This document shows, one piece after another, positions 1-56,067 of a stretch of 56,067 nucleotides of DNA. A program made the translations under genes and the position numbers. The notes beneath the pieces were generated by a model. It had not been told where the DNA came from. It saw only the letters and a program-made list of their open reading frames with translations, and ran no database searches. Position 1 is the stretch's first letter. Each line of letters starts with the position of its first letter. Origin of the DNA: Bacteroidales bacterium (GTDB lineage Bacteria; Bacteroidota; Bacteroidia; Bacteroidales; Muribaculaceae); assembly GCA_022768005.1 (NCBI GenBank), contig JALEMF010000065.1, forward strand, positions 1 through 56,067. The letters run 5' to 3'.

Positions 1-294
1 GGACAGCAAATGGCAGGTATGATGAACCAAATGGGCAATGCTATCAACGGTCAAGGCGGTACACCTCCGCCACCACCATCCGTTCAGTACTACGTATCCG
101 TTAATGGTCAGCAATCAGGACCTTTCAATATGGGACAGTTACAACAGTTAGTGCAACAAGGACAACTAACAGCTCAAACATACGTGTGGAAACAAGGTAT
201 GAACGGATGGGAACTTGCCGGTAATGTACCAGAACTCGGTTCTCTGTTCCAAACAAATACACCTCCGCCACCACCTGCACCAATGGTTCCGTAA
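1..294 (+). CDS. C-terminal part of a GYF_2 (DUF4339)-domain protein; the N-terminus probably lies outside the window
   Basis: The frame is open from base 1. Two poly-Pro linkers flank a YYV..NGQQSGPF...L..L...G.L...T.VW..GM.GW motif typical of GYF_2 domains. Confidence 0.6.
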   Translation, partial: GQQMAGMMNQMGNAINGQGGTPPPPPSVQYYVSVNGQQSGPFNMGQLQQLVQQGQLTAQTYVWKQGMNGWELAGNVPELGSLFQTNTPPPPPAPMVP

Positions 295-328
295 AAGAGG
301 GAGTTTCACAATGTAAAAAAATACAGTT

Positions 329-679
329 ATGAACGATAATAATTCATTCAGCAGCATAGATCGCCTGTTAGAATTCGGAATGGGAATGTCTGTAGCTCAG
401 CAGATGATAAAAACCATGAACGACAGTATGGCTCAGATGAATGTACCCGGCGCCGGCACTCCGCTGCGACAAGAACAGCTGAAGTATTATGTTGCCGTAA
501 ACAACGGCGTAGCCGGTCCTTTCACTGAAGAAGAACTTGAGACACTCGTAAAAGCCTGCACCATCACAGCGGACACCCTTGTATGCAAACAGGGTATGAC
601 CGGTTGGGCTAAAGCCAAGGACGTACCGGAAGTGAATAAAAAAATATTGTTAAATACAAATATACCGGTAAAGCAATGA
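329..679 (+). CDS. small GYF_2 (DUF4339)-domain protein
   Basis: 116 aa. The C-terminal half, YYVAVNNGVAGPFTEEELETLV....ITADTLVCKQGMTGWAKAKDVPEV, repeats the GYF_2 pattern of the preceding ORF. Confidence 0.6.
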   Translation: MNDNNSFSSIDRLLEFGMGMSVAQQMIKTMNDSMAQMNVPGAGTPLRQEQLKYYVAVNNGVAGPFTEEELETLVKACTITADTLVCKQGMTGWAKAKDVPEVNKKILLNTNIPVKQ

Positions 680-1023
680 AAATAGACACAGTACGACTTA
701 TAATAGCCGCCGGATTATCACTATTAATCGGCTGGGGATACTACAGTATGTCAACAGTTCATGAAAATGCTATGAGCATCGGTATTGCAACGGGAATTGA
801 AATGCTGTTGGCATGCCTCGGCGGCTTTTGCATTGAATACAAAGAATGTTCACGGGCAGGTGTAGTAATCCGAATTACCTGTATAATCGGAGCAATACTG
901 TTTCTTATCCTTAACGGTATTTTTGCCGGCGTAGGACCTAATACGGCATTCTACATCATCAGTGGCATATTAGCACTGCTTCTGCTGCTTGTGGTGAACA
1001 GTGTTTACCGTACAAAACAATAA
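676..1023 (+). CDS. small integral membrane protein (about 4 TM)
   Basis: 115 aa and strongly hydrophobic. The start overlaps the previous stop (ATGA), which suggests co-translation in one operon. Confidence 0.55.
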   Translation: MKIDTVRLIIAAGLSLLIGWGYYSMSTVHENAMSIGIATGIEMLLACLGGFCIEYKECSRAGVVIRITCIIGAILFLILNGIFAGVGPNTAFYIISGILALLLLLVVNSVYRTKQ

Positions 1024-1065
1024 TCGGCTTTTCTTTGTAATAAGAATAGTTTTGTCACTTTGGGA

Positions 1066-1100
1066 AAAGGTCGTGTCAGAGATGATACGGCCTTTAATTT
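1066..1100 (+). terminator. candidate intrinsic terminator
   Basis: Hairpin aaaggtcgt...acggccttt followed by a T-rich tract, 43 nt after the stop at 1023. Confidence 0.45.
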
Positions 1101-1190
1101 TCCATACTGAATATCAATCAGTTACAAAAATATAATCCACGGGGACCACAGTGGACTGAAATGAATAGTGGTAACATAATTCGAATATCG

Positions 1191-1198
1191 TAACTTTG
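1191..1198 (+). promoter_or_regulatory. Bacteroidota sigma-A -7 box TAACTTTG
   Basis: Matches TAnnTTTG and lies 117 nt upstream of the ATG at 1315. Confidence 0.45.
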
Positions 1199-1314
1199 AC
1201 GGTGAATAAAGAAACTATCATTATTAACAACAAATAAACCACATAAAACATATAGACGGAGGAACCTGAAAATCCGGAAATAGAGTAAGGAAAACTTTCA
1301 AAATAAAAATATTT

Positions 1315-1620
1315 ATGGAAAATCAACAAAAAAAGGGAGGCTGGGGTAAAGCCTCAAAGGTACTGGGCATCATTTCAATAATATTCGCCCTACTGCCACT
1401 GGCAAGCGCATGGTGTATGATTCTCACAGCGTTTAACTACGTTCTTGCTCCAATAGGCATACTATGCGGTATTGTAGCGCTTTGCAAATCACAAAACAGC
1501 ACAACCGCAATTATCGGTATCGTACTATGTGCATTGGCAATATTTGCCCCATACCTTCTTGCAGAATACTACGTTGAAAGCGCAGCATCTTCAATCGGTA
1601 ACTTAATGAAGTTGGTTTAA
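1315..1620 (+). CDS. small membrane protein (DUF4190-like, 2-3 TM)
   Basis: 101 aa. A short polar N-terminus is followed by hydrophobic helices. Confidence 0.5.
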   Translation: MENQQKKGGWGKASKVLGIISIIFALLPLASAWCMILTAFNYVLAPIGILCGIVALCKSQNSTTAIIGIVLCALAIFAPYLLAEYYVESAASSIGNLMKLV

Positions 1621-1639
1621 CAATTAATCCAAGAAAACT

Positions 1640-2326
1640 ATGGATAAGAAAAAATACTTATTTATCGGAATCGGAGTGGTTGTTATCTTCGCAATAATAG
1701 CTTCAATGTGTGGCGGTAGCAAAGAAAAAACAACAGAAGAAAAACAAGAGGAAGCAAAACAGGAAATTGTCCTTAAAGCGGCTCAAACTGAATTGAAAGG
1801 CGACTTGAAAGGCTGCTTTGAAATAGTAGATAAAAATTACAAAATTAAAGATGACTGTTATGGCAGTGACGTAATCGTAGTGGAACTTAAACGTACTGCA
1901 CAAGCACTTCCATTTGACCGTGACGATGTAACCACTTTCGGTGAGGCTAAGGGTGCTACAGCTGAAAATTGCGCAGATTTCGGAATTGAAATTCTTAATG
2001 CAGACGGTGACGTGATTGAGAAAAAAGCAGCTACGGAATCTCCTTGCTCTAACACTGAAGTAATGGAAGCATTAAAACTGCTCACAGACGAAACTGCTAC
2101 TATTGAATATTCTTTCTACAATAGCAAAGACCTTAAAGACGGCGTAAGTTTCCGCATCACTTCTGCTGTTCAGAAAAATGAACAAAGCAAAAAGGCACTT
2201 GAGGAAGAAGAGGCTAAAAAATCAAAAGAAAAATCTTCTGACGAACAAGCACTTGACGATGCTGAAAAAGCACTTGAATTAGCAGGCAAAACTGCAAAAC
2301 TTGCCGGTAAAATCCTCGGAAATTAG
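1640..2326 (+). CDS. hypothetical membrane-anchored or lipoprotein with a Lys/Glu-rich C-terminal tail
   Basis: 228 aa. N-terminal TM or signal ending ..IASMCGG, and a charged coiled-coil-like C-terminus. Confidence 0.5.
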   Translation: MDKKKYLFIGIGVVVIFAIIASMCGGSKEKTTEEKQEEAKQEIVLKAAQTELKGDLKGCFEIVDKNYKIKDDCYGSDVIVVELKRTAQALPFDRDDVTTFGEAKGATAENCADFGIEILNADGDVIEKKAATESPCSNTEVMEALKLLTDETATIEYSFYNSKDLKDGVSFRITSAVQKNEQSKKALEEEEAKKSKEKSSDEQALDDAEKALELAGKTAKLAGKILGN

Positions 2327-2359
2327 TTTAATAGTAATTCTATATGAATTAAACCCGGA

Positions 2360-2393
2360 GGCTGCATCAATTCGTTGGTGCAGCCTTTTTTTT
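2360..2393 (+). terminator. intrinsic terminator
   Basis: ggctgcatcaa-ttcg-ttggtgcagcc hairpin followed by T8. Confidence 0.75.
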
Positions 2394-2480
2394 AGCCTTA
2401 CATCTTTGAGCGCCGAAAAATAAATTTTGAGAATATAGAATTTATTTGTAACTTTACACGCTTAAACTCTTAAAAAAACG

Positions 2481-5096
2481 ATGGCAAACAAAATTGTAGA
2501 GACTCCACTAATGAAACAATATCTCGAGATGAAACAAAAACATCCCGATGCTATTCTGCTTTACAGAGTAGGAGACTTTTACGAAACCTTTTCAGAGGAC
2601 GCCATCACTGCTTCGGAAATACTCGGCATCACCCTCACCAAGCGCGCTAACGGATATGCTTCAACCGTAGAACTTGCCGGGTTTCCTCACCACGCACTTG
2701 ACACATATCTGCCAAAACTAATCCGCGCCGGGAAGCGTGTGGCTATTTGTGAGCAACTTGAAGACCCTAAATTGACGAAGAAACTTGTCAAAAGAGGTAT
2801 CACGGAACTTGTCACTCCGGGTGTTGCTCTGAGCGACAATGTACTTAACCATAAGGAAAACAACTTCCTTGCTGCAATTAACTTCGGCAAAAGTAATATC
2901 GGCGTGGCACTTCTTGATATCTCCACGGGTGAGTTCCTGGTAGCGGAAGGCAATAATGACTATATTGACAAACTGCTTACGAACTTTTCTCCGAAAGAAG
3001 TGCTGATAATGCGTGGGGCAAAGTCAAAATTAGAAACGTCTTTCTCGGCAAAATTCCTTGCTTACGAACTTGACGACTGGATTTTCACTGAAGATGCAGC
3101 AGAAGAAAGACTGCTGAAACAGTTTGAGACCAAGACACTTAAAGGTTTCGGTATAGGGAAAATGCCTGATGCCATAGTGGCAGCCGGAGCAATCCTGTAC
3201 TACCTTGACATCACCAAGCATACACAGATTTCACACATCAATCGTCTGAGCAAGATTGAAGAAAACAAGTACGTGCGACTTGACAGATTCACGGTGCGCA
3301 ACCTGGAACTCGTGGAAAGTTTTTCCGAAGACGGCAAAAGCCTCCTGAATATCATTGACCGCACAGTCACTCCCGTAGGGGCGCGTATGCTTCACCGCTG
3401 GATACTTTTCCCGCTTAAGGACCCGAAAGAAATAAATAACAGGCTTGACGTGGTGGAATATTTCTTCAAACACCCCGATGAGAGGGACGAAATAAAGACG
3501 TACTTAGAGCAAATAGGTGATATAGAGCGACTTACTTCAAAAGTTTCATTCGCAAGAATTTCACCGCGTGAAATGATACAGCTCAGGAACGCACTTAACG
3601 CCATTGAGCCTATCCGCAAAATATGCATTGACTCAGACCTTCCGGTGCTACGCGCCTTAGGTGAGCAACTCAACCCGTGCAATGCTGTAAGCAAACGTAT
3701 CTCCAAAGAGATTGTAGAAAATGCACCTGTTGCCCTCAATAGAGGCAGTGTGATTTGTCCCGGAGTTAATGCTGAACTTGACAACCTTCGCGAAATAGCG
3801 TTCAAAGGTAAAGACTACCTGCTCGGAGTGCAACAGCGAGAAATTAACGCTACCGGAATACCATCGCTGAAAATCGGCTACAACAACGTTTTCGGCTATT
3901 ACATTGAAGTAACAAATACTCACAAAGACAAAGTTCCTGCGGAATGGATTCGCAAGCAGACACTCGTCAATGCCGAGCGATACATCACTCCCGAATTAAA
4001 AGAATACGAAGAAAAAATTCTCGGCGCACAAGAAAAAATTGAAATACTTGAAGCCAAACTCTACTCGGAATTGATATCTATGGTTAACACGTACACCCCT
4101 GCAATACAGCTTGATGCCAAGTTGATAGCACAGCTTGACGTACTTGCAGCATTTACGTACGTGGCTATGGAAAATCATTACAACAGACCTATAGTTGACG
4201 ATTCTCTGAAAATAGAAATCGTGGAGGGTCGCCACCCTGTGATAGAAAAGAATCTGCCACCGGGCAAGCCGTACATCGCAAATTCCGTGACTCTTGATAA
4301 TGACGGGACGCAGATAATGATGATTACCGGACCGAATATGTCTGGTAAGTCCGCCCTACTCCGCTCCACTGCGCTAAACGTGCTTATGGCGCAAATGGGG
4401 TGTTTCGTAGCAGCAGAAAGCGCACACATCGGCATTGTGGATAAAATTTTCACACGCGTGGGTGCAAGTGACAACATATCACTCGGAGAGTCAACATTTA
4501 TGGTGGAAATGACTGAAGCCGCATCTATATTGAATAATATGAGCCAACGCTCACTTATCCTTTTTGATGAACTTGGCAGAGGTACTTCCACATACGACGG
4601 CATATCCATAGCATGGGCTATCGTTGAGCATATACACAACTTCGGAAATCTACACCCGAAAACACTCTTCGCCACTCACTATCATGAACTTAACGAAATG
4701 GAAAAGTCATTCCCGAGAGTAGTGAACTATAATGTTTCAGTGAAAGAGATAGATGGCAAAGTAGTATTCCTCAGAAAACTGCAACGAGGCGGAAGTGAAC
4801 ACAGTTTCGGTATTCATGTAGCCAAACTTGCCGGTATGCCAAGACTGATTGTTGACCGCGCAACGGAAGTGCTTAAACACCTTGAGGCTTCACACCGCGA
4901 CAACACATCAGTAGCAGACATTAAAGATATGCCTAAGCATGAAAATGGTATGCAGCTGTCGTTCTTTCAGCTTGATGACCCTGTATTGGAACAAATCAGA
5001 AATGAAATCGTAGGACTTGACATTAACAATCTCACACCTGTAGCAGCACTAAACAAACTACACGATATAAAGAAAATAATCACCGGGAAAGATTAA
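2481..5096 (+). CDS. mutS: DNA mismatch repair protein MutS
   Basis: 871 aa. GDFYETF mismatch-binding region, Walker [17 protein letters not shown] and THYHEL motifs. Confidence 0.97.
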
Positions 5097-5119
5097 TAAT
5101 ATTATAAATAATCATTATT

Positions 5120-5593
5120 ATGAAGGAAGTAAACCTTAACGTACCTTTGAAAATTGTCGCATACGAGGAACTCAGCGACAAGCAAAAAGACTTGGTAAAC
5201 CAATCTCGCGAAGCAACATTCCGCTCATACGCTCCATACAGTCATTTCAAGGTTGGTGCAGCCATAGCACTGTCAAACGGAGAAGTAATAGTTGGCTCAA
5301 ATCAAGAGAACGCGGCATTCCCTTCAGGAACTTGTGCAGAACGTTCAGCTTGCTACTACGCTCACGCACGCTATCCGGAAGCAAAATTTGAAACAATCGC
5401 AATCTCCGCTCGCGGCACAGATGATGAATTTGTGGAAAATCCTGCAGCTCCTTGCGGTGCATGCCGTCAAGCACTTCTTGAATACGAAACACTTGCAGGA
5501 CATGACGTACAAGTGATTCTTGCAGGCAAAAAGGATATTTACATTTTACCTTCCGTAAAATCACTTTTACCACTTGCATTTGTGGAATTTTAA
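5120..5593 (+). CDS. cdd: cytidine deaminase
   Basis: 157 aa. Zinc-ligand motifs CAERSA and PCGACRQ. Confidence 0.9.
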   Translation: MKEVNLNVPLKIVAYEELSDKQKDLVNQSREATFRSYAPYSHFKVGAAIALSNGEVIVGSNQENAAFPSGTCAERSACYYAHARYPEAKFETIAISARGTDDEFVENPAAPCGACRQALLEYETLAGHDVQVILAGKKDIYILPSVKSLLPLAFVEF

Positions 5594-5620
5594 AAGTTTA
5601 CCATAATAGTATAAAAAAGC

Positions 5621-5660
5621 AAAGCACTCGGATTATGCTATCAGCGAATCCAAGTGCTTT
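5621..5660. terminator. bidirectional hairpin between convergent cdd and ridA
   Basis: aaagcactcggatt...gaatccaagtgcttt with A/T runs on both sides. Confidence 0.6.
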
Positions 5661-5678
5661 ACTTTTATCGTTATAAAT

Positions 5679-6053
5679 TTACTTTACAGCAATTACTTCA
5701 ATTTCTACGAGAACTTGTTTTGGCAGGTCTTTGACTGCCACTGCAGAGCGTGCAGGGAACGGTGATGTGAAATTTGCTGCATACACTTCATTCATAGCAG
5801 CGAAGTCACCCATATTAGCGAGGAAAACTGTAGTCTTGACAACATTATCTACTGACAATCCTGCTTCAGCAAGAATAGCCTTGATATTAGATATAGACTG
5901 AGCTGTCTGTGCAGTAATACCTTCAGGGATATTACCAGTTCCCGGATTAACCGGAATCTGACCTGAGATGAACACGAAAGAGCCCGCATCAATAGCCTGG
6001 CTATAAGGACCGATAGCACCCGGCGCCTTAGTTGTTGAAATTGCCTTTTTCAT
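5679..6053 (-). CDS. ridA: RidA/YjgF-family reactive-intermediate deaminase
   Basis: 124 aa. The YjgF/RidA pattern holds throughout (GPYSQA..., [16 protein letters not shown]). Confidence 0.9.
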
Positions 6054-6072
6054 TTTGGAATATATTTATAGA

Positions 6073-7428
6073 TTAATTGTTAATAGTCAAATTAGAAATA
6101 AGAATATCATCGTCATCTTTGTAATTACTGATTTTATCCACAGTGTCAGAAATTTCTTTAAACCGTTCATTAAAACCGGGAATAAAGTCCGATGCACCAT
6201 TTGATGATAACTTTTCAAGCAGCGATTTTACAGTCAAGGCATTAATATCCACAGCCGGCATATATCCGAATTCCTGTACACGACTGTCAACGTACACTTT
6301 CGCTACAACACCAACGTCAAGCAAGTCTTCCAAAATACCGGAGGCAAGTCCGATAGGAAAACCGTACTCAAGGGCTATCATATTTGCGTCAGGAGCCGGG
6401 AGATGTTTTTTGAATTTATCTACCAAAATCGCCATTACAGCCACCACTGCTTTGTATCTGTAATTATCCGAAATGACGGAGATATGCGAAGAAAATGAGT
6501 ATCTGAAGATATTCTGCGATGCGTAGCATATTACAGCACCGGCAAGAGTTATTATCCACACAAACTGAAGCCACAGCATTAACAATGGTAAAAATGCAAA
6601 ACTTCCATAAATGGCATTATACTTCGAGACATACACCTGACCTGATACGAACAACCACTGAAGAACTATGAAGCACGTACCTGAAATTACGCCCGCAAGT
6701 AACGCATTCGGGAATTTGACTTTAGTATTCGGCACCAGGATATAAACACCGGTAAAAAAGAGCCATGTCAGCACAACCCCGGTTATATCAAGGACCGTGG
6801 AAATTAATGGTGAAAACTCCGGATACGGCATCAAAGACTTTAATGTTGATGACATCAACACGTTAATACCCGTAATACTTATCATCAGTACCGGCAATAT
6901 CAAGAAGATAGCTGTGTAGTCCGTAAGTTTTCTCCAGAATGAACGACCTTTACGCACTCCCCATATCTTATTAAATGCGGCTTCACCGGAACTGACAAGT
7001 GAAATAAGTGTCCATAGAAGCATTATAACACCGATACCTACAAACACGCCTTTTGATGCAGTCTCAAGATAAGAATCCACGAATTTAAGTCCTGTCTCTA
7101 TAGCCTCTCTCTGTGATGGAAAATAATTAAACAGAGACGTCTGCATAAGTGATGCAAATCCAAAACCTCTACCGATAGCAAACAGCAATGCCAACACAGG
7201 CACTGTGGCTAACAGAGTTCTGAACGACATTGCACAAGCCGTAGATTGAATGTCAGCGTTAAAAAATGACTTTACGGATAAATTCAAAGTTTTGATAACA
7301 TTAATAATCAGTCCGCTGCGAGTATCACTCCATACACCTTCGTAGCAATACTTAGCCGTCTTTTTTGCCAAATCAATAAGACGGGAAAGAAACGTCAACT
7401 TACCGTTATTATCAAGACCTTTCATCAC
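6073..7428 (-). CDS. YihY/BrkB-family inner membrane protein with a soluble C-terminal extension
   Basis: 451 aa. A multi-TM core typical of YihY/BrkB plus a non-membrane tail of about 110 aa. Confidence 0.75.
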   Translation of the reverse strand: MMKGLDNNGKLTFLSRLIDLAKKTAKYCYEGVWSDTRSGLIINVIKTLNLSVKSFFNADIQSTACAMSFRTLLATVPVLALLFAIGRGFGFASLMQTSLFNYFPSQREAIETGLKFVDSYLETASKGVFVGIGVIMLLWTLISLVSSGEAAFNKIWGVRKGRSFWRKLTDYTAIFLILPVLMISITGINVLMSSTLKSLMPYPEFSPLISTVLDITGVVLTWLFFTGVYILVPNTKVKFPNALLAGVISGTCFIVLQWLFVSGQVYVSKYNAIYGSFAFLPLLMLWLQFVWIITLAGAVICYASQNIFRYSFSSHISVISDNYRYKAVVAVMAILVDKFKKHLPAPDANMIALEYGFPIGLASGILEDLLDVGVVAKVYVDSRVQEFGYMPAVDINALTVKSLLEKLSSNGASDFIPGFNERFKEISDTVDKISNYKDDDDILISNLTINN

Positions 7429-7443
7429 CGAAAACTTATATTG

Positions 7444-8124
7444 TCATTTAACTCGGAACATATACCCTAATGTAATGCCTATTGACATTCCGCGAGACGC
7501 ACTGAAAGTATCTTTCTTGCTTGAAGGAAAAATATTTCCCAAGCCGTAGTAGAAACGCGCTTCGAGCATCAATGAATGACGCTTGCGGATAATTCCTTCA
7601 ATACCAGCACCGAGTACAATACCGTAATCAAACTTATTTTTTATATCCATACCCATCTGCTCCGTAGAACGGTAATCAAGCGGAAAACCCTCGGCATTAG
7701 TCGGGTCCTTATAGTCAAAATTACTGTCAATGGAACTACCTATCATATAGCATAACTGAGGACCGAGATTAAAGAATCCCTTAAACTTTCTTCCGCCGAA
7801 AAAAATATGAGTCATAATCGGCAATTCAAGATAAGTGAGTTTGCGGCTGTAATTCAGTGCCGTACCCGTCAAGTCCTCTTGCCAACCTCTTGTAGTAAAA
7901 TTCAATTCAGTAAGCAAGCCCACATGGCGTTCCTCCGCAAAACGAAAAGACACACCGGCAGTAAGTCCGTTAAGCATTTTCTGCTCGACAGACGGAGAAA
8001 ATGACATTTTAGACATTGCCATTCCGCCATGAAAACCGACGTGTACATGCGGCACATAATGTTTTTGTGCAGATAGCGGCAATACAGTACAAACTAATAT
8101 TAATAACAGATATACTTTTTTCAT
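7444..8124 (-). CDS. outer-membrane beta-barrel (porin-family) protein
   Basis: 226 aa. Signal peptide, alternating amphipathic strands and a C-terminal ..LGYMFRVK. Confidence 0.7.
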   Translation of the reverse strand: MKKVYLLLILVCTVLPLSAQKHYVPHVHVGFHGGMAMSKMSFSPSVEQKMLNGLTAGVSFRFAEERHVGLLTELNFTTRGWQEDLTGTALNYSRKLTYLELPIMTHIFFGGRKFKGFFNLGPQLCYMIGSSIDSNFDYKDPTNAEGFPLDYRSTEQMGMDIKNKFDYGIVLGAGIEGIIRKRHSLMLEARFYYGLGNIFPSSKKDTFSASRGMSIGITLGYMFRVK

Positions 8125-8139
8125 TGATGTGATTTGGTG

Positions 8140-10032
8140 TTATTTAATAATCACTTTAGTTTCAGTACCGTCAGGACAGAAATTAATCAGATACAAATGG
8201 CTGTTAATATATCCTTCCATACCTTCAGGACTTACAATATTAAATCCGGTCTGAATACCTTCGAATCCGTCTTCCTCAACTTCACCTCTGAGGTACTTGA
8301 TGAGGAACGTAGCTGCATCGTATCCTACTATACTTTGCACAGGAACTGTCTCATGCATATTACTTCCGTACCACTGCTTGTACTCATCACGGAACTGACG
8401 TACTCTTTCATCATCGGAAGAAATGTAAAACCTACTGTATATGGAAGCATTCAGTCCGTGAAGCTGTTCAAGATAGTCACTACGGAACGTTACCCATTCC
8501 GGATAACCGAACACTGTGACATTTTCAGGATTTACAGCCGTACTGCGAAGAGTTTTCAGCGCCGGAGCAAATTTTGCAAACTCTGTTCTCAACCCTGACA
8601 CAGGAATGAACACGTAAGCAGAGTCTGTTGTATTGAAATCATCTAAATTGTCTTTTCCCAAGAAACTCCGGAAAGCAATTTCATGATAACTTACTCCTGC
8701 GTCTGACAAACGCTCTTTTAACCCGCTTACAAAATCCGACTTGTCAGCATTACCGTCAATTCGGGCTATAAATACGGGAACATAGCCCTCATACTTCTGC
8801 ATAAACATCTGTATAGCCTTGTCATACATCTGTTTACGCGGAATATTTGCTTGAATTACGGATACATTTGACACATTGCTCGAGTCCTTGACAGCAAACA
8901 AGTTCAGGATTTTCGCATCAGGTGCAATCTCTGAAGCCTGTGAAATGATATATTTCATCTGCGGAATATTGTCTGAAGTAATGATAATGTCCTGGTTCTC
9001 TGAAATATACGTTTTAACAGAATCATTACTTACAGCACTGTCATACGCTTCGATTTTTATTCGTGAACCACTATGACTCTGCTTCTCAACACCAATCAAG
9101 AAGCCTCGATAAAACTCAGTGTAAAGTTGAGAATGTTTGTTGGCGGATTTATCCTCAAGTGAGAAAGGCAACATCAAGGCTATTGTAGTATCATCTTTAA
9201 GCTGAGCAACGTCCTCGACGGCTATAGGCACGGCACACTCCGAAATTCTCTTTTCCGAATCAATAAGCGACTGAGACACCGGTATTGTAATCAAAGCCCC
9301 GGGCACAAATTCTGAAAAACTCAACTGCGGATTAGCCTTCAATATATCTATCTCATTCAAGTCGTATTCTTGAGCGATACTTTCAATGGTTTCACCATCT
9401 TTCATTATGTACTTGATAGTGCCGTCAGAAACATTTACAGGAATTGTTTCGAGAGTATCTTTGCTGACTTCTTCTATTTCCTTCACGTCTTCCTTAACCT
9501 CTTCACGGACAGGAACCGCCGGTACAGGCGCAACCGTAACAACCTCTTTTTCAGGGATATCTATAGTTTTTTTCTCTGCTGCAACTATTTGCTCAGTAAC
9601 GCCTTCCGCTTTTTGAACAGGAATCGCAAGAGTTTCGCCCTTATTAATGCCATCTGAAGCAGTAGGATTAAAATCAATAAGACGGTCCACGGATATGCCG
9701 TATTTTTGAGCAATACCGTAAACAGTCTCGTGCGAACCCACCTTGTGAGAAATCACATAATACCCATTCTTGATTTTAGCATCGTATGAAACAGGGACAG
9801 TAAGCACTGTTCCCGCCTGCAAACCGTCAGCAGCATTTGGATTATATTTCAAAATATCTTTTCTCGGGAGTCCCATTTTCACAGAAAGCTCGTAAATAAA
9901 CTCGTTTTTCTGCGCTACGTAATAATAGTACGCCTTACCATTTATCTTTTTTACCGGCAAATCCAGAGCAAATGCCCCGAGGCAACACAGAAAAGCTGCC
10001 GTAGCCGTAACAATCGCTTTTGTCAATTTCAT
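8140..10032 (-). CDS. LysM-repeat protein fused to a periplasmic-binding-protein-like domain
   Basis: 630 aa. Signal peptide, three LysM-like repeats (e.g. HKVGSHETVYGIAQKYGISVDRLIDFNP) and a large PBP type-1-like C-terminal domain. Confidence 0.75.
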   Translation of the reverse strand: MKLTKAIVTATAAFLCCLGAFALDLPVKKINGKAYYYYVAQKNEFIYELSVKMGLPRKDILKYNPNAADGLQAGTVLTVPVSYDAKIKNGYYVISHKVGSHETVYGIAQKYGISVDRLIDFNPTASDGINKGETLAIPVQKAEGVTEQIVAAEKKTIDIPEKEVVTVAPVPAVPVREEVKEDVKEIEEVSKDTLETIPVNVSDGTIKYIMKDGETIESIAQEYDLNEIDILKANPQLSFSEFVPGALITIPVSQSLIDSEKRISECAVPIAVEDVAQLKDDTTIALMLPFSLEDKSANKHSQLYTEFYRGFLIGVEKQSHSGSRIKIEAYDSAVSNDSVKTYISENQDIIITSDNIPQMKYIISQASEIAPDAKILNLFAVKDSSNVSNVSVIQANIPRKQMYDKAIQMFMQKYEGYVPVFIARIDGNADKSDFVSGLKERLSDAGVSYHEIAFRSFLGKDNLDDFNTTDSAYVFIPVSGLRTEFAKFAPALKTLRSTAVNPENVTVFGYPEWVTFRSDYLEQLHGLNASIYSRFYISSDDERVRQFRDEYKQWYGSNMHETVPVQSIVGYDAATFLIKYLRGEVEEDGFEGIQTGFNIVSPEGMEGYINSHLYLINFCPDGTETKVIIK

Positions 10033-10061
10033 TATCAGAACATCATTTAGTGTTTATTTCG

Positions 10062-10069
10062 CAAAGTTA
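10062..10069 (-). promoter_or_regulatory. -7 box TAACTTTG (minus strand) for the LysM-OMP-YihY-RidA unit
   Basis: Plus-strand caaagtta lies 30 nt upstream of the start at 10032. The four minus-strand genes are separated by only 15-19 nt. Confidence 0.55.
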
Positions 10070-10111
10070 ATCAGAAATTTTGTATTACATAGATAACACT
10101 TGCAGAAAGTA

Positions 10112-10858
10112 CTAAAATTTAATAGTGTCGTTTTTAACAGTCTTTTCAAGGAGCGGCATCAATTTTTTGAAGTCCTTGGAACGCAAATACTTGTCAATAG
10201 CCTCAAAGTGAGTCATATTATGCATATCCGTACCTAAAAAATCCGCATAACCTTGCTCCACAAGCCACTCCGCAACCTTCTTAGGTGTAGTGCCGTGATA
10301 GCCGGCAAGGCTTAAAAGATTTACTTGAAACAAATTTCCGGCTTGATGCAAAGCATCGTATCTCTTTTTGTCGTCATGATAATAACCGAAACGCTCCGGG
10401 TGAGCCATAATAGGCTTAAAACCGCTTATTTTCAAGTCAAAGAGCAGATTATCAAGTCCCCACGGCTCTTGCAAAAAAGAATTTTCCACGAGAAGATAAT
10501 CATCGGGAAACTTAACGAGTTGTCCCGCCTTATATTGCTCCATAAATAGAGAATCAATTCTGTACTCGGCTGAATAAGCCAGTTTGATAGAATTCCCGAC
10601 AGCCTTAACAGCCCTAACAAGACGGTCAAAACCTGCGGCAAGAGTCTGCGGATTGTTTTCAAAAGTTGACTCCGTGACATGAGATGTAAGCACAATGCGA
10701 TTAATACCCCAAGACTGTTCCCCCTCAATCAGTCTCAATGAAGTGTCCTCATCAGGCGAACCATGGTCAACACCAGGCATTATATGACAGTGAACATCTG
10801 TATGAAAAAACAATTCAGGCAATTCTGCCGTTTTCTTCTTAAACAGGAAATCAAACAT
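10112..10858 (-). CDS. CpsB/CapC-type PHP-family tyrosine-protein phosphatase
   Basis: HTDVHCHIMPGVDHG and AHPERF motifs. I chose the start at MFDFLFKK (10858) because a -7 box overlaps the longer ORF start. Confidence 0.8.
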   Translation of the reverse strand: MFDFLFKKKTAELPELFFHTDVHCHIMPGVDHGSPDEDTSLRLIEGEQSWGINRIVLTSHVTESTFENNPQTLAAGFDRLVRAVKAVGNSIKLAYSAEYRIDSLFMEQYKAGQLVKFPDDYLLVENSFLQEPWGLDNLLFDLKISGFKPIMAHPERFGYYHDDKKRYDALHQAGNLFQVNLLSLAGYHGTTPKKVAEWLVEQGYADFLGTDMHNMTHFEAIDKYLRSKDFKKLMPLLEKTVKNDTIKF

Positions 10859-10888
10859 TTTGAAAAACTCATTAATTATTAGACAATG

Positions 10889-10896
10889 CAAATTTA
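10889..10896 (-). promoter_or_regulatory. -7 box TAAATTTG (minus strand)
   Basis: Plus-strand caaattta lies 31 nt upstream of the ATG at 10858. Confidence 0.5.
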
Positions 10897-10961
10897 CAAA
10901 ATAAATATGTACACAAAATGAAAAAATTATGGAAATAATTCACTAATTAAAAAATATTGAT

Positions 10962-10969
10962 TACATTTG
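10962..10969 (+). promoter_or_regulatory. -7 box TACATTTG
   Basis: Matches TAnnTTTG and lies 95 nt upstream of the ATG at 11064. Confidence 0.5.
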
Positions 10970-11063
10970 CGAATAATAATAACAACAAAACATATAATAA
11001 TACTCACCGCCTCTCGTAAAGCGACACAATCCGCTGCACGAGAAGCAAAAGCCTTAAACACTT

Positions 11064-12929
11064 ATGGCAACACGCAAATTAAAAATCAGAGACTTAACTC
11101 TCCGTGACGGTCAGCAATCACTTTTTGCTACCCGTATGAAACAAGCCAACATTGACCGCTTGCTTCCTTTGTATGAAAATGCAGGTTTTTACATTATGGA
11201 AGTATGGGGCGGTGCTGTTCCTGACTCTGTAATGCGCTACTTGAACGAATCCCCATGGGATCGTCTTCGCTCGGCAAGTGCAGCAATGAAGGGTAAATCA
11301 CTTCTTTCAGCACTTTCTCGCGGTCGTAACCTCTTCGGATACGTGCCTTACCCGAACAGCGTGCTTGAAGGCTTTTACAAAGAAGCTATTAAGAACGGAC
11401 TAAACGTAATGCGTATTTTTGATGCGCTTAACGATATTAACAACGTCAAGGAATCAATCAAACTTATCAACGACCTCGGCGGTATTCCTGACGGTGCTGT
11501 TTGCTACACTGTTGACCCTAAGAGTGAACCGGCTGAAAAACCGGGATTCTTCGCTCGTCTTTTCGGTAAAAAGGCTGAAGAACCAAAACTCATCTTCACT
11601 GATGAATACTTTGTAGAAAAAGCAAAGGCTATGGAAGCACTCGGTGCTAAAATTATCACACTTAAGGATATGGCAGGCCTTGTCACTCCACACCGTGCTG
11701 CATCTATCATCAGCAAGCTCAAAGCAGCAGTAAAAGTTCCTGTGGACTTCCACACACACTGTACACCGGGATACGGTCTTGCATCTTCACTTATGGCAGT
11801 GATGAACGGCGTTGACATTCTTGACACAAATATATGGTACTTCGGTGGCGGCTCTGCTGCTCCTGCAATCGAACTTATCTACATCTTTGCACAGAAACTC
11901 GGCATTGAAGTGGAATGTAATATGGAAGCCGTAGGTAAAATCCGTGCCGAACTCAAACAGACACGTAAAGACCTCGCAGCATTTGATCTCAATAAGGATA
12001 ACTTCCCGAAAGACTTTGACCCGCTTACAGACAAATTGCCTGCAGAAGTTGATGCTCTCTTTGACAAAGCAATCGCAGCAGCAAAAGCAGCCGACGAAGA
12101 TACACTCCTTGACGCTTGCCACGCTATTGAAGCATACTTCGGTTTCCCGAAACCTAACGAACTCGTTAAGCACGCAGAAGTACCTGGCGGTATGTACTCA
12201 AATATGGTAGCTCAACTTAAAGCACTTAACTCAAGCGAACTCCTTGAAGATGCGATGAGACTTATCCCTAAGGTTCGTCGCGATGCAGGTCTTGTACCAC
12301 TTGTAACTCCTACAAGCCAAATCGTAGGTGCTCAAGCAGTAAACCTCGCTATTGACCGCAAGAAAGGAAATCCGGACTATACAAATACATCAAACCAATT
12401 CATCTCACTCGTTAAAGGTGAATACGGCGAAACACCTGTTGCTATTGACCCTGCTTTCCGCGAAAAAATCACAGGTTCACCTGTAGAAAAGGCTTACGAC
12501 GTATCTTCTTACCGAAAGCCTGAAAATCCCGTTATAGAAAAACTCGGTGTTAAACTCGCTTCAAATAAAGAAGAAGAACTTCTCCTCGAATTGCTTCCAA
12601 ACGTAGCAAAACCGTTCCTTGAGAAACTTCGTGAAGCGGAATGTGCAGCAAGCAAAGCCACTGAAGGTCCTGCAGAAGCAAAAGCAGAGGAAAAGAAAGA
12701 CGATGCACCAATCACAGGTCCTACACAAAAAGCGCTTATGGGCGGTAAAATCGTTTCTGTTGACGTAAAGCCGGGCGATACTGTTAAGAAAGGACAGTTG
12801 CTCCTCGTTTACGAAGCAATGAAGATGGAAAACGATGTTAACTCCGAAATCGAAGGTAAAGTAAAACGTATCTTCGTAGCACCGGGCGACATCGTTAACA
12901 CTGACCAAGTGATGATTGAATTTGAATAA
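11064..12929 (+). CDS. oxaloacetate decarboxylase alpha / pyruvate carboxylase subunit B-type carboxyltransferase with a C-terminal biotinyl domain
   Basis: 621 aa. N-terminal LRDGQQS HMGL-like carboxyltransferase fold and a C-terminal biotin-attachment motif EAMKMEN. Confidence 0.85.
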   Translation: MATRKLKIRDLTLRDGQQSLFATRMKQANIDRLLPLYENAGFYIMEVWGGAVPDSVMRYLNESPWDRLRSASAAMKGKSLLSALSRGRNLFGYVPYPNSVLEGFYKEAIKNGLNVMRIFDALNDINNVKESIKLINDLGGIPDGAVCYTVDPKSEPAEKPGFFARLFGKKAEEPKLIFTDEYFVEKAKAMEALGAKIITLKDMAGLVTPHRAASIISKLKAAVKVPVDFHTHCTPGYGLASSLMAVMNGVDILDTNIWYFGGGSAAPAIELIYIFAQKLGIEVECNMEAVGKIRAELKQTRKDLAAFDLNKDNFPKDFDPLTDKLPAEVDALFDKAIAAAKAADEDTLLDACHAIEAYFGFPKPNELVKHAEVPGGMYSNMVAQLKALNSSELLEDAMRLIPKVRRDAGLVPLVTPTSQIVGAQAVNLAIDRKKGNPDYTNTSNQFISLVKGEYGETPVAIDPAFREKITGSPVEKAYDVSSYRKPENPVIEKLGVKLASNKEEELLLELLPNVAKPFLEKLREAECAASKATEGPAEAKAEEKKDDAPITGPTQKALMGGKIVSVDVKPGDTVKKGQLLLVYEAMKMENDVNSEIEGKVKRIFVAPGDIVNTDQVMIEFE

Positions 12930-12969
12930 TGTTTTATTTCATAAAATAATTATTTATATTACAAGTGTA

Positions 12970-13002
12970 AAGTGGCATAGCGGAAACCGGTATGCCACTT
13001 TT
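12970..13002 (+). terminator. intrinsic terminator
   Basis: Perfect 10-bp stem aagtggcata/tatgccactt followed by TT, 41 nt after the stop. Confidence 0.7.
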
Positions 13003-13006
13003 AATA

Positions 13007-13015
13007 TATATCACA
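13007..13015. repeat. left target-site duplication TATATCACA of element copy A
   Basis: Identical 9-mer at 13390..13398, directly abutting the other element end. Confidence 0.8.
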
Positions 13016-13389
13016 CACGGCTATTTCATTTAAAGTGGAAGAAATTGATTTGTTTTTATAAATGAAAGCAAGTAAAAGTTATCATCAGGGAGCCTCGGCG
13101 AGGCTCGGCTGTAAGTAACACCGTATAAGCACGTAAGTGCGCCATGCGGTGAAAGAATACCTCAATCTACATTCGCACATCGGGGATGTGCGGTCTGTGG
13201 TAGATGCTTTGTGTTTTGGTTATATTTTCACAGACCGAACCTCCACGAGGTTCGTTATATGTTGACGTTTCTATCTCAGGGTGGCGCACTATGTGCTTAC
13301 CCTGAGTTACTTACAGCCGAAAGCCTCCGACTTTCCTTGATAATGTCTTTTTACTCACTCTATTATATATTTTAAATGAATGAGCCGTG
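13016..13389 (+). mobile_element. foldback MITE-like non-autonomous element, copy A (374 bp)
   Basis: Terminal inverted repeats CACGGCTATTTCATTTAAA and (reverse complement) CACGGCTCATTCATTTAAA. Flanked by a perfect 9-bp direct repeat, with no ORF. The two arms are about 70 percent self-complementary around a central hairpin at 13191..13237. Confidence 0.75.
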
Positions 13390-13398
13390 TATATCACA
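13390..13398. repeat. right target-site duplication TATATCACA of element copy A
   Basis: Identical to 13007..13015. Confidence 0.8.
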
Positions 13399-13441
13399 AA
13401 AACAATATCAATTTTTGTTTGTATATTACGATATAAATTGA

Positions 13442-13449
13442 TAGTTTTG
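13442..13449 (+). promoter_or_regulatory. -7 box TAGTTTTG
   Basis: Lies 59 nt upstream of the ATG at 13508. Confidence 0.5.
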
Positions 13450-13507
13450 CAGTCAGATTCTATACCACAAATTTTATTAACATTTTAAACAAAAATTTAT
13501 CAAAGAC

Positions 13508-13897
13508 ATGAAAAAGTCAATTTTCTACAGCCTATTTGTATTTGCAATGGCTGTTATCGCAGTCGGTTTCGCATCATGCAGCGATGATGACGATCCTTAT
13601 TTCTACACATTCCAACTCGCATCAGAGAACTTAACCGGAGGTAGCGAAGATGCTATGGACTTGGACATTTCGCTCGTTGAAAACGCTGTAACTCAAGAAT
13701 TCAACGGCAAAGTAGTAGCAATTAAAGGTAGCAAAGACGCTTGCGACAAGGAAGCAATTTCACGCTTCAACAAAGCATGTGAATCAGTTACACTCAAAGG
13801 TGGCTGGAAAGGTGATTTCACTTATACACTTTTCATCACCGGTGACAAAGGCATGACTCAACAGATTGCCAACAAGAAATTCACGATGAGTGAATAA
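13508..13897 (+). CDS. small surface-type lipoprotein, paralogue 1 of 4
   Basis: 129 aa. Lipobox VGFASC followed by SDDDD, and a shared motif RFNKACESVTLKGGWKG. Confidence 0.7.
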   Translation: MKKSIFYSLFVFAMAVIAVGFASCSDDDDPYFYTFQLASENLTGGSEDAMDLDISLVENAVTQEFNGKVVAIKGSKDACDKEAISRFNKACESVTLKGGWKGDFTYTLFITGDKGMTQQIANKKFTMSE

Positions 13898-13928
13898 TAA
13901 AAATAAGCCACTCCTATAGCTAATAATC

Positions 13929-14332
13929 ATGAAGACAAAATTGTATTACACATTTCTTGCACTTTGCATCGCTATCTGCACGATTGGTTTCTCTCATGTA
14001 GCAAGAACGACGACAAATATGCAAACATCTACAATTACGGATTTTCAAAAAACGGATTCGTAGGAGGTGATGAAGACGCATACTCGGCAGACGTAGAACT
14101 CGTATATCAAACAGTCTATAAAGAATTCAAAGATGATATGGTGGTACTCTACGGTGATCAAGACAAATGTGACCAAGAGGCAATCACACGCTTTAACAAA
14201 GCATGCGACAGAGTACAACTCAAAGGAGGCTGGTACGGAAAATTTAATTATTCTCTTTACAAGACCATTGACGATGAGACAAAGCGACCAACCGTTATTA
14301 TAGCAGACAGAGTATTTGAAGTTGCCGAATAA
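13929..14332 (+). pseudogene. small lipoprotein paralogue 2, frameshifted between the signal peptide and the lipobox
   Basis: ATG 13929 encodes MKTKLYYTFLALCIAICTIGF, which resembles the paralogue 3 signal peptide, then stops at 14061. The mature part (SCSKNDD...RFNKACDRVQLKGGWYG) is in another frame (ORF 13964..14332). The frames switch inside tctctc at 13990..13995. Confidence 0.6.
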
Positions 14333-14358
14333 TAACCAAATAAAATTCGAAAAATAAA

Positions 14359-14760
14359 ATGAGAACAAAACTGTATTACGTATTTCTTGCGCTTTGTGTA
14401 TCACTTTGCGCACTCGGCATTACATCTTGTGATAATAATGATGGTCCGGGCGCAAATGTATATACCATCGGCTTAACAGGCTCAAGCAGTCACGGCAACT
14501 ATCTTGCTTTCAAAGCAGACGTCCAAACTATTGAATCAGCAGTAGTTGCTGAATTCGGCGGATTGTCATTTGAAATCCAAGGCAAAAGCGACAGCGCGGA
14601 TAAAGAAGTTAAAAATCGCTTTGAAAAAGCAATGCAAAACGTAACCCTTAAAGGTGGCTGGAAAGGCTATGTTATTTATGATGTAACTAAATACACCACA
14701 TCAGGATCAGGTTCAAAGGATATAGCAAGCAAAAAAATCGTATCACCTGACGGTGAATAA
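14359..14760 (+). CDS. small lipoprotein, paralogue 3 of 4
   Basis: 133 aa. Lipobox LGITSC and motif RFEKAMQNVTLKGGWKG. Confidence 0.7.
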   Translation: MRTKLYYVFLALCVSLCALGITSCDNNDGPGANVYTIGLTGSSSHGNYLAFKADVQTIESAVVAEFGGLSFEIQGKSDSADKEVKNRFEKAMQNVTLKGGWKGYVIYDVTKYTTSGSGSKDIASKKIVSPDGE

Positions 14761-14779
14761 AATCTTAAAGTATAAATAA

Positions 14780-14827
14780 AGAGTCTACCCTTACACATTA
14801 TGGGCAGACTCTTTTTTATATTACAAA
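14780..14827 (+). terminator. intrinsic terminator
   Basis: agagtctaccc...gggcagactct hairpin followed by T6. Confidence 0.7.
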
Positions 14828-14926
14828 TCAAAACATAAATATGCAAAAAAGAGAGAAAAGAACATAAAAAAACGCACAGAGTAACATTTTTACGCAAAAA
14901 GTGTGCGATAATTAAAAAATATGTTA

Positions 14927-14934
14927 TATCTTTG
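14927..14934 (+). promoter_or_regulatory. -7 box TATCTTTG
   Basis: Lies 43 nt upstream of the ATG at 14977. Confidence 0.55.
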
Positions 14935-14976
14935 CACCAATTCTTTAATATTTCAACATTCAAAAAAATTTAAGCA

Positions 14977-15462
14977 ATGAAAAAATCAGTATTTTACAGC
15001 CTATTTACAGTGTTCTGCTTTGCACTTTGCGCAGTAGGCTTTACTTCATGCGATGATGACGATGATGTGAACAGCTACTACAAATTAGACGTACTTCACT
15101 CAAACATAATTTTGCCTGACGATGCAGAAGCAGCAGAAGCAGCACAAAAATCATTTGATGCAGATATGAAAGTGGTTAAAGAAGCACTCTGCAACGAATT
15201 CGGCATTAAGGAAGTTGAAAAATTCAACTCAGAGAAAATCAAAGACGTAGCAGACAGCAGAGATAAGAGTGATGCTGCAATAATTGCAAGATTTGATGCT
15301 GCAGTAGCAAGCCTTCCACTTGAAAACAAATGGAACGGTGAAGTAGTTTACGTACTTTGCTACTACGATAAAATCGGTACTAAAATCGACATCCACGAAT
15401 TCACTATCTCAAATCCTCTTCCTAACGAAGGTGGTGAAGGTGAAAGCGGCGCTACAGAATAA
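14977..15462 (+). CDS. small surface-type lipoprotein, divergent paralogue 4 of 4
   Basis: 161 aa. Lipobox VGFTSC followed by DDDDD. The signal peptide is nearly identical to paralogue 1 (MKKS.FYSLF). There is weak similarity in ..ARFDAAVASLPLENKWNG... Confidence 0.65.
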   Translation: MKKSVFYSLFTVFCFALCAVGFTSCDDDDDVNSYYKLDVLHSNIILPDDAEAAEAAQKSFDADMKVVKEALCNEFGIKEVEKFNSEKIKDVADSRDKSDAAIIARFDAAVASLPLENKWNGEVVYVLCYYDKIGTKIDIHEFTISNPLPNEGGEGESGATE

Positions 15463-15492
15463 CAGATAACATTCTAAAGATACTATACAATG

Positions 15493-15526
15493 AAGTCATC
15501 GGCAATCCCGGTGACTTTATTTTTTC
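15493..15526 (+). terminator. intrinsic terminator
   Basis: aagtcatcgg-caatc-ccggtgactt hairpin followed by a T-run. Confidence 0.7.
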
Positions 15527-15588
15527 TATTTTTGATGCGAATATTATTAAAAAGAGTGATTAATTTTTGCTATTGCATTCATTTTCAT

Positions 15589-15596
15589 TAATTTTG
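15589..15596 (+). promoter_or_regulatory. -7 box TAATTTTG
   Basis: Lies 19 nt upstream of the ATG at 15615. Confidence 0.5.
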
Positions 15597-15614
15597 CAAA
15601 AAAATTGAAATACA

Positions 15615-16064
15615 ATGAACTTATTTGACAAAATTTCAGCAGACATAATGACTGCTATGAAGGCGAGAGACCGTGTACGCACTGAAGCATTACGCGGTGT
15701 CAAAAAAGAATTTATTGAAGCAAAAACCGCTGAAGGCGCACATGGAGAGCTAAGCGATGACAATGCGATGAAAATCCTTATCAAGATGGTAAAACAGCGT
15801 AAAGAAAGCGCTAAAATCTATCAAGAAAACAATCGTCCGGAACTTGCGGAAAGTGAACTTGCAGAGGCTGCCATCATTGAAGAATATCTCCCTAAGCAAC
15901 TTACAGAAGAAGAACTTACTGCCGAACTTAAAAAAATCATAGAGCAAGTAGGCGCTACTTCCGCCAAGGAAATGGGAAAAGTGATGGGTGTAGCATCAAA
16001 AACACTTGCAGGTCGTGCTGACGGACGTGCAATTTCAGCAAAAGTGAAAGAACTTCTCGCTTAA
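15615..16064 (+). CDS. GatB/YqeY-domain protein
   Basis: 149 aa. Typical YqeY pattern (MKA.D..R...LR..K......A......L.D......I.K..KQR.ES...Y). Confidence 0.85.
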   Translation: MNLFDKISADIMTAMKARDRVRTEALRGVKKEFIEAKTAEGAHGELSDDNAMKILIKMVKQRKESAKIYQENNRPELAESELAEAAIIEEYLPKQLTEEELTAELKKIIEQVGATSAKEMGKVMGVASKTLAGRADGRAISAKVKELLA

Positions 16065-16103
16065 GCCCATTCCATAACAACGAAATAAATATTATTACAT
16101 AAT

Positions 16104-17375
16104 ATGCTTACACTGCAACAAATCAAAGAAGACCCGGAGTTTATCATCAAGCGTCTTGCGGTCAAAGGTTTTGACGGCAAACAACCTATAAACGAAATTC
16201 TCGAACTTGACAACAATCGCCGTCAACTCCAACTTAATAACGATAACCTCGCTGCTCAGCAAAATAAGGCTGCCGCTACCATCGGCGGACTTATGAAACA
16301 AGGCAAAAAAGAAGAAGCCGAAGCAGCTAAGGCTGAAGTTGCCAAAATCAAAGAAAAACAAAAAGAAATTTCCGAAAAGCTTACACAAGTAGAGGCACGC
16401 ATTAAAGAAATTCTGCTTTCAGTACCTAATATTCCTTGCGCAATGGTACCCGAAGGCAAGACTGCCGCAGATAACGTAGTAGAAAAGACAGGTGGTCCTG
16501 ACCCGCATCTTCCTGAAGATGCACTTCCACACTGGGAGCTTTGCAAGAAATACAACATCATAGATTTTGATCTCGGTGTTAAAATCACAGGTGCAGGTTT
16601 CCCGGTATATATCGGCAAAGGTGCAAGAATGCAAAGAGCGCTTATACAGTTCTTCCTTGACCAAGCAGGTGAAGCAGGCTACCTTGAAGTACAACCGCCT
16701 TACGTAGTAAACGAAGCATCAGGCTACGGTACAGGTCAACTTCCGGATAAAGAAGGACAAATGTATTATGCACCGCTTGACGGACTTTACTTGATTCCGA
16801 CAGCAGAAGTACCGGTAACAAACATCTACCGCGACGTAATCTTAAGCCAAGACCAATTACCTGTCAAGAACTGTGCATACTCAGCATGTTTCCGTCGTGA
16901 AGCAGGAAGTTATGGTAAAGACGTACGCGGACTTAACCGTTTGCACCAGTTTGACAAAGTGGAAATAGTACGTATTGAAAAGCCTGAAAATTCATACGCA
17001 GCACTTGAAGAAATGAAAGACCATGTACAAGGCTTGCTTGAAAAACTCGGTTTGCCATGGCATATTCTTCGTCTTTGCGGCGGTGATATGAGTTTCACAT
17101 CAGCAATAACTTTTGACTTCGAAGTTTTCTCAGCAGCACAAAAACGCTGGCTTGAAGTATCTTCAGTATCAAACTTTGAAACGTATCAGGCAAACCGTCT
17201 TAAATGTCGTTACCGCGGTGATGACAAAAAGACACACCTCTGCCACACCCTTAACGGCAGCGCACTTGCATTGCCGCGTATTATGGCAGCAATCATTGAG
17301 AACTATCAGACTCCGCAAGGCATCGTAGTTCCTGAATGTCTCCGCAAGTACACTCACTTTGATATTATCGATTAA
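16104..17375 (+). CDS. serS: serine--tRNA ligase
   Basis: 423 aa. N-terminal coiled-coil arm and a class II core (FRREAGS.GKD.RGL.R.HQF.KVE). Confidence 0.95.
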   Translation: MLTLQQIKEDPEFIIKRLAVKGFDGKQPINEILELDNNRRQLQLNNDNLAAQQNKAAATIGGLMKQGKKEEAEAAKAEVAKIKEKQKEISEKLTQVEARIKEILLSVPNIPCAMVPEGKTAADNVVEKTGGPDPHLPEDALPHWELCKKYNIIDFDLGVKITGAGFPVYIGKGARMQRALIQFFLDQAGEAGYLEVQPPYVVNEASGYGTGQLPDKEGQMYYAPLDGLYLIPTAEVPVTNIYRDVILSQDQLPVKNCAYSACFRREAGSYGKDVRGLNRLHQFDKVEIVRIEKPENSYAALEEMKDHVQGLLEKLGLPWHILRLCGGDMSFTSAITFDFEVFSAAQKRWLEVSSVSNFETYQANRLKCRYRGDDKKTHLCHTLNGSALALPRIMAAIIENYQTPQGIVVPECLRKYTHFDIID

Positions 17376-17399
17376 TATATAGTTAAATCATTCACACTT

Positions 17400-17437
17400 C
17401 AAGCGGGTTTCATAAAAAGAAAATCCGCTTGTTTTTT
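17400..17437 (+). terminator. intrinsic terminator
   Basis: aagcgggttt...aaatccgctt hairpin followed by gTTTTTT. Confidence 0.7.
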
Positions 17438-17456
17438 ATATATAGAGAAATTTGCT

Positions 17457-17464
17457 TAATTTTG
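17457..17464 (+). promoter_or_regulatory. -7 box TAATTTTG
   Basis: Lies 32 nt upstream of the GTG start at 17496. Confidence 0.5.
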
Positions 17465-17495
17465 CACATAAATCCAAGAAACAAAAATCCGAATC

Positions 17496-18125
17496 GTGAA
17501 AAAATTAATACAATTTCTCAAGAAGCACCCTATATTAGCAAACATAATATACATATTCATAGCCGGTTGGCTCATAATCCTTGCCGCGCTGTTTTTTCTT
17601 GATTTCTGGACACATCATGGTGAAGAAGCCACTGTGCCTAAAGTCACGGGAATGTCCTACAACGAAGCCACATCACTTCTCCGCTCAGCAGGTCTTGTAG
17701 TGGAAATATCTGATTCCATCTACGATAACAAGCGTCCTGCCGGCACAGTTGTGGAACAAACTCCCCACCCTTACGTACAAGTAAAGCCGGGACGCACCAT
17801 TTACCTCACCATAGTGTCATTCACTGCAAAAATGGTGACAGTACCTCATTATCTTAACGTGTCATCACGCCAAGCACAGACGACCTTTGAAGGTCTCGGC
17901 ATTAAAAACATCAAGATAGTAGAAGTGGAGTCTGAATACAAAGACCTCGTAATAGGCGCAAAATTCAATGGTATTCCGCTCAAAGAAGGCTGCAAAATTC
18001 CTGTCACTGCATCTATCACCCTTGAAGTGGGCAAAGGCTACGAAGCACAAGCGGACACTGCAACCATATCCGACGAAGAAAGAGTTGAAGAAATGTTTGA
18101 TAAAGCAGTTTTTCTCGGTGAATAA
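17496..18125 (+). CDS. PASTA-domain membrane protein
   Basis: 209 aa with a GTG start. An N-terminal TM is followed by PASTA-like repeats (VPKVTGMSYNEATSLLRSAGL.., VPHYLNVSSRQAQTTFEGLGI..). Confidence 0.7.
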   Translation: MKKLIQFLKKHPILANIIYIFIAGWLIILAALFFLDFWTHHGEEATVPKVTGMSYNEATSLLRSAGLVVEISDSIYDNKRPAGTVVEQTPHPYVQVKPGRTIYLTIVSFTAKMVTVPHYLNVSSRQAQTTFEGLGIKNIKIVEVESEYKDLVIGAKFNGIPLKEGCKIPVTASITLEVGKGYEAQADTATISDEERVEEMFDKAVFLGE

Positions 18126-18127
18126 TT

Positions 18128-19198
18128 ATGGCAGAAGACATTTTGGAAATAGAACAGGAAGAACTGTCTGATGACATACAAGGAGTTGAATCCACAGACG
18201 GAGGTGAGCTTTACGAACATTTCCGCTTTGTAGTAGATAAAGGACAGACCTTGCTAAGAGTGGATAAATACCTCGTGGCTCACATGCAAGGCTCATCACG
18301 AAACAGAATTCAGCAGGCAGCAGACGCCGGCTGCATTCTCGCTAACGGTAAACCGGTAAAGAGCAATTACCGTGTAAAGCCTTATGACGTGATATCAATA
18401 GTGATGGACCGCCCGCGCTACGAATGCGAGATAATACAAGAAGACATTCCGCTGAATATAGTATATGAAGACGATGCAGTGCTCGTAGTGAACAAGCCTG
18501 CAGGACTTGTAGTACACCCCGGACACGGAAACTACCATGGGACGCTCGTCAATGCTCTTGCATATTACTTCAGAAATAATCCGAACTACGATGTAAGCGA
18601 CCCGAGATTGGGACTCGTGCATCGTATTGACAAAGATACTTCCGGACTGCTCGTAGTGGCTAAAACGCCGGAAGCAAAAACACACTTAGGTAAACAGTTT
18701 TTCAACAAGACAACTCGTCGCGAATATGTAGCCGTAGTGTGGGGAGTACCGAACCCGGAAAAGGGAAGAATTGAAGGGAATATAGGTCGCTCACTTCGTG
18801 ACAGACTCCAGATGGACGTATTTCCGCCGGACAGTGAATACGGCAAACATGCAGTGACACACTACGAAGTCATAGAATCATTCGGCTACGTGTCTGCCGT
18901 GAAATGCGTATTGGAAACAGGCAGAACGCACCAAATCCGCGTACACATGAAGCACATCGGACACCCACTGTTCAATGATGCAAGATACGGAGGCGACAAA
19001 ATACTCCGAGGCACAACGTCTGCCAAGTACCAACAATTCGTAAGAAACTGTTTTGAAATATGCCCCAGACAAGCGCTACACGCTCGTACACTCGGATTTG
19101 TACACCCTGTCACCGGCAAAGAACTCTTCTTTGAGTCCGAAATACCGGCAGATATGGTAGCGCTTATGGAAAAGTGGCGCAAACTTGATATTCAATAG
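18128..19198 (+). CDS. rluD: RluA-family 23S rRNA pseudouridine synthase (RluD-like)
   Basis: 356 aa. S4-like N-domain and catalytic motif HRIDKDTSGLLV. Confidence 0.9.
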   Translation: MAEDILEIEQEELSDDIQGVESTDGGELYEHFRFVVDKGQTLLRVDKYLVAHMQGSSRNRIQQAADAGCILANGKPVKSNYRVKPYDVISIVMDRPRYECEIIQEDIPLNIVYEDDAVLVVNKPAGLVVHPGHGNYHGTLVNALAYYFRNNPNYDVSDPRLGLVHRIDKDTSGLLVVAKTPEAKTHLGKQFFNKTTRREYVAVVWGVPNPEKGRIEGNIGRSLRDRLQMDVFPPDSEYGKHAVTHYEVIESFGYVSAVKCVLETGRTHQIRVHMKHIGHPLFNDARYGGDKILRGTTSAKYQQFVRNCFEICPRQALHARTLGFVHPVTGKELFFESEIPADMVALMEKWRKLDIQ

Positions 19199-19221
19199 AA
19201 TACTAAACATACATAAAATAC

Positions 19222-19247
19222 AAAAGGCATTCTCACGAATGCCTTTT
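19222..19247. terminator. bidirectional hairpin shared by rluD (+) and the tRNA-Arg pair (-)
   Basis: aaaaggcattc-tcac-gaatgcctttt. Confidence 0.65.
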
Positions 19248-19251
19248 GTAG

Positions 19252-19325
19252 TGACTCGTACAGGATTCAAACCTGTAACCTTCTGATCCGTAGTCAGATG
19301 CTCTATTCAGTTGAGCTAACGAGCC
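19252..19325 (-). tRNA. tRNA-Arg (anticodon ACG)
   Basis: The reverse complement folds as a cloverleaf: acceptor GGCTCGT/ACGAGTC, anticodon stem TCTGA/TCAGA with loop CTACGGA, T-arm ACAGG-TTTGAAT-CCTGT. Length 74 nt. Confidence 0.93.
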
Positions 19326-19364
19326 CTATGAACAAAAATGTATGCACAAACAATTTTCCTTTTG

Positions 19365-19438
19365 TGACTCGTACAGGATTCAAACCTGTAACCTTCTGAT
19401 CCGTAGTCAGATGCTCTATTCAGTTGAGCTAACGAGCC
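19365..19438 (-). tRNA. tRNA-Arg (anticodon ACG), identical tandem copy
   Basis: Same 74-nt sequence as 19252..19325, with a 39-nt spacer. Confidence 0.93.
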
Positions 19439-19462
19439 ATCGTCTATGTGCGATTGCGACTG

Positions 19463-19470
19463 CAAAGTTA
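19463..19470 (-). promoter_or_regulatory. -7 box TAACTTTG (minus strand) for the tRNA-Arg pair
   Basis: Plus-strand caaagtta lies 25 nt upstream of the tRNA 5' end at 19438. Confidence 0.55.
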
Positions 19471-19656
19471 AGAATAATTTTTTAAATAGCAATAATTTTC
19501 TCAAAAAAAATCATCATCAAAAAAGAAAGAAGCCGAGAACGAAGTGAAAAATCATCAACAACAAAAAAGAATAAAAAAATTCCATTCAATTTTTTACTTT
19601 TAGATAAAAGTGCGGTCTTAGAAGTGAATTAAATCAATAACAGAGGCAAAAAAGAG

Positions 19657-20166
19657 ATGTTGAACTTCTTTAGAAAGAAAGATACAGATAAAAAATTCAC
19701 GGATATTGTCAATAAATATCGTGAGCCGGTGTATTGGTTTATTCGTCGCCGAGTGATAAGTCACGATGACGCAGATGATGTGACACAAGAGGTGTTTATC
19801 CGCATCTACAAATCACTTGATACACTGAAAGATGCTTCAGCGGAAAAAGCATGGATATATCGGATAGCCACAAATGAATGTAACCGCTTCCTGACTCGGA
19901 AATATCAGTCAACAGAGCTGACGGAAGATATTACAAACAGCCTTATGGAAGGTGAATACATTGACTACGATGAGGAAATGCAGATAAAATTCCAGAAAGC
20001 ACTGAATACGCTCTCGGAACGACAACGAAACGTATTCGAACTGAGATACTACGAAGAAATGTCTTACGAGCAAATAAGCGAGGTTATGAACTCGGACGTA
20101 TCAACACTCAAAGCCACGTATTACGTAGCAAAACAAAAAATAACGGATTACATTCTAAATAAGTAA
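19657..20166 (+). CDS. ECF-type RNA polymerase sigma-70 factor
   Basis: 169 aa. Region 2 (DADDVTQEVFIRIY...) and region 4 HTH (LSERQRNVFELRYYEEMSYEQISEVM). Confidence 0.88.
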   Translation: MLNFFRKKDTDKKFTDIVNKYREPVYWFIRRRVISHDDADDVTQEVFIRIYKSLDTLKDASAEKAWIYRIATNECNRFLTRKYQSTELTEDITNSLMEGEYIDYDEEMQIKFQKALNTLSERQRNVFELRYYEEMSYEQISEVMNSDVSTLKATYYVAKQKITDYILNK

Positions 20167-20170
20167 TAAT

Positions 20171-20512
20171 ATGAATACTACAGTTGACAATTTTGATAAC
20201 ATCGGTCGCAACACTCCTTACAGAGTGCCGCAAGGCTACTTTGACAAGCAAAAGGAAAGACTACTGTCAATAGCAGATACAGGCAATAAGCGCAGGGGGA
20301 TTACACTCCGCAGGGTATTAGCCATAGCATCTGCGGCTGTAATATTCCTGGGAATGTCACTATTTACATGGCACGTCACCAATTCGCCGGCAGTGAATGT
20401 TGACCCTGTAGATGCATATATGTCAAGTCTGAGTGACGATGACCTTGCGCAAGCCATTGACATTGCGGATAACGACATTTTTTTTGAAACCGATTCACTA
20501 ACCAATTACTAA
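20171..20512 (+). CDS. putative anti-sigma factor (single-pass membrane protein)
   Basis: 113 aa. Starts 4 nt after the sigma gene stop and has one central TM (VLAIASAAVIFLGMSLF). Confidence 0.55.
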   Translation: MNTTVDNFDNIGRNTPYRVPQGYFDKQKERLLSIADTGNKRRGITLRRVLAIASAAVIFLGMSLFTWHVTNSPAVNVDPVDAYMSSLSDDDLAQAIDIADNDIFFETDSLTNY

Positions 20513-20529
20513 ACAAAGACTGAAAAACG

Positions 20530-21030
20530 ATGAAAAAGACAATTCTAAGCTTATTAATAGCACTCTTGGCAGTATGCACTTCTTTTGCCAAAGAGAACAA
20601 AGGACGGGTGAAACCTACGGAAGCAGATTTCAAGACGGAATCCGAAATTATCGCCAAAAAACTCAACCTCGGCGGTGACAGTATAGCCAAATTTCAAGAA
20701 ATATACGTGGCATACAAAAAAGATATGTTCAAAGCGATGGAAGAGCATAAGCCGTCATACAAAAAGAAAGAATGTACGGAAGAGCAAATTGATGCAATGA
20801 ACCGCGAACGATTCGCTCACGCACGAAAGATGCTTGATATCCGCGAGACATACTACAAAAAATTCCTCACTACCCTAAAGCCTTCACAAGTGGAAAAGAT
20901 GTACCGCATCGAAAAGAGACTTATCGATCGCAAAAGACATGAAATTGACTCCAGGAAAGCCAAAAAAGGACATGGCGGAGAAGGGAAAAGCGGCAGAAAT
21001 CACCAAAAAAGATATGAACAAAAAGATTAA
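20530..21030 (+). CDS. secreted Lys/Glu-rich protein, Spy/CpxP (LTXXQ)-like
   Basis: 166 aa. Signal peptide, an LKPSQ motif resembling LTXXQ, and a basic tail. Confidence 0.45.
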   Translation: MKKTILSLLIALLAVCTSFAKENKGRVKPTEADFKTESEIIAKKLNLGGDSIAKFQEIYVAYKKDMFKAMEEHKPSYKKKECTEEQIDAMNRERFAHARKMLDIRETYYKKFLTTLKPSQVEKMYRIEKRLIDRKRHEIDSRKAKKGHGGEGKSGRNHQKRYEQKD

Positions 21031-21116
21031 ACAGAATACCTTTAGAACATGTTTTTAAGTAATATGCAACACTCTTCATAATTTTGTCCTTGAATGGACA
21101 AATAAAACAGGCGGAA

Positions 21117-21150
21117 AGAAGTCAATTGTGAAATTGGCTTCTTTTATTTT
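21117..21150 (+). terminator. intrinsic terminator
   Basis: gaagtcaatt-gtga-aattggcttc hairpin followed by ttttattttt. Confidence 0.65.
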
Positions 21151-21313
21151 TATAATCCGGCAATTATGTAACCGCATTGGCACTGAAGGAAAGGACAAAA
21201 ACGCATATTAAAACACGCTATGTAGTTCATTTTAAACAGTTTGCACATTTATAGCAAAACGTGCAAAAGTATAAATATTACAAAAACATTGCAACATTGT
21301 AGTTTATTATTCG

Positions 21314-21321
21314 TACCTTTG
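21314..21321 (+). promoter_or_regulatory. -7 box TACCTTTG
   Basis: Lies 35 nt upstream of the ATG at 21357. It overlaps the ORF-track GTG start at 21324, which argues against that start. Confidence 0.55.
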
Positions 21322-21356
21322 CGGTGAATTTTGTGACAAAACGAAAAAATTTTAAT

Positions 21357-23150
21357 ATGAAGAATATACTTACCACTCTGATATCAGAGCATGTAAAGCA
21401 GAATCCGGACAGAGTGGCTTTTAAATACAAACAGTTTCCGGGTGGAGCGGAATGGACTCCTACTACTTGGAAGCAATTCAGCGAGAACGTCAATAATTTA
21501 GCACTTCGACTTGTAGATAACGGGATTGGCGTGCAGGACACAATCGCAATATTCTCAGCAAATCGTCCTGAAATACTATATTCTGATTTTGCAGCATTTT
21601 CAATCCGCGCAATTTCAGTATCAATATATGCAACAAGCAGTGCAGATCAAGTAAAATACATCGTTAACGACAGTAAGGCAAAACTGCTGTTCGTTGGAAA
21701 TGAAACCCAATACAAGATTGCTCGCAGCGTGGCAGATAAAATGCCGGGATTGAAAGCAATTATCGCATTTGATGAAATAGCAGTGGAAGACGGCGACTAC
21801 ACTTTCAGCCAATTCACAAAACTTGCTATCAAAGACGGAATTGCGGAAGAAGTGACAAAACGCACATCAGAAGCAGTGCCGGAAGATATTGCGACACTCA
21901 TTTACACCTCAGGTACTACCGGAGAACCTAAAGGCGCTATCCTCGCCCACTCAAACTTTGATGCAGCCATTGAAATCCACCAAAAAGTTTTACCCATCAA
22001 GGAAGATTGGACGACTATTTCATTCCTTCCGATGAGCCATATATTCGAAAAAGCATGGACTTACTTGTGCCTTTCAATGGGAATGCAAGTGTGGGTAAAC
22101 AATAATCCTAAAGACATTGCAAAATCACTCCGCGAGACTCGCCCGAACTGCATGTGCTCAGTACCGAGATTTTGGGAAAAGGCTTACGCTACAATTACAG
22201 ATAAGATGAGTGTAATGCCATGGTACAAAAAGACATTCGTAAAATATGCATTACACATCGGTCACCGCAGAAATATAGAGTACGCAGCGAAAGGACTTAA
22301 AGCGCCGTTCCTGCTTGAGAAACAATACCAATTCCTGAACAAAAGGATATTTATGCCGCTAAGGAAAGTGATGGGTATAGAAAACGGTTATTTCTTCCCT
22401 ACAGCCGGCGCACCGCTAAGTGCTAACATCACAGAATTTTTCCACTCAATAGGTATAAATCTCGTGATTGGCTACGGACTGTCAGAAACAACCGCAACAG
22501 TGTCATTCTACCCTACTGAAAACTGGCAACTCGGCACAGTGGGACAACCTCTTCCGATTTACAAAATACGCATCGGCGAAAATAATGAAATCCAAGTGAA
22601 GAGCCCGACCGTAATGCAAGGCTACTTTAACAAACCTGAAGAAACAAAGAAAGCATTCACTGAAGATGGCTGGTTCAAAACCGGAGATGCAGGAAAATTA
22701 GACCCGGAAACAGGTGCAATAACACTTACCGAGCGACTTAAAGACCTATTCAAGACTTCAAACGGCAAATACATCGCACCGCAAGCACTTGAAACGCTTT
22801 TAGGCGAAGACAAGTTCATAGAGCAAGTGGCGATAATCGCAGATAAGCGCAAATATGTAACAGCACTTATCACACCGGCATTTGAAGCACTTACGGAGTA
22901 CGCTCAGAAGAAGAAAATTCAATATAAAAGCATTGAAGACCTCGTAAAAAACAGTGAAATAATCAAAATGATGCAACAGCGAATAGATGACATTCAGAAA
23001 GGCTTTGCATCGTTTGAGCAAATAAAAAAATTCACTATCATTCCACGAGAATTTTCTATGGAACTCGGAGAACTGACAAATACTCTTAAAATCCGCAGAA
23101 CTATCATAAATTCACATTTTGCCGGTGAAATTGAGGCAATGTACGTATAA
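21357..23150 (+). CDS. AMP-dependent long-chain-fatty-acid--CoA ligase (FadD-like)
   Basis: AMP-binding motif YTSGTTGEPKG, then GYGLSETT and ..TGD.G.. motifs. Confidence 0.88.
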   Translation: MKNILTTLISEHVKQNPDRVAFKYKQFPGGAEWTPTTWKQFSENVNNLALRLVDNGIGVQDTIAIFSANRPEILYSDFAAFSIRAISVSIYATSSADQVKYIVNDSKAKLLFVGNETQYKIARSVADKMPGLKAIIAFDEIAVEDGDYTFSQFTKLAIKDGIAEEVTKRTSEAVPEDIATLIYTSGTTGEPKGAILAHSNFDAAIEIHQKVLPIKEDWTTISFLPMSHIFEKAWTYLCLSMGMQVWVNNNPKDIAKSLRETRPNCMCSVPRFWEKAYATITDKMSVMPWYKKTFVKYALHIGHRRNIEYAAKGLKAPFLLEKQYQFLNKRIFMPLRKVMGIENGYFFPTAGAPLSANITEFFHSIGINLVIGYGLSETTATVSFYPTENWQLGTVGQPLPIYKIRIGENNEIQVKSPTVMQGYFNKPEETKKAFTEDGWFKTGDAGKLDPETGAITLTERLKDLFKTSNGKYIAPQALETLLGEDKFIEQVAIIADKRKYVTALITPAFEALTEYAQKKKIQYKSIEDLVKNSEIIKMMQQRIDDIQKGFASFEQIKKFTIIPREFSMELGELTNTLKIRRTIINSHFAGEIEAMYV

Positions 23151-23186
23151 TATCGCTTTTTTCTTGCTAAAAAGAGTAAAAATAAC

Positions 23187-23194
23187 TAACTTTG
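23187..23194 (+). promoter_or_regulatory. -7 box TAACTTTG
   Basis: Lies 24 nt upstream of the GTG start at 23219. Confidence 0.5.
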
Positions 23195-23218
23195 GCGGAC
23201 TAAAAGCGTTTATACATC

Positions 23219-23551
23219 GTGAAGCGAATACTAATAATATTATCCATTTTCATCACAGCCACCTTAGCCTCGTACGCAGGTGAGTCACGGCCGTGGGAAG
23301 ATGCTTCACGCCCTAATGAAAGCAGAGAACAGATTCGTGACGGAATTGACGGTGAGGAAATGGAGATTACCGTGAGGGACGGCTGGGTATATGTAACGAC
23401 TCAAAAACCTGTCACAGTGAAAATCTTTACAATTCTCGGTCAACTCATCACGTCCGAAACGATTCGCCCCGGCACTAAAAGAATTCACATATCCTCACGA
23501 GGAATATACATTCTCAGAGCCGGCACTGTTACTCGCAGAATTACGATATAA
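23219..23551 (+). CDS. small secreted protein with a T9SS-CTD/DUF6383-like beta-sandwich tail
   Basis: 110 aa with a GTG start. Signal peptide, then a C-terminal VTVKIFTILGQLI....GTKRIHISSRGIYILRAG..TRRITI pattern. Confidence 0.5.
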   Translation: MKRILIILSIFITATLASYAGESRPWEDASRPNESREQIRDGIDGEEMEITVRDGWVYVTTQKPVTVKIFTILGQLITSETIRPGTKRIHISSRGIYILRAGTVTRRITI

Positions 23552-23578
23552 CATTGCAATAACTATTTCAAACAGACA

Positions 23579-26230
23579 ATGCTACACAAACACTTAAAAG
23601 GACTCACGGACGAAGAAGTCTTGGAAAGTAGAAAAAAGTATGGCAACAACGTTCTCACGCCCGTACCTAAAGAGTCTCTTTGGAAACAATTTTTACAAAA
23701 ATTTTCCGACCCTCTTATAATAATACTCCTCGCAGCCGGACTTTTATCAATAGGCATCTCCTTTTACGAATACTTCGGTTTAGGCAAAGGGCTAAACACA
23801 TTTTTTGAACCGGTAGGCATATTCTTAGCTATACTCCTTGCCACAGGTCTTGCATTCTACTTTGAGATGCGAGCCGAAAAAGAGTTTGAACTGCTCAACA
23901 AGGTAAATGATGATGAACTCGTAAAAGTTATCCGAAACAGCCAATACGTACAAATACCTAAAAAAGATATTGTAACCGGTGATATCGTAATTCTTGAGAC
24001 AGGTGAAGAAGTACCGGCAGACGGCGAACTGCTCTACACCACATCAATGAGCATTGACGAATCAACGCTTACCGGTGAACCGATATGCCACAAGACATCT
24101 GACCCTGAATGTTTTGACACTGAAGCAACCTTCCCTTCAAACTTTGCTCTAAGAGGAACAAAAGTTGTGGAAGGACACGGAGTGATGAAAGTGACTGCCG
24201 TTGGTGATCACACGGAAAACGGAAAAGTATTCACTGCATCACAGATTGAAGACGACAGTGTTAAAACTCCACTTACCGAGCAACTTGACAAACTCGGCAA
24301 GACAATTTCAAATGTAATATACGTCATTGCGGTAATAATCATTGTGTGCAGAATGCACTTATTTTTATCAGCCGACCCGGACATATCCTTGATAGATATC
24401 GTTGACTATCTGCTGAACTCATTCATGATAGCGGTAGCATTGATAGTAGTGGCAGTGCCGGAAGGCTTGCCGATGGCTGTAACACTCTCATTGGCATACA
24501 GTATGAGACGTATGCTGAAGACAAATAACCTCGTAAGAAAACTTCACGCTTGCGAGACCATGGGTGCTACCACCGTAATATGCACGGATAAGACCGGAAC
24601 TCTGACTCAGAACAGAATGCAAGTGGCAGACACGCATTTTCTTATTACCCCCGATTCTGACATTATTCCTCTGAGCATAGCCGCCAACTCCACTGCACAA
24701 TTATCACTAAAAGACGGCATGACGGAAGTGATAGGCAACCCTACAGAAGGAGCATTACTACTTTGGCTTAAAGATAAAGGCATTGACTATAATTCCATCA
24801 AGGAAAACATCACTACTGTTCAGGAATTACCGTTCAGCACTGAAAGGAAATACATGGCAACAGTGGTCCGTACCGCTGATAATACTACTGTATTACTCGT
24901 CAAAGGCGCACCTGAAATAGTATATGCAATGTGTAACTCAACCGGCATAGATTCCGACAATCTTAAAAAAGAACTTCACGGCTATCAATCGCAGGGCAAA
25001 CGCACACTCGCATTTGCATATAAGACTGTCAATGACGGCGAAATGCCGATAAATGACTGTGAAGTAACAGACAAAGACTTGACTTTCATAGGAATAGCAG
25101 CCATTTCAGACCCCGTACGCAAAGAAGTTCCGGCAGCCATAAAAGAATGTACAGACGCAGGAATTAAAATCAAAATAGTGACAGGTGACACACCTCTCAC
25201 CGCTAAAGAAATAGGACGCCAAATAGGACTGTGGAAAGATACAGACAATGAACGAAACATCATCACAGGTCCTGACTTCGAAGCACTCAGCGATGAAGAA
25301 CTCCTTGAACGCGTACTTGACATAAAGATAATAGCAAGAGCGCGCCCTATGGATAAAAAACGTCTTGTAGAAGCATTGCAGCGAAAAGGCGAAGTGGTGG
25401 CAGTGACGGGCGATGGAACAAATGACGCACCGGCACTGAAAACAGCTCACATAGGACTGTCAATGGGCGACGGCACAAGCGTTGCAAAAGAAGCGTCAGA
25501 CATCACAATTTTGGATAACTCCTTCTCATCAATAGGCAGAGCCGTAATGTGGGGACGTTCGCTATTCAAAAACATACAACGATTTATATTATTCCAACTC
25601 ACGGTAAACGTAGTAGCGTGCCTGACAGTATTCGCAGGAGCATTGATGGGAACGGAATCACCGCTCACCGTCACTCAAATGCTTTGGGTAAACCTGATAA
25701 TGGACACCTTTGCGGCAATGGCACTTGCATCACTGCCTCCAAGCGAAAGCGTGATGAAAGACAAGCCGCGAAACAGAAAATCGTTTATAATAGACAAGAG
25801 TATGCGGATAGACATACTCGGAACCGGAATTATAATGTTCGGAGTGTTACTCTCGCTGCTTTATATCTTTGAGAACTACGATATTACGAGCCTTACGACC
25901 CTGTTTGACTTCAAAGAACAGATAAAGGGTGCACCGAGATTGTCACCGTACGAGATGTCATTATTCTTCACAATCTTCGTATTTATGCAGCTGTGGAATA
26001 TGTTTAACGCTCGCGCTTACAGCCTTAAAGGCAGTGCATTAAACCTCACGGACTGCGGAGAATTCTGCCTGATATCGGCAGCCGTATTTGCAGGGCAAAT
26101 ACTAATCATCACAGTAGGCGGAGCATTTTTCAACGTTGTACCGCTGACAATACAGGATTGGATACTAATAATAGCAGGAACGTCTTCAATTCTCTGGATA
26201 GGAGAAATAATCCGTCTATTCAAGAGATAG
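23579..26230 (+). CDS. calcium-translocating P-type ATPase (PMCA/SERCA-like, P2)
   Basis: 883 aa. PEGLP, phosphorylation motif DKTGTLT and TGDGTNDAPAL, with 10 predicted TM. Confidence 0.92.
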   Translation: MLHKHLKGLTDEEVLESRKKYGNNVLTPVPKESLWKQFLQKFSDPLIIILLAAGLLSIGISFYEYFGLGKGLNTFFEPVGIFLAILLATGLAFYFEMRAEKEFELLNKVNDDELVKVIRNSQYVQIPKKDIVTGDIVILETGEEVPADGELLYTTSMSIDESTLTGEPICHKTSDPECFDTEATFPSNFALRGTKVVEGHGVMKVTAVGDHTENGKVFTASQIEDDSVKTPLTEQLDKLGKTISNVIYVIAVIIIVCRMHLFLSADPDISLIDIVDYLLNSFMIAVALIVVAVPEGLPMAVTLSLAYSMRRMLKTNNLVRKLHACETMGATTVICTDKTGTLTQNRMQVADTHFLITPDSDIIPLSIAANSTAQLSLKDGMTEVIGNPTEGALLLWLKDKGIDYNSIKENITTVQELPFSTERKYMATVVRTADNTTVLLVKGAPEIVYAMCNSTGIDSDNLKKELHGYQSQGKRTLAFAYKTVNDGEMPINDCEVTDKDLTFIGIAAISDPVRKEVPAAIKECTDAGIKIKIVTGDTPLTAKEIGRQIGLWKDTDNERNIITGPDFEALSDEELLERVLDIKIIARARPMDKKRLVEALQRKGEVVAVTGDGTNDAPALKTAHIGLSMGDGTSVAKEASDITILDNSFSSIGRAVMWGRSLFKNIQRFILFQLTVNVVACLTVFAGALMGTESPLTVTQMLWVNLIMDTFAAMALASLPPSESVMKDKPRNRKSFIIDKSMRIDILGTGIIMFGVLLSLLYIFENYDITSLTTLFDFKEQIKGAPRLSPYEMSLFFTIFVFMQLWNMFNARAYSLKGSALNLTDCGEFCLISAAVFAGQILIITVGGAFFNVVPLTIQDWILIIAGTSSILWIGEIIRLFKR

Positions 26231-26259
26231 TTTTTCTTGGCACTTAATGAAAAAAGACG

Positions 26260-26267
26260 TAACTTTG
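26260..26267 (+). promoter_or_regulatory. -7 box TAACTTTG
   Basis: Lies 28 nt upstream of the ATG at 26296. Confidence 0.55.
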
Positions 26268-26295
26268 CAATAACACTAACTACGTAATATTTTTC

Positions 26296-27480
26296 ATGAA
26301 ACACTATCTCGTTACCGGCGGAGCCGGATTTATCGGTTCTAATTTTGTAAAATACCTCTTAAACAAGTACGGCAATGATGTAAAAATCACTATACTTGAC
26401 TGCCTTACATACGCCGGAAATCTGCTTACTATAAAAGATGAAATAGAGCGCAAAAACGTCACATTCATTAAGGGCGATATACGCGATGCCGAACTTGTAA
26501 ACAGACTTATCGCCGAATCCAATCCGGACTATATAGTAAACTTTGCTGCTGAAAGCCACGTGGACAGGAGTATTACCGGTCCGAGAATTTTCGTGGAAAC
26601 AAACGTGTTAGGCACACAGACTCTGCTTGATGCAGCAAGAAATGCGTGGACTATGCCGGAAGGCGGATTTCAGCCCGGCAAAAAGTATTTGCAAATAAGC
26701 ACCGATGAGGTTTACGGAGCTCTTGATATTGACTATACTGAAGCCAAGACACTAATACCCTCACCGGAAGCACAATCCGTGATAAGTCACAGAGACAGAA
26801 TAATAAAATACGGTGATAAATTTTTCACAGAGGACTGTCCCCTATCACCGCGTTCCCCTTACTCCGCATCAAAAGCCTCCGCAGATATGCTTGTACTTGC
26901 TTATCATGAGACTTACGGCATGCCGGTAAACATCACCCGATGCTCTAACAACTATGGACCTTACCACTTTCCGGAAAAACTTATTCCACTGCTGATTAAT
27001 AACATTTTGCATGGGAAAAAACTACCGGTTTACGGAAAAGGCGAAAATGTACGCGACTGGCTTTACGTCACAGACCATGCACGCGCAATAGACTTGGTGC
27101 TACGCAATGCACCGATAGGCGAAATATACAATATCGGCGGATTTAACGAACAGAAAAATATTGACATCGTTAAGACTGTGATAGAAATACTCCGAAAATT
27201 AATTTCAGAAAATTCGGAATACCTTAAACTATCAACTCTGACTCCGGAAGAAATAGATGAATCACTGATAACGTACGTAACGGATCGTCCGGGACACGAC
27301 TTAAGATACGCTATTGACCCGTCAAAAATAGCATCTCAACTCGGTTGGGTACCCGAGACACCATTCAAAGACGGTATAGTCAAAACCGTCAAATGGTACC
27401 TTGACCACAATGAATGGACTGAAAACGTCACGTCAGGTGCTTACCAGAAGTATTACGAAGAAGCATACGGAAACAGATAG
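26296..27480 (+). CDS. rfbB: dTDP-glucose 4,6-dehydratase
   Basis: 394 aa. GGAGFIGSN Rossmann motif and catalytic YSASKASAD (YxxxK). Confidence 0.92.
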
Positions 27481-27518
27481 ATTTCACAATAGTATTACAA
27501 TTTTTTCACTTCAATAAT

Positions 27519-28415
27519 ATGAAAGGAATTGTTCTCGCCGGCGGCTCCGGCACAAGACTTTATCCCGTGACAATGGGAATATCCAAGCAATTAGTGCCAA
27601 TCTATGACAAGCCGATGATATACTATCCCATATCCGTGCTTATGCTCGCTGGAATACGTGAAATACTCATCATTTCCACGCCACAGGATTTACCGGGATT
27701 TCGTCGTCTTCTCGGCGACGGCAAAAGGTTCGGAGTAACATTTTCTTACGCTGAGCAGCCACGACCTGAAGGACTTGCACAAGCGTTTATCATAGGGAAA
27801 GAGTTTATCGGCAACGATGACGTGTGCCTCGTGCTTGGAGATAATACTTTCTACGGACAAGGATTCACTCAGATGCTTGACAGAGCTGTAAGCAATGCTC
27901 AGAAAAAAGGAGAAGCTACAATTTTTGCCTATCCCGTAAAAGATCCGCAAAGATTCGGTGTAGTGGAACTTGACTCTGAACATAAAGCAATTTCAATAGA
28001 AGAAAAGCCGAAACAGCCGAAATCAAACCTTGCCGTAGTAGGTCTATATTTTTATCCTAACGAAGTGGTCAACGTTGCACCGAAGATAAAGCCGTCTGCT
28101 CGCGGAGAACTTGAAATCACCACAGTAAACGAAGTGTTTATGAATAAAGGCGCACTTGACGTAGAATGTTTCGGACGCGGATTCGCATGGCTTGACACGG
28201 GAACAGTGGATTCGCTGATGGAAGCATCTTCATTCATAGAAGCGATACAAAAACGACAAGGCTTTTACGTAGCGGCACTTGAAGAAGTGGCATTCAGAAG
28301 AAATTTCATAACTGCCGGAGAATTGAAATCCGCTGCCCGAAGCCTAATAAATACAGAGTACGGTCAATACCTTGACGCATTAGCTGACAGACACTTGAAT
28401 AATGAAATACGATAA
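27519..28415 (+). CDS. rfbA: glucose-1-phosphate thymidylyltransferase
   Basis: 298 aa. GGSGTRLYP motif with RmlA-like sequence throughout. Confidence 0.95.
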
Positions 28416-28821
28416 ACCTACTATAATCCAATTACCGAAGATTTGTGACCCTCGCGGCAATCTTTCATTTATCCAAAACGGCAGCCAGCTACCTTTTGAT
28501 ATAGCTCGTTGCTACTGGATATACGATGTACCGGGAGGTAAACTTCGAGACCCGCATGCCTTCCGACAGCAGGAACAACTCATAGTATCCATGGCAGGGT
28601 GCTTTGACGTGGTTGTCACGGCTATTGACGGTTCAAGTCAGAGATTTCGCCTTGACAGGTCGTATTACGGACTTTATATTCCGCCTATGACATGGAGAGG
28701 AGTGGATAACTTTTCCACAAACTCCGTAGCGATGGTACTATCCTCCACAACGTATATGCCGGAAGACTATATAGACGATTTTGAAACGTATAAAATGCTT
28801 TGTGAAAATGGAAAAGAGTGA
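28402..28821 (+). CDS. FdtA/QdtA/WxcM-like cupin (sugar 3,4-ketoisomerase family), divergent copy
   Basis: 139 aa and overlaps the rfbA stop. The family pattern DPRGNLSF......PF...R.YWIYDVP is present, but the H-x-H position reads RDPHAF. Confidence 0.7.
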
Positions 28822-29251
28822 TGCACACACACTATCATTAATTTCCGACTGCCGAATAGTGGAACTGAGCAGAAACCGCCACGTAAACGGTTCATTGACA
28901 GCCGTGGAAAACAACGCAGACTCACTTTTCCATATCAAGCGAGTGTTTTATCTATACGACGTACCCGGCGATTCCGAGCGAGGAGGACATTCCCACTTTG
29001 AAGCACAAGAATTGATAATAGCCCTTAGCGGAAGTTTTGACGTGACCCTCAGCGATGGTCACACCACGAAGACTTTTACACTAAATCGCCCTTACAAAGC
29101 ATTGTACATACCTGCCGGTATTTGGCGCAGCCTGGATAACTTTTCATCAGGCTCGGTGTGCCTCGTACTCACATCAGAACTCTTTGAAGAAAGTGACTAC
29201 GTGAGAGACTATGACCGTTTCCTAAAACTAACAGCCGTAAAGAAAAGATGA
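28808..29251 (+). CDS. dTDP-4-dehydro-6-deoxyglucose 3,4-ketoisomerase (FdtA/QdtA-like cupin)
   Basis: 147 aa from MEKSDAH. NGSLTAVE......FHIKRVFYLYDVPGDSERGGHSHF carries the H-x-H motif, and SDYVRDYD is also present. Confidence 0.8.
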   Translation: MEKSDAHTLSLISDCRIVELSRNRHVNGSLTAVENNADSLFHIKRVFYLYDVPGDSERGGHSHFEAQELIIALSGSFDVTLSDGHTTKTFTLNRPYKALYIPAGIWRSLDNFSSGSVCLVLTSELFEESDYVRDYDRFLKLTAVKKR

Positions 29252-30372
29252 ACAATATTCCGTTTCTAAATCTGGGAAAGGTAAATGAACCGTATTTTGA
29301 ACGGTTTGCAGCAGCCACGGAGCGAATAATCCGTTCCGGGAGATACATCGGAGGCGAAGATTGTACCTCTTTTGAAACAAAACTTGCTGAAACAGTCGGT
29401 TGCAAATATTGTATAGGAGTGAGCAACGGCCTCGATGCACTCAAACTGATAATCGAGGGCTACAAGGCGCTTGGCATCTTTCACGCAGGTGATGAAATAA
29501 TAGCCCCTGCTAACACTTACGTTGCTTCAATCCTCGCAATATCCGAAGCAGGACTCGTGCCTGTACTTGTAGAGCCGGATATTGACACTATGAACATCGA
29601 CAGCACCCAAATCGAAGCTGCAGTAACCGACCGCACACGAGGAATAATGACTGTACACCTATACGGCAGGGTAGCATACGACACTTCAATGGCAGAAATT
29701 GCCACGAAATACGGCTTAAAAATAATTGAAGATAATGCACAAGCCATAGGTGCTGTGTCAGAAATCCAAGGTACGAACTCGGACAAAGCCGGGGGACTCG
29801 GTGATGCGGCAGCTTTCAGTTTTTACCCAACAAAAAATATCGGAGCGCTCGGCGATGCCGGTGCCGTCACCACTTCCGATAAAGACCTTGCCGATGCAGT
29901 GAGAGCGATAGCAAACTATGGTTCGGACAGACGTTACCATAACATTTATATCGGCTATAACTGCCGCCTTGACCCTATACAAGCAGCAATCCTCAGCATT
30001 AAACTTGACGATTTGGGACAAATATCAGAACATAGACAAGCTATTGCTACTGTTTACGATAAAAAAATTCTTAATCCAAAAGTCAAAAAGCCGGAAATAC
30101 CCGCATTTGCCAAAAGTCACGTATGGCATCAGTACGTGATTCGCACTGAAAAGCGCGACGAACTCCGCCAATTCCTGACAGAAAACGGTATTGGCAGCGA
30201 TATAAACTACCCTACTCCTCCACATCTACAACCTTGCTACATTAACACTCTCGGCAAGAAGCAATTCCCAATAGCGGAACAAATCTCTAAAACGTGTCTG
30301 TCACTCCCAATTTCAAATGTTATTGACGCAGATACGGCAACAATAATAGCTGAAGTCCTAAATAATTATTAA
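29248..30372 (+). CDS. DegT/DnrJ/EryC1/StrS-family PLP aminotransferase (FdtB/QdtB-like dTDP-3-keto-sugar transaminase)
   Basis: 374 aa. ATGA overlap with the preceding gene and an FYPTKNIGALGDAGA PLP-lysine region. Confidence 0.85.
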   Translation: MNNIPFLNLGKVNEPYFERFAAATERIIRSGRYIGGEDCTSFETKLAETVGCKYCIGVSNGLDALKLIIEGYKALGIFHAGDEIIAPANTYVASILAISEAGLVPVLVEPDIDTMNIDSTQIEAAVTDRTRGIMTVHLYGRVAYDTSMAEIATKYGLKIIEDNAQAIGAVSEIQGTNSDKAGGLGDAAAFSFYPTKNIGALGDAGAVTTSDKDLADAVRAIANYGSDRRYHNIYIGYNCRLDPIQAAILSIKLDDLGQISEHRQAIATVYDKKILNPKVKKPEIPAFAKSHVWHQYVIRTEKRDELRQFLTENGIGSDINYPTPPHLQPCYINTLGKKQFPIAEQISKTCLSLPISNVIDADTATIIAEVLNNY

Positions 30373-30399
30373 AATTGTTGTCCGATTAAAGAACTTCAT

Positions 30400-30435
30400 A
30401 AAAGGGCTAAAAAGGCTAAAAAGTCTGCAAAGGTA
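30400..30435 (+). repeat. A/G-rich 9-nt tandem motif (aaaagggct aaaaaggct aaaaagtct gcaaaggta)
   Basis: Read directly from the sequence. Related motifs occur at 38547..38597 and 51875..51959. Confidence 0.5.
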
Positions 30436-30955
30436 CGGCAGCAAGGCTTTACAAACAAATTAAGCGGAGAAAGAAGCCTCTATCGGCAATTTTATGGAAA
30501 AGTGTAGTTTTGGAAGGCTATTATTATGGAAAGTGTAAATACATTTAATAAGTCTTTGATAACAAAGAATTTACGCTTACACAAAAAAGGAAGATTTATC
30601 ATCTGTGTGATACACCTTCCAGTAAAAATAGTTTCAATAAATTTCAATTAAAAATGAGTTTATTTGTCATAAACTCTGGCGCAGGTATTGAAATACCATT
30701 CAACCGCCTTTTCAAGTAATTTTATCATAGGATTACGTATTAAATTACACATCAGCAAAGTCATCTCATTGACTTGCCTCATATCTCAAGCACTCTTGCT
30801 TGATTTAATAGATGTTTCCGAGATTTGTTGCCACAAAGGTATAAACAAATTTCAAGATATGCTATAAAAGTATGTTATTTAACATATTTATCACCTAAAA
30901 AGTTCATTTTTACTCAAAAATTCGCAAAAAAAATCAAAATGACGCAAATAAATAG

Positions 30956-30963
30956 TAACTTTG
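30956..30963 (+). promoter_or_regulatory. -7 box TAACTTTG
   Basis: Lies 68 nt upstream of the ATG at 31032. Confidence 0.5.
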
Positions 30964-31031
30964 CGTAAGGTGAAGGAGAGTAGCCTGATACAAAGCAAAA
31001 TAATTCACAATAACATATAAATAACAATCCA

Positions 31032-33152
31032 ATGAAGCATAAATTCTTAAAAATGGCGGCAATCTCTTGTATGGGAATAGTAGCCCTAACTTCATGCGGA
31101 GGTAAAGAAGAAGCGGCAAATCCGTTTTTGACTGCTTACAACACTCCTTACGAAATACCTCCATTCGAACAAATCAAGCCCGAGCATTACCTTCCGGCTC
31201 TCAAGGCAGGCATTGAACAGCAAAATGCTCAGATTGACTCTATCGTGAACAATCCGGAGACACCGACCTTTGAAAACACAGTACTCGCTTACGAAGAATC
31301 AGGCGAAATACTCACCAAAGTGGAAATGGTGTTCTTTGCTCTCACTGAGTCAGATTCATCAGACGAACTCGTAAAAGTGGCTGAAGAATTCGAACCGCTC
31401 GTATCTCAGCACAATGACGAGATTTCAATGAATGCAAAACTTTTCGAACGCTTTAAATACCTCTACGACAGAGTAGATTCTCTCGGACTTGACACTGCTC
31501 AAAAACGTGCCGTAAAAAGTTATTACAAAAACTTCACCCGCAACGGTGCGCTCCTTAGCGATGCAGATAAAGAAAAACTCAAAAAGCTGAATACGGAACT
31601 TACCACTCTTTACCAGCAATTCAACAAAAATCTTCTTAACGCTACAAACGAGTTCCAACTCGTAGTGGATAAAAAAGAAGACCTTGCAGGACTTCCGCAG
31701 TCAAACATCGACGTTGCTGCAGAAGATGCAGAAAAAGCAGGTCTTAAAGGCAAATGGCTGTTCACACTTCACGCACCGAGCCGTCTGCCGCTCCTTCAAT
31801 ATGCCGAGAACCGCGATTTACGCCAAAAGATGTACGAAGGCTACACAAGCCTCGCTTCATCAGGTCAATACGACAATGCTCCCGTAATCAACAAAATCCT
31901 CAAAGTGCGTGCTGAAAAGGCAAAACTTCTCGGATTCGAAAACTTCGGTTCTTATATGACTGACAATGTAATGGCAGGAAGCATCGAAAATGCTGAAAAC
32001 CTCCTTATGAAAATATGGAAACCGGCTATTGCAAAAGTTAAGGAAGAAGTAGCAGAAATGCAAGCTATCGTAGATGCTGAAGGCGGCAACTTCAAGATTG
32101 CACCTTGGGACTACTACTATTATGCTGAAAAGGTTCGCCAAAAGAAATACAATTTGGAAGAAAGCAAAGTGCGTGAATACTTCCCACTCGACTCTGTTCG
32201 CAAAGGTATCTTCACTATGGCACAAAAACTTTACGGTATCACTTTCACTGAAATGCCTGATGCACCGAAATACAATCCTGAGGTTGTTGTTTACGATGTA
32301 AAAGATGCGCAAGGTAATCACTTGGCTGTGTTTATGACAGACTATTTCCCGCGTGCTTCAAAACGCCAGGGTGCATGGATGAGCGAATTTAAAGGCTCTT
32401 ACACGGATCGCGACGGAAAATCTTCTCGTCCTATTATATACAACGTAGGTAACTTCTCAAAACCTGTAGGCGACACTCCATCACTCTTGACACTTGACGA
32501 AGTGGAAACAACATTCCACGAATTCGGTCACGCACTTCACGGAATGCTCAGCAAAGTGGCACTTCGCAGCCAAGCCGGCACAAACGTTGACCGTGACTTC
32601 GTAGAACTTCCTTCACAAATCCACGAACATTGGGCACTCGTACCGGAATTGCTCAAAGTGTATGCTCACCACTATAAAACAGGTGAAGTAATTCCTGACG
32701 AAATGGTGGAAAAACTTACAGCCGCAGCAAATCACAATCAAGGTTTTGCAACAACAGAACTTGTAGGCGCAGCACTACTTGACCTCCAATACGGCAAACT
32801 TAACCCTACTGAAGATATTGACATTGCAGCGTTTGAAAAGAAAGTGGCACAAGACCTCAATATGCCTGCTGAAATCCAATTCCGCTACCGCAGTCCATAC
32901 TTCAAGCACATCTTCGGCAGTGACGGTTACGCATCAGGCTACTACACATACTTATGGGCAGAAGTACTTGACTGTGACTGTTTTGAATTATTCCAGGAAA
33001 AGGGTGTCTTTGACCCTGAAACAGCTAAGTCATTCAAAGAAAATATTCTTGAAAAAGGTGACAGCGAAGACCCGATGACCCTCTTTGTACGTTTCCGCGG
33101 ACACCAACCTGACGCAGACGCTCTTCTCCGTAATCGTGGCTTGATTAAATAA
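31032..33152 (+). CDS. dcp: M3-family peptidyl-dipeptidase (Dcp-like), lipoprotein signal
   Basis: 706 aa. Signal ending LTSCGG and zinc motif HEFGHALH. Confidence 0.9.
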   Translation: MKHKFLKMAAISCMGIVALTSCGGKEEAANPFLTAYNTPYEIPPFEQIKPEHYLPALKAGIEQQNAQIDSIVNNPETPTFENTVLAYEESGEILTKVEMVFFALTESDSSDELVKVAEEFEPLVSQHNDEISMNAKLFERFKYLYDRVDSLGLDTAQKRAVKSYYKNFTRNGALLSDADKEKLKKLNTELTTLYQQFNKNLLNATNEFQLVVDKKEDLAGLPQSNIDVAAEDAEKAGLKGKWLFTLHAPSRLPLLQYAENRDLRQKMYEGYTSLASSGQYDNAPVINKILKVRAEKAKLLGFENFGSYMTDNVMAGSIENAENLLMKIWKPAIAKVKEEVAEMQAIVDAEGGNFKIAPWDYYYYAEKVRQKKYNLEESKVREYFPLDSVRKGIFTMAQKLYGITFTEMPDAPKYNPEVVVYDVKDAQGNHLAVFMTDYFPRASKRQGAWMSEFKGSYTDRDGKSSRPIIYNVGNFSKPVGDTPSLLTLDEVETTFHEFGHALHGMLSKVALRSQAGTNVDRDFVELPSQIHEHWALVPELLKVYAHHYKTGEVIPDEMVEKLTAAANHNQGFATTELVGAALLDLQYGKLNPTEDIDIAAFEKKVAQDLNMPAEIQFRYRSPYFKHIFGSDGYASGYYTYLWAEVLDCDCFELFQEKGVFDPETAKSFKENILEKGDSEDPMTLFVRFRGHQPDADALLRNRGLIK

Positions 33153-33177
33153 TCATTTTACAAGATATCAAACTAAA

Positions 33178-33210
33178 AGCCGCATCGCAAAATCCGATGC
33201 GGCTTTTTCA
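33178..33210 (+). terminator. intrinsic terminator
   Basis: gccgcatcg-caaaatc-cgatgcggc hairpin followed by T5. Confidence 0.8.
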
Positions 33211-33417
33211 TTTATAATTGTCTGAATATTTCAGAATTAAGGACAATGCCAATATGGTCACAGTAGGAATTGCATACGATATGAATTGGGGAAAATCTTA
33301 TAAGACAGGAAAAAGAGGATTAATAATTCAGACAACGTAGATGGTATAGTAAAATAAAAGAAGCGCTGATAAAAAATACTGAATCAAAAAGTGTGTGTAG
33401 ATTCTTCTGTCTATGGG

Positions 33418-33426
33418 CAAATTCGA
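33418..33426. repeat. target-site duplication CAAATTCGA of element copy B
   Basis: 8/9 match to CAAATTCAA at 33827..33835, directly abutting the other element end. Confidence 0.65.
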
Positions 33427-33826
33427 CACGGCTCTTTCATTTAAGAATATACAGTAGAGTTAGTAAGAAGACAACTTTTTCAGGGGAACTCTGAAACATT
33501 CGATTGTAAGCAACTCAGGGTAAGCACTTTGTAAGCCACTCTGAGATAGCCATATATATTGTGGGCGCACCTCTGAAACAGTGCGTTCTGTAAAAGAATC
33601 AGGATTTTTTCATTAAATATTTATTACAGACCGTGCATCTCCGAAGCACGATTATATCGGAAGTTTGCCTATCACCGGGTGGCGCACTAAATGCTTACGC
33701 ATTAAGTGCTTACCGGGTGTTTCTTACAGCCGAGCCTCGCCGAGGCTCCCTGATGATACAGTCTTTACCTGCTTTCATTTATAAAAAATTATATCAATAT
33801 CTTCTACTTTAAATGAAAGAGCTGCG
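33427..33826 (-). mobile_element. foldback MITE-like non-autonomous element, copy B (400 bp), inverted relative to copy A
   Basis: Ends CACGGCTCTTTCATTTAA and (reverse complement) CGCAGCTCTTTCATTTAAA. Its reverse complement is collinear with copy A and includes an identical 35-mer (33723..33757 vs 13081..13115). No ORF. Confidence 0.72.
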
Positions 33827-33835
33827 CAAATTCAA
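33827..33835. repeat. target-site duplication CAAATTCAA of element copy B
   Basis: 8/9 match to 33418..33426. Confidence 0.65.
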
Positions 33836-33877
33836 TAATAAAAAAATAAAAGCAAGTAAATATCACGCAAAAATAAG

Positions 33878-33885
33878 TAACTTTG
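33878..33885 (+). promoter_or_regulatory. -7 box TAACTTTG
   Basis: Lies 37 nt upstream of the ATG at 33923. Confidence 0.55.
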
Positions 33886-33922
33886 CAAGTGAAAAGGAAA
33901 AAGATTCATTATAGACAGATTA

Positions 33923-34909
33923 ATGATTGAAAGAATAGTAATCATAGACAACGTTGACCCGGTGACATTTTACGGTGTCAATAATTGTAATATGCTTCTT
34001 CTGAGAAATTTATATCCCAAGTTGAGGATTGCTGCTCGCGGCTCTATCATCAAGGTGATAGGCGATGAGGAGGAGACTTCGGAATTTGAAGCAAAAGTAA
34101 AAGAACTTGAACAATACTGCGTTAAATACAATAAACTGACTGAAGAGGTTATTCTCGACGTTGTTAAGGGTAGCGGCGCAAAGGAGATGAAAAAGGACGA
34201 TGTGATAATTTACGGCGTCAATGGTAAGCCTATCTCCGGACGTACCCAAAATCAACAGTTACTCGTAGAAACTTTTCAAAACAATGATTTGACCTTTGCT
34301 CTCGGTCCTGCAGGAACGGGTAAAACTTATATTGCTATTGCACTGGCTGTGAGAGCATTGAAAAATCGTGAAGTACGTAAAATAATTCTTTCAAGACCGG
34401 CTGTGGAGGCAGGTGAAAAGCTCGGGTTCCTTCCCGGTGATATGAAAGACAAGATAGACCCGTATCTTCAACCGCTGTATGATGCTCTTGAAGATATGAT
34501 ACCTCAAGTAAAACTGAAGGAGTATATGGAGACGAAAGTTATCCAGATAGCCCCTTTGGCTTTTATGCGCGGTAGAACCCTTAACGATGCAGTCATAGTG
34601 CTTGACGAGGCTCAAAACACAACTATCCACCAGATAAAAATGTTTCTGACACGTATGGGTATGAATGCCAAGATGATAATTACCGGTGACGTGACTCAGA
34701 TTGACTTACCTCGCACCACTGCTTCAGGACTTATGCATGCGCTTAAAGTGCTGAGAAACGTGAAAGGCATCGGAAAAGTTGAATTCGGCAAGAAGGACAT
34801 CGTGAGACACCCTCTCGTACAGCGAATAGTAGAAGCGTACGAGAAATATCATGATGAGCCCGATGACTTCCGTGACGAAATATCTGCACATAAACAAGAT
34901 AACAAATAA
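33923..34909 (+). CDS. phoH: PhoH-family ATPase
   Basis: 328 aa. Walker A GPAGTGKT and the PhoH C-terminal pattern. Confidence 0.92.
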
Positions 34910-34943
34910 CAAAATCAAGTATTACCAAATTAAGTTTTTCACT

Positions 34944-35900
34944 ATGTCTCAAACTGTTACAAACACTGACTTCAATTTTCAAGGACAAACAAGCGTGTAT
35001 CACGGCAAGGTTCGTGACGTTTACACCATCAATGACGACATCATGGTGATGATTGCCACTGACCGCATTTCCGCCTTTGACGTTATTCTGCCTAAGGGAA
35101 TACCTTTCAAGGGACAAGTACTGAACCAAATAGCCGGCTACTTCCTTGATGCTACGGCAGACATCGTCCCTAACTGGAAAATAGAGTCACCGGACCCAAT
35201 GGTAACAGTTGGCTATAAATGTGAAGGGTTCAGAGTGGAAATGATAATCCGCGGCTACCTCACGGGAAGTGCCTGGAGAGAATACAAAGCCGGAGCGAGA
35301 GAACTCTGCGGAGTGAAACTGCCTGAAGGAATGAAAGAAAATGAGAAATTTCCTCAGCCTGTCATCACCCCTACCACTAAAGCCGATGCAGGACATGATG
35401 AAAATATTTCCCGAGAGGAAATTATAGCGCGCGGCATCGTCTCAAAAGAAGATTATGAGACAATGGAGGCTTATACTCGCGCTCTATACGAACGCGGCTC
35501 TAAAATGGCTGCTGAAAAAGGGCTTATCCTTGTGGATACCAAATACGAGTTCGGCAAACGTGACGGAAAAGTAATCCTGATTGACGAAATCCACACTCCG
35601 GACTCCTCAAGATATTTTTACGCCGACGGTTACCAAGAACGATTTGAAAAAGGCGAGCCGCAGCGACAGTTATCAAAGGAATTTGTACGCCAATGGCTTA
35701 TAGAAAACGGCTTTATGGGTCAAGAAGGACAGACCGTGCCGGAAATGACCGAAGAATTCTGCAAATCCGTATCAGAAAGATATATCGAACTTTACGAGCA
35801 TATAACCGGAAAAAAATTCGTTTATTCCGACGATAACGTCAACGTAGCCGAAAGGATAAAGGAAAACATTGAAAAATGTTTAGTCCGACTCAAGAAGTAA
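34944..35900 (+). CDS. purC: phosphoribosylaminoimidazole-succinocarboxamide synthase
   Basis: 318 aa from [10 protein letters not shown]. The SAICAR synthetase pattern (GKVRDVY...ATDRISAFD) is present. The longer ORF start at 34851 overlaps phoH. Confidence 0.9.
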
Positions 35901-35931
35901 TTAATCACTAACCATAAAAAATTTACCGACT

Positions 35932-36669
35932 TTGAACGACTGCGAAACTATAAATCCATACGACGGTGACACTCGCCCCAAAACAGAACAAGTCAGAGAT
36001 ATGTTTGACTCAATAGCCCCGGCATACGATTTTATGAACAGGGCTATGACTTTCGGCATAGACAAACTGTGGCGTGCAAAAGCGGTGAAGATGATTAAGA
36101 ATTTCAAGACTGAAAAAATTCTTGATATTGCTACCGGCACCGGTGACCTTGCTATCTTGCTGACAAAAAAACTGTCACCAAAAAAGTTAATCGGCATTGA
36201 CTTGTCAGAGCAAATGCTTGAAATCGGCAGAAAAAAAGTGGCACAGGCAGGACTTGACAATATTATTACCCTTGAGCAAGCAGACTGCATGAATCTGCCA
36301 TTTGAGAATAATACATTTGACTGTATCACAGTGGCATACGGAGTAAGAAACTTTGAGCATCTGGAGCAAGGTTATCGCGAGATGAACAGAGTGATAAAGC
36401 CGGGCGGAGTGCTATGCGTGATAGAACTGTCAACCCCAACCTCACCGCTTGTATTACCATTTTACAAAGCATATACTAAATGGATAATCCCGGCCGTAGG
36501 CAAAATGATATCCAAAGACGTCAGAGCATACTCGTATTTACCTGAAAGCATTGCAGCAGTGCCACAAGGAGAAAATATGTTGCAATTGATGAAAAACGCA
36601 GGTTTCAATAATTGCAAATACACTGCACTCACGTTCGGCACCTGTACTATATACTTAGCCGTAAAATAA
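35932..36669 (+). CDS. menG: demethylmenaquinone/ubiquinone C-methyltransferase (UbiE/MenG)
   Basis: 245 aa. MFDSIAPAYDFMN and SAM-binding LDIATGTGD. The TTG start is uncertain. Confidence 0.88.
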   Translation: MNDCETINPYDGDTRPKTEQVRDMFDSIAPAYDFMNRAMTFGIDKLWRAKAVKMIKNFKTEKILDIATGTGDLAILLTKKLSPKKLIGIDLSEQMLEIGRKKVAQAGLDNIITLEQADCMNLPFENNTFDCITVAYGVRNFEHLEQGYREMNRVIKPGGVLCVIELSTPTSPLVLPFYKAYTKWIIPAVGKMISKDVRAYSYLPESIAAVPQGENMLQLMKNAGFNNCKYTALTFGTCTIYLAVK

Positions 36670-36702
36670 TAATAGAAGCACATCATCACAATAAAGTAAT
36701 AT

Positions 36703-38529
36703 ATGAAAGAATTTTTTACAATACTGCGACGCTTTGTTCCACCATATAAAAAGTACTTGATACTTAGCATTATATTCAACATTTTATCAGCAATCCTGAC
36801 ATTGTTCTCCTTTGCAGTGATAATACCGATACTTGAGATGCTCTTTAAGGTGAAAGAAGCAACTTACGAGTTTATGCCGTTAGGTTCGGCATCACTTAAA
36901 GATGTGGTATTCAACAACTTCTATTACTATACCCAGGAGGCACTGAATATGTGGGGACAGTCCACTACCCTTGCCTTGCTCGCAGCATTGCTGATAGTGA
37001 TGACAGGCTTCAAGACCGGTGCAACATACCTCGCATCATACTTCGTAATCCCCATGCGTTCCGGAATCGTGAGAGATATACGAAACTACGTTTATGACAA
37101 AATAGTGACACTGCCTATATCTTTCTTCACCTCAGAGCGTAAAGGTGACGTTATGGCACGAATGAGCGGCGACGTGGCGGAAATTGAAAATTCCATTATG
37201 GCATCACTTGACATGATGTTCAAAAACCCTATTATGATAATAGTCTGCCTTACCACTATGATAGTGATTTCGTGGCAGTTGACAGTATTTGTGCTTATCC
37301 TCCTTCCTATAGCCGGCGGAATAATGGGAAAAGTGGGAAAAAAATTAAAGCGCAAATCCCTCAAGGGACAAAATCAATGGGGCGTACTGATGTCAATAAT
37401 CGAAGAATGTCTCGGAGGACTGCGAATAATCAAGGCATTTAATGCAGAAGAGAAGGTAAAACGCCGTTTTCATGAGGAAAATGATGAGTTTTACGACATT
37501 TCAAACTCTATAAACCGTCGTCAACAACTCGCCCACCCGATGAGCGAATTTTTAGGAACGATAGCCATCTCGATAGTGCTATGGTTCGGCGGTTCACTTA
37601 TCCTTGGAGGATACTCCACGATGAATGCAGCATCATTTATTTACTATATGGTGATATTTTACAGCATCATCAATCCGGCGAAAGACTTGTCAAAAGCAGT
37701 ATATTCAATCCAGAAAGGTCTTGCATCAATGGAGCGTATCGACAAGATTTTAAATGCCGATAACCCGATTAAAGACCCTGAGAAACCTGTAACAATAGAA
37801 AAACTTCACGGTGATATTTGCTACAACGGGATTTCTTTCAGTTACGGTGACCATGAAGTACTTCACGACATCAACCTTGACATTCCGGCAGGCGCAACAG
37901 TAGCATTAGTGGGACAGTCAGGTTCCGGGAAATCAACTCTTGCGGACTTGATACCACGCTTTTACGATGTAAACAAAGGAAGTATTACCATTGACGGTGT
38001 AGATATCCGCCAACTGAAGGTACACGACCTCCGCAGCTATATGGGTAATGTAAACCAAGAGGCTATACTCTTCAATGATACATTCTACAACAACATCACA
38101 TTCGGAGTCAAAGACGCCACTATGGAGCAAGTAATAGAGGCTGCAAAAATAGCGAATGCTCATGAATTCATAATGGAAAGTGAAAACGGATATGACACCA
38201 ATATCGGTGACCGCGGTTGCAGATTGTCCGGCGGTCAAAGACAGCGCATCTCAATAGCACGCGCAATCTTGAAAAATCCTCCAATTCTGATTCTTGACGA
38301 AGCCACTTCCGCTCTTGACTCAGAGAGCGAAAAACTTGTGCAAGAAGCACTTGACCGTCTTATGAAAGACCGCACCACCCTCGTTATCGCCCACCGTCTT
38401 TCAACAATCAAGAACGCTTCAATGATATGCGTACTTCACGAAGGCAGAATAGTGGAGTGCGGCACTCATGATGAGCTACTCGCTATGAACGGCTATTACC
38501 GCAGACTTGTGGATATGCAGAAATTCTAA
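36703..38529 (+). CDS. ABC exporter, fused permease/ATPase (MsbA-like)
   Basis: 608 aa. 6-TM domain, Walker A GQSGSGKST, signature LSGGQRQR and Walker B ILILDEATS. Confidence 0.9.
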   Translation: MKEFFTILRRFVPPYKKYLILSIIFNILSAILTLFSFAVIIPILEMLFKVKEATYEFMPLGSASLKDVVFNNFYYYTQEALNMWGQSTTLALLAALLIVMTGFKTGATYLASYFVIPMRSGIVRDIRNYVYDKIVTLPISFFTSERKGDVMARMSGDVAEIENSIMASLDMMFKNPIMIIVCLTTMIVISWQLTVFVLILLPIAGGIMGKVGKKLKRKSLKGQNQWGVLMSIIEECLGGLRIIKAFNAEEKVKRRFHEENDEFYDISNSINRRQQLAHPMSEFLGTIAISIVLWFGGSLILGGYSTMNAASFIYYMVIFYSIINPAKDLSKAVYSIQKGLASMERIDKILNADNPIKDPEKPVTIEKLHGDICYNGISFSYGDHEVLHDINLDIPAGATVALVGQSGSGKSTLADLIPRFYDVNKGSITIDGVDIRQLKVHDLRSYMGNVNQEAILFNDTFYNNITFGVKDATMEQVIEAAKIANAHEFIMESENGYDTNIGDRGCRLSGGQRQRISIARAILKNPPILILDEATSALDSESEKLVQEALDRLMKDRTTLVIAHRLSTIKNASMICVLHEGRIVECGTHDELLAMNGYYRRLVDMQKF

Positions 38530-38546
38530 AAAGATTTATAAAATAT

Positions 38547-38597
38547 AAAGGGTCAAAGAGGGCTGAAAAGGCTAAAACGAAGAAATAGCCCTTTGAG
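38547..38597 (+). repeat. A/G-rich motif (aaagggtc aaagagggct gaaaaggct aaaacg...) forming an imperfect hairpin agggct/agccct
   Basis: Read directly from the sequence. It is followed by gTTTT and may double as the terminator of the ABC gene. Confidence 0.45.
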
Positions 38598-38653
38598 TTT
38601 TCAACAAACTATTTACACCATTCTTTGACAAAATTGTTTTTCAGGCAGAATAT

Positions 38654-38878
38654 TCAATGACTATTTCTACATTGTAATATACCTCTTGTCATTTCTTCTT
38701 TGATACCACCATTTTCGAGAAAATCTTTTTTGATGCTCTCAAAGTAGCGTTTAATGAGATAATCGGTTTGTCGAATAAGAATAATGGCAATATTTGCAAT
38801 GGTCTCATCAGTTCGAATTTTAATTGCGTCTTGATAATATTCAGTACCATTATGAACACAAAAAATCCTGCAAAACAT
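38654..38878 (-). pseudogene. C-terminal remnant of a four-helix-bundle protein (suffix-domain type, 23S-IVS protein family)
   Basis: ..ETIANIAIILIRQTDYLIKRYFESIKKDFLENGGIKEEMTRGIL.. resembles the conserved ..LI.Q.NYLLD.Q...LE..FL..GG..E.. suffix domain. Only about 74 codons remain, and the longer ORF runs into tRNA-Leu. Confidence 0.5.
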
Positions 38879-38897
38879 TTGTTTTACAGGATTTCTG

Positions 38898-38981
38898 TGC
38901 TCGAAGCGGGACTCGAACCCGCACAGCCGCAATGGCCAAGGGATTTTAAGTCCCTCGTGTCTACCATTCCACCATTCGAGC
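38898..38981 (-). tRNA. tRNA-Leu (anticodon UAA)
   Basis: Reverse complement GCTCGAA...AGGGA-CTTAAAA-TCCCT...long variable arm...GCGGG-TTCGAGT-CCCGC-TTCGAGC-A. Length 84 nt. Confidence 0.92.
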
Positions 38982-39013
38982 ATCTCATTGCCCTAAAACC
39001 GGGAATTCGACCG

Positions 39014-39021
39014 CAAAGGTA
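39014..39021 (-). promoter_or_regulatory. -7 box TACCTTTG (minus strand) for tRNA-Leu
   Basis: Plus-strand caaaggta lies 33 nt upstream of the tRNA 5' end. Confidence 0.5.
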
Positions 39022-39108
39022 ATCATAATTTTCAGAAGTACAATAACATTTACTGATTTTTTGTATCATTTTAACTACGAATAGCCGAATAAAGTTGGAA
39101 ATAATGAG

Positions 39109-39116
39109 TAATTTTG
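39109..39116 (+). promoter_or_regulatory. -7 box TAATTTTG
   Basis: Lies 18 nt upstream of the ATG at 39135. Confidence 0.5.
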
Positions 39117-39134
39117 TAAAAATTTTGACTCACT

Positions 39135-40319
39135 ATGGCGGAAAAGAAATACAACTTTGATTCTGAAATAAATCGCAGAGGAACCGGAGCATTGAAATAC
39201 GATGCACTTGAAGAACGATACGGCTATAAAGACTTATTTCCTCTATGGGTCGCTGATATGGATTTTGCCGTATGCCCTGAAATCACGGAAAGCCTTATAA
39301 AACGGCTTCAACACCCGATTTACGGCTATGCGCAAACACCGCAAAGTTATTGGAATTCTATAATAAATTGGGTGCAACGACATTTTAACTTGAAGGTAAG
39401 CCGTGAGGAATTAACATATATCCCGGGCATAGTGAAAGGCATTGCATACGCTGTAAATTACTTTACCTCAAAGGGTGACAAAATACTCATTCAGCAGCCC
39501 GTCTACCACCCGTTCCGCTTTGTGATAGAAGGTAACGGCAGAACTCTTGTAAACAGTCCGCTAAAACGCACGGATACCGGCTATGACCCGGATTTGAAAA
39601 GACTTGAAGAAACGGTTAAGGCTGAAAAGCCCAAGATGATGATTATCTGCAATCCTCATAATCCCGGAGGCATACGATGGAGCAAGGAGCAACTTGCTGA
39701 AATTGCGCGCATTGCAAATGAAAACGGAATGATAGTACTTTCAGATGAAATTCACGCAGACATCATTCTTGATGGTACTGTCCATAACACGTATTTCAGT
39801 GCAGGGAAAAATGCAGAAGAGACGGGTATCGTTTTCGGTGCACCATCAAAGACATTTAACATCGCCGGACTGGTAAGTTCCTGGGCTATAATCAAAAACG
39901 AAAGGCTCCGCAAAGACTTCTACGCATGGCTTGATGCAAATGAGTTCAACGACCCTACCTTCATCTCCACAATAGCCACCGAAGAAGCGTACAACAACGG
40001 TGAAGAGTGGCTCAAAGAAATGATAGAGTACATCAACGGCAATATTGAAGCAGTTGACAACTATCTTACTGAATATATCCCAAAAATTAAAGTCGTAAAG
40101 CCTCAAGCATCATTTCTCGTATGGCTTGACTGCCGTGAACTCGACTTGACACAAAAGGAATTGGTATCGCTATTCACTGAAAAAGCCTGTCTTGCACTAA
40201 ACGATGGTGAAATGTTCGGCAAAGAAGGAGTCGGATATATGAGAATGAACATTGGTACTACTCGCGCCAAACTTATAAAGTCACTTGAAAAACTAAGAAA
40301 CGCCGTAAACAGTCTATGA
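39135..40319 (+). CDS. MalY/PatB-type PLP-dependent C-S lyase (cystathionine beta-lyase family)
   Basis: 394 aa. Class I/II aminotransferase fold with the PatB pattern (RRGT.ALKYD....LPLWVADMDF, SKTFNIAG). Confidence 0.85.
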   Translation: MAEKKYNFDSEINRRGTGALKYDALEERYGYKDLFPLWVADMDFAVCPEITESLIKRLQHPIYGYAQTPQSYWNSIINWVQRHFNLKVSREELTYIPGIVKGIAYAVNYFTSKGDKILIQQPVYHPFRFVIEGNGRTLVNSPLKRTDTGYDPDLKRLEETVKAEKPKMMIICNPHNPGGIRWSKEQLAEIARIANENGMIVLSDEIHADIILDGTVHNTYFSAGKNAEETGIVFGAPSKTFNIAGLVSSWAIIKNERLRKDFYAWLDANEFNDPTFISTIATEEAYNNGEEWLKEMIEYINGNIEAVDNYLTEYIPKIKVVKPQASFLVWLDCRELDLTQKELVSLFTEKACLALNDGEMFGKEGVGYMRMNIGTTRAKLIKSLEKLRNAVNSL

Positions 40320-41545
40320 CCGTATATAAGTTGACATCCGGCAGGAAATTCACAACGCCACGCATCACGCTACCGCTTTCCAAGAGCATCAGCAACAGAC
40401 TGATGCTGATAAATGCTCTGACAGAAGGTGCTATAGAGCCGACATACGCAGAGTGTGATGACACTAACGCTATGGCAGCGGCACTAAAAAGTGATAGTGA
40501 TAATATCAACATCGGTGCTGCAGGGACTGCAATGCGTTTTCTTACCGCATACTTTGCAACGCGTGAAGGGCGCACAGTGATTCTTGACGGAAGCGAACGA
40601 ATGAGGCAGCGACCTATCAGTCCTCTCGTAACTGCACTTCGCTCAATCGGTGCAGAAATAGAATACACTGCGAATGAAGGCTTTCCACCGTTAAAAATCA
40701 CTGGACACAAGCTGCGAGGCGGCAATGTGGAGATAGATGCGAGCATCAGTTCACAGTTTATATCTGCATTGATGATGATAGCACCTGCGATGCAAGAGCC
40801 GTTGAAAATCCGCTTGTCAGGAGAATTAGTTTCGAGGCCGTACGTAGATATGACAGCGGAGTTAATGAAGAAATTCGGAGTAAATACCACAATTACAGAT
40901 GATTCCATATATATCCCCAACGCTCCGTACCGCCGGACGGAAATCATAGTTGAAGGCGACTGGTCCGCAGCATCTTACTGGTACGAGATAGTATCACTCA
41001 CAGGGAAATACGTAGAAATAACAAATCTGAGTGAAGACAGTATTCAAGGCGATAGTGATATAAATGAACTGTTTGACATAGTGGGAGTTGTATCCTTCAA
41101 TGATGGGAACGGACTGTTCACGATAATGAAAAGTGCGGTAAACACTTGCCATTCATTGGAAATAGATATGGACGATATGCCTGACGCAGCGCAAACACTT
41201 GCCGTGACACTCTGCCTGAACGATGTTCGGTTCAGAATGACAGGTCTGGGCACGCTTCCGCGAAAGGAGACAAACAGGCTTGCAGCACTTCAACAGGAAC
41301 TTAAAAAGATTGGATTTGTTATAGAGATAGAAAACAACGACACTATAGAATGGAACGGTGATACGATAGAACCGACATTCGAACCGATAGAGACGTACAA
41401 AGACCACAGAATGGCGATGGCATTTGCCCCTGCCGTACTGAAATTCAAAGAACTGAAAATGGTGGATATAGACGTTGTCAGCAAGTCGTACCCTACATTC
41501 TGGAAAGACTTGGAAAAGATAGGCATAAAAGCCGAAAAAATATAA
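40316..41545 (+). CDS. aroA: 3-phosphoshikimate 1-carboxyvinyltransferase
   Basis: 409 aa. LPLSKSISNR motif with EPSP synthase pattern throughout, and a 4-nt overlap with the upstream gene. Confidence 0.92.
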   Translation: MTVYKLTSGRKFTTPRITLPLSKSISNRLMLINALTEGAIEPTYAECDDTNAMAAALKSDSDNINIGAAGTAMRFLTAYFATREGRTVILDGSERMRQRPISPLVTALRSIGAEIEYTANEGFPPLKITGHKLRGGNVEIDASISSQFISALMMIAPAMQEPLKIRLSGELVSRPYVDMTAELMKKFGVNTTITDDSIYIPNAPYRRTEIIVEGDWSAASYWYEIVSLTGKYVEITNLSEDSIQGDSDINELFDIVGVVSFNDGNGLFTIMKSAVNTCHSLEIDMDDMPDAAQTLAVTLCLNDVRFRMTGLGTLPRKETNRLAALQQELKKIGFVIEIENNDTIEWNGDTIEPTFEPIETYKDHRMAMAFAPAVLKFKELKMVDIDVVSKSYPTFWKDLEKIGIKAEKI

Positions 41546-41550
41546 GGAAT

Positions 41551-41967
41551 ATGCAAGTTGTATTAATAATATTATGCGCATTGGCGGCAGTGGGACTTCC
41601 GCTATATCTCTTACACAAGCGTGAAGAGAGAAAAGCCGGAGGCGAGTTGCCAATCACCCCTCCGGAGCAACAATGCTGCGGACTGCACTTGACGTGCGAG
41701 AAAGATTCACTATTAGCATCAGTAAGCGAAAAAATAGAGTACTACGATGATGAAGAGCTTGATGCATACAAAGGGCGCGGCGAAGAAGAATATACTGAAA
41801 ACGAAATAGAACAATTCCGCGATGTGCTGCTGACAATGCAAGCCGAAGATATAGCCGGGTGGGCAAGGTCGCTGCAACTTCGAGGAATAGAATTACCGGC
41901 AATAGTGCGAGAAGAACTGCTGATGATAGTGGCGGAAGCACGTGCAAGCAGAGCAATAAAAGAGTGA
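41551..41967 (+). CDS. hypothetical membrane-anchored protein with a CCG.H..CEK motif
   Basis: 138 aa. N-terminal TM, a Cys-rich motif QQCCGLHLTCEK and an acidic middle region. Confidence 0.5.
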   Translation: MQVVLIILCALAAVGLPLYLLHKREERKAGGELPITPPEQQCCGLHLTCEKDSLLASVSEKIEYYDDEELDAYKGRGEEEYTENEIEQFRDVLLTMQAEDIAGWARSLQLRGIELPAIVREELLMIVAEARASRAIKE

Positions 41968-41974
41968 GATAACG

Positions 41975-42778
41975 ATGGACATATTTTCATATCAATTTTT
42001 CATAAATGCGCTGACAGGCATCTGCATAATAAGCGTAGCCTCTGCAATAATAGGGACTTACATAGTCACTCGCCGACTCGTGTCCATATCCGGCGGAGTG
42101 ACGCACGCATGTTTCGGCGGACTTGGCTTAGGTTATTACCTGGGAGTAAGCCCGATACTGATGTCCGCAGTGTTTGCAGTAAGTTCTTCACTGCTCGTGG
42201 AAGCAATGTCAAGGCGGTGGAGAGTGCGAGAAGATTCCGCCATAGCCGTGATATGGGCAATAGGAATGGCGATAGGCGTGATATTCGTGTTTATGACACC
42301 GGGGTACGTACCGGAACTGAATAGTTTTCTATTCGGCAACATATTGACTATCAAGAGTTCAGACCTCGTAATTTTCAGTATTTATACCATAGTGCTGATA
42401 GCCTTTTTTGCAGCCTTTTTCAAGCAAATAATAGCCGTAGCCTTTGACCGCGATTTTGCGACGATAAGCAAACTTCCTGTAACCGCTATATCACTGACAA
42501 TGACCGTGTTAATAGCACTATGTATAGTACTGACAATAAAACTTGTAGGTATAATGCTACTGATGTCAATGCTGTCATTGCCTCAGATGATAGCTGAGAC
42601 GTACTGCACACGGTTCAAAAGTATGATGACAGCATCTGTGATTATCTCCATATTCGGTTCAGTGACAGGACTTTTGCTATCGGTAATAGTTGACGTACCG
42701 TGTTCTGCACTGATAGTAACGGTATTTGCAGCGATGTACGTAATCTCAAAAATTGCATCAATATGGGTAAAACGATAA
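41975..42778 (+). CDS. metal (Zn/Mn/Fe) ABC transporter permease, ZnuB/TroCD family
   Basis: 267 aa with about 8 TM and the family-typical pattern. No ATPase or binding-protein gene lies adjacent. Confidence 0.8.
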   Translation: MDIFSYQFFINALTGICIISVASAIIGTYIVTRRLVSISGGVTHACFGGLGLGYYLGVSPILMSAVFAVSSSLLVEAMSRRWRVREDSAIAVIWAIGMAIGVIFVFMTPGYVPELNSFLFGNILTIKSSDLVIFSIYTIVLIAFFAAFFKQIIAVAFDRDFATISKLPVTAISLTMTVLIALCIVLTIKLVGIMLLMSMLSLPQMIAETYCTRFKSMMTASVIISIFGSVTGLLLSVIVDVPCSALIVTVFAAMYVISKIASIWVKR

Positions 42779-43497
42779 AATGGACTATACTATGCGTGTT
42801 GTCGCTCATAATAAGCGTATGCGGGTTTGTGCTGTATCTGCACTACAATTCGCATAAAGCAGAGTCCGTAAAACTGCCCGTAGGCTTATACACAGTTTAC
42901 GGAATAGATATTTCCGCTCATAACGACACTATTGATTTTGAAAAAGCCAAACACGACATAGATTTCGTGTTCATAAAAGCCACAGAAGGAGCAACCTGGA
43001 AAGACCGAATGTTTGACTACAACTATTATGCCGCCAAGAAATCCGGGCTGAAAGTAGGGGCATATCACTTTTTCAAATTCGACCGCTCCGGTGAAGCACA
43101 AGGAGTGAACGTAACGGAAGCGCTTGTAGGCAAAGACCTTGATTTCCCTGTGATTATAGATATAGAAGACCATGGAAATCCCGATATAAAACCTGAAATA
43201 GTACGTCAGCGATTGGACAAAATGGTGGAAGTCCTTCAGCACCATAACGTTGACGTAATGTTTTATTCGAACAAGAAAGGATACTATAAATACATAGCTC
43301 CACACTACGCCAACTATCCCCTATGGATATGCTCATTTACCAATCCGCCGATAAGCGAAAAATGGACATTCTGGCAGTACAGCCATAAAGGTACAATATC
43401 CGGCAGCAAAAGCGAATTGGACTTGAACGTATTTCATAGTGATGCCGAAGACTTTGAGTCGTACATAGAAGCCTTCAAGGCCTCAAACAGAAGATAA
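42763..43497 (+). CDS. GH25 muramidase (lysozyme) with an N-terminal membrane anchor
   Basis: GIDISAHNDTIDFEKAKHDIDFVFIKATEG...GAYHF pattern. I chose the start at MGKTIKW, which overlaps the permease stop by 16 nt. Confidence 0.82.
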   Translation: MGKTIKWTILCVLSLIISVCGFVLYLHYNSHKAESVKLPVGLYTVYGIDISAHNDTIDFEKAKHDIDFVFIKATEGATWKDRMFDYNYYAAKKSGLKVGAYHFFKFDRSGEAQGVNVTEALVGKDLDFPVIIDIEDHGNPDIKPEIVRQRLDKMVEVLQHHNVDVMFYSNKKGYYKYIAPHYANYPLWICSFTNPPISEKWTFWQYSHKGTISGSKSELDLNVFHSDAEDFESYIEAFKASNRR

Positions 43498-43652
43498 CAT
43501 ACAGAAATAAAAACACAAAAAATAAAAAACTTTTTTAGAGCATAAACAACATTTTTAACACAAGAAAAAAAACCATTTGCCAAAACCACTATTTTGTTGT
43601 CTAAAAAGTCCAAAATAAAGGAATTAGACAGCCAATAATGGTGTAAAATTAG

Positions 43653-43660
43653 TAACTTTG
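43653..43660 (+). promoter_or_regulatory. -7 box TAACTTTG
   Basis: Lies 64 nt upstream of the ATG at 43725. Confidence 0.55.
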
Positions 43661-43724
43661 CATTTGGTGAAAAAGGACAATTAATAAACTAAACATCATA
43701 AAATTGAAAAAGCAAATTAAGACA

Positions 43725-44891
43725 ATGAAAAAAAACGTATTGCAAACAGCCGCAGTTATTGTCGCAGCATCTGCTCTCATCAGTTTTTCTTCATGTTCAA
43801 GTGAAGGACAACAGATGCAACAAGGAGCACCGGAAATCGCAACAATCACAACCGCATACGGCTCTGCCGACTTAGTAAGAACTTATCCGGCAACAATCAA
43901 AGGTAAGACAGACGTTGATGTACGTCCGCTCGTATCCGGTTTCATTACTAAAGTACACGTAGATGAAGGACAAGTGGTAAGCAAAGGACAGGTACTTTTC
44001 ACACTTGACCAAGTACAGTACCAAGCAGCCGTGGATCAAGCAAAGGCAGCCGTTGTCGTAGCAAAGACAGCTGTAGAAACAGCACAACTCACAGCAAACA
44101 CCAAGATGGAACTTTACAAAAAGAACATCATCAGTGAATACGAAAATCAACTTGCACAAAACAGTCTTGCACAAGCAAAAGCACAACTCGCACAAGCACA
44201 AGCAAGCCTCGTCAATGCAAACAAGAACCTTTCTTACACAGTGGTAACAGCACCAAGCAGCGGTGTTGTAGGTAAGATACCAAACCGTGAAGGTTCACTT
44301 GCATCACCTTCAATGAATCCTGCACTTACAACAGTGAGTGACAACGGTGATGTATATGCATACTTCTCACTTACTGAAAAAGACATTCTTGAGATGACCG
44401 AAGGCGGCAAATCACTTGCCAATGCCATCAAAGCAATACCTGATGTACAACTCAAACTGTCAGACGGCTCAATTTACCCGGAAAGCGGTAAAGTAGCAAC
44501 AATCTCAGGTATTATTGACAGCACAACAGGTTCAGCAAGCGTACGCGCACTCTTCAAGAACAAGAGCGGACTCCTCCGCAGCGGTTCAACAGGTCAAATC
44601 GTAGTACCTGTACACATGGACAGCGTAATCGTTATTCCTCAAAAGGCAACATACGAACTTCAAGACAAGCGCTTCGTTTATGTAGTAGGTGACTCATGCA
44701 AAGTGTCAGCAGCACCTATCACAGTTTACCCGATCAGTGACGGTCAGACATTCGTAGTAACCTCAGGACTTACAGCCGGACAAAAGGTTGTAGTGGAAGG
44801 TGTGGGAACAAGTGTTAAGGAAGGCACTGTAATCACACCGGTAGATGCCGCAGCAAAAGCTGCACAGCAGCAACAAGCACAACAGAAGTAA
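43725..44891 (+). CDS. RND efflux periplasmic adaptor (MFP) lipoprotein
   Basis: Signal ending FSSCSS, with lipoyl/hairpin/beta-barrel pattern (V.EGQ.V.KGQ.LF.LD). Confidence 0.9.
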   Translation: MKKNVLQTAAVIVAASALISFSSCSSEGQQMQQGAPEIATITTAYGSADLVRTYPATIKGKTDVDVRPLVSGFITKVHVDEGQVVSKGQVLFTLDQVQYQAAVDQAKAAVVVAKTAVETAQLTANTKMELYKKNIISEYENQLAQNSLAQAKAQLAQAQASLVNANKNLSYTVVTAPSSGVVGKIPNREGSLASPSMNPALTTVSDNGDVYAYFSLTEKDILEMTEGGKSLANAIKAIPDVQLKLSDGSIYPESGKVATISGIIDSTTGSASVRALFKNKSGLLRSGSTGQIVVPVHMDSVIVIPQKATYELQDKRFVYVVGDSCKVSAAPITVYPISDGQTFVVTSGLTAGQKVVVEGVGTSVKEGTVITPVDAAAKAAQQQQAQQK

Positions 44892-44974
44892 TAAGAAAAG
44901 TTTGCAAGCCGACAATAAATCGCGGTAAGCGAAAAAAATGAATAAATTAAATCAATAACAAACAGCAATAAAAG

Positions 44975-47900
44975 ATGAAGTTAGATACTTTTATTAACCG
45001 CCCGGTGCTATCCACGGTTATCTCTATATTCATTGTCCTGCTCGGTATTATCGGATTGGTGTCACTGCCAATCACACAATATCCGGACATTGCACCTCCA
45101 ACAATCTCCGTGTCCACCACGTACACAGGTGCAAATGCACAGTCTGTGCTAAACTCCGTAATTATTCCGCTTGAGGAATCAATCAACGGTGCTGAAGGTA
45201 TGACCTACATGGAATCAACAGCAACAAACACAGGTTCCGCAGACATCAACATCACATTCCGCCAGGGATTTGACCCTGATATGGCAGCCGTTGACGTACA
45301 GAACCGTGTAGCAAAAGCACAGAACCTTCTTCCTGCCGAAGTAACCAAAGTGGGCGTGTTGACACAAAAGCGTCAGACATCAATGCTCGTCGGTGTGGCA
45401 CTATACTGCGACAACGGCAACTACGATGCAGAGTTTATCGACAACTATATGAAGATTAACATCATACCACAACTTCAACGTGTAAACGGTGTGGGTGACG
45501 TTATGAGTTTCGGTGCAGACTATTCAATGCGTATATGGCTCAAACCTGAGGTAATGGCGCAGTATCACTTGATGCCGTCAGACATTTCAGCGGTACTTGC
45601 AGAGCAAAACGTAGAAGCCGCTCCGGGTGCATTCGGTGAACAAGGAAATCAATCATTCCAATACACAATCAAGTACAAAGGACGTCTTAAGACTGTAGAA
45701 GAATTCGAGAACATCGTGGTAAGCGCATCAAGCACAGGCGAAATTCTTCGTCTTAAAGATGTGGCAGACGTAGAGCTCGGAAAAGTACAGTACGGCTTCG
45801 GCAACTCACTGAACGGCAATCCTTCAACAATGGCGATTGTGTTCCAGACTGCAGGTTCAAACGCAACACAGATTATCGAAGACTGTCTTGGTGTGGTAGA
45901 ACAAATCAAGGGCGAACTTCCGGAAGGACTTAAGGTGGCAGTTCCTATGAACAACAACGACTTCCTTTATGCATCAATCAATGAAGTAATCAAGACCCTT
46001 ATCGAGGCATTTATCCTCGTGTTCTTCGTAGTTTACGTATTCCTTCAGGACTTCCGTTCAACAATTATCCCTGCAATCGCAATTCCTGTAGCCTTGATTG
46101 GTACATTCTTCCTGATGAACGCCATCGGCTTCTCAGTGAACCTTATCACCCTTTCAGCACTCGTACTTGCTATTGCTATTGTGGTCGATGACGCGATAGT
46201 CGTCGTCGAGGCAGTCCATGCGAAACTTGATGTGGGCTATAAGAGCGCACGCAAGGCATCAATCGATGCAATGGGTGAAATCGCAGGCGCACTTGTATCT
46301 ATTACACTCGTAATGATGCTCGTGTTCATTCCGGTGTCATTTATGTCCGGAACATCAGGTGTCTTCTACCGTCAGTTTGGTCTTACCATGGCGATAGCGA
46401 TTGCATTCTCGGCAGTAAACGCATTGACATTGTCACCGGCACTATGTGCAGTGTTCCTTAAAGCACATGATGATGATGAATCAACACTGAAAGAACGTCT
46501 TGGCAAAGCATACAGCACAGCAGGCAAAACAATGAAAAAGCGCTATGCAAATGCACTTAAGTTGAATATCCACCCTGTAATTACATTTATCTTCCTCGTA
46601 GCCACAATAACCTTCATGGTACTCGGCTGGTACAGCTTTGAAAGTCCTCTGAAATGCACAATAGCAGCAGTAGTGGCAATCATCACTATAATGGGTATTT
46701 TCAGTCCGCGTTTCCACGCCGGATTCGAAAAAGGTTATGGCAAGGTTCTCAACACGTACAATAAAGCGACAAAAGTATTTATTGACCATAAAGTGACATC
46801 ATTCGGAATCGTAGGTGCAGCAATCTGCGTACTTGTATTCCTTATGAGTACCCGTCCTTCAACCCTTGTGCCAAACGAAGACACAGGTATGGTGTTCGTA
46901 ATGGTGGATATGCCGCCGGGCACATCACAGGAACGTACTGAAGAAGTTCTTGAAAAGGTTGACCATATAGTGAGACAAATCCCTGCAGTAAAATACACCT
47001 CAAAAATCTTGGGTTACAGCTTTATCGCAGGTCAAGGAGCAACGTACGGTACATTTATCGTAAAACTAAAGAACTGGGAAGAACGCGACCCTGAGACAGA
47101 GTCAGCAGACGCAGTACTTGGTCAGATTTACGGAATGTGCGGAAAATTCGTGAAAGACGGACGTATTGTAGCATTCGCGCCACCAATGATTTCAGGTTAC
47201 TCCGTAACAAACGGTTTTGAAATCAAGATGCAGGATAAGACCGGTGGTGATATCAACACATTCTTCGGTATTGTACAAGGCTTCCTTGCAAAACTAAACC
47301 AACAGCCTGAAATCCAAGTTGCTTACTCTACATTTAACCCTACATTCCCACAATACCAAGTGGATATCGATGCGGCCAAATGTAAACAAGCCGGAATCAG
47401 TCCTTCAACAATTCTTACAACACTTCAAGGATACTACGGTGGTATGTACGTATCAAACTTCAACTTGTACGGTAAAATTTACCGTGTAATGATGCAGGCA
47501 ACACCGGAATCCCGTGTATCTCCTGAGACACTTGCAAACATCAAGATACGCAACGGTGCAGAGATGGCATCACTTGAAAACTATGTAACGATGACACGCG
47601 TATATGGTCCTGACTTGCTGACACGTTTCAACATGTTCCAGTCAATTTCAGTAACAGGTCAGCCTAATGCAGGCTACTCATCAGGTCAGGCACTTGAAGC
47701 AATCAAGAGAGTGGCAGCAGAGACATTACCTTCAGGTTACGGCTACGAATACTCAGGTATGACACGTGAAGAAGCAAGTTCAAGCGGAAATACGACATCA
47801 ATCATCTTCGGACTCTGCTTACTCTTCGTATATCTCTTGCTTTCAGCACAGTACGAAAGTTACATTCTTCCATGGTCAGTAATCCTGTCAATACCGTTCG

Positions 47901-48352
47901 GACTTATGGGTTCATTCATCTTTGCATCAATAAGCGATATATCGAACAACGTATATCTACAGATTGCACTCATCATGCTTATCGGTCTTCTTGCAAAGAA
48001 TGCGATTTTGATTGTAGAGTTTGCCCTTGAACGTCGTCGTACGGGTATGTCAATCATCAATGCGGCAATCGCCGGAGCATCAGCACGTTTGCGTCCTATC
48101 TTGATGACCTCACTTGCACTTATTATCGGTCTTCTTCCGATGATGTTCGCACACGGCGTAGGAGCAAACGGTAACAAAGCCCTTGGTACAGGAGCCGTAG
48201 GCGGTATGTTAATCGGTATGGTACTCCAAGTACTCATCGTACCTGCACTCTTCGTAGCATTCCAGCTTATCCAGGAAAAGATTTCACCGATGAAGTGGAA
48301 AGATACCGATAATGCGGGAATAGAATCAGAAATTGAGCAATTTGCACGCTAA
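44975..48352 (+). CDS. RND efflux permease (AcrB/HAE1-like) with an extra hydrophobic insertion after TM6
   Basis: 1125 aa with AcrB-like sequence throughout. The insertion is at about 46481..46699. Confidence 0.92.
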
Positions 48353-48365
48353 TACAAATAATACA

Positions 48366-49751
48366 ATGAAAGTAAAATCAATAATCACTATGGCTGTGGT
48401 TCTCGTGAGCGCATCAATGCTCACGAGCTGCCACATCTATCAGAAATTCGATATAGAAAAGCAAGACAGCGCGCTCGCAACAGAATACTCAAAAGCAAAG
48501 ACTGAGGTTGTAGATTCTACATCATTCGGAAACTTACGCTGGGAAGAAGTGTTCACGGACCCTGTCCTTGCAGACTTGATTCGTCAGGCTCTTGCACAGA
48601 ATGTTGACCTTGACAATGCAAAACTGAACGTTGACATTGCACACGCCAATATGCGCGGAGCAAGACTCGGCTACCTGCCTTCACTTGCACTATCGGCACA
48701 AGGTGGCGCAGGAGGTAACAAGAGTTTCCACCTCTCAGGCTGGAACTACACAATTCCATTGACAGCATCTTGGGAAATAGACGTATTCGCTAAAACTCTT
48801 AACTCAAAGCGCGGTGCAGAGGCTTCTTACCAACGTATGAAGGACTATCAGCAGGCAGTACGTTCTCAGATTATCGGTGCAGTGGCAAACTGTTACTATG
48901 GAATTGCAGCACTTCAGAGCCAAATAAAACTAAGCGAAGAAACTGCAGAAATCTGGAAAGAAAATGTGGAAGTAATGAAGAACTACAAGACAATCGGTAT
49001 GACAAACGAGGCAGCAGTAGTACAAGCTGAAGCAAATTACCTTGGCATTCTCGCTAATCTTACTGACCTTCGCACTTCACTTCACGAACTTAACAATTCA
49101 CTTGCCCTTCTTCTCCGCAAGCAGCCGCAAATATTCTCAATACCAAACCTTGAGGACTATGCAGCACCACAGATTGCACTGAACGATGTGCCAATGTCAC
49201 AACTTGCATCTCGCCCTGATGTTCGTGCGGCAGAAGGCGCACTCGCAGTGGCATATTACAGCACAAATTCAGCAAGAGCGGCGTTCTACCCTACTCTTTC
49301 TATTTCTGCGAACTACGGTTTCACAAACCTGTTCGGCAGCAACATCATCAACCCGGGTGACTGGATTTCAAGCATAGCAGGTTCCCTTGTAGCGCCAATC
49401 TTCTCACGCGGTAAGCTCAAAGCAAACCTCGATGCTACAAAGGCTCAACAAAAGCAGGCTCTTAACAACTTCGAGAATACACTTCTGAGCGCAAGTGCCG
49501 AAGTATCAAATGCAATAACACTTTTCAGGAACAATGCTGAAAAGGCTGTTCACCTTGATGCAGAAGTAGAAAACCTTGTGAAAGCAGAAAGTTACACAAA
49601 AGACTTGTTTGCAGCAGGCAGCGCAACGTACCTTGAGGTGCTTACCGCTCAGTCAAGTTTGCTTCAAGCACAGACGAGCCAAATCAGTTGTCGTCTTGCT
49701 CAAGCACAGGCTGTAATTAATCTCTACCAAAGCCTCGGCGGCGGCAGATAA
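48366..49751 (+). CDS. RND efflux outer-membrane factor (TolC/NodT family) lipoprotein
   Basis: I chose the start at MKVKSIIT. Lipobox LTSC and two OEP repeats. Confidence 0.88.
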   Translation: MKVKSIITMAVVLVSASMLTSCHIYQKFDIEKQDSALATEYSKAKTEVVDSTSFGNLRWEEVFTDPVLADLIRQALAQNVDLDNAKLNVDIAHANMRGARLGYLPSLALSAQGGAGGNKSFHLSGWNYTIPLTASWEIDVFAKTLNSKRGAEASYQRMKDYQQAVRSQIIGAVANCYYGIAALQSQIKLSEETAEIWKENVEVMKNYKTIGMTNEAAVVQAEANYLGILANLTDLRTSLHELNNSLALLLRKQPQIFSIPNLEDYAAPQIALNDVPMSQLASRPDVRAAEGALAVAYYSTNSARAAFYPTLSISANYGFTNLFGSNIINPGDWISSIAGSLVAPIFSRGKLKANLDATKAQQKQALNNFENTLLSASAEVSNAITLFRNNAEKAVHLDAEVENLVKAESYTKDLFAAGSATYLEVLTAQSSLLQAQTSQISCRLAQAQAVINLYQSLGGGR

Positions 49752-49781
49752 AACGAGAACTTAACTTAAACATATACTACC

Positions 49782-50582
49782 ATGATAAGTGATAAAGCAT
49801 ACATTGACCCATCAGCAAAGCTTGGCAAAAATGTGACAGTACACCCGTATGCATACATTGATGCAAATGTGGAAATCGGTGATAACTGTGAAATCAAGCC
49901 TTACGCAAGCATATTGCGTGGCACACGTATCGGCAACAATACACGCATCTTCCAAGGTGCTATTATCGGTGCCGAACCACAGGATTTCCGCTGGAAAGGT
50001 TGCGACAGTTACTGCTACATAGGCAATAACTGCGTAATCCGTGAAGGCGTGATTATCAACCGAGGAATAGAGGAAACCGGCGGAACAAAAGTAGGCGATA
50101 CTACGTTTGTGTTAGCTCATACTCATATCGGTCATGACTGCCAACTTGAAGGACAGTCTGTAATAGGAAACGGCGTGACCTTCGCCGGCGGCGTAAAAGT
50201 AGGGAAATGCGTAATCCTGTCATCGAACTGCGTGCTGCATGAAAACAGCAAAATCGGAGATTGGGTATTCGTAAAAGGCGGTTGCCGCATAAACGGTAAC
50301 GTACCACCTTACATCATCGTGGCTCACAATCCTGTAGAATACTTTGGTGTAAATGCCACGGTACTTCGCAAGAAAGGCGGAGAATACGGCATCACAGAGT
50401 CTATGATAGACGATATAGCAAAGGCTTACCGTCACGTATATCAGAGCGGCACATCAGTCTTCAATGCAATGCAGCGTATAGAAGCCGATCTTGAAGATAC
50501 TCCTATCCGCAAAAATATCCTTGACTTTATCATAAATAACAATTTCAAGATTGTTGCAGTACCCGTTGAAGTGGAGGAATAA
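49782..50582 (+). CDS. lpxA: acyl-ACP--UDP-N-acetylglucosamine O-acyltransferase
   Basis: 266 aa. Left-handed beta-helix hexapeptide repeats plus the LpxA C-terminal helical domain. Confidence 0.85.
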   Translation: MISDKAYIDPSAKLGKNVTVHPYAYIDANVEIGDNCEIKPYASILRGTRIGNNTRIFQGAIIGAEPQDFRWKGCDSYCYIGNNCVIREGVIINRGIEETGGTKVGDTTFVLAHTHIGHDCQLEGQSVIGNGVTFAGGVKVGKCVILSSNCVLHENSKIGDWVFVKGGCRINGNVPPYIIVAHNPVEYFGVNATVLRKKGGEYGITESMIDDIAKAYRHVYQSGTSVFNAMQRIEADLEDTPIRKNILDFIINNNFKIVAVPVEVEE

Positions 50583-50608
50583 CATTCTCAACTTATATAC
50601 AACCATTG

Positions 50609-50641
50609 AAGGCTGTGCCGATTACGGTGCAGCCTTTTTTA
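50609..50641 (+). terminator. intrinsic terminator
   Basis: aaggctgtgccg-atta-cggtgcagcctt hairpin followed by T6. Confidence 0.75.
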
Positions 50642-50707
50642 GTGCTAAAAGTGATAAATCGTAATGCTAAAATATGCTAAACAGTTGGAAAGAAAAGCGA
50701 AAAGCCG

Positions 50708-50715
50708 TACATTTG
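50708..50715 (+). promoter_or_regulatory. -7 box TACATTTG
   Basis: Lies 37 nt upstream of the ATG at 50753. Confidence 0.5.
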
Positions 50716-50721
50716 TAAAAA

Positions 50722-50737
50722 ATTGATAATTATCAAT
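50722..50737. promoter_or_regulatory. perfect 16-bp palindrome ATTGATAATTATCAAT (candidate operator)
   Basis: Sits between the -7 box and the ilvC start codon. Confidence 0.35.
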
Positions 50738-50752
50738 ATTAAATTTATAATT

Positions 50753-51796
50753 ATGGCAAAACTAAATTTTGGCGGTGTAGAAGAAACCGTCATCACACGC
50801 AGCGAATTTCCACTGGAAAAAGCGCGTGAAATACTAAAAGATGAGGTAATAGCAGTAATCGGCTACGGCGTACAAGGTCCGGGTCAAAGTCAAAACTTAC
50901 GAGATAACGGATTTAACGTGATAGTAGGTCAACGTGAGGGCAAGACTTTTGAAAAGGCTATAAAAGACGGCTGGAAACCGGGTGAAACACTCTTCAGTAT
51001 AGAAGAGGCTTGCAAACGCGGTACAATCATACTCTGCTTGCTTTCAGACGCTGCAGTGCTAAGTGTATGGCCAACTATAAAGAAACACCTTACAGCAGGT
51101 AAAGCACTGTATTTCTCACACGGTTTTGCTATCACATGGAATGACCGTACAGGCGTAGTTCCACCAAAAGATGTTGACGTGATAATGGTAGCGCCTAAGG
51201 GTTCAGGAGCCTCAGTACGTTCCCTGTTCCTTGAAGGTCGCGGCATCAACTCATCATTCGCAGTATATCAAGATGCAACAGGCAAGGCTCTTGACAGGAC
51301 ACTTGCTATCGGCATAGGTATCGGTTCAGGCTATTTGTTCGAAACTACATTCACAAGAGAGGCTGTAAGTGACTTGACAGGTGAACGCGGCTCACTAATG
51401 GGTGCAATTCAGGGTCTATTCCTTGCACAGTTCGAAGTACTCCGTGAAAACGGCCACACTCCTTCCGAAGCATTTAACGAGACTGTAGAAGAGCTTACAC
51501 AGTCATTAACCCCGCTTATCGCAGATAAAGGTATGGACTGGATGTACGCAAACTGCTCTACAACAGCACAGCGCGGCGCATTGGACTGGATGACACCATT
51601 CCACGATGCAATCAAGCCTGTAATGGAAAGACTGTACAAGAGTGTCAAGGACGGCGTAGAGGCTCAGAAATCAATTGACAGCAACTCTCAGCCGGGTTAT
51701 CGAGAAGGTCTTAACGAAGAACTGCGTCAACTTCGCGAAAGCGAATTATGGCGCACAGGCGAAACAGTAAGAAAACTTCGTCCTGAAAACAACTGA
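50753..51796 (+). CDS. ilvC: ketol-acid reductoisomerase (class I)
   Basis: 347 aa from MAKLNFGG. GYGVQGPGQSQNLRDNG NADPH motif. Confidence 0.93.
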   Translation: MAKLNFGGVEETVITRSEFPLEKAREILKDEVIAVIGYGVQGPGQSQNLRDNGFNVIVGQREGKTFEKAIKDGWKPGETLFSIEEACKRGTIILCLLSDAAVLSVWPTIKKHLTAGKALYFSHGFAITWNDRTGVVPPKDVDVIMVAPKGSGASVRSLFLEGRGINSSFAVYQDATGKALDRTLAIGIGIGSGYLFETTFTREAVSDLTGERGSLMGAIQGLFLAQFEVLRENGHTPSEAFNETVEELTQSLTPLIADKGMDWMYANCSTTAQRGALDWMTPFHDAIKPVMERLYKSVKDGVEAQKSIDSNSQPGYREGLNEELRQLRESELWRTGETVRKLRPENN

Positions 51797-51823
51797 TACC
51801 CAAAATAGATATGATATAATATA

Positions 51824-51857
51824 ATAGCAGCAGCCCGGTGGTTGCTGCTATTTTTTT
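51824..51857 (+). terminator. intrinsic terminator
   Basis: atagcagcag-cccggtggt-tgctgctat hairpin followed by T7. Confidence 0.8.
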
Positions 51858-51874
51858 CCCTTTGATGATTAAGG

Positions 51875-51959
51875 ACAAAAAGGGCGGCAAGGGCTAAAAG
51901 GAAATTTGGAAGAAAGAATTTGGGACTTTAGGCTTTTCCGCCCTTTTTGCCCTTTTTGT
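51875..51959. repeat. palindromic A/G-rich element (arms AAAAAGGGCGG...GGCTAAAAG and its complement)
   Basis: Perfect 11-bp inverted repeat: aaaaagggcgg at 51877..51887 and ccgcccttttt at 51938..51948. The flanks are imperfectly symmetric and include a tandem gcccttttt x2. Confidence 0.55.
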
Positions 51960-51982
51960 TCTTGCAAGCCGTTTTCAATCAA

Positions 51983-52016
51983 TAAAAAAGGGGCTGCACA
52001 ATATTGCGCAGCCCCC
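51983..52016 (-). terminator. intrinsic terminator of the PUL lipoprotein gene
   Basis: ggggctgcgcaatattgtgcagcccc on the minus strand followed by T-rich sequence. Confidence 0.75.
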
Positions 52017-52048
52017 ATTTATATTAGAAGAAATTAATTCAGAATGAA

Positions 52049-53911
52049 TTATTTAGCCTTGGCGAACTTAACAGAAGAAACTTTCTTAGCAGTAACGTTC
52101 TTGTGAGTGCCGGCGAGAGCAGGGTGAGCAAGACGTTGTGCTTTAGCGTGAACGGTAGATCTGAATTGTTTAGATGAAACAGTAACGTGTTTAGCTGCCG
52201 CAGCTTCAGCAGGAGTAAGAATAATACCACCCTGAGATTTAGTCTGATACCAATCTTCAGTACCGAAGTTGAACACACAAGCAGTAGCAGGGAATTCAAT
52301 CACATAATCATTTTCATCTTTGTAGTAAGTACAATTAAGTTTTTTGCTTACGATTTGCTCCTTAGTAGCACCGTTTTGCAAGTACAAGTAAGTAGAGTTT
52401 GCGATAGTCATAATACCATCAGTAAACAACTTATTACCTGTAGATTGCGGCTCCATAACAACTAATTCAGGGTCAGAAACATCGATAAGGATATCATATT
52501 TACCGAGAGAGAATTGAGCCATAGGAGAATTAGCACCATACATTTCAACAATCTTAATCAAGCCAGGATTAGAAGCACTTGTCTGATATGTAGTATTCCA
52601 CATCATTTCGTATGGATCATATTCAGCAGCCGGAAGCATCCAACCATCAAGAATCAAAGCAGTACCTGCATCAACCCAATCGGCTGAGCCACCCATTTCG
52701 ATTTTAACAGTAGCAGAAGCGTATTCTTTAGATTCATCACCTGCGTAAGTAACAACTACGAAAGTATAGATACCTGATTCAGTGATAGGTAAACGAACTT
52801 CACCTGATTCAGTGATTTCAGTACCTTCAAGAGTACCTTCAATAACAGAAGCTGCAACAGCGTCAGCATCAGCAGTACCGTAAGCACCTGCAACGATAGC
52901 CTTAGTGACATCTTTACCGAGAGTTACACTAAGTATAGCTTGAGAAGCGTCTGAAGCGTCAACGAAACGACCTGTATATTCAATTTCAGCAGAGTAATCT
53001 GCGATAACAGTACCAGGAAGGACAATGCGGAACAAACCATTTGCATTAACATAGAATGCAGGGAAAGCGTAATCACCGTCACCCATACCGGCAATAATAC
53101 CTTTAGTTGGGAATGTGATAACACCATCTTTTAATTTACCATACCAACCGGCTTGATAAACTGCCTCAGGATCGTTACCGTTGTCAATGTAAAATTGAGC
53201 ACGTGAAGTAAATACTATTTCACCTTCACCCCAGTTCATACCTGTATGAGTCATACCGAAGATAACACGATCAGGGTCTGAAGCATCAATTTCAAAATAG
53301 TAATTCTTAGAATCATCGTAGTCACCAGGTTCATTGAAAGGATAAACTTTACCATAAGGATTTACCAAACGATATTTACCCGGAGTCTTTTCGTTCTCAA
53401 GAAGTTCAACATCGTATTCTACCGGACCGACTTTGTAGATAGAACCTATGATATCATCATAGTATTTAACCTTACCGAGAGATTTCCAAGGAGAAAGACG
53501 AATGAACTTAACAGTATAGTCAGTAACACCGTAGTGAGAAGCTTGAGCAGGGTCAAGTTTAATCTCAACGCTGTACTCAGTATCTTCAACGATTTGTGCT
53601 TCATCAAAAGAGACTGTGTAAGTAGTAGTAAGTTCATCACCATTAAACTCTACTGTAGAAGCACCTGAGAAAATACCACTTGCGTCAGTGAAAGTCACAG
53701 CAACGCTATTAGGGTCAGTAGCAGCATGACGAGCAACAGTCAAAACGACCTCGTTACCTTCAGAAGGAAGATTGATAGTGCTGCCTTGGCTCATGATATA
53801 TACACCTGTATCAGGAGCGTCAACGATATTGTTGTCATCGCTACAAGAGGTGAAAGTCGCACTTGCTGCAAGAGCGAGAATCGCCAATATAGATGATTTG
53901 AATAATTTCAT
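52049..53911 (-). CDS. PUL-associated surface lipoprotein (SusE/F-position) of unknown function
   Basis: 620 aa. Lipobox FTSC followed by SDDNN, located directly downstream of susD. Confidence 0.7.
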   Translation of the reverse strand: MKLFKSSILAILALAASATFTSCSDDNNIVDAPDTGVYIMSQGSTINLPSEGNEVVLTVARHAATDPNSVAVTFTDASGIFSGASTVEFNGDELTTTYTVSFDEAQIVEDTEYSVEIKLDPAQASHYGVTDYTVKFIRLSPWKSLGKVKYYDDIIGSIYKVGPVEYDVELLENEKTPGKYRLVNPYGKVYPFNEPGDYDDSKNYYFEIDASDPDRVIFGMTHTGMNWGEGEIVFTSRAQFYIDNGNDPEAVYQAGWYGKLKDGVITFPTKGIIAGMGDGDYAFPAFYVNANGLFRIVLPGTVIADYSAEIEYTGRFVDASDASQAILSVTLGKDVTKAIVAGAYGTADADAVAASVIEGTLEGTEITESGEVRLPITESGIYTFVVVTYAGDESKEYASATVKIEMGGSADWVDAGTALILDGWMLPAAEYDPYEMMWNTTYQTSASNPGLIKIVEMYGANSPMAQFSLGKYDILIDVSDPELVVMEPQSTGNKLFTDGIMTIANSTYLYLQNGATKEQIVSKKLNCTYYKDENDYVIEFPATACVFNFGTEDWYQTKSQGGIILTPAEAAAAKHVTVSSKQFRSTVHAKAQRLAHPALAGTHKNVTAKKVSSVKFAKAK

Positions 53912-53998
53912 AATAATAAAAATTTATCAGTTTCTTGAAATCTGAGAAAAAGAAAAAAGAGAGAGGAGATGAGTTTATGATAAAGTTAGTTGTTTTTA

Positions 53999-55633
53999 TT
54001 AGTCTTCTGCGATAACCTGAGGACGAGTCATTTCACGATTATTCTCGTTAATTTTGTCGTTGTATTGAACTTCAGTACGAGGAAGAGCATAAACCCATGC
54101 TTCTTCTTCAGTATCCGGTTTAACATTGTAAACGAATGCAGCAGGGAAACCTAAGCCGCGACGGTCAATACCTTTGTTAAGACGTTTAAGATCAAGCCAA
54201 GAAAGACCTTCACCCCAGAATTCAAGACGACGCTTGTTCCATATAAGTTCCTGAACTTCTTCGGCAGTTGCAGCCTTAGTAGAGAAATCAGGGTTACGAT
54301 AAGTCTTTTCGAAGTTAGTAAGAACTTCAAGACCTTGAGCCACTTGACCGCTCATAGCGAGACCTTCAGCCTTGATGTAATACATTTCTTCAATACGCAT
54401 CAAAGGAATATCGGAAGCGTTAGTGTTTTGATTAAGAACACTATTGTAAGAATCGTACTTAACATTAACGTACGGGAAAATACCTGCACCGGTATCTTTT
54501 ACACTACCTGTACCGTAAGATTTGAGGTAAGCCTCTTGTTCTTCAGTGAGATTATCTGAGTGGAAGTTTTCGTCAAGGAACCAACCGCGACGAACATCAG
54601 ATTCAGGAATAGCATTGAAAAATTTTGCATTAGTACCACGCCAAGCACCTACAGTAACATAACCGTAAGCAAAAGAACAGATGTGAGAAGGGAAGTTCAC
54701 GATACCTGAAGTGACAACACGGTCAGTTTCAGCGATAGCGATACCCCACATCCAAGAGTGGTCATTAAGACTTGTGAAAGAAGGATGGCTGACTTCTTCA
54801 ATAGAGTAAGGAGTGCAAGAAGAAAGAGATATAGCCTTGTCTGCATCAGCAGCAGCTTCAGCGTATTTGTGCATTGTCAAGTAAATACGAGCACGGAGGC
54901 CGTACATAGCGTCAAGGCTGAGCATACGACGAGGCTTGCTGTCAATAAGTTGGCTTACGCTAACCTGAGACTTTTCTGCCAATGCTATAGCATTGTTGAT
55001 GTCAGAAAGGATTTGAACGTAAACTTGTTCAGTGGTAGAACGAGCACAACCTTCGTTAGCAGCAACTTCCATATTTTCCTCAGTGATGATAGGCACACAA
55101 GGAAGATTTTCGTGTCCGAAGTAGTTGATTTGGTAATTTTGTGCAAGCATCCAGTAGTCAAAAGCACGGTAACCGAGAGCCTGAGCACGATACATTTGCA
55201 TTTCAGCATTTTCAGTATCAGCAGGAATGTTTACAAGCACAGAGTTCGCTGAGTTGATCTGCTGGTAAAGAGTAAGCCACATAATATTAGGACCATAGCC
55301 GGTGCTATCAAATCCTGAAAGAGCTTCATATTCCTGGAACCAGTTATAACCCACGTTACGAGAAAGCATATCAGTACCTTGGCTGTCCATACCAATCAAA
55401 AGAGCAGGGATACCGAAATCTCCGTGGTTATTAGCATATATAGACATAAAGTGAACTGCAGTAGAAGCGATAGCAGTTACACCTGCAAGAGCAAGTTCCG
55501 GCTTAGCTTCAAGTGTAGCAGCCTTTTGGTCGTTTGTTACATAGGAACCTTCATAGACAGCGTCGAGGTCGTTACAACCAACTAAAGTCGAACCTATGAG
55601 GACTGTAGCAATTAATTTATTTAGATTTTTCAT
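53999..55633 (-). CDS. susD: RagB/SusD-family nutrient-binding outer-membrane lipoprotein
   Basis: 544 aa. Lipobox LVGC, SusD-like TPR-rich pattern (...RAQALGYRAFDYW..., ...EFWGEG..W.DLKR). Confidence 0.9.
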   Translation of the reverse strand: MKNLNKLIATVLIGSTLVGCNDLDAVYEGSYVTNDQKAATLEAKPELALAGVTAIASTAVHFMSIYANNHGDFGIPALLIGMDSQGTDMLSRNVGYNWFQEYEALSGFDSTGYGPNIMWLTLYQQINSANSVLVNIPADTENAEMQMYRAQALGYRAFDYWMLAQNYQINYFGHENLPCVPIITEENMEVAANEGCARSTTEQVYVQILSDINNAIALAEKSQVSVSQLIDSKPRRMLSLDAMYGLRARIYLTMHKYAEAAADADKAISLSSCTPYSIEEVSHPSFTSLNDHSWMWGIAIAETDRVVTSGIVNFPSHICSFAYGYVTVGAWRGTNAKFFNAIPESDVRRGWFLDENFHSDNLTEEQEAYLKSYGTGSVKDTGAGIFPYVNVKYDSYNSVLNQNTNASDIPLMRIEEMYYIKAEGLAMSGQVAQGLEVLTNFEKTYRNPDFSTKAATAEEVQELIWNKRRLEFWGEGLSWLDLKRLNKGIDRRGLGFPAAFVYNVKPDTEEEAWVYALPRTEVQYNDKINENNREMTRPQVIAED

Positions 55634-55666
55634 TATATCTTTCTTTAATTCAAGTTAAACAAAATG

Positions 55667-56067
55667 TTAGAAAGAAACTTTAACACCACCCGAAATAGAA
55701 CGAACTGCAGAGTAAGTAGCGTTGCTGGAAGCAGTGTAACTTTGACGAGGGTCAAGACCTTTACGTTTAGACCAAAGAGCAACGTTTTCAGCAGCACCGT
55801 AAACACGAAGTTCAGAGAGGCCGAGTTTCTTAACAAGTTTAGTAGGGAATGAGTATCCTAAACTGATGTTGTTAAGTGAAAGATAATTGCTTGAAGTCAA
55901 GAAACGAGTAGAAAGAGAGTTAGCGTATTTGTAAGTAGATTCAGCCATCATAGCAGGGATGTTGCTTTCCTTATTCTCGGGAGTCCAAGAGTTAAGAAGA
56001 TCTTCGTGGTAAGCATTACCCATATCAGAAGCACGACCACCATTCATCAAACTAGCGTAAGTATTAT
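55667..56067 (-). CDS. susC: SusC/RagA-family TonB-dependent transporter, C-terminal fragment (continues beyond the window)
   Basis: Ends ..GGVKVSF, the typical terminal beta-strand with Phe. Its stop lies 33 nt upstream of the susD start, and the frame is open to the window edge. Confidence 0.85.
   Translation of the reverse strand, partial: NTYASLMNGGRASDMGNAYHEDLLNSWTPENKESNIPAMMAESTYKYANSLSTRFLTSSNYLSLNNISLGYSFPTKLVKKLGLSELRVYGAAENVALWSKRKGLDPRQSYTASSNATYSAVRSISGGVKVSF

Follow-up and report, generated by a model that had tools for sequence, protein, structure and literature searches.

We report here that a 374-bp intergenic block in a genome of the Muribaculaceae is a recently inserted miniature transposable element without a transposase gene. 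The block (copy A; positions 13016 to 13389, forward strand, of the 56,067-nucleotide stretch of DNA that was analyzed, hereafter the window) is very probably a nonautonomous transposable element (MITE) of Muribaculaceae with ISAs1-type terminal inverted repeats of 18 to 19 nt. It shares its ends and its 9-bp duplication length with transposase-encoding elements, its insertion varies among strains, some of which have an exact empty site, and it belongs to a multicopy family whose members have different flanks. Its interior consists of two inverted, nonidentical copies of a ~135-nt three-hairpin module that has not been described before and that is numerous in at least one related organism.

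Ends and target-site duplication of copy A

Copy A is organized as terminus, leader, forward unit, reversed unit, leader, and terminus. The left terminal inverted repeat (CACGGCTATTTCATTTAAA, 13016 to 13034, forward strand) has the same 18-nt end that bounds autonomous ISAs1-family elements, and it is identical at 17 of 19 positions to the right one (13371 to 13389, reverse strand; reverse complement CACGGCTCATTCATTTAAA). Both termini are directly abutted by the 9-mer TATATCACA, which matches at 9 of 9 positions on the left (13007 to 13015) and the right (13390 to 13398) and is present as a single copy in empty alleles. These ends and this duplication are not due to chance: the terminus pattern, allowing up to 3 mismatches, has 4 matches in the window where 0.03 would be expected, two 9-mers 300 to 500 nt apart agree at 9/9 positions with a probability of 1.2e-5 per placement, and a terminal inverted repeat of at least 17/19 together with a 9/9 flank occurs in the window only at copy A.

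A sequence-only reading of the window had described an ORF-free 374-bp block with inverted-repeat ends, identical 9-mers abutting both of them, a central hairpin, and no transposase in the window, and all of these points were borne out. The open reading frames of copy A are only 40 to 54 aa long; the two sides of the central hairpin (CGGTCTGTG at 13191 to 13199 and CACAGACCG at 13229 to 13237) enclose a nonpalindromic spacer between the two units (13200 to 13228); and no ISAs1-like transposase is encoded in the 56-kb window, nor was an ISAs1 transposase gene found in the 58 loci recovered as carrying the unit. Relative to shuffled sequences, copy A folds with a z score of -10.9 as DNA and of -12.6 and -13.5 as RNA of the two strands. 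A BLAST search of plasmid and phage collections recovered no match to copy A. As in prokaryotic MITEs generally, the element is small (374 bp, where such elements are under ~600 bp), has no coding capacity, carries terminal inverted repeats (17/19), is flanked by a duplication (9/9) with an empty site in relatives, and has copies at unrelated loci (copy B in the window and at least 10 foldbacks among L147 to L204).

Insertion polymorphism and the insertion site

All contigs that encode an identical OadA-like protein upstream carry copy A, with few SNPs and indels of 1 to 3 nt, and other strains were reached through homologs of the downstream lipoprotein. Two of these (L134 and L136) read ...GCCACTTTTAATATATATCACAAAAACAATATC... 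and lack exactly 374 + 9 bp; the empty site anticipated from the sequence alone, ...TTTTAATATATATCACAAAAAC..., is found verbatim in other strains. L238 and L133 are empty too and differ by one SNP each in the 9-mer; L233 duplicates the L134 contig and is not a separate empty allele. The serS gene is ~98% identical to that of the window in same-species genomes, which places the empty-site genomes in the same species, and ~93.5% identical in L133, which by this measure is a sister species. The presence of the empty site both within the species and in its sister indicates that the ancestral state is empty, and the insertion of copy A is therefore polymorphic within the species.

The insertion lies between the terminator hairpin of the upstream OadA-like gene (12969 to 13001, forward strand), which ends 5 nt before the duplication, and a Bacteroidetes-type promoter of the lipoprotein cluster (TTTG ... 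TAGTTTTG, 13414 to 13449, forward strand), which begins 16 nt after it and which we take to be a promoter from its fit to the Bacteroides -33/-7 consensus. This ~60-nt terminator-promoter spacer (the region of window positions 13002 to 13413) is an insertion hot spot. L135 has an unrelated IS (DUF772 / DDE_Tnp_1_6) whose end lies a few bases upstream of the copy A site, and in most other strains (the comparison also covered L216 to L239) different gene cassettes start right after the terminator, GCCACTTT. Three contigs of the same species by serS (L130 to L132) carry an element 89% identical to copy A in the opposite orientation, which abuts the same TATATCACA at the one junction seen. The inverted allele differs from copy A by 11%, including swapped hairpin versions, whereas the flanks differ by ~2%, and a second independent insertion or a conversion from another copy is for this reason favored over a simple in-place flip, though not settled.

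Elsewhere in the window, Rfam places a DUF805b RNA motif at 1256 to 1291 (forward strand; 42.7 bits against a gathering threshold of 35.6), upstream of an ORF at 1315 to 1620, and there are three tRNA genes on the reverse strand (19252 to 19325, 19365 to 19438, and 38898 to 38981), the first two of which form a tandem pair with identical scores. The window also encodes a PhoH protein, and its protein cluster (at least 90% identity) has a member whose annotated source is a Muribaculaceae MAG.

Assignment of the ends to the ISAs1 family

A scan of 185,579 species genomes with CACGGCTNNTTCATTTAA recovered at least 119 loci. Among the matches listed, nearly all were in Bacteroidales (Muribaculaceae, Prevotella, Bacteroides, Phocaeicola, and Butyricimonas), and many lay 37 to 76 nt from a contig end and pointed outward, as would a multicopy repeat that breaks assemblies. 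The same terminus was also seen at contig ends of MAGs labeled Roseburia, Oscillospiraceae, Bulleidia, and Eubacteriales (L005, L021, L055, L098, L100, and L118), and these contigs are probably misbinned Bacteroidales rather than instances of cross-phylum transfer. None of the listed loci had an interior like that of copy A or B. Eight other paired elements of 146 to 363 bp in various Bacteroidales (L014, L042, L041, L030, L114, L031, L105, and L017) have the same 18-nt terminus, 9-bp flanks that match at 8/9 or 9/9, and unrelated interiors, which indicates that one ISAs1-type end serves a whole set of different MITEs. A 90-bp mini-element with the same termini was observed at L080 (3570 to 3659), with a duplication that is not clear (5/9).

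Longer elements with these termini and a transposase gene exist, in keeping with the proposal from the sequence alone that the block derives from a DDE transposon, a proposal that the further copies and the empty sites support as well. A 1,593-bp element with these ends (L019) carries a degenerate DDE_Tnp_1_assoc + DDE_Tnp_1 gene, and five further loci have related transposase genes just inside the terminus. An intact 376-aa protein from Phocaeicola coprocola (L078) and a 380-aa protein from L085 match the NCBIfam model NF033564, "ISAs1 family transposase," across its full length, with scores of 235 and 230 bits against a cutoff of 70. We fetched contigs for three homologs of the L078 transposase and obtained complete autonomous elements of 1,529 to 1,538 bp whose ends are CACGGCTCTTTCATTTAA or differ from it by one mismatch; these elements represent seven independent insertions, each with a perfect 9-bp duplication (GGTAAGCCC, AATTTTACA, GATAACAGC, TATGACTCC, AATCATACA, TTTTCCTTA, and AGTATTAAG), the same length as that of copy A. 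The 18-nt end of the MITE is common to the transposase-encoding elements (L205 to L215, L019, and L078). Terminus, duplication length, and transposase family are thus tied together by complete elements, and the termini, which the sequence-only reading could not place in any named IS family, are of the ISAs1 type. The measured 9 bp agrees with the duplication range of 8 to 10 bp given for the ISAs1 family in ISfinder, and the 19 duplications that we collected show no obvious target consensus. An ISAs1-family IS has been reported to prefer intergenic sites in a gut-metagenome study (bioRxiv 10.1101/2023.10.06.561241).

The similarity between the MITE and the IS is confined to the terminal 18 to 23 nt in BLAST comparisons, and an nhmmer search found no interior unit in the autonomous copies. 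That only the ends are shared rules out an origin by internal deletion of the IS (a "type I" MITE) and makes the element a "type II" MITE. A 1,706-bp candidate autonomous copy (L063) was rejected, as its flanks match at only 3/9 and its 436-aa ORF is unlike an ISAs1 transposase on reading.

A three-hairpin unit in the interior

An alignment of six half-elements, from copies A and B and the L130 copy, shows that each arm consists of a terminus, a leader, a first hairpin (H1), a linker, a second hairpin (H2), a variable spacer, a third hairpin (H3), and the motif GGTCTGT. H1 has a 7-bp stem and a 3-nt loop; the outer stem of H2 has 7 bp and leads to an internal loop (TAA/GCCA) and an apical GCAC-loop-GTGC; and H3 has 8 bp. 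The linker, GGCTGTAAGnAAC, is invariant and single stranded and adjoins conserved hairpins. In the left unit of copy A (13087 to 13199, forward strand), H1 is formed by 13090 to 13096 and 13100 to 13106, the invariant linker reads GGCTGTAAGTAAC (13107 to 13119), the outer stem of H2 is formed by 13119 to 13125 and 13145 to 13151 around an inner GCAC-GTAA-GTGC (13129 to 13140), and H3 (13174 to 13181 and 13185 to 13192) is followed by GGTCTGTG (13192 to 13199), all on the forward strand. The right unit (13229 to 13338, reverse strand) has H1 at 13319 to 13335, H2 at 13275 to 13306, and H3 at 13236 to 13254, and its stems (GAAAGTC/GGCTTTC, CTCAGGG/CCCTGAG, and CGAACCTC/GAGGTTCG) differ from those on the left, so that the two arms have distinct versions of all three stems, each version complementary within itself.

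The two inverted units make copy A look like a 70%-complementary palindrome, and the palindrome is a by-product rather than a conserved feature. The description of the interior as an imperfect palindrome was accurate as to the arms, which have 68% reverse-complement identity over 288 nt, and has to be replaced in its substance, as the arms are two inverted three-hairpin units rather than a simple decayed palindrome. Searches of Rfam gave no family match at the gathering threshold for the whole window, nor in permissive mode for copy A and for an array of six units, where the only matches were to miRNA families and Ocean-VII at chance level (E values of 0.3 or above).

Covariation of the hairpins

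Among 132 distinct units, the stems occur as a few discrete, fully complementary versions: GAGCCTC/GAGGCTC, GAAAGTC/GACTTTC, and GTGCATC/GATGCAC for H1; CACCGTA/TGCGGTG, CTCAGGG/CCCTGAG, and CACCCGG/CCCGGTG for H2; and four versions for H3. In an alignment of 53 units (A3), 97.1% of cells were paired, compared to 85.8% in shuffles, and two-sided (compensatory) changes were present in 12 of 26 pairs (117 cells). The covariation score was 0.273, versus 0.089 in shuffles, a value reached by 0 of 500 shuffles, and slid controls scored 0.061 or less. RNAalifold independently predicts the same three hairpins, and we conclude that the pairing is real.

The pairing may be maintained by selection, acting on RNA or on single-stranded DNA, or by templated correction within quasi-palindromes, which is a known neutral route to compensatory change. 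Several features are strand specific: a G.T wobble is fixed in the H2 stem that occurs most often, and it would be an A.C mismatch on the other strand; the apical loop of H2 is G-N-A in about 80 of 125 units; and GNRA tetraloops occur in longer variants, including the 14-nt insertion of copy B. Outside the fixed H2 wobble, a hand tally of the per-pair tables gave ~17 G.T and ~10 A.C cells, a difference too weak to decide the folding strand.

Copy B and the distribution of the unit

A second copy in the window (copy B; 33427 to 33826, reverse strand) is 400 bp long, lies in the opposite orientation to copy A, is ~71% identical to it, and is bounded by the two terminus matches in the window that lie outside copy A. 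One of its ends is decayed (CGCAGCTC..., CGCAG...), its flanks (CAAATTCGA at 33418 to 33426 and CAAATTCAA at 33827 to 33835) are a decayed duplication that still matches at 8 of 9 positions, and a 14-nt insertion lengthens the apical hairpin of H2 (ATGC-GTAA-GCAT). Copy B was present in 10 of 10 strains examined, always with this decayed end and with flanks matching at 8/9, and it is an older, fixed copy. Between copy B and the terminator of the peptidase M3 gene (33175 to 33207) is an unannotated spacer of ~220 nt (33208 to 33426), in which some assemblies call a 34-aa ORF; the 3' side of this terminator (GCGGCTTTTTCATTTAT) differs from the MITE terminus at 4 positions, a likeness that is probably fortuitous.

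Searching metagenomes with the linker/H2 motif gave 58 stretches, mostly from one co-assembly (SAMEA104315426). L187 proved to be the locus of the window itself from another assembly, and L186 was a false positive within a coding sequence. The further copies that were sought comprise copy B and at least 10 full-length, terminus-bounded foldbacks of 375 to 422 bp at different loci, of which the relatives of copy A are 88 to 96% identical and those of copy B 78 to 82%. Some of them have a 9-bp duplication of their own, including L188, which is 95.5% identical to copy A and has a perfect duplication (TCGGACAGG); in many foldbacks of the related organism, the duplications are decayed to 1 to 7 of 9 matching positions.

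Foldbacks are one of three arrangements of the unit. In a second, one terminus is followed by 2 to 4 head-to-tail units, and in a third, as many as 6 units are repeated in tandem, at periods of 138 and 102 nt; head-to-tail arrays are found at L163 (7282 to 7966), L172 (1 to 600), L170 (13191 to 13735), and L203 (36 to 712), the last of which consists of two back-to-back arrays, with three reversed units followed by three forward ones. Where a terminus is present, it lies 73 to 76 or 90 to 93 nt upstream of the unit motif, indicating two leader types. A recognizable terminus is missing in 44 of 86 arrays, the longest ones included, and part of the spread of the family may therefore not be by ISAs1-type transposition. 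Degenerate pieces of units lie next to many of the units that look solitary. The unit profile found only the four arms in the window and matched neither the autonomous IS copies nor the 119 other terminus loci listed, and the unit motif had no match in viral contigs. Repeats within coding sequence were ruled out, given that the unit spacings of 134 to 140 nt are not multiples of three.

Origin of the element and alternative explanations

The findings are consistent with a mechanism in which the transposase of a full-length ISAs1-type element located elsewhere would bind both ends of the MITE and insert it at staggered cuts 9 bp apart, the repair of which would produce the flanking TATATCACA duplication; copy A would have landed by this route in the ~60-nt gap between terminator and promoter, apparently a permissive spot. 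We infer that this mobilization in trans involves a helper IS in the genome of copy A itself. An ordinary intergenic palindrome, such as a bidirectional terminator, with a coincidental 9-mer repeat could account for the location between a terminator and a promoter and for the strong folding, and its probability is close to nil. The chance of a 9/9 flank match is very small, the same ends are found on transposase-bearing elements, and the hairpins of the units are without T-runs, with one weak terminator-like match inside copy A (sigma-70 promoter and terminator scans are uninformative for Bacteroidetes); the reading is refuted by the additional copies and by empty alleles that lack exactly the block and one 9-mer.

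Two other explanations concern the hairpins. It is unlikely that the block is primarily a structured noncoding RNA gene or a cis-regulatory RNA, with the hairpins as the functional product and the flanking repeat as incidental. The strong covariation of all three hairpins, their prediction by RNAalifold, and the strand-specific wobble and loops do argue for an RNA, but exact empty sites, a 9-bp duplication, and copies with different flanks are the marks of mobile DNA, Rfam has no match even in permissive searches, and no Bacteroidetes -33/-7 promoter motif was seen on reading through copy A. Uniform arrays also show no preferred orientation to the upstream gene (23 versus 22), which rules out a function of the units in 3'UTRs. 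Taken as a claim about the interior, an RNA function can coexist with a MITE. Alternatively, the units could be REP/BIME-like or IS200/IS605-like repeats spread by a hairpin-recognizing HUH/Y1 transposase, with the ISAs1 ends as a secondary vehicle. Such an origin would explain why about half of the arrays, including the longest, are without any terminus, and it would fit the invariant single-stranded linker beside conserved hairpins, the head-to-tail periods of 138 and 102 nt, and the strand-specific features of the hairpins; we nevertheless consider it very unlikely, as copy A is bounded by ISAs1-type termini and by a duplication of 9 bp, which is not a product of HUH enzymes, solitary units beside degenerate fragments fit decayed arrays rather than fresh insertions, and replication slippage suffices to explain the growth of arrays. 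No Y1/RAYT gene was noticed in passing among neighboring genes, which were viewed unsystematically.

We tentatively raise the possibility that the ~135-nt unit, composed of H1, the linker GGCTGTAAGnAAC, H2 with its TAA/GCCA internal loop and G-N-A apical loop, H3, and GGTCTGT, is a new class of functional structured element, RNA or single-stranded DNA, that has an activity of its own and has been acquired and disseminated by ISAs1-type MITEs in Muribaculaceae. If this were true, the activity could be, for example, that of a protein-recognized selfish repeat or that of a regulatory or processing signal.

Implications and comparison with known systems

Our literature search found no paper on ISAs1-derived MITEs or on any MITE in Muribaculaceae, a major but poorly studied gut family. 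The ends, duplication, empty site, parent IS family, and within-species polymorphism described here make a well-documented case of recent MITE activity in this family. One 18-nt ISAs1-type end is common to many small elements across Bacteroidales, and these elements break metagenome assemblies. Such elements, placed between terminators and promoters, could alter the expression of surface-protein genes. The kind of MITE is itself already known; the new part is the covarying three-hairpin interior module, which is absent from Rfam and deserves transcriptomic and biochemical attention.

Compared to ISAs1-family IS (NCBIfam NF033564; Pfam PF13808 + PF01609), the MITE is alike in its 18-nt end (CACGGCTCTTTCATTTAA), its 9-bp duplication, and its intergenic sites, whereas the IS is ~1,530 bp long and has a transposase gene and the MITE is 374 bp long, has none, and shows no similarity past the first 18 to 23 nt. 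The REP/BIME repeats of Proteobacteria offer another comparison; REPs are single hairpins of 20 to 40 nt that have a conserved 5' tetranucleotide and are tied to RAYT (Y1) transposases. The present unit is likewise an abundant intergenic hairpin repeat that occurs singly, inverted, or in arrays, but it is ~135 nt long, has three hairpins, and in about half of its arrays starts with an ISAs1-type terminus. Correia elements of Neisseria are ~100 to 150 bp long, have a TA duplication, and owe their pairing to the terminal repeats, and we know of no parent IS with matching ends for them. Copy A differs from them in that its pairing comes from two inverted internal modules. Correia elements and other foldback MITEs (reviewed in PMC10969869) resemble the present element in being small and intergenic and in having terminal repeats and a transcript that could fold into a long hairpin.

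The nearest precedent is BrickBuilt / MITEPgRS of Porphyromonas gingivalis, which are likewise Bacteroidales MITEs with only the ends of an IS and with internal repeats. These elements share only IS5-type ends with the resident IS (Klein et al. 2015, PMC4596501), are strictly intergenic, and contain variable numbers of internal tandem repeats, each 23 or 41 nt long; they have short, irregular duplications, and their repeats have not been reported as covarying hairpin modules (PMC4596501). The MITE described here differs in having ISAs1-type ends, a 9-bp duplication, and ~135-nt three-hairpin units that are arranged in inverted or tandem order.

Follow-up and report, generated by a model that had tools for sequence, protein, structure and literature searches.

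The closest described counterparts of the repeat reported here are the REP and BIME sequences associated with TnpA-REP (RAYT) transposases in the REPtrons and REPINs of E. coli, Pseudomonas and Stenotrophomonas. In these systems a Y1 HUH transposase gene occupies a fixed chromosomal site between inverted copies of an extragenic, hairpin-forming repeat, the repeats number about 100 or more and occur as singles, inverted doublets and clusters, and different enzyme variants pair with different repeat families. The REP itself is a single palindrome of 20-40 nt with GT[AG]G at the hairpin foot, and the RAYT proteins are of class 2 (YIxxNP). The IS200/IS605 elements (IS608 and ISDra2, with their PATE derivatives) likewise encode Y1 HUH enzymes, which act on single-stranded DNA and recognise the shape of subterminal hairpins; these elements have LE and RE hairpins on the same strand, lack TIRs and target-site duplications, and occur with multiple identical tnpA copies. 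Pneumococcal BOX elements are presumably comparable to the present repeat in their modular, MITE-like stem-loop build. A further group of Y1 proteins, TnpA-Y1 subclass 1.2, comprises low-copy, non-IS-like genes of Bacteroidetes and Cyanobacteria that encode proteins of ~148 aa with the motif YIKNQKEHH, and for these neither an associated REP nor terminal IS200-type structures are listed (PMC6006769, Quentin et al. 2018). Finally, BrickBuilt and MITE464/PgRS of Porphyromonas gingivalis are intergenic, modular, MITE-like Bacteroidetes elements of narrow host range, with terminal inverted repeats (TIRs) of the IS5-like type (GAGACC...) and internal tandem repeats of 23 or 41 nt that vary in number and have predicted stem-loops; covariation is unreported for them, as is a linked Y1 transposase (PMC4596501).

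The element under study lies in a 56,067-nucleotide stretch of DNA (the window, that is, the whole stretch analysed) from an uncultured gut Bacteroidales bacterium, whose related genomes carry a Y1 gene. The conserved hairpins at 13081-13237 belong to a unit of a dispersed family of DNA repeats, which probably behaves as an oversized REP/REPIN system driven by an IS200-like Y1 (HUH) transposase. Two complete composite elements are present in the window: copy A (374 bp; 13016-13389, plus strand), in which two TIRs enclose a left unit, a short centre and a right unit in inverted orientation, and copy B (400 bp; 33427-33826, minus strand), which is inverted relative to copy A and 81% identical to it. 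Both carry 19-bp TIRs, a 9-bp target duplication and two inverted three-hairpin units. The TIRs of copy A lie at 13016-13034 (plus strand; CACGGCTATTTCATTTAAA) and 13371-13389 (minus strand) and are 90% complementary over 20 nt, those of copy B lie at 33427-33445 and 33808-33826, and the consensus across the element family is CACGGCTCTTTCATTTAAA. An identical 9-mer, TATATCACA, abuts copy A on both sides (13007-13015 and 13390-13398), and copy B is flanked by CAAATTCGA (33418-33426) and CAAATTCAA (33827-33835). Among 13 complete copies, the target duplication matches at 9/9 positions around copy A and the L042 copy and at 8/9 around copy B and one L034 copy, with a weaker 7/9 match around the L058 copy and a second L034 copy. 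With a length of 374-400 bp, no coding content, TIRs of 19-20 bp, target duplications and many copies, these composites are MITEs, and the element, which the sequence-only reading had set apart from a decaying transposon relic, is genuinely transposon-like as well as conserved in structure.

Within the composites, the left unit of copy A (13080-13200, plus strand) scores 116 bits with nhmmer over model positions 5-124 and holds three hairpins separated by the conserved single-stranded motifs GGCTGTAAGnAAC, GGTGAyAG and GGTCTGT. Hairpin H1 (13090-13106) is GAGCCTC-GGC-GAGGCTC. Hairpin H2 (13119-13151) has an outer stem CACCGTAT/ATGCGGTG with one T.G pair, an internal loop AA/GCC and the apical stem GCAC-GTAA-GTGC at 13129-13140. 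It is followed by a G-poor, C/A-rich segment of varying length (13152-13173), the least conserved part of the unit, and then by H3 with the conserved GGTCTGT that forms the 3' edge of the unit (13174-13198; CGCACATC-GGG-GATGTGCG, the hairpin GCACATC-GGG-GATGTGC itself at 13175-13191); all of these lie on the plus strand. The right unit of copy A (13228-13346, minus strand; 99 bits) carries the stem versions GAAAGTC, CTCAGGG and GAACCTC, the H2 enclosing stem being CTCAGGGT/ACCCTGAG. In copy B, the unit that matches the left unit of copy A (33623-33758, minus strand; 97 bits) has a long GTAA-capped H2 apical stem, GCACTTAATGC-GTAA-GCATTTAGTGC (minus strand, 33709-33684), an enclosing stem CACCCGG/CCGGTG with a bulged C, and a third hairpin CGTGCTTC-GGA-GATGCACG, whose stem contains a single T.T mismatch. 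Of the four units in the window, the other one of copy B (33474-33593, plus strand; 66 bits) is the most degenerate.

The details on which the sequence-only reading was built hold between these two copies, and only some of them extend to the family. The 35-mer ATCATCAGGGAGCCTCGGCGAGGCTCGGCTGTAAG, which includes H1, does occur exactly twice, at 13081-13115 (plus strand) and 33723-33757 (minus strand), with none expected from 100 shuffles, yet its invariance is confined to this pair of copies, as H1 exists in at least five well-paired versions across the family. GTAA-capped hairpins are present in both copies as described, at 13129-13140 in A and 33709-33684 in B, whereas across the family C-GNA-G triloops (GTA, GCA, GAA) predominate, ATA or TTT being found in some units, and the argument for RNA from an orientation-specific GNRA loop fails at this level. 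The third hairpin indeed keeps its fold while differing in sequence between the copies; its loop in copy A is GGG, one G having been counted twice in the proposed GGGG.

The central claim, that the interior is kept as structure, is borne out by covariation among related units. Covariation analysis yielded 15 pairs changed on both sides, a number matched by 0/500 shuffles. Across 72 related units, 97.0% of cells are paired; shuffles reach 87.5% and registers with a slid pairing partner 26-51%. RNAalifold recovers three hairpins with 14/25 pairs compensated. When the tree of units is taken into account, 41-60 simultaneous changes are counted where 1.9-4.3 would be expected, slid registers giving 10-28; the count is to be read with the caution that gene conversion of whole hairpins inflates the apparent number of compensatory events. 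In H1, both sides have changed in 6/7 pairs and 98% of cells are paired, with GAAAGTC/GACTTTC, GTGCATC/GATGCAC, AAGCCTC/GAGGCTT and GAATGTC/GACATTC as alternative versions. Four outer pairs covary in H2, where 99.8% of cells are paired and apical variants include the symmetrically deleted GC-GAA-GC and a stem lengthened by 7 base pairs under a GNAA cap; a T.G mismatch in this hairpin is left uncorrected in about 70 units. In H3, 3-4 pairs covary among the versions GCACCTC, GAACCTC, GCACATC, GCACGTC and GTGCTTC. The hairpin tips are kept across the family as yTC-GGn-GAr, and conservation of the loop bases and of the non-palindromic motifs (GGCTGTAAGnAAC, TAAG..GCCA and GGTCTGT) far exceeds that of the variable segment. 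Three additional helices were considered and discarded: GUUAC/GUAAC around H1, which does not covary with the T/A at AAG[T/A]AAC; CAG/CUG, which is poorly kept; and GAyAG/CUrU, which is just 87% paired with 4 double changes.

Folding was proposed to occur either locally or between the arms, and both structures can form. A single unit folds as three local hairpins (z = -4.5 as RNA and -4.7 as DNA), and the arms of copy A are 73% complementary over 62 nt, the whole element folding into a long foldback (RNA MFE -156 kcal/mol, z = -12.6). We nevertheless reject the arm-to-arm duplex as the conserved feature, because the compensated stems differ between left and right arms, which weakens pairing between them, and because tandem direct arrays cannot form a foldback at all; the local hairpins are what is conserved.

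A metagenome scan recovered 172 units in 58 loci, every one intergenic. The unit measures about 120-140 nt, and between H1, H2 and H3 lie single-stranded motifs that are conserved and a C/A-rich stretch that is variable. Units either form inverted pairs or follow one another head to tail in arrays of at most 6 (for example, L017 7187-7988) with a period of 134-143 bp, their number differing between strains and assemblies. Apart from the Y1 gene described below, the ORFs adjoining arrays are ordinary housekeeping genes. In four metagenomes the depth of the unit core was ~140x, 90x, 100-150x and 155x that of single-copy flanking DNA, which suggests about 90-160 unit copies per genome, part of this depth possibly coming from other species in those metagenomes. 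Similarity among solo units stops just past GGTCTGT, and a search of solo units for sharp ends and for a target motif found neither. A gapped core pattern gave 0 matches among viral contigs, plasmids or phages and likewise 0 among 185,579 species representatives, in which the exact core must be either absent or masked.

The enzyme that we associate with the repeat is encoded by a Y1 HUH gene at L036 2791-3234. Its 147-aa product matches Pfam PF01797 (Y1_Tnp; E = 1.1e-21) and NCBIfam NF033573 (transpos_IS200; 58.8 bits against a cut-off of 55), with the HUH motif as NHVH and the tyrosine in NYIKNQKSHH, both of which align to the catalytic motifs of ISDra2 and IS608 TnpA; a search with this protein did not match E. 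coli TnpA-REP at E <= 1. Homologues are 147-150 aa long with the tyrosine motifs YIKNQK[SVE]HH, YIANQREHH and YIQRQKEHH, and judged from its motifs alone the protein fits TnpA-Y1 class 1, subclass 1.2. Among the Y1-bearing loci (L036, L065-L073 and L079-L088), inverted units flank the gene in 20/20 assemblies at two non-orthologous chromosomal sites, the plus-strand units stopping 66-69 nt before the ATG and the minus-strand units beginning 6-7 nt past the stop codon, with their H3 ends facing the gene. Gene neighbours are identical in 8/8 assemblies for the P0002 type and 10/10 for the P0023 type, and the two Y1 genes, 75% identical and at different sites, share the same inverted-unit geometry. 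More distant homologues (L074, L076-78) have their own, unrelated hairpin-rich repeats on both sides. The 56-kb window itself contains no Y1 gene, and the P0001-type gene, searched for at no less than 80% nucleotide identity, is absent from four metagenomes that hold the organism of the window at 4-67x; the Y1 partner in this genome is therefore only a candidate. That search concerned the P0001 type, the P0002-type gene having a nucleotide identity of only 72%.

Compared with REP-RAYT systems, the locus shows the same Y1 gene between inverted repeats at a fixed site, the same extragenic hairpin repeats in about 100 or more copies, the same singles, inverted doublets and clusters, and the same pairing of enzyme variants with different repeat families. 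It differs in several respects: the unit is 120-140 nt long with three hairpins, the classical REP being 3-6 times shorter; GT[AG]G is lacking at the hairpin foot, and the closest motif, GTAAG, begins to the 5' side of H2, its foot lying 4 nt away; the protein is of class 1 (YIKNQKSHH) rather than class 2; units are often strung head to tail in long arrays; some copies carry TIRs and 9-bp target duplications; and the host is a gut Bacteroidales bacterium. The gene resembles subclass 1.2 in its length (147 aa against a mean of 148), its Y---Q--HH motif, and its apparently low-copy, non-IS-like occurrence in a Bacteroidetes host, but departs from it in an HUH motif that is mostly NHVH rather than DH[IV]H and in being consistently flanked by a dispersed hairpin repeat. 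With IS200/IS605 elements it shares the Y1 HUH fold (PF01797, NCBIfam IS200), probably the recognition of hairpins as structure on single-stranded DNA, which we propose here by analogy, and the similarity of H1 and H3 on the same strand, in the manner of LE and RE ends. Unlike those elements, the gene lies at a single syntenic site in each lineage, and its flanking repeats, which vastly outnumber it, are inverted instead of co-oriented; no target tetranucleotide was identified for the units. Like BrickBuilt, the composites are intergenic, TIR-bounded and modular, with tandem repeats that vary in number and a narrow host range, but the internal repeats are longer, they covary, a Y1 transposase is linked to them, and the TIRs (CACGGCTCTTTCATTTAAA) are unrelated to those of BrickBuilt.

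We read the repeat as probably a selfish repeat of REP/REPIN type, new in kind and unusually large, and not as an RNA gene. Taking IS608 TnpA, ISDra2 TnpA and E. coli TnpA-REP as models, we propose that the Y1 enzyme would recognise the hairpins on one strand whenever the DNA is transiently single-stranded, would cut and rejoin at them, and may in this way multiply and maintain the units. Such recognition of hairpins would account for the retention of shape, hairpin tips and flanking motifs while the stem sequences drift. The copies in the window are a packaged form of the repeat, an inverted pair of units within 19-bp TIRs and a 9-bp target duplication. To our knowledge, Y1 transposases do not produce TIRs or target duplications, and a second enzyme must thus be assumed for the window copies; the packaging points to a composite of 375-400 bp spread in trans by a second, putative DDE-type transposase.

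A possible but unlikely alternative is a common MITE of the DDE type that has captured a minisatellite, much like BrickBuilt. Its hairpins would have no function and would persist because intrastrand template switching repairs quasi-palindromes to palindromes and because gene conversion carries entire hairpins across about 150 copies, the Y1 gene having been captured or lying in an insertion hotspot. The TIRs and 9-bp target duplications, the strain-to-strain variation in array length, the absence of an orientation bias and the precedent of Bacteroidetes MITEs with internal tandem repeats (PMC4596501) are all consistent with this, and the excess of co-change in the slid-register controls is what module swapping would leave. 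Copy A, whose insertion is also found in 6 other assemblies, is ~3 times as polymorphic as its mostly coding flanks (7 assemblies), so that individual copies are not strongly constrained, and its polymorphisms resemble conversion towards the family consensus, with 13244 and 13245 changing together and 13324 alternating between wobble and Watson-Crick pairing; empty-site alleles of this copy were not seen in four metagenomes. A hotspot is, however, made unlikely by the same geometry at two different sites around Y1 genes that are 75% identical and by the unrelated hairpin repeats around distant homologues. Template switching does not explain the well-conserved non-palindromic motifs and loop bases or the uncorrected T.G mismatch of H2, and a parent IS with these TIRs was found neither in the window nor in 88 loci that had been picked by unit content.

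Decidedly unlikely, in our judgement, is the variant in which subclass 1.2, so far an orphan HUH group for which no DNA partner is known, drives REPIN-like replicators made of ~130-nt three-hairpin units in gut Bacteroidales and the TIR-bounded 375-400-bp form is itself a gene-less derivative of the Y1 element. Its basis is the common geometry of the two forms, in which a unit, a centre or gene, and an inverted unit follow one another with the H3 ends pointing inward. If true, 9-bp target duplications would be left behind by an element associated with Y1, and we know of no such duplications in HUH Y1 transposition.

Of the two carriers proposed by the sequence-only reading, RNA or single-stranded DNA, the latter has gained evidence from the Y1 gene flanked by units in 20/20 assemblies and the former has gained none. 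We hold it very unlikely that the unit encodes a structured non-coding RNA, whether as an sRNA or as a UTR element acting in cis, that a MITE carries and amplifies, with the three hairpins as a scaffold and the C/A-rich stretch as a single-stranded seed or protein-binding region. Covariation backs the three hairpins that this model needs, the loops are G-rich on one strand, the H2-H3 segment is G-poor and variable, and most H2 stems have a fixed T.G pair; the skew of wobble over A.C singletons (~16 to 10) is not significant, and DNA hairpins are equally well served by the observed hairpin tips and by GNA triloops. Units are present in 4/4 and then in 3/4 metatranscriptomes, transcript contigs of 1.1-1.2 kb run into them, and several arrays begin 0-30 nt past a stop codon in sense orientation, so an RNA-level effect of this low-level transcription is possible. 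The metatranscriptomes nevertheless show only low RNA of read-through level: the core depth of ~237 in the X47 metatranscriptome, spread over ~150 copies, amounts per copy to a few percent of the depth of 43 of a neighbouring gene and is far below that of tRNAs, and in X28 the core was undetected where tRNAs reached 56-87. Hand counts of orientation show no bias relative to co-directional neighbours (6 same, 6 opposite) and no significant one at gene 3' ends (~19 to 12), and H3 is not followed by a terminator-like U tract. The suggested Rfam comparison likewise found no described family for the element: Rfam 15 gave no match at the gathering threshold and only chance miRNA and U5 matches at E <= 10, while at E <= 1 there were none on the L017 and L036 unit arrays or the Y1 gene, the two weak sub-gathering matches lying outside them. 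The association with the Y1 gene would also be left unexplained. The case also shows that an RNA gene cannot be established from covariation by itself.

That the two window copies merely reflect the chance or historical likeness of a pair of decaying transposon relics with unconstrained structure is next to inconceivable: the window does hold just two copies at 81% identity, but 172 related units, 97% pairing, compensated pairs that shuffling never reproduces and a 35-mer expected 0 times by chance speak against it. Several other classes were rejected outright. A self-cleaving ribozyme or rolling-circle satellite is contradicted by an unconserved CUGAUGA (minus strand of copy A), the wrong helix order and the lack of an Rfam ribozyme; in a CRISPR-like or guide array the 'spacers' would not be C-rich variants of each other with varying length; an integron attC would carry R'/R'' GTTRRRY boxes, which are missing; and the 134-143 bp period, not being a multiple of 3, excludes a coding repeat.

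The reading of the repeat as an oversized REP/REPIN-like family has practical as well as biological implications. Contigs break at the units because about 150 near-identical copies are present per genome, as seen in the contig blocks with the P0002 gene, 94/136 of which are under 2 kb, and since array length differs between strains the repeat can serve as a strain-typing marker, while the unit offers a defined oligonucleotide set for assays of structure-specific recognition of single-stranded DNA. If the proposed role of the Y1 enzyme is correct, the repeat would be the first candidate DNA substrate for Y1 HUH subclass 1.2. It would also extend the REP/RAYT idea, in which a single-copy enzyme maintains a population of hairpin repeats, to gut Bacteroidales, and would widen it to a much larger, multi-hairpin unit and to long tandem arrays.

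The repeat at 13081-13237 lies within a 374-bp composite element (copy A, 13016-13389) that has an inverted counterpart, 81% identical, at 33427-33826 (copy B); both are intergenic. The two copies end in terminal inverted repeats (TIRs) of 19-20 bp (consensus CACGGCTCTTTCATTTAAA, 90% complementary), copy A is abutted at both ends by the 9-bp direct repeat TATATCACA, and the corresponding 9-bp repeats flanking copy B are CAAATTCGA versus CAAATTCAA. The interior is an imperfect palindrome, with 73% complementarity between its left and right arms over 62 nt. Orthologues of copy A in seven assemblies are approximately three times as polymorphic as their mostly coding flanks, and several of these polymorphisms resemble the outcome of conversion to the family consensus. 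Copy A was inserted just past an intact terminator-like hairpin (AAAGTGGCATAGCGG…CCGGTATGCCACTTT, 12969-13001) located 3' of a gene of the HMGL-like/PYC_OADA/biotin-lipoyl carboxylase family (Pfam), the transcript contig of which stops at 12887 in sequencing run X47. Just downstream, at 13508-14760, lie three neighbouring paralogous small ORFs of 129, 122 and 133 aa, spaced 426-428 bp apart, with an N-terminus resembling a lipoprotein signal (MKKS…FASC) and no Pfam match in orthologous loci.

The conserved object is the repeat unit that forms each arm and not the whole element. A scan of metagenome contigs with the core pattern that three of the four arms in the window have in common identified 58 loci, almost all belonging to a single co-assembly series, supplemented by a few contigs from ENA and JGI; together with the window, these loci contain 172 units (72 of which were used to build the profile); the same pattern had no exact match among genomes of 185,579 species, taken as one genome per species. 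Units are 120-140 nt long and comprise, in order, a linker, hairpin H1 (7 bp, loop GGn), GGCTGTAAGnAAC, hairpin H2 (an 8-bp outer stem, an internal loop AA/GCC and a 4-bp apical stem with a GNA cap), GGTGAyAG, a variable C/A-rich, G-poor stretch, hairpin H3 (7-8 bp, loop GGn) and GGTCTGT. They occur as inverted pairs within TIRs, as in the window (13 complete copies), as runs of same-orientation units beside one TIR, and as head-to-tail arrays of up to six units that lack TIRs and have a period of 134-143 bp; in all three arrangements every unit is intergenic. At locus L017 (7986-7990), a gene of the metallo-beta-lactamase fold has its stop codon at the very start of a six-unit array, which may have replaced the original 3' end of this gene. 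The window's organism occurs in pig and bovine gut samples. In four DNA metagenomes containing it, the unit core reaches 90-160x the depth of single-copy flanks, an excess to which related species present in those samples may contribute. Locus L041 is orthologous to window 13081-15888 (98.6% identity).

The structure of the unit is conserved. RNAalifold predicted three hairpins from the 72 aligned units, with 14 of 25 pairs compensated. The named structure is paired in 97.0% of cells, compared to 87.5% in shuffles, with two-sided changes in 15 pairs and a covariation score of 0.246 versus 0.085, values reached by none of 500 shuffles; sliding the partner by 1-3 columns drops pairing to 26-51%. 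Well-paired versions of H1 include GAGCCTC/GAGGCTC, GAAAGTC/GACTTTC, GTGCATC/GATGCAC, AAGCCTC/GAGGCTT and GAATGTC/GACATTC, and those of the H2 outer stem include CACCGTAT/ATGCGGTG, CTCAGGGT/ACCCTGAG and CACCGGGT/ACCCGGTG. The H2 apex is shortened symmetrically to GC-GAA-GC or is 7 bp longer, and H3 occurs as GCACCTC, GAACCTC, GCACATC, GCACGTC, GTGCTTC and GCGCTTC types. When counted on a tree, simultaneous changes on both sides of a pair numbered 41 where 1.9 were expected, and 60 where 4.3 were expected when the tree was built without the stem columns. Since slid registers also yield 10-28 such changes, the number of events is inflated by swapping of whole hairpins between copies, and about 15-20 compensatory events is a conservative minimum. 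These results bear out the compensatory stem changes proposed in the sequence-only reading, whose three features are all found where it placed them, though their details fared differently. Its invariant 35-mer is identical between the two window copies and is not kept in the wider family; its GTAA loop is not conserved across the family either, where the triloops GTA, GCA and GAA predominate; and the following hairpin is present in copy A with a loop of GGG (GCACATC-GGG-GATGTGC) rather than four G's. An arm-to-arm duplex, although it is the minimum-energy fold of the full-length strand, is ruled out as the conserved feature because the differently compensated stems of the two arms mismatch and direct arrays are unable to form it; what is kept is the local hairpin.

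The unit is thus known as a dispersed, structure-constrained repeat. The same reading considered the element's interior more typical of a functional RNA, or of a single-strand DNA intermediate, than of a decaying transposon relic. No Rfam family was matched at the gathering threshold, and at permissive thresholds the window element, a six-unit array and the Y1 transposase gene described below gave no match, the two weak below-gathering matches falling outside units. Elsewhere in the window, 1256-1291 matches the Rfam DUF805b RNA motif at 42.7 bits (gathering score 35.6). In four metatranscriptomes, available as assembled contigs that carry no strand information, the element has a depth of 2-6, comparable to the scattered contigs that represent neighbouring mRNAs; over the multi-copy core the depth is 37 in one run and zero in a second, and the window tRNAs have depths of 28-98. 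The most abundant RNA of the window comes from two identical tandem tRNA genes 113 bp apart (19252-19325 and 19365-19438). In one run, with a depth of 43 for the upstream gene, the core totals ~237 over roughly 150 copies and transcript contigs of 1.1-1.2 kb extend into units, therefore transcription of units is mainly read-through. Per copy it amounts to a few percent of that of a moderately expressed gene, unlike an abundant stable small RNA. A hand count of units relative to co-directional neighbouring genes gave six in the same and six in the opposite orientation, and wobble versus A.C singletons (~16 versus 10) did not differ significantly.

Among the ORFs adjoining arrays, nine were ordinary or had no Pfam match and one, at L036 2791-3234, encodes a 147-aa Y1 HUH transposase (PF01797, E = 1.1e-21) that scores above the cut-off of the NCBIfam IS200 model, with NHVH as its HUH motif and its tyrosine within NYIKNQKSHH. 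Three (+) units lie to its left and one inverted unit starts 7 nt past its stop. Related proteins fall into two clusters with 75% mutual identity, each at a fixed site: the P0002 gene followed by genes for a Peptidase_C11 protein and an MscS channel (8/8 assemblies), and the P0001/P0023 gene flanked by a large Chlam_PMP-like gene on one side and, on the other, by dnaX and an AraC-family gene (10/10 assemblies, L036 and L073). Inverted unit copies always bracket the Y1 gene, with the same geometry in 20/20 loci: (+) units end 66-69 nt before the ATG and (-) units begin 6-7 nt past the stop, so that the H3/GGTCTGT ends point at the gene. Array length varies between strains, with one to six units per side depending on the assembly. 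No bounding TIR pair was found at the Y1 loci, the sole TIR-like sequence being a lone half-site (GATrGCTCTTTCATTTAAG) on the left of the P0001/P0023 locus, just left of a direct repeat, AAGGGCGAAAAGGGCAG, that brackets the whole block of units and gene (L036 2358-2374 and 3380-3396). This direct repeat is also present in L079-L088, extends to ~27 nt in some assemblies (…AGCGAGrACAA) and may reflect either a recombination event or a long target duplication. An intergenic 28-nt inverted repeat in the window (51871-51954, AAGGACAAAAAGGGCGGCAAGGGCTAAA / …, 86% complementary), beside a terminator-like hairpin, is built of AAGGGC-like motifs reminiscent of it. Y1 homologues with 41-46% identity likewise lie among hairpin-rich repeats, unrelated in sequence to the unit; in L074 the repeats on the two sides of the gene are in inverted orientation, in L076 in direct orientation. 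At L074 1878-2181, upstream of the Y1 homologue P0004, a 38-nt tandem repeat of at least six copies, each with a CCTTCGGCG hairpin, is flanked by copies of the 131-nt hairpin module that belongs to P0004. The window itself lacks a Y1 gene, and the P0001-type gene, to which the P0002-type is 72% identical at the nucleotide level, is absent, at 80% or more nucleotide identity, from four metagenomes containing the window's organism. Metagenome run X5, where this organism is at ~65x, includes a 614-nt contig at depth 37, matched to L036 2987-3030, which encodes a third Y1 variant (…ETSKW-LIANQHFPLF…) and may represent the Y1 gene that belongs to the window genome.

Compared with the sequences of solved structures, the Y1 protein showed weak similarity to the ISDra2 and IS608 TnpA, with catalytic motifs aligned, and no match to E. 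coli TnpA-REP. The biochemistry of these three enzymes is established; it is also covered in the background section of PMC6006769. By its length and Y motif the protein fits TnpA-Y1 subclass 1.2, a low-copy group of Bacteroidetes and Cyanobacteria described as lacking IS properties and having no associated REP (Quentin et al. 2018, PMC6006769), and we found no later paper that assigns repeats to this subclass or reports REP systems from Prevotella-like bacteria. The unit system works like REPtrons/REPINs but is not a member, because both the defining short GTAG-tagged palindrome and the defining class 2 enzyme are missing. BrickBuilt and MITE464 of P. gingivalis are, like the window element, Bacteroidetes MITEs with internal tandem repeats, though they are not linked to a Y1 gene and no covariation has been reported for them (PMC4596501).

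By analogy with characterized Y1 enzymes, we propose that the Y1 enzyme would recognize unit hairpins on single-stranded DNA and cut and join nearby, which would maintain and multiply the units. Such recognition would explain why shape, hairpin tips and flanking motifs are kept while the stem sequence is free. The TIRs and 9-bp duplications carried by the window's composite form are not accounted for by Y1 chemistry; most simply, a MITE mobilized by a putative DDE transposase acquired the two inverted units by packaging or by insertion. No parent IS with these TIRs turned up in the window or in 88 loci. As the MITE and the Y1 locus share the same internal geometry (unit, then center or gene, then inverted unit), it is possible that the window MITE is a gene-less derivative of a Y1-bearing element. 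Our findings caution that covariation alone is not proof of RNA, and they present the unit as a candidate substrate for an orphan HUH subclass.

What the first reader, a model, noticed from the sequence alone, without database searches (positions are those of the whole stretch)
33418..33835. Second, diverged copy of the same element (400 bp) in opposite orientation, with its own 9-bp duplication
Between the dcp terminator and the phoH promoter, the reverse complement of 33427..33826 is collinear with copy A. The termini correspond (CGCAGCTCTTTCATTTAAAG vs CACGGCTATTTCATTTAAAG), as do the ttataaatgaaagca.gtaaa block, an identical 35-mer and the same order of hairpin modules. It is flanked by CAAATTCGA and CAAATTCAA (8/9). 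Two independent insertions each have a different flanking duplication of the same length. This argues for transposition rather than segmental duplication. Both sit just after an intrinsic terminator and 37-60 nt ahead of a TAnnTTTG promoter box, so they may prefer, or be tolerated only in, terminator-promoter gaps.
Basis: partly seen in the sequence, partly recalled or inferred. Interest (0 to 1): 0.7.

Follow-up and report, generated by a model that had tools for sequence, protein, structure and literature searches.

The report
Promoter-seeking miniature transposon, second copy
The 400-bp element upstream of phoH is a real second copy of a small non-coding transposon that borrows the ends of an ISAs1-family insertion sequence of gut Bacteroidales, and elements with these ends insert about 52 bp upstream of a gene's promoter box far more often than chance allows.

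Summary
Window 33427-33826 is a 400-bp element with 19-bp inverted ends, flanked by CAAATTCGA/CAAATTCAA (8/9). It is collinear end to end with copy A (13016-13389, opposite strand, perfect 9-bp duplication TATATCACA).

It belongs to a dispersed family. Further full, truncated and rearranged copies occur at other loci in related Bacteroidales metagenome contigs. One insertion is polymorphic between strains, and the window holds the empty site at 19533-19541.

The element has no gene. Its consensus terminus, CACGGCTCTTTCATTTAAA, is identical to the ends of 1.53-kb ISAs1-family insertion sequences of Phocaeicola, Bacteroides and Odoribacter. Seven located copies of those ISs have perfect 9-bp duplications. 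Only the ends are shared, so this is a MITE mobilised in trans, not a deletion derivative.

The distance from an element tip to an outward-facing TAnnTTTG box is 51 nt for B and 52 nt for A. It is exactly 52 nt at 8 of 58 independent IS/MITE tips elsewhere (11 at 51-54), with minor modes at 41-42 and 62. For the ISs, only the transposase-proximal end faces the promoter. This points to promoter-anchored target choice, for which I found no prior report.

Copy B is present in all eight strain contigs examined, has a degraded tip, and is probably immobile.

The parts
33418..33426 (.). Left copy of the 9-bp target-site duplication (CAAATTCGA)
   Evidence: It matches 33827-33835 at 8/9 positions, exactly at the element boundaries.
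33427..33826 (+). MITE copy B (400 bp, no gene)
   Evidence: It is collinear with copy A and five other full copies. It scores 404 bits with an nhmmer profile built from the seven-copy alignment, which includes B itself. Its ORFs are at most 59 aa. It has no Rfam match.
33427..33445 (+). Left terminal inverted repeat, CACGGCTCTTTCATTTAAG
   Evidence: It has 1 mismatch to the family and IS consensus CACGGCTCTTTCATTTAAA. It is identical to the right end of the ISAs1-family IS in L059.
33808..33826 (-). Right terminal inverted repeat (reverse complement CGCAGCTCTTTCATTTAAA), degraded at tip positions 2 and 4
   Evidence: It has 2 mismatches to the consensus, both in the outermost 4 bases.
33764..33826 (.). 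Right subterminal block: an inner, oppositely oriented TIR-like copy (TGCTTTCATTTATAAAA) plus the TIR itself
   Evidence: It is near-invariant in all full copies. The pattern built on it retrieved 9 metagenome loci.
33723..33749 (.). Nearly invariant 27-mer CTTACAGCCGAGCCTCGCCGAGGCTCC, holding the 17-bp palindrome GAGCCTCGCCGAGGCTC (33732-33748)
   Evidence: It is identical in A, B and C, with at most one change in the other full copies. Helix 8 never varies.
33566..33650 (.). Central foldback: hairpin 33566-33585, long-range stem 33586-33631, hairpin 33632-33650
   Evidence: RNAalifold consensus. Five of the six compensatory base-pair changes fall in helices 4 and 6. Coordinates.
33485..33545 (.). 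Left-arm hairpins (33485-33501 and 33514-33545), diverged mirror images of the right-arm hairpins
   Evidence: The arm-to-arm inverted similarity is seen in copy A (I4).
33673..33719 (.). Right-arm long hairpin (helix 7)
   Evidence: 18 pairs, 98% of cells paired, one compensatory pair.
33827..33835 (.). Right copy of the target-site duplication (CAAATTCAA)
33878..33885 (+). Bacteroidetes-type -7 promoter box TAACTTTG of phoH. It starts 51 nt after the element tip and lies 38 nt before the phoH ATG (33923)
   Evidence: phoH is identified by Pfam PF02562 on the called gene.
33175..33207 (+). Intrinsic terminator of the upstream peptidase M3 (dcp) gene, 219 nt before the element. It is not part of the element
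13007..13398 (-). Copy A (13016-13389) with its perfect 9-bp duplication TATATCACA (13007-13015, 13390-13398). A -7 box TAGTTTTG at 13442-13449 starts 52 nt from its tip
19533..19541 (.). Empty target site (CCGAGAACG; CGTTCTCGG on the minus strand) of the strain-polymorphic copy C, upstream of the ECF sigma-factor gene
   Evidence: L010 and L038 carry a copy whose tip abuts this 9-mer, 126 nt upstream of the sigma ATG. The window and the strains whose contigs span the site (L036, L037, L046, L048-L051) lack it.

Best explanation
Copy B is an old copy, now probably immobile, of a 375-400-bp miniature inverted-repeat transposable element (MITE) family. It is present in all eight strain contigs examined. 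The family lives in an uncultured Muribaculaceae species and in at least one related Bacteroidales MAG.

The element encodes nothing. It is a diverged long palindrome: two mirror-image arms of GC-rich hairpin modules around an AT-rich centre, capped by 19-bp terminal inverted repeats. Those repeats are the same as the ends of a clade of 1.53-kb ISAs1-family insertion sequences found in Phocaeicola, Bacteroides and Odoribacter.

Three steps are inferred. A DDE transposase of that clade, supplied in trans, bound the two ends. It cut the element out or copied it. It then joined it to staggered nicks 9 bp apart, which on repair gave the 9-bp duplication CAAATTC(G/A)A.

Target choice is not random. 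Elements with these ends are inserted so that a tip lies about 52 nt upstream of the first base of a TAnnTTTG -7 promoter box. That places the tip near -60 relative to the start site (my estimate, from memory of where the box sits), at the upstream edge of the expected RNA polymerase footprint. Minor modes fall at about 42 and 62 nt, one helical turn either way. Copy B landed in this way upstream of the phoH promoter.

What is shown:
- the anatomy of the element;
- the family and one insertion polymorphism;
- identity of the termini with ISAs1-family ISs;
- 9-bp duplications;
- the spacing statistics and the orientation rule for the ISs.

What is inferred:
- trans-mobilisation;
- that the spacing reflects transposase targeting (a tether to promoter-bound polymerase or sigma factor, or a distance-reading of the motif) rather than selection;
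- any effect on phoH expression.
For: Anatomy and family:
- A and B are collinear.
- Seven full copies align over 407 columns, and the terminal repeats and hairpin blocks are conserved.
- Other copies are L010:747-1145, L014:3968-4344, L015:8222-8616 and L016:5168-5561, plus truncated or rearranged copies in L011-L019.
- Copies at different loci in different genomes are 95% (A/e14) and 93% (C/e16a) identical, while their flanks are unrelated.

Mobility:
- Duplications are 9/9 for A and 8/9 for B.
- Copy C is present in L010 and L038, where the sigma protein is identical to the window's. It is absent in the window and in the contigs that span the site, and homology breaks exactly at the tip.

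Link to the IS:
- The exact 19-mer terminus occurs in 18 viral-collection loci. Two terminus variants add 35 new loci (37 matching stretches, two already held).
- L059:285-1821 is a 1537-bp element with that terminus at both ends and a perfect duplication TATTTTCTA.
- Its single ORF matches NCBIfam NF033564, ISAs1 family transposase, at 235 bits against a cut-off of 70. It also matches Pfam DDE_Tnp_1 and DDE_Tnp_1_assoc.
- Seven located IS copies with both ends have perfect 9-bp duplications; three of these sit at the same target sequence, so they are five distinct sites. One more copy matches at 8/9.
- Relatives at 56-67% protein identity keep the terminus.
- Hosts named by sources are Phocaeicola, Bacteroides, Odoribacter and B. 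stercoris.
- About 180-bp MITEs with the same termini and perfect 9-bp duplications also exist.

Targeting:
- Tip-to-box distances for the 400-bp family are 50, 51, 52, 53, 42, 62, 62 and 69.
- At 58 independent IS/MITE tips there are 19 outward-facing boxes within 0-100 nt. Eight are at exactly 52, two at 53, one at 54, two at 62 and two at 41-42 (p about 2e-11 against a uniform spread).
- Only 4 opposite-strand boxes occur, and they do not cluster.
- Of crudely defined intergenic positions in the window, 3.5% have such a box at 50-62 nt.
- Flanks between tip and box are unrelated in sequence, and the duplication lies inside the 52 nt. The promoter therefore belongs to the target, not to the element.
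- Some targets are tRNA promoters.
- For the ISs, the promoter-facing end is the transposase-proximal end wherever the transposase orientation could be read (L059, L061, L100, L109; by end-sequence type also L064, L069, L070). The right-end type had a box at 0-100 nt in 0 of about 15 tips.
Against: - No transposase gene of this clade is in the window or in any fetched locus that carries the 400-bp MITE. No Muribaculaceae-resident IS with these ends was found.
- B is present in all 8 strain contigs examined, and its right tip has two mismatches. There is no sign that B itself still moves.
- Three full copies (C, e14, e16a) show no convincing duplication: 5/9, 5/9 and 2/9.
- The right flank of C belongs to another locus, through recombination or assembly chimera.
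- The spacing rule is a tendency, not a law. 38 of 57 unique tips have no box within 140 nt. The Odoribacter-type IS copies inside phage genomes and the B. stercoris-type copies do not follow it.
- TAnnTTTG is a motif match, not a mapped start site.
- The IS tips come largely from a 'viral' contig collection, which is a biased sample.
- The interior of the MITE has no similarity to the IS, so its origin is unknown.
Confidence: 0.8

Rival explanations
1. The elements insert more or less at random in intergenic DNA. The position next to promoters is what purifying selection leaves: insertions that break a promoter, a gene or a terminator are lost.
For: Intergenic regions here are short, so the tolerated space is small. 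All copies are intergenic. Many tips, 38 of 57, have no nearby box. Copies A and B are old and were present in every strain contig examined, so selection has had time to act.
Against: Selection sets a minimum distance, not a spike. Eight independent tips lie at exactly 52 nt and 11 at 51-54. Side modes fall one helical turn away, at 41-42 and 62. There is a strict end bias for the ISs, with 0 of about 15 right ends facing a box. The same spacing appears in different hosts and for three unrelated element bodies: the IS, the 180-bp MITE and the 400-bp MITE.
Confidence: 0.1
2. The conserved hairpin core is the functional unit, and the transposon ends are only its vehicle. The core could be a structured RNA or a DNA binding-site cassette, for example an operator for a dimeric protein at the 17-bp palindrome, or a transcription insulator. 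On this view copy B has been co-opted to regulate phoH.
For: The 27-mer around GAGCCTCGCCGAGGCTC is almost invariant, while the copies are otherwise 69-80% identical. 96.5% of hairpin cells are paired and 6 pairs show compensatory change, more than in all or nearly all of 500 shuffles (0-1 reached the observed values). B folds with z = -6.4. A solo hairpin module occurs outside any element (L015:8846-8925). A and B are retained in all strains examined.
Against: There is no Rfam match. The element sits upstream of the promoter and, for A, after a terminator, so it is probably little transcribed. Both orientations occur relative to the neighbouring gene. Compensatory changes rest on only about four independent lineages. 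They can also arise in DNA palindromes by template-switch correction, without any selection on RNA. No conserved promoter or terminator was found inside the element.
Confidence: 0.1
3. The two window copies arose by segmental duplication or recombination of a local repeat, not by transposition.
For: Some family copies have no matching flanking duplication. Copy C has a flank from another locus, so recombination between copies does occur.
Against: Similarity stops exactly at the inverted termini. A and B have different 9-bp duplications. The termini are those of a transposase-encoding IS with the same duplication length. Near-identical copies lie in unrelated flanks in other genomes.
Confidence: 0.01
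4. It is a palindrome-type repeat mobilised by a tyrosine (HUH) transposase: a REP/BIME element moved by a RAYT, or an IS200/IS605-derived PATE.
For: The interior is made of GC-rich hairpin modules that also occur in rearranged and solo forms.
Against: Those elements have no terminal inverted repeats and make no target duplication. Here both are present, and both match a DDE-type ISAs1 IS.
Confidence: 0.02

Closest known systems
ISAs1-family insertion sequences (DDE transposase with N-terminal DDE_Tnp_1_assoc domain; ISfinder family)
   Same: The consensus 19-bp terminus is identical (CACGGCTCTTTCATTTAAA). The 9-bp target duplication is the same, measured here on 7 IS copies. From memory of ISfinder, the family range is 8-10 bp. 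Kirsch et al. (PMC10592638) report that one ISAs1-family IS of gut Bacteroidia prefers intergenic sites.
   Different: The element has no transposase, is 400 bp rather than 1.53 kb, and its interior is unrelated to the IS. The fixed ~52-nt spacing to the -7 box and the end bias were not in any paper I could find.
Bacterial MITEs such as Correia/NEMIS (Neisseria), RUP and BOX (Streptococcus pneumoniae), ERIC, and the Porphyromonas gingivalis MITEs noted in PMC2575886 and PMC5771137
   Same: All are short, non-coding and multi-copy, with inverted termini and a target duplication, found in intergenic DNA, able to fold into stable hairpins, and moved in trans by an IS transposase. Like BOX, this family is modular, with rearranged and truncated variants.
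   Different: No sequence relation was tested or seen. The partner is an ISAs1-family IS. Correia elements are typically co-transcribed with genes and carry promoters or RNase III sites (from memory). This family sits upstream of promoters at a set distance.
Position-specific 'safe-haven' integration of eukaryotic retrotransposons (yeast Ty3 at Pol III start sites; Dictyostelium TRE5-A about 48 bp upstream of tRNA genes) and bacterial site-directed transposons (Tn7 at attTn7; IS1397 in REP sequences)
   Same: Insertion occurs at a fixed distance from a transcription signal, with no target sequence consensus at the cut site. Some targets here are tRNA promoters. The 10-bp side modes suggest a protein tether on one face of the helix.
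   Different: These are different enzymes and kingdoms. Here no targeting protein or interaction has been shown, and the comparison is by behaviour only, from memory of that literature.

Membership tests
MITE (non-autonomous DDE transposon) | Short, with no coding capacity | tested here: met
   The element is 400 bp and its longest ORF is 59 aa. The only database relative of that ORF is a spurious ORF in another copy.
MITE (non-autonomous DDE transposon) | Terminal inverted repeats | tested here: met
   The 19-bp termini have 1 and 2 mismatches to the consensus and are conserved in all full copies.
MITE (non-autonomous DDE transposon) | Target-site duplication of fixed length | tested here: met
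   B is 8/9, A is 9/9, and e15b is 6/9 (8 of 9 by my own reading if a 1-nt deletion is allowed). Across the family it is inconclusive: C, e14 and e16a show none.
MITE (non-autonomous DDE transposon) | Multiple dispersed copies | tested here: met
   There are 2 copies in the window, at least 4 further full copies and about 8 partial ones at other loci. A whole-genome copy number was not obtainable.
MITE (non-autonomous DDE transposon) | Presence/absence polymorphism at a site | tested here: met
   This holds for copy C at the sigma-factor locus, with the left junction only. It does not hold for B or A, which were present in all strain contigs examined.
MITE (non-autonomous DDE transposon) | Termini shared with an autonomous IS | tested here: met
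   The exact 19-mer forms the ends of L059:285-1821 and of related ISs.
ISAs1-family derivative | The partner transposase belongs to the ISAs1 family | tested here: met
   NF033564 at 235 bits against a cut-off of 70, plus PF01609 and PF13808.
ISAs1-family derivative | Interior derived from the IS by internal deletion | tested here: not met
   The nhmmer profile of the MITE finds nothing in the IS-bearing loci L056-L073, which include the reference IS L059. Only about 19-20 bp at each end are shared.
ISAs1-family derivative | Cognate transposase present in the same genome | not testable with these tools
   tblastn found none in the 56-kb window or in the fetched MITE-bearing loci.
REP/BIME or IS200/IS605-type palindromic elements | No terminal inverted repeats and no target duplication; moved by a Y1/HUH transposase | tested here: not met
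   Terminal repeats and a 9-bp duplication are present, and the partner enzyme is a DDE transposase.
Any curated RNA family (Rfam 15) | Match at or near the gathering score | tested here: not met
   There is no hit on either copy at gathering thresholds. The only hits at E <= 10 are chance-level microRNA and sRNA matches.

The most novel reading that the evidence does not exclude
A clade of ISAs1-family transposases in gut Bacteroidales, together with the MITEs that ride on them, selects targets by reading the promoter itself. The reading is most likely through RNA polymerase holoenzyme or sigma factor bound at the TAnnTTTG -7 box. Integration then occurs at the upstream edge of the polymerase footprint: the tip lies 52 nt from the box, with alternatives one helical turn away, and the transposase-proximal end faces the promoter. 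This would be a bacterial counterpart of the Pol III-tethered 'safe-haven' integration of Ty3 and TRE5-A. It would make these elements natural markers, and possible modifiers, of promoter-upstream regions across Bacteroidales.
Probability: 0.5. Interest if true: 0.8.

Novelty: new variant of a known kind. Interest (0 to 1): 0.66.

Why it matters
A MITE in an uncultured gut bacterium is ordinary by itself. What is not ordinary is that elements carrying these ends sit at a single-nucleotide-sharp distance from the Bacteroidetes -7 promoter box. This holds in several genera and for three unrelated element bodies, with helical side modes and a fixed orientation for the autonomous IS.

If the transposase does this, it is a simple bacterial system for studying how a DDE transposase is steered by the transcription machinery. 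It would also explain the reported intergenic preference of an ISAs1-family IS in the gut microbiota. It would give a sequence-only way to flag active promoters in uncultured Bacteroidales, and it suggests a programmable 'insert just upstream of a promoter' tool.

For annotation, it explains two long, structured intergenic regions in this genome, upstream of phoH and upstream of a lipoprotein gene cluster.

Tried and rejected
- My one genome-contig scan used TATCATCAGGGN{14,26}CGGCTGTAAG and returned only a chance coding hit in Lunatimonas. The third copy later showed that the TATCATCAGGG part of the pattern is not conserved. The scan was therefore wasted and says little about distribution.
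- Three viral-contig scans with internal or paired-end patterns of the 400-bp element found nothing.
- blastn of copy B against PLSDB plasmids and GenBank phages found nothing.
- Rfam gave nothing at gathering or permissive thresholds.
- I looked for an empty site for B. All 8 contigs with the identical PhoH carry B. In related species (PhoH at 90% identity or more, from pig gut and an NCBI Muribaculaceae MAG) the element is absent, but the upstream neighbour is OmpA instead of dcp. That is not a clean empty site.
- I looked for an empty site for A. All 10 strain contigs carry it.
- I tried to get both junctions of the polymorphic copy C. Contigs break inside the element or in the duplicated tRNAs. 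On the tRNA side, L052 shows a breakpoint at the other edge of the same 8-mer without a MITE. This is unresolved.
- I looked for a Muribaculaceae host for the IS. Named neighbours or cluster members were Phocaeicola, Bacteroides, B. stercoris and Odoribacter only.
- I scanned for a promoter or terminator conserved inside the element and found none.
- Literature searches for ISAs1-derived MITEs in Bacteroidales, or for promoter-distance targeting, found only the intergenic preference noted in PMC10592638.

Full report
**1. The observation**

A 400-bp segment, 33427-33826, begins CACGGCTCTTTCATTTAAG and ends CTTTAAATGAAAGAGCTGCG. It is flanked by CAAATTCGA (33418-33426) and CAAATTCAA (33827-33835), an 8/9 match exactly at the boundaries.

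The repeat finder links it to 12999-13346 as three collinear inverted segments. One is a 57-nt block at 91% complementarity that holds the identical 35-mer. A pairwise alignment of B's reverse complement with 12990-13420 is collinear from tip to tip and loses similarity exactly at the tips. Identity is 68.7% counting gaps.

Copy A is 13016-13389, with a perfect 9-bp duplication TATATCACA. Only these two copies are in the window.

Two details need correcting. The dcp terminator (33175-33207) lies 219 nt before B, so only A is 'just after' a terminator. The distance to the TAnnTTTG box is 51 nt for B and 52 nt for A, measured from tip to box start.

**2. Organism and fixation**

The neighbouring PhoH protein belongs to a 90%-identity cluster in which the only named member comes from a Muribaculaceae MAG. 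The window is 42% G+C.

Eight metagenome contigs that encode the identical PhoH all carry B, at 98-99.6% identity over the intergenic region. Ten contigs carry A.

Related species with PhoH at 90% identity or more lack the element upstream of phoH. They also have a different upstream neighbour, so this is not a clean empty site.

**3. A family, and mobility**

I translated a spurious 59-aa ORF of B and searched the protein collection. This found one relative, which led to contig L010 carrying a third copy, C (747-1145).

- C's left flank is 97% identical to window 20277-19532. Homology stops exactly at the element tip.
- L038 encodes a sigma factor identical to the window's and has the same insertion. 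The window and the contigs that span the site lack it.
- Window 19533-19541 is therefore an empty site for a strain-polymorphic insertion.
- C's right flank belongs to another locus that also holds a copy in L018. The cause is recombination or an assembly chimera, so C's duplication cannot be read.

A metagenome scan with a pattern from the conserved right end returned nine loci.

- Full copies are at L014:3968-4344, L015:8222-8616 (the same locus as L017) and L016:5168-5561.
- Truncated and rearranged copies are also present.
- Proteins next to these copies are named only 'Bacteroidales bacterium' MAG.
- Copies at unrelated loci in different genomes are 95% (A/e14) and 93% (C/e16a) identical.
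- Duplications are clear for A and B, partial for e15b (6/9), and absent for C, e14 and e16a.

**4. Anatomy**

Seven full copies align over 407 columns.

- The element is a diverged long palindrome. Each arm has a terminal repeat, a subterminal block, a short GC hairpin, a CTGTAAG-AAC linker, a long hairpin and a further hairpin. The arms meet at an AT-rich centre.
- B folds at -126.8 kcal/mol, z = -6.4.
- In the local hairpins, 96.5% of cells are paired. Six pairs show compensatory change, five of them in the two central hairpins. None or one of 500 shuffles reached the observed values, and all slid controls fall well below them.
- The 27-mer around the 17-bp palindrome GAGCCTCGCCGAGGCTC hardly varies.
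- There is no Rfam match and no conserved internal promoter or terminator.

With about four independent lineages, and with palindromic DNA able to self-correct, I do not read this as proof of an RNA function.

**5. What moves it**

The consensus 19-mer terminus, CACGGCTCTTTCATTTAAA, occurs exactly in 18 loci of the viral-contig collection. Two variants add 35 new loci (37 matching stretches, two already held).

- L059:285-1821 is a 1537-bp element with this terminus at both ends and a perfect duplication TATTTTCTA.
- It has one ORF, which matches NCBIfam 'ISAs1 family transposase' at 235 bits (cut-off 70). It also matches Pfam DDE_Tnp_1 plus DDE_Tnp_1_assoc.
- Seven located IS copies of 1533-1537 bp have perfect 9-bp duplications; three of them sit at the same target sequence, so they are five distinct sites. 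Two more IS loci (L080 and the 1529-bp IS of L110-L117) match at 8/9.
- Relatives at 56-67% protein identity keep the terminus.
- Sources name the hosts as Phocaeicola, Bacteroides, B. stercoris and Odoribacter.
- Elements of about 180 bp with the same termini and perfect 9-bp duplications also exist.
- The 400-bp element shares only the terminal 19-20 bp with the IS. The profile of its body finds nothing in the IS-bearing loci L056-L073.
- No transposase of this clade is in the window or in the loci that carry the 400-bp MITE.

The element is thus a MITE that uses ISAs1-type ends. It is not a deletion derivative. Trans-mobilisation is inferred, and the source of the transposase in Muribaculaceae is not shown.

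**6. Where it lands**

All copies are intergenic. I measured the distance from a tip to the first outward-facing TAnnTTTG.

| Data set | Distances (nt) |
|---|---|
| 400-bp family | A 52, B 51, e14 53, e16a 50, e11 42, C 62, e19a 62, e16b 69 |
| 58 independent IS and short-MITE tips: 19 outward boxes within 0-100 nt | 52 (x8), 53 (x2), 54, 62 (x2), 41, 42, and 16, 33, 82, 100 |
| Same 58 tips, opposite-strand boxes | 4 only, unclustered |

- In the 400-bp family the boxes are followed by an ATG 20-60 nt later.
- The excess at 51-54 nt has p about 2e-11 against a uniform spread.
- Only 3.5% of crudely defined intergenic positions in the window have such a box at 50-62 nt.
- The sequences between tip and box are unrelated. 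The 9-bp duplications show no consensus and lie inside the 52 nt. The promoter therefore belongs to the target.
- Some targets are tRNA promoters.
- For the ISs, the end facing the promoter is the transposase-proximal end wherever orientation could be read. The right-end type had a box within 0-100 nt in 0 of about 15 tips.
- The near-palindromic 400-bp MITE uses either end.
- The rule is not universal. Two thirds of the tips have no nearby box, and some IS subtypes in phage or conjugative-element contexts ignore it.

A sharp spike, helical side modes and an end bias are not what purifying selection alone would produce. I therefore favour promoter-anchored target choice. A likely form is a tether to promoter-bound polymerase at the upstream edge of its footprint. 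That mechanism is inference.

**7. Comparison with what is known**

The kind of element, a bacterial MITE with an IS partner, is well known. I found no description of this family, of ISAs1-derived MITEs in Bacteroidales, or of fixed-distance promoter targeting by an IS. The nearest statement is that an ISAs1-family IS of gut Bacteroidia prefers intergenic loci (PMC10592638).

In behaviour, the closest parallels are Ty3 and TRE5-A integration next to Pol III genes, and bacterial site-directed elements such as Tn7 and IS1397. Those comparisons come from memory, not from a test.

**8. Verdict**

Copy B is an old MITE copy, present in every strain contig examined and probably inert, inserted 51 nt upstream of the phoH -7 box. 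The feature worth following up belongs to the whole group of elements that share these ends: promoter-anchored insertion at about 52 nt.

Noticed in passing
window 19533-19541; L010:735-1185; L038:300-335; L052:3800-3950: The empty site of copy C is also a breakpoint on the tRNA side. L052 matches the window up to ...GAAGCCGAGAAC and then continues with unrelated sequence and no MITE. The 8-mer GTTCTCGG therefore sits at both junctions. This could be a larger insertion with the MITE at one end, or a MITE-mediated inversion.
   Followed up: partly
L057:7571-7750, L068:5943-6120, L066:4834-5013, L073:8913-9083, L056:9966-10146: A second, unrelated MITE type of about 171-181 bp carries the same 19-bp termini. 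Two copies have perfect 9-bp duplications (ATGTTACTA, TATTTTAGC).
   Followed up: partly
L015:6170-6225 and L019:3950-4000: Truncated copies of the 400-bp element are joined to short arrays of a 9-nt unit containing GTCTGAC/GTCGGAC. In L015 the array starts right after the stop codon of a small ORF that reads like an HTH protein (my reading; no domain search was run).
   Followed up: no
L015:8190-8221 and 8617-8680: Copy e15b is inserted inside a tandem array of a ~32-bp unit (TGCAAAATTTGCATTTTAGCGAATTGAGAAGG).
   Followed up: no
L015:8846-8925: A solo hairpin module (GC hairpin plus long hairpin, profile positions 238-331) lies outside any TIR-bounded element, 230 bp from e15b.
   Followed up: no
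L016:7810-8228: A rearranged copy has an extra internal arm and a truncated right terminus, which shows that the hairpin modules are shuffled within the family.
   Followed up: no
window 33198-33216: The 3' half of the dcp terminator stem plus its T tract (TGCGGCTTTTTCATTTATA) matches the element terminus at 15 of 19 positions. About one such hit is expected by chance in the window, and no partner end was found.
   Followed up: partly
window 13508-14760: Three tandem paralogous small ORFs (129, 122 and 133 aa, no Pfam hit on record) lie directly downstream of copy A. They share a 63-nt block at a spacing of 426-428 nt.
   Followed up: no
window 19252-19438: Two identical tRNA genes lie 113 nt apart. 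In some strain contigs the spacing between the flanking genes is 113 nt shorter, consistent with a single copy. Many assemblies break here.
   Followed up: partly
window 1256-1291: Rfam DUF805b RNA motif above the gathering score (42.7 bits).
   Followed up: no
L024:1870-2085 and 2290-2385 (also L025): In a related Muribaculaceae MAG the phoH upstream region holds two different short-unit repeat arrays (AGCTAAAATAGCTA-like and CATAGCATTGCC-like) in place of the MITE.
   Followed up: no
L110-L117 (IS at 933-2461 in L110): A 1529-bp ISAs1-clade IS is fixed at one locus in several NCBI MAGs. A near-consensus box TACCTTTA lies 51 nt from its transposase-proximal tip (my hand count). A relaxed box definition would probably raise the fraction of tips that obey the spacing rule.
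   Followed up: no
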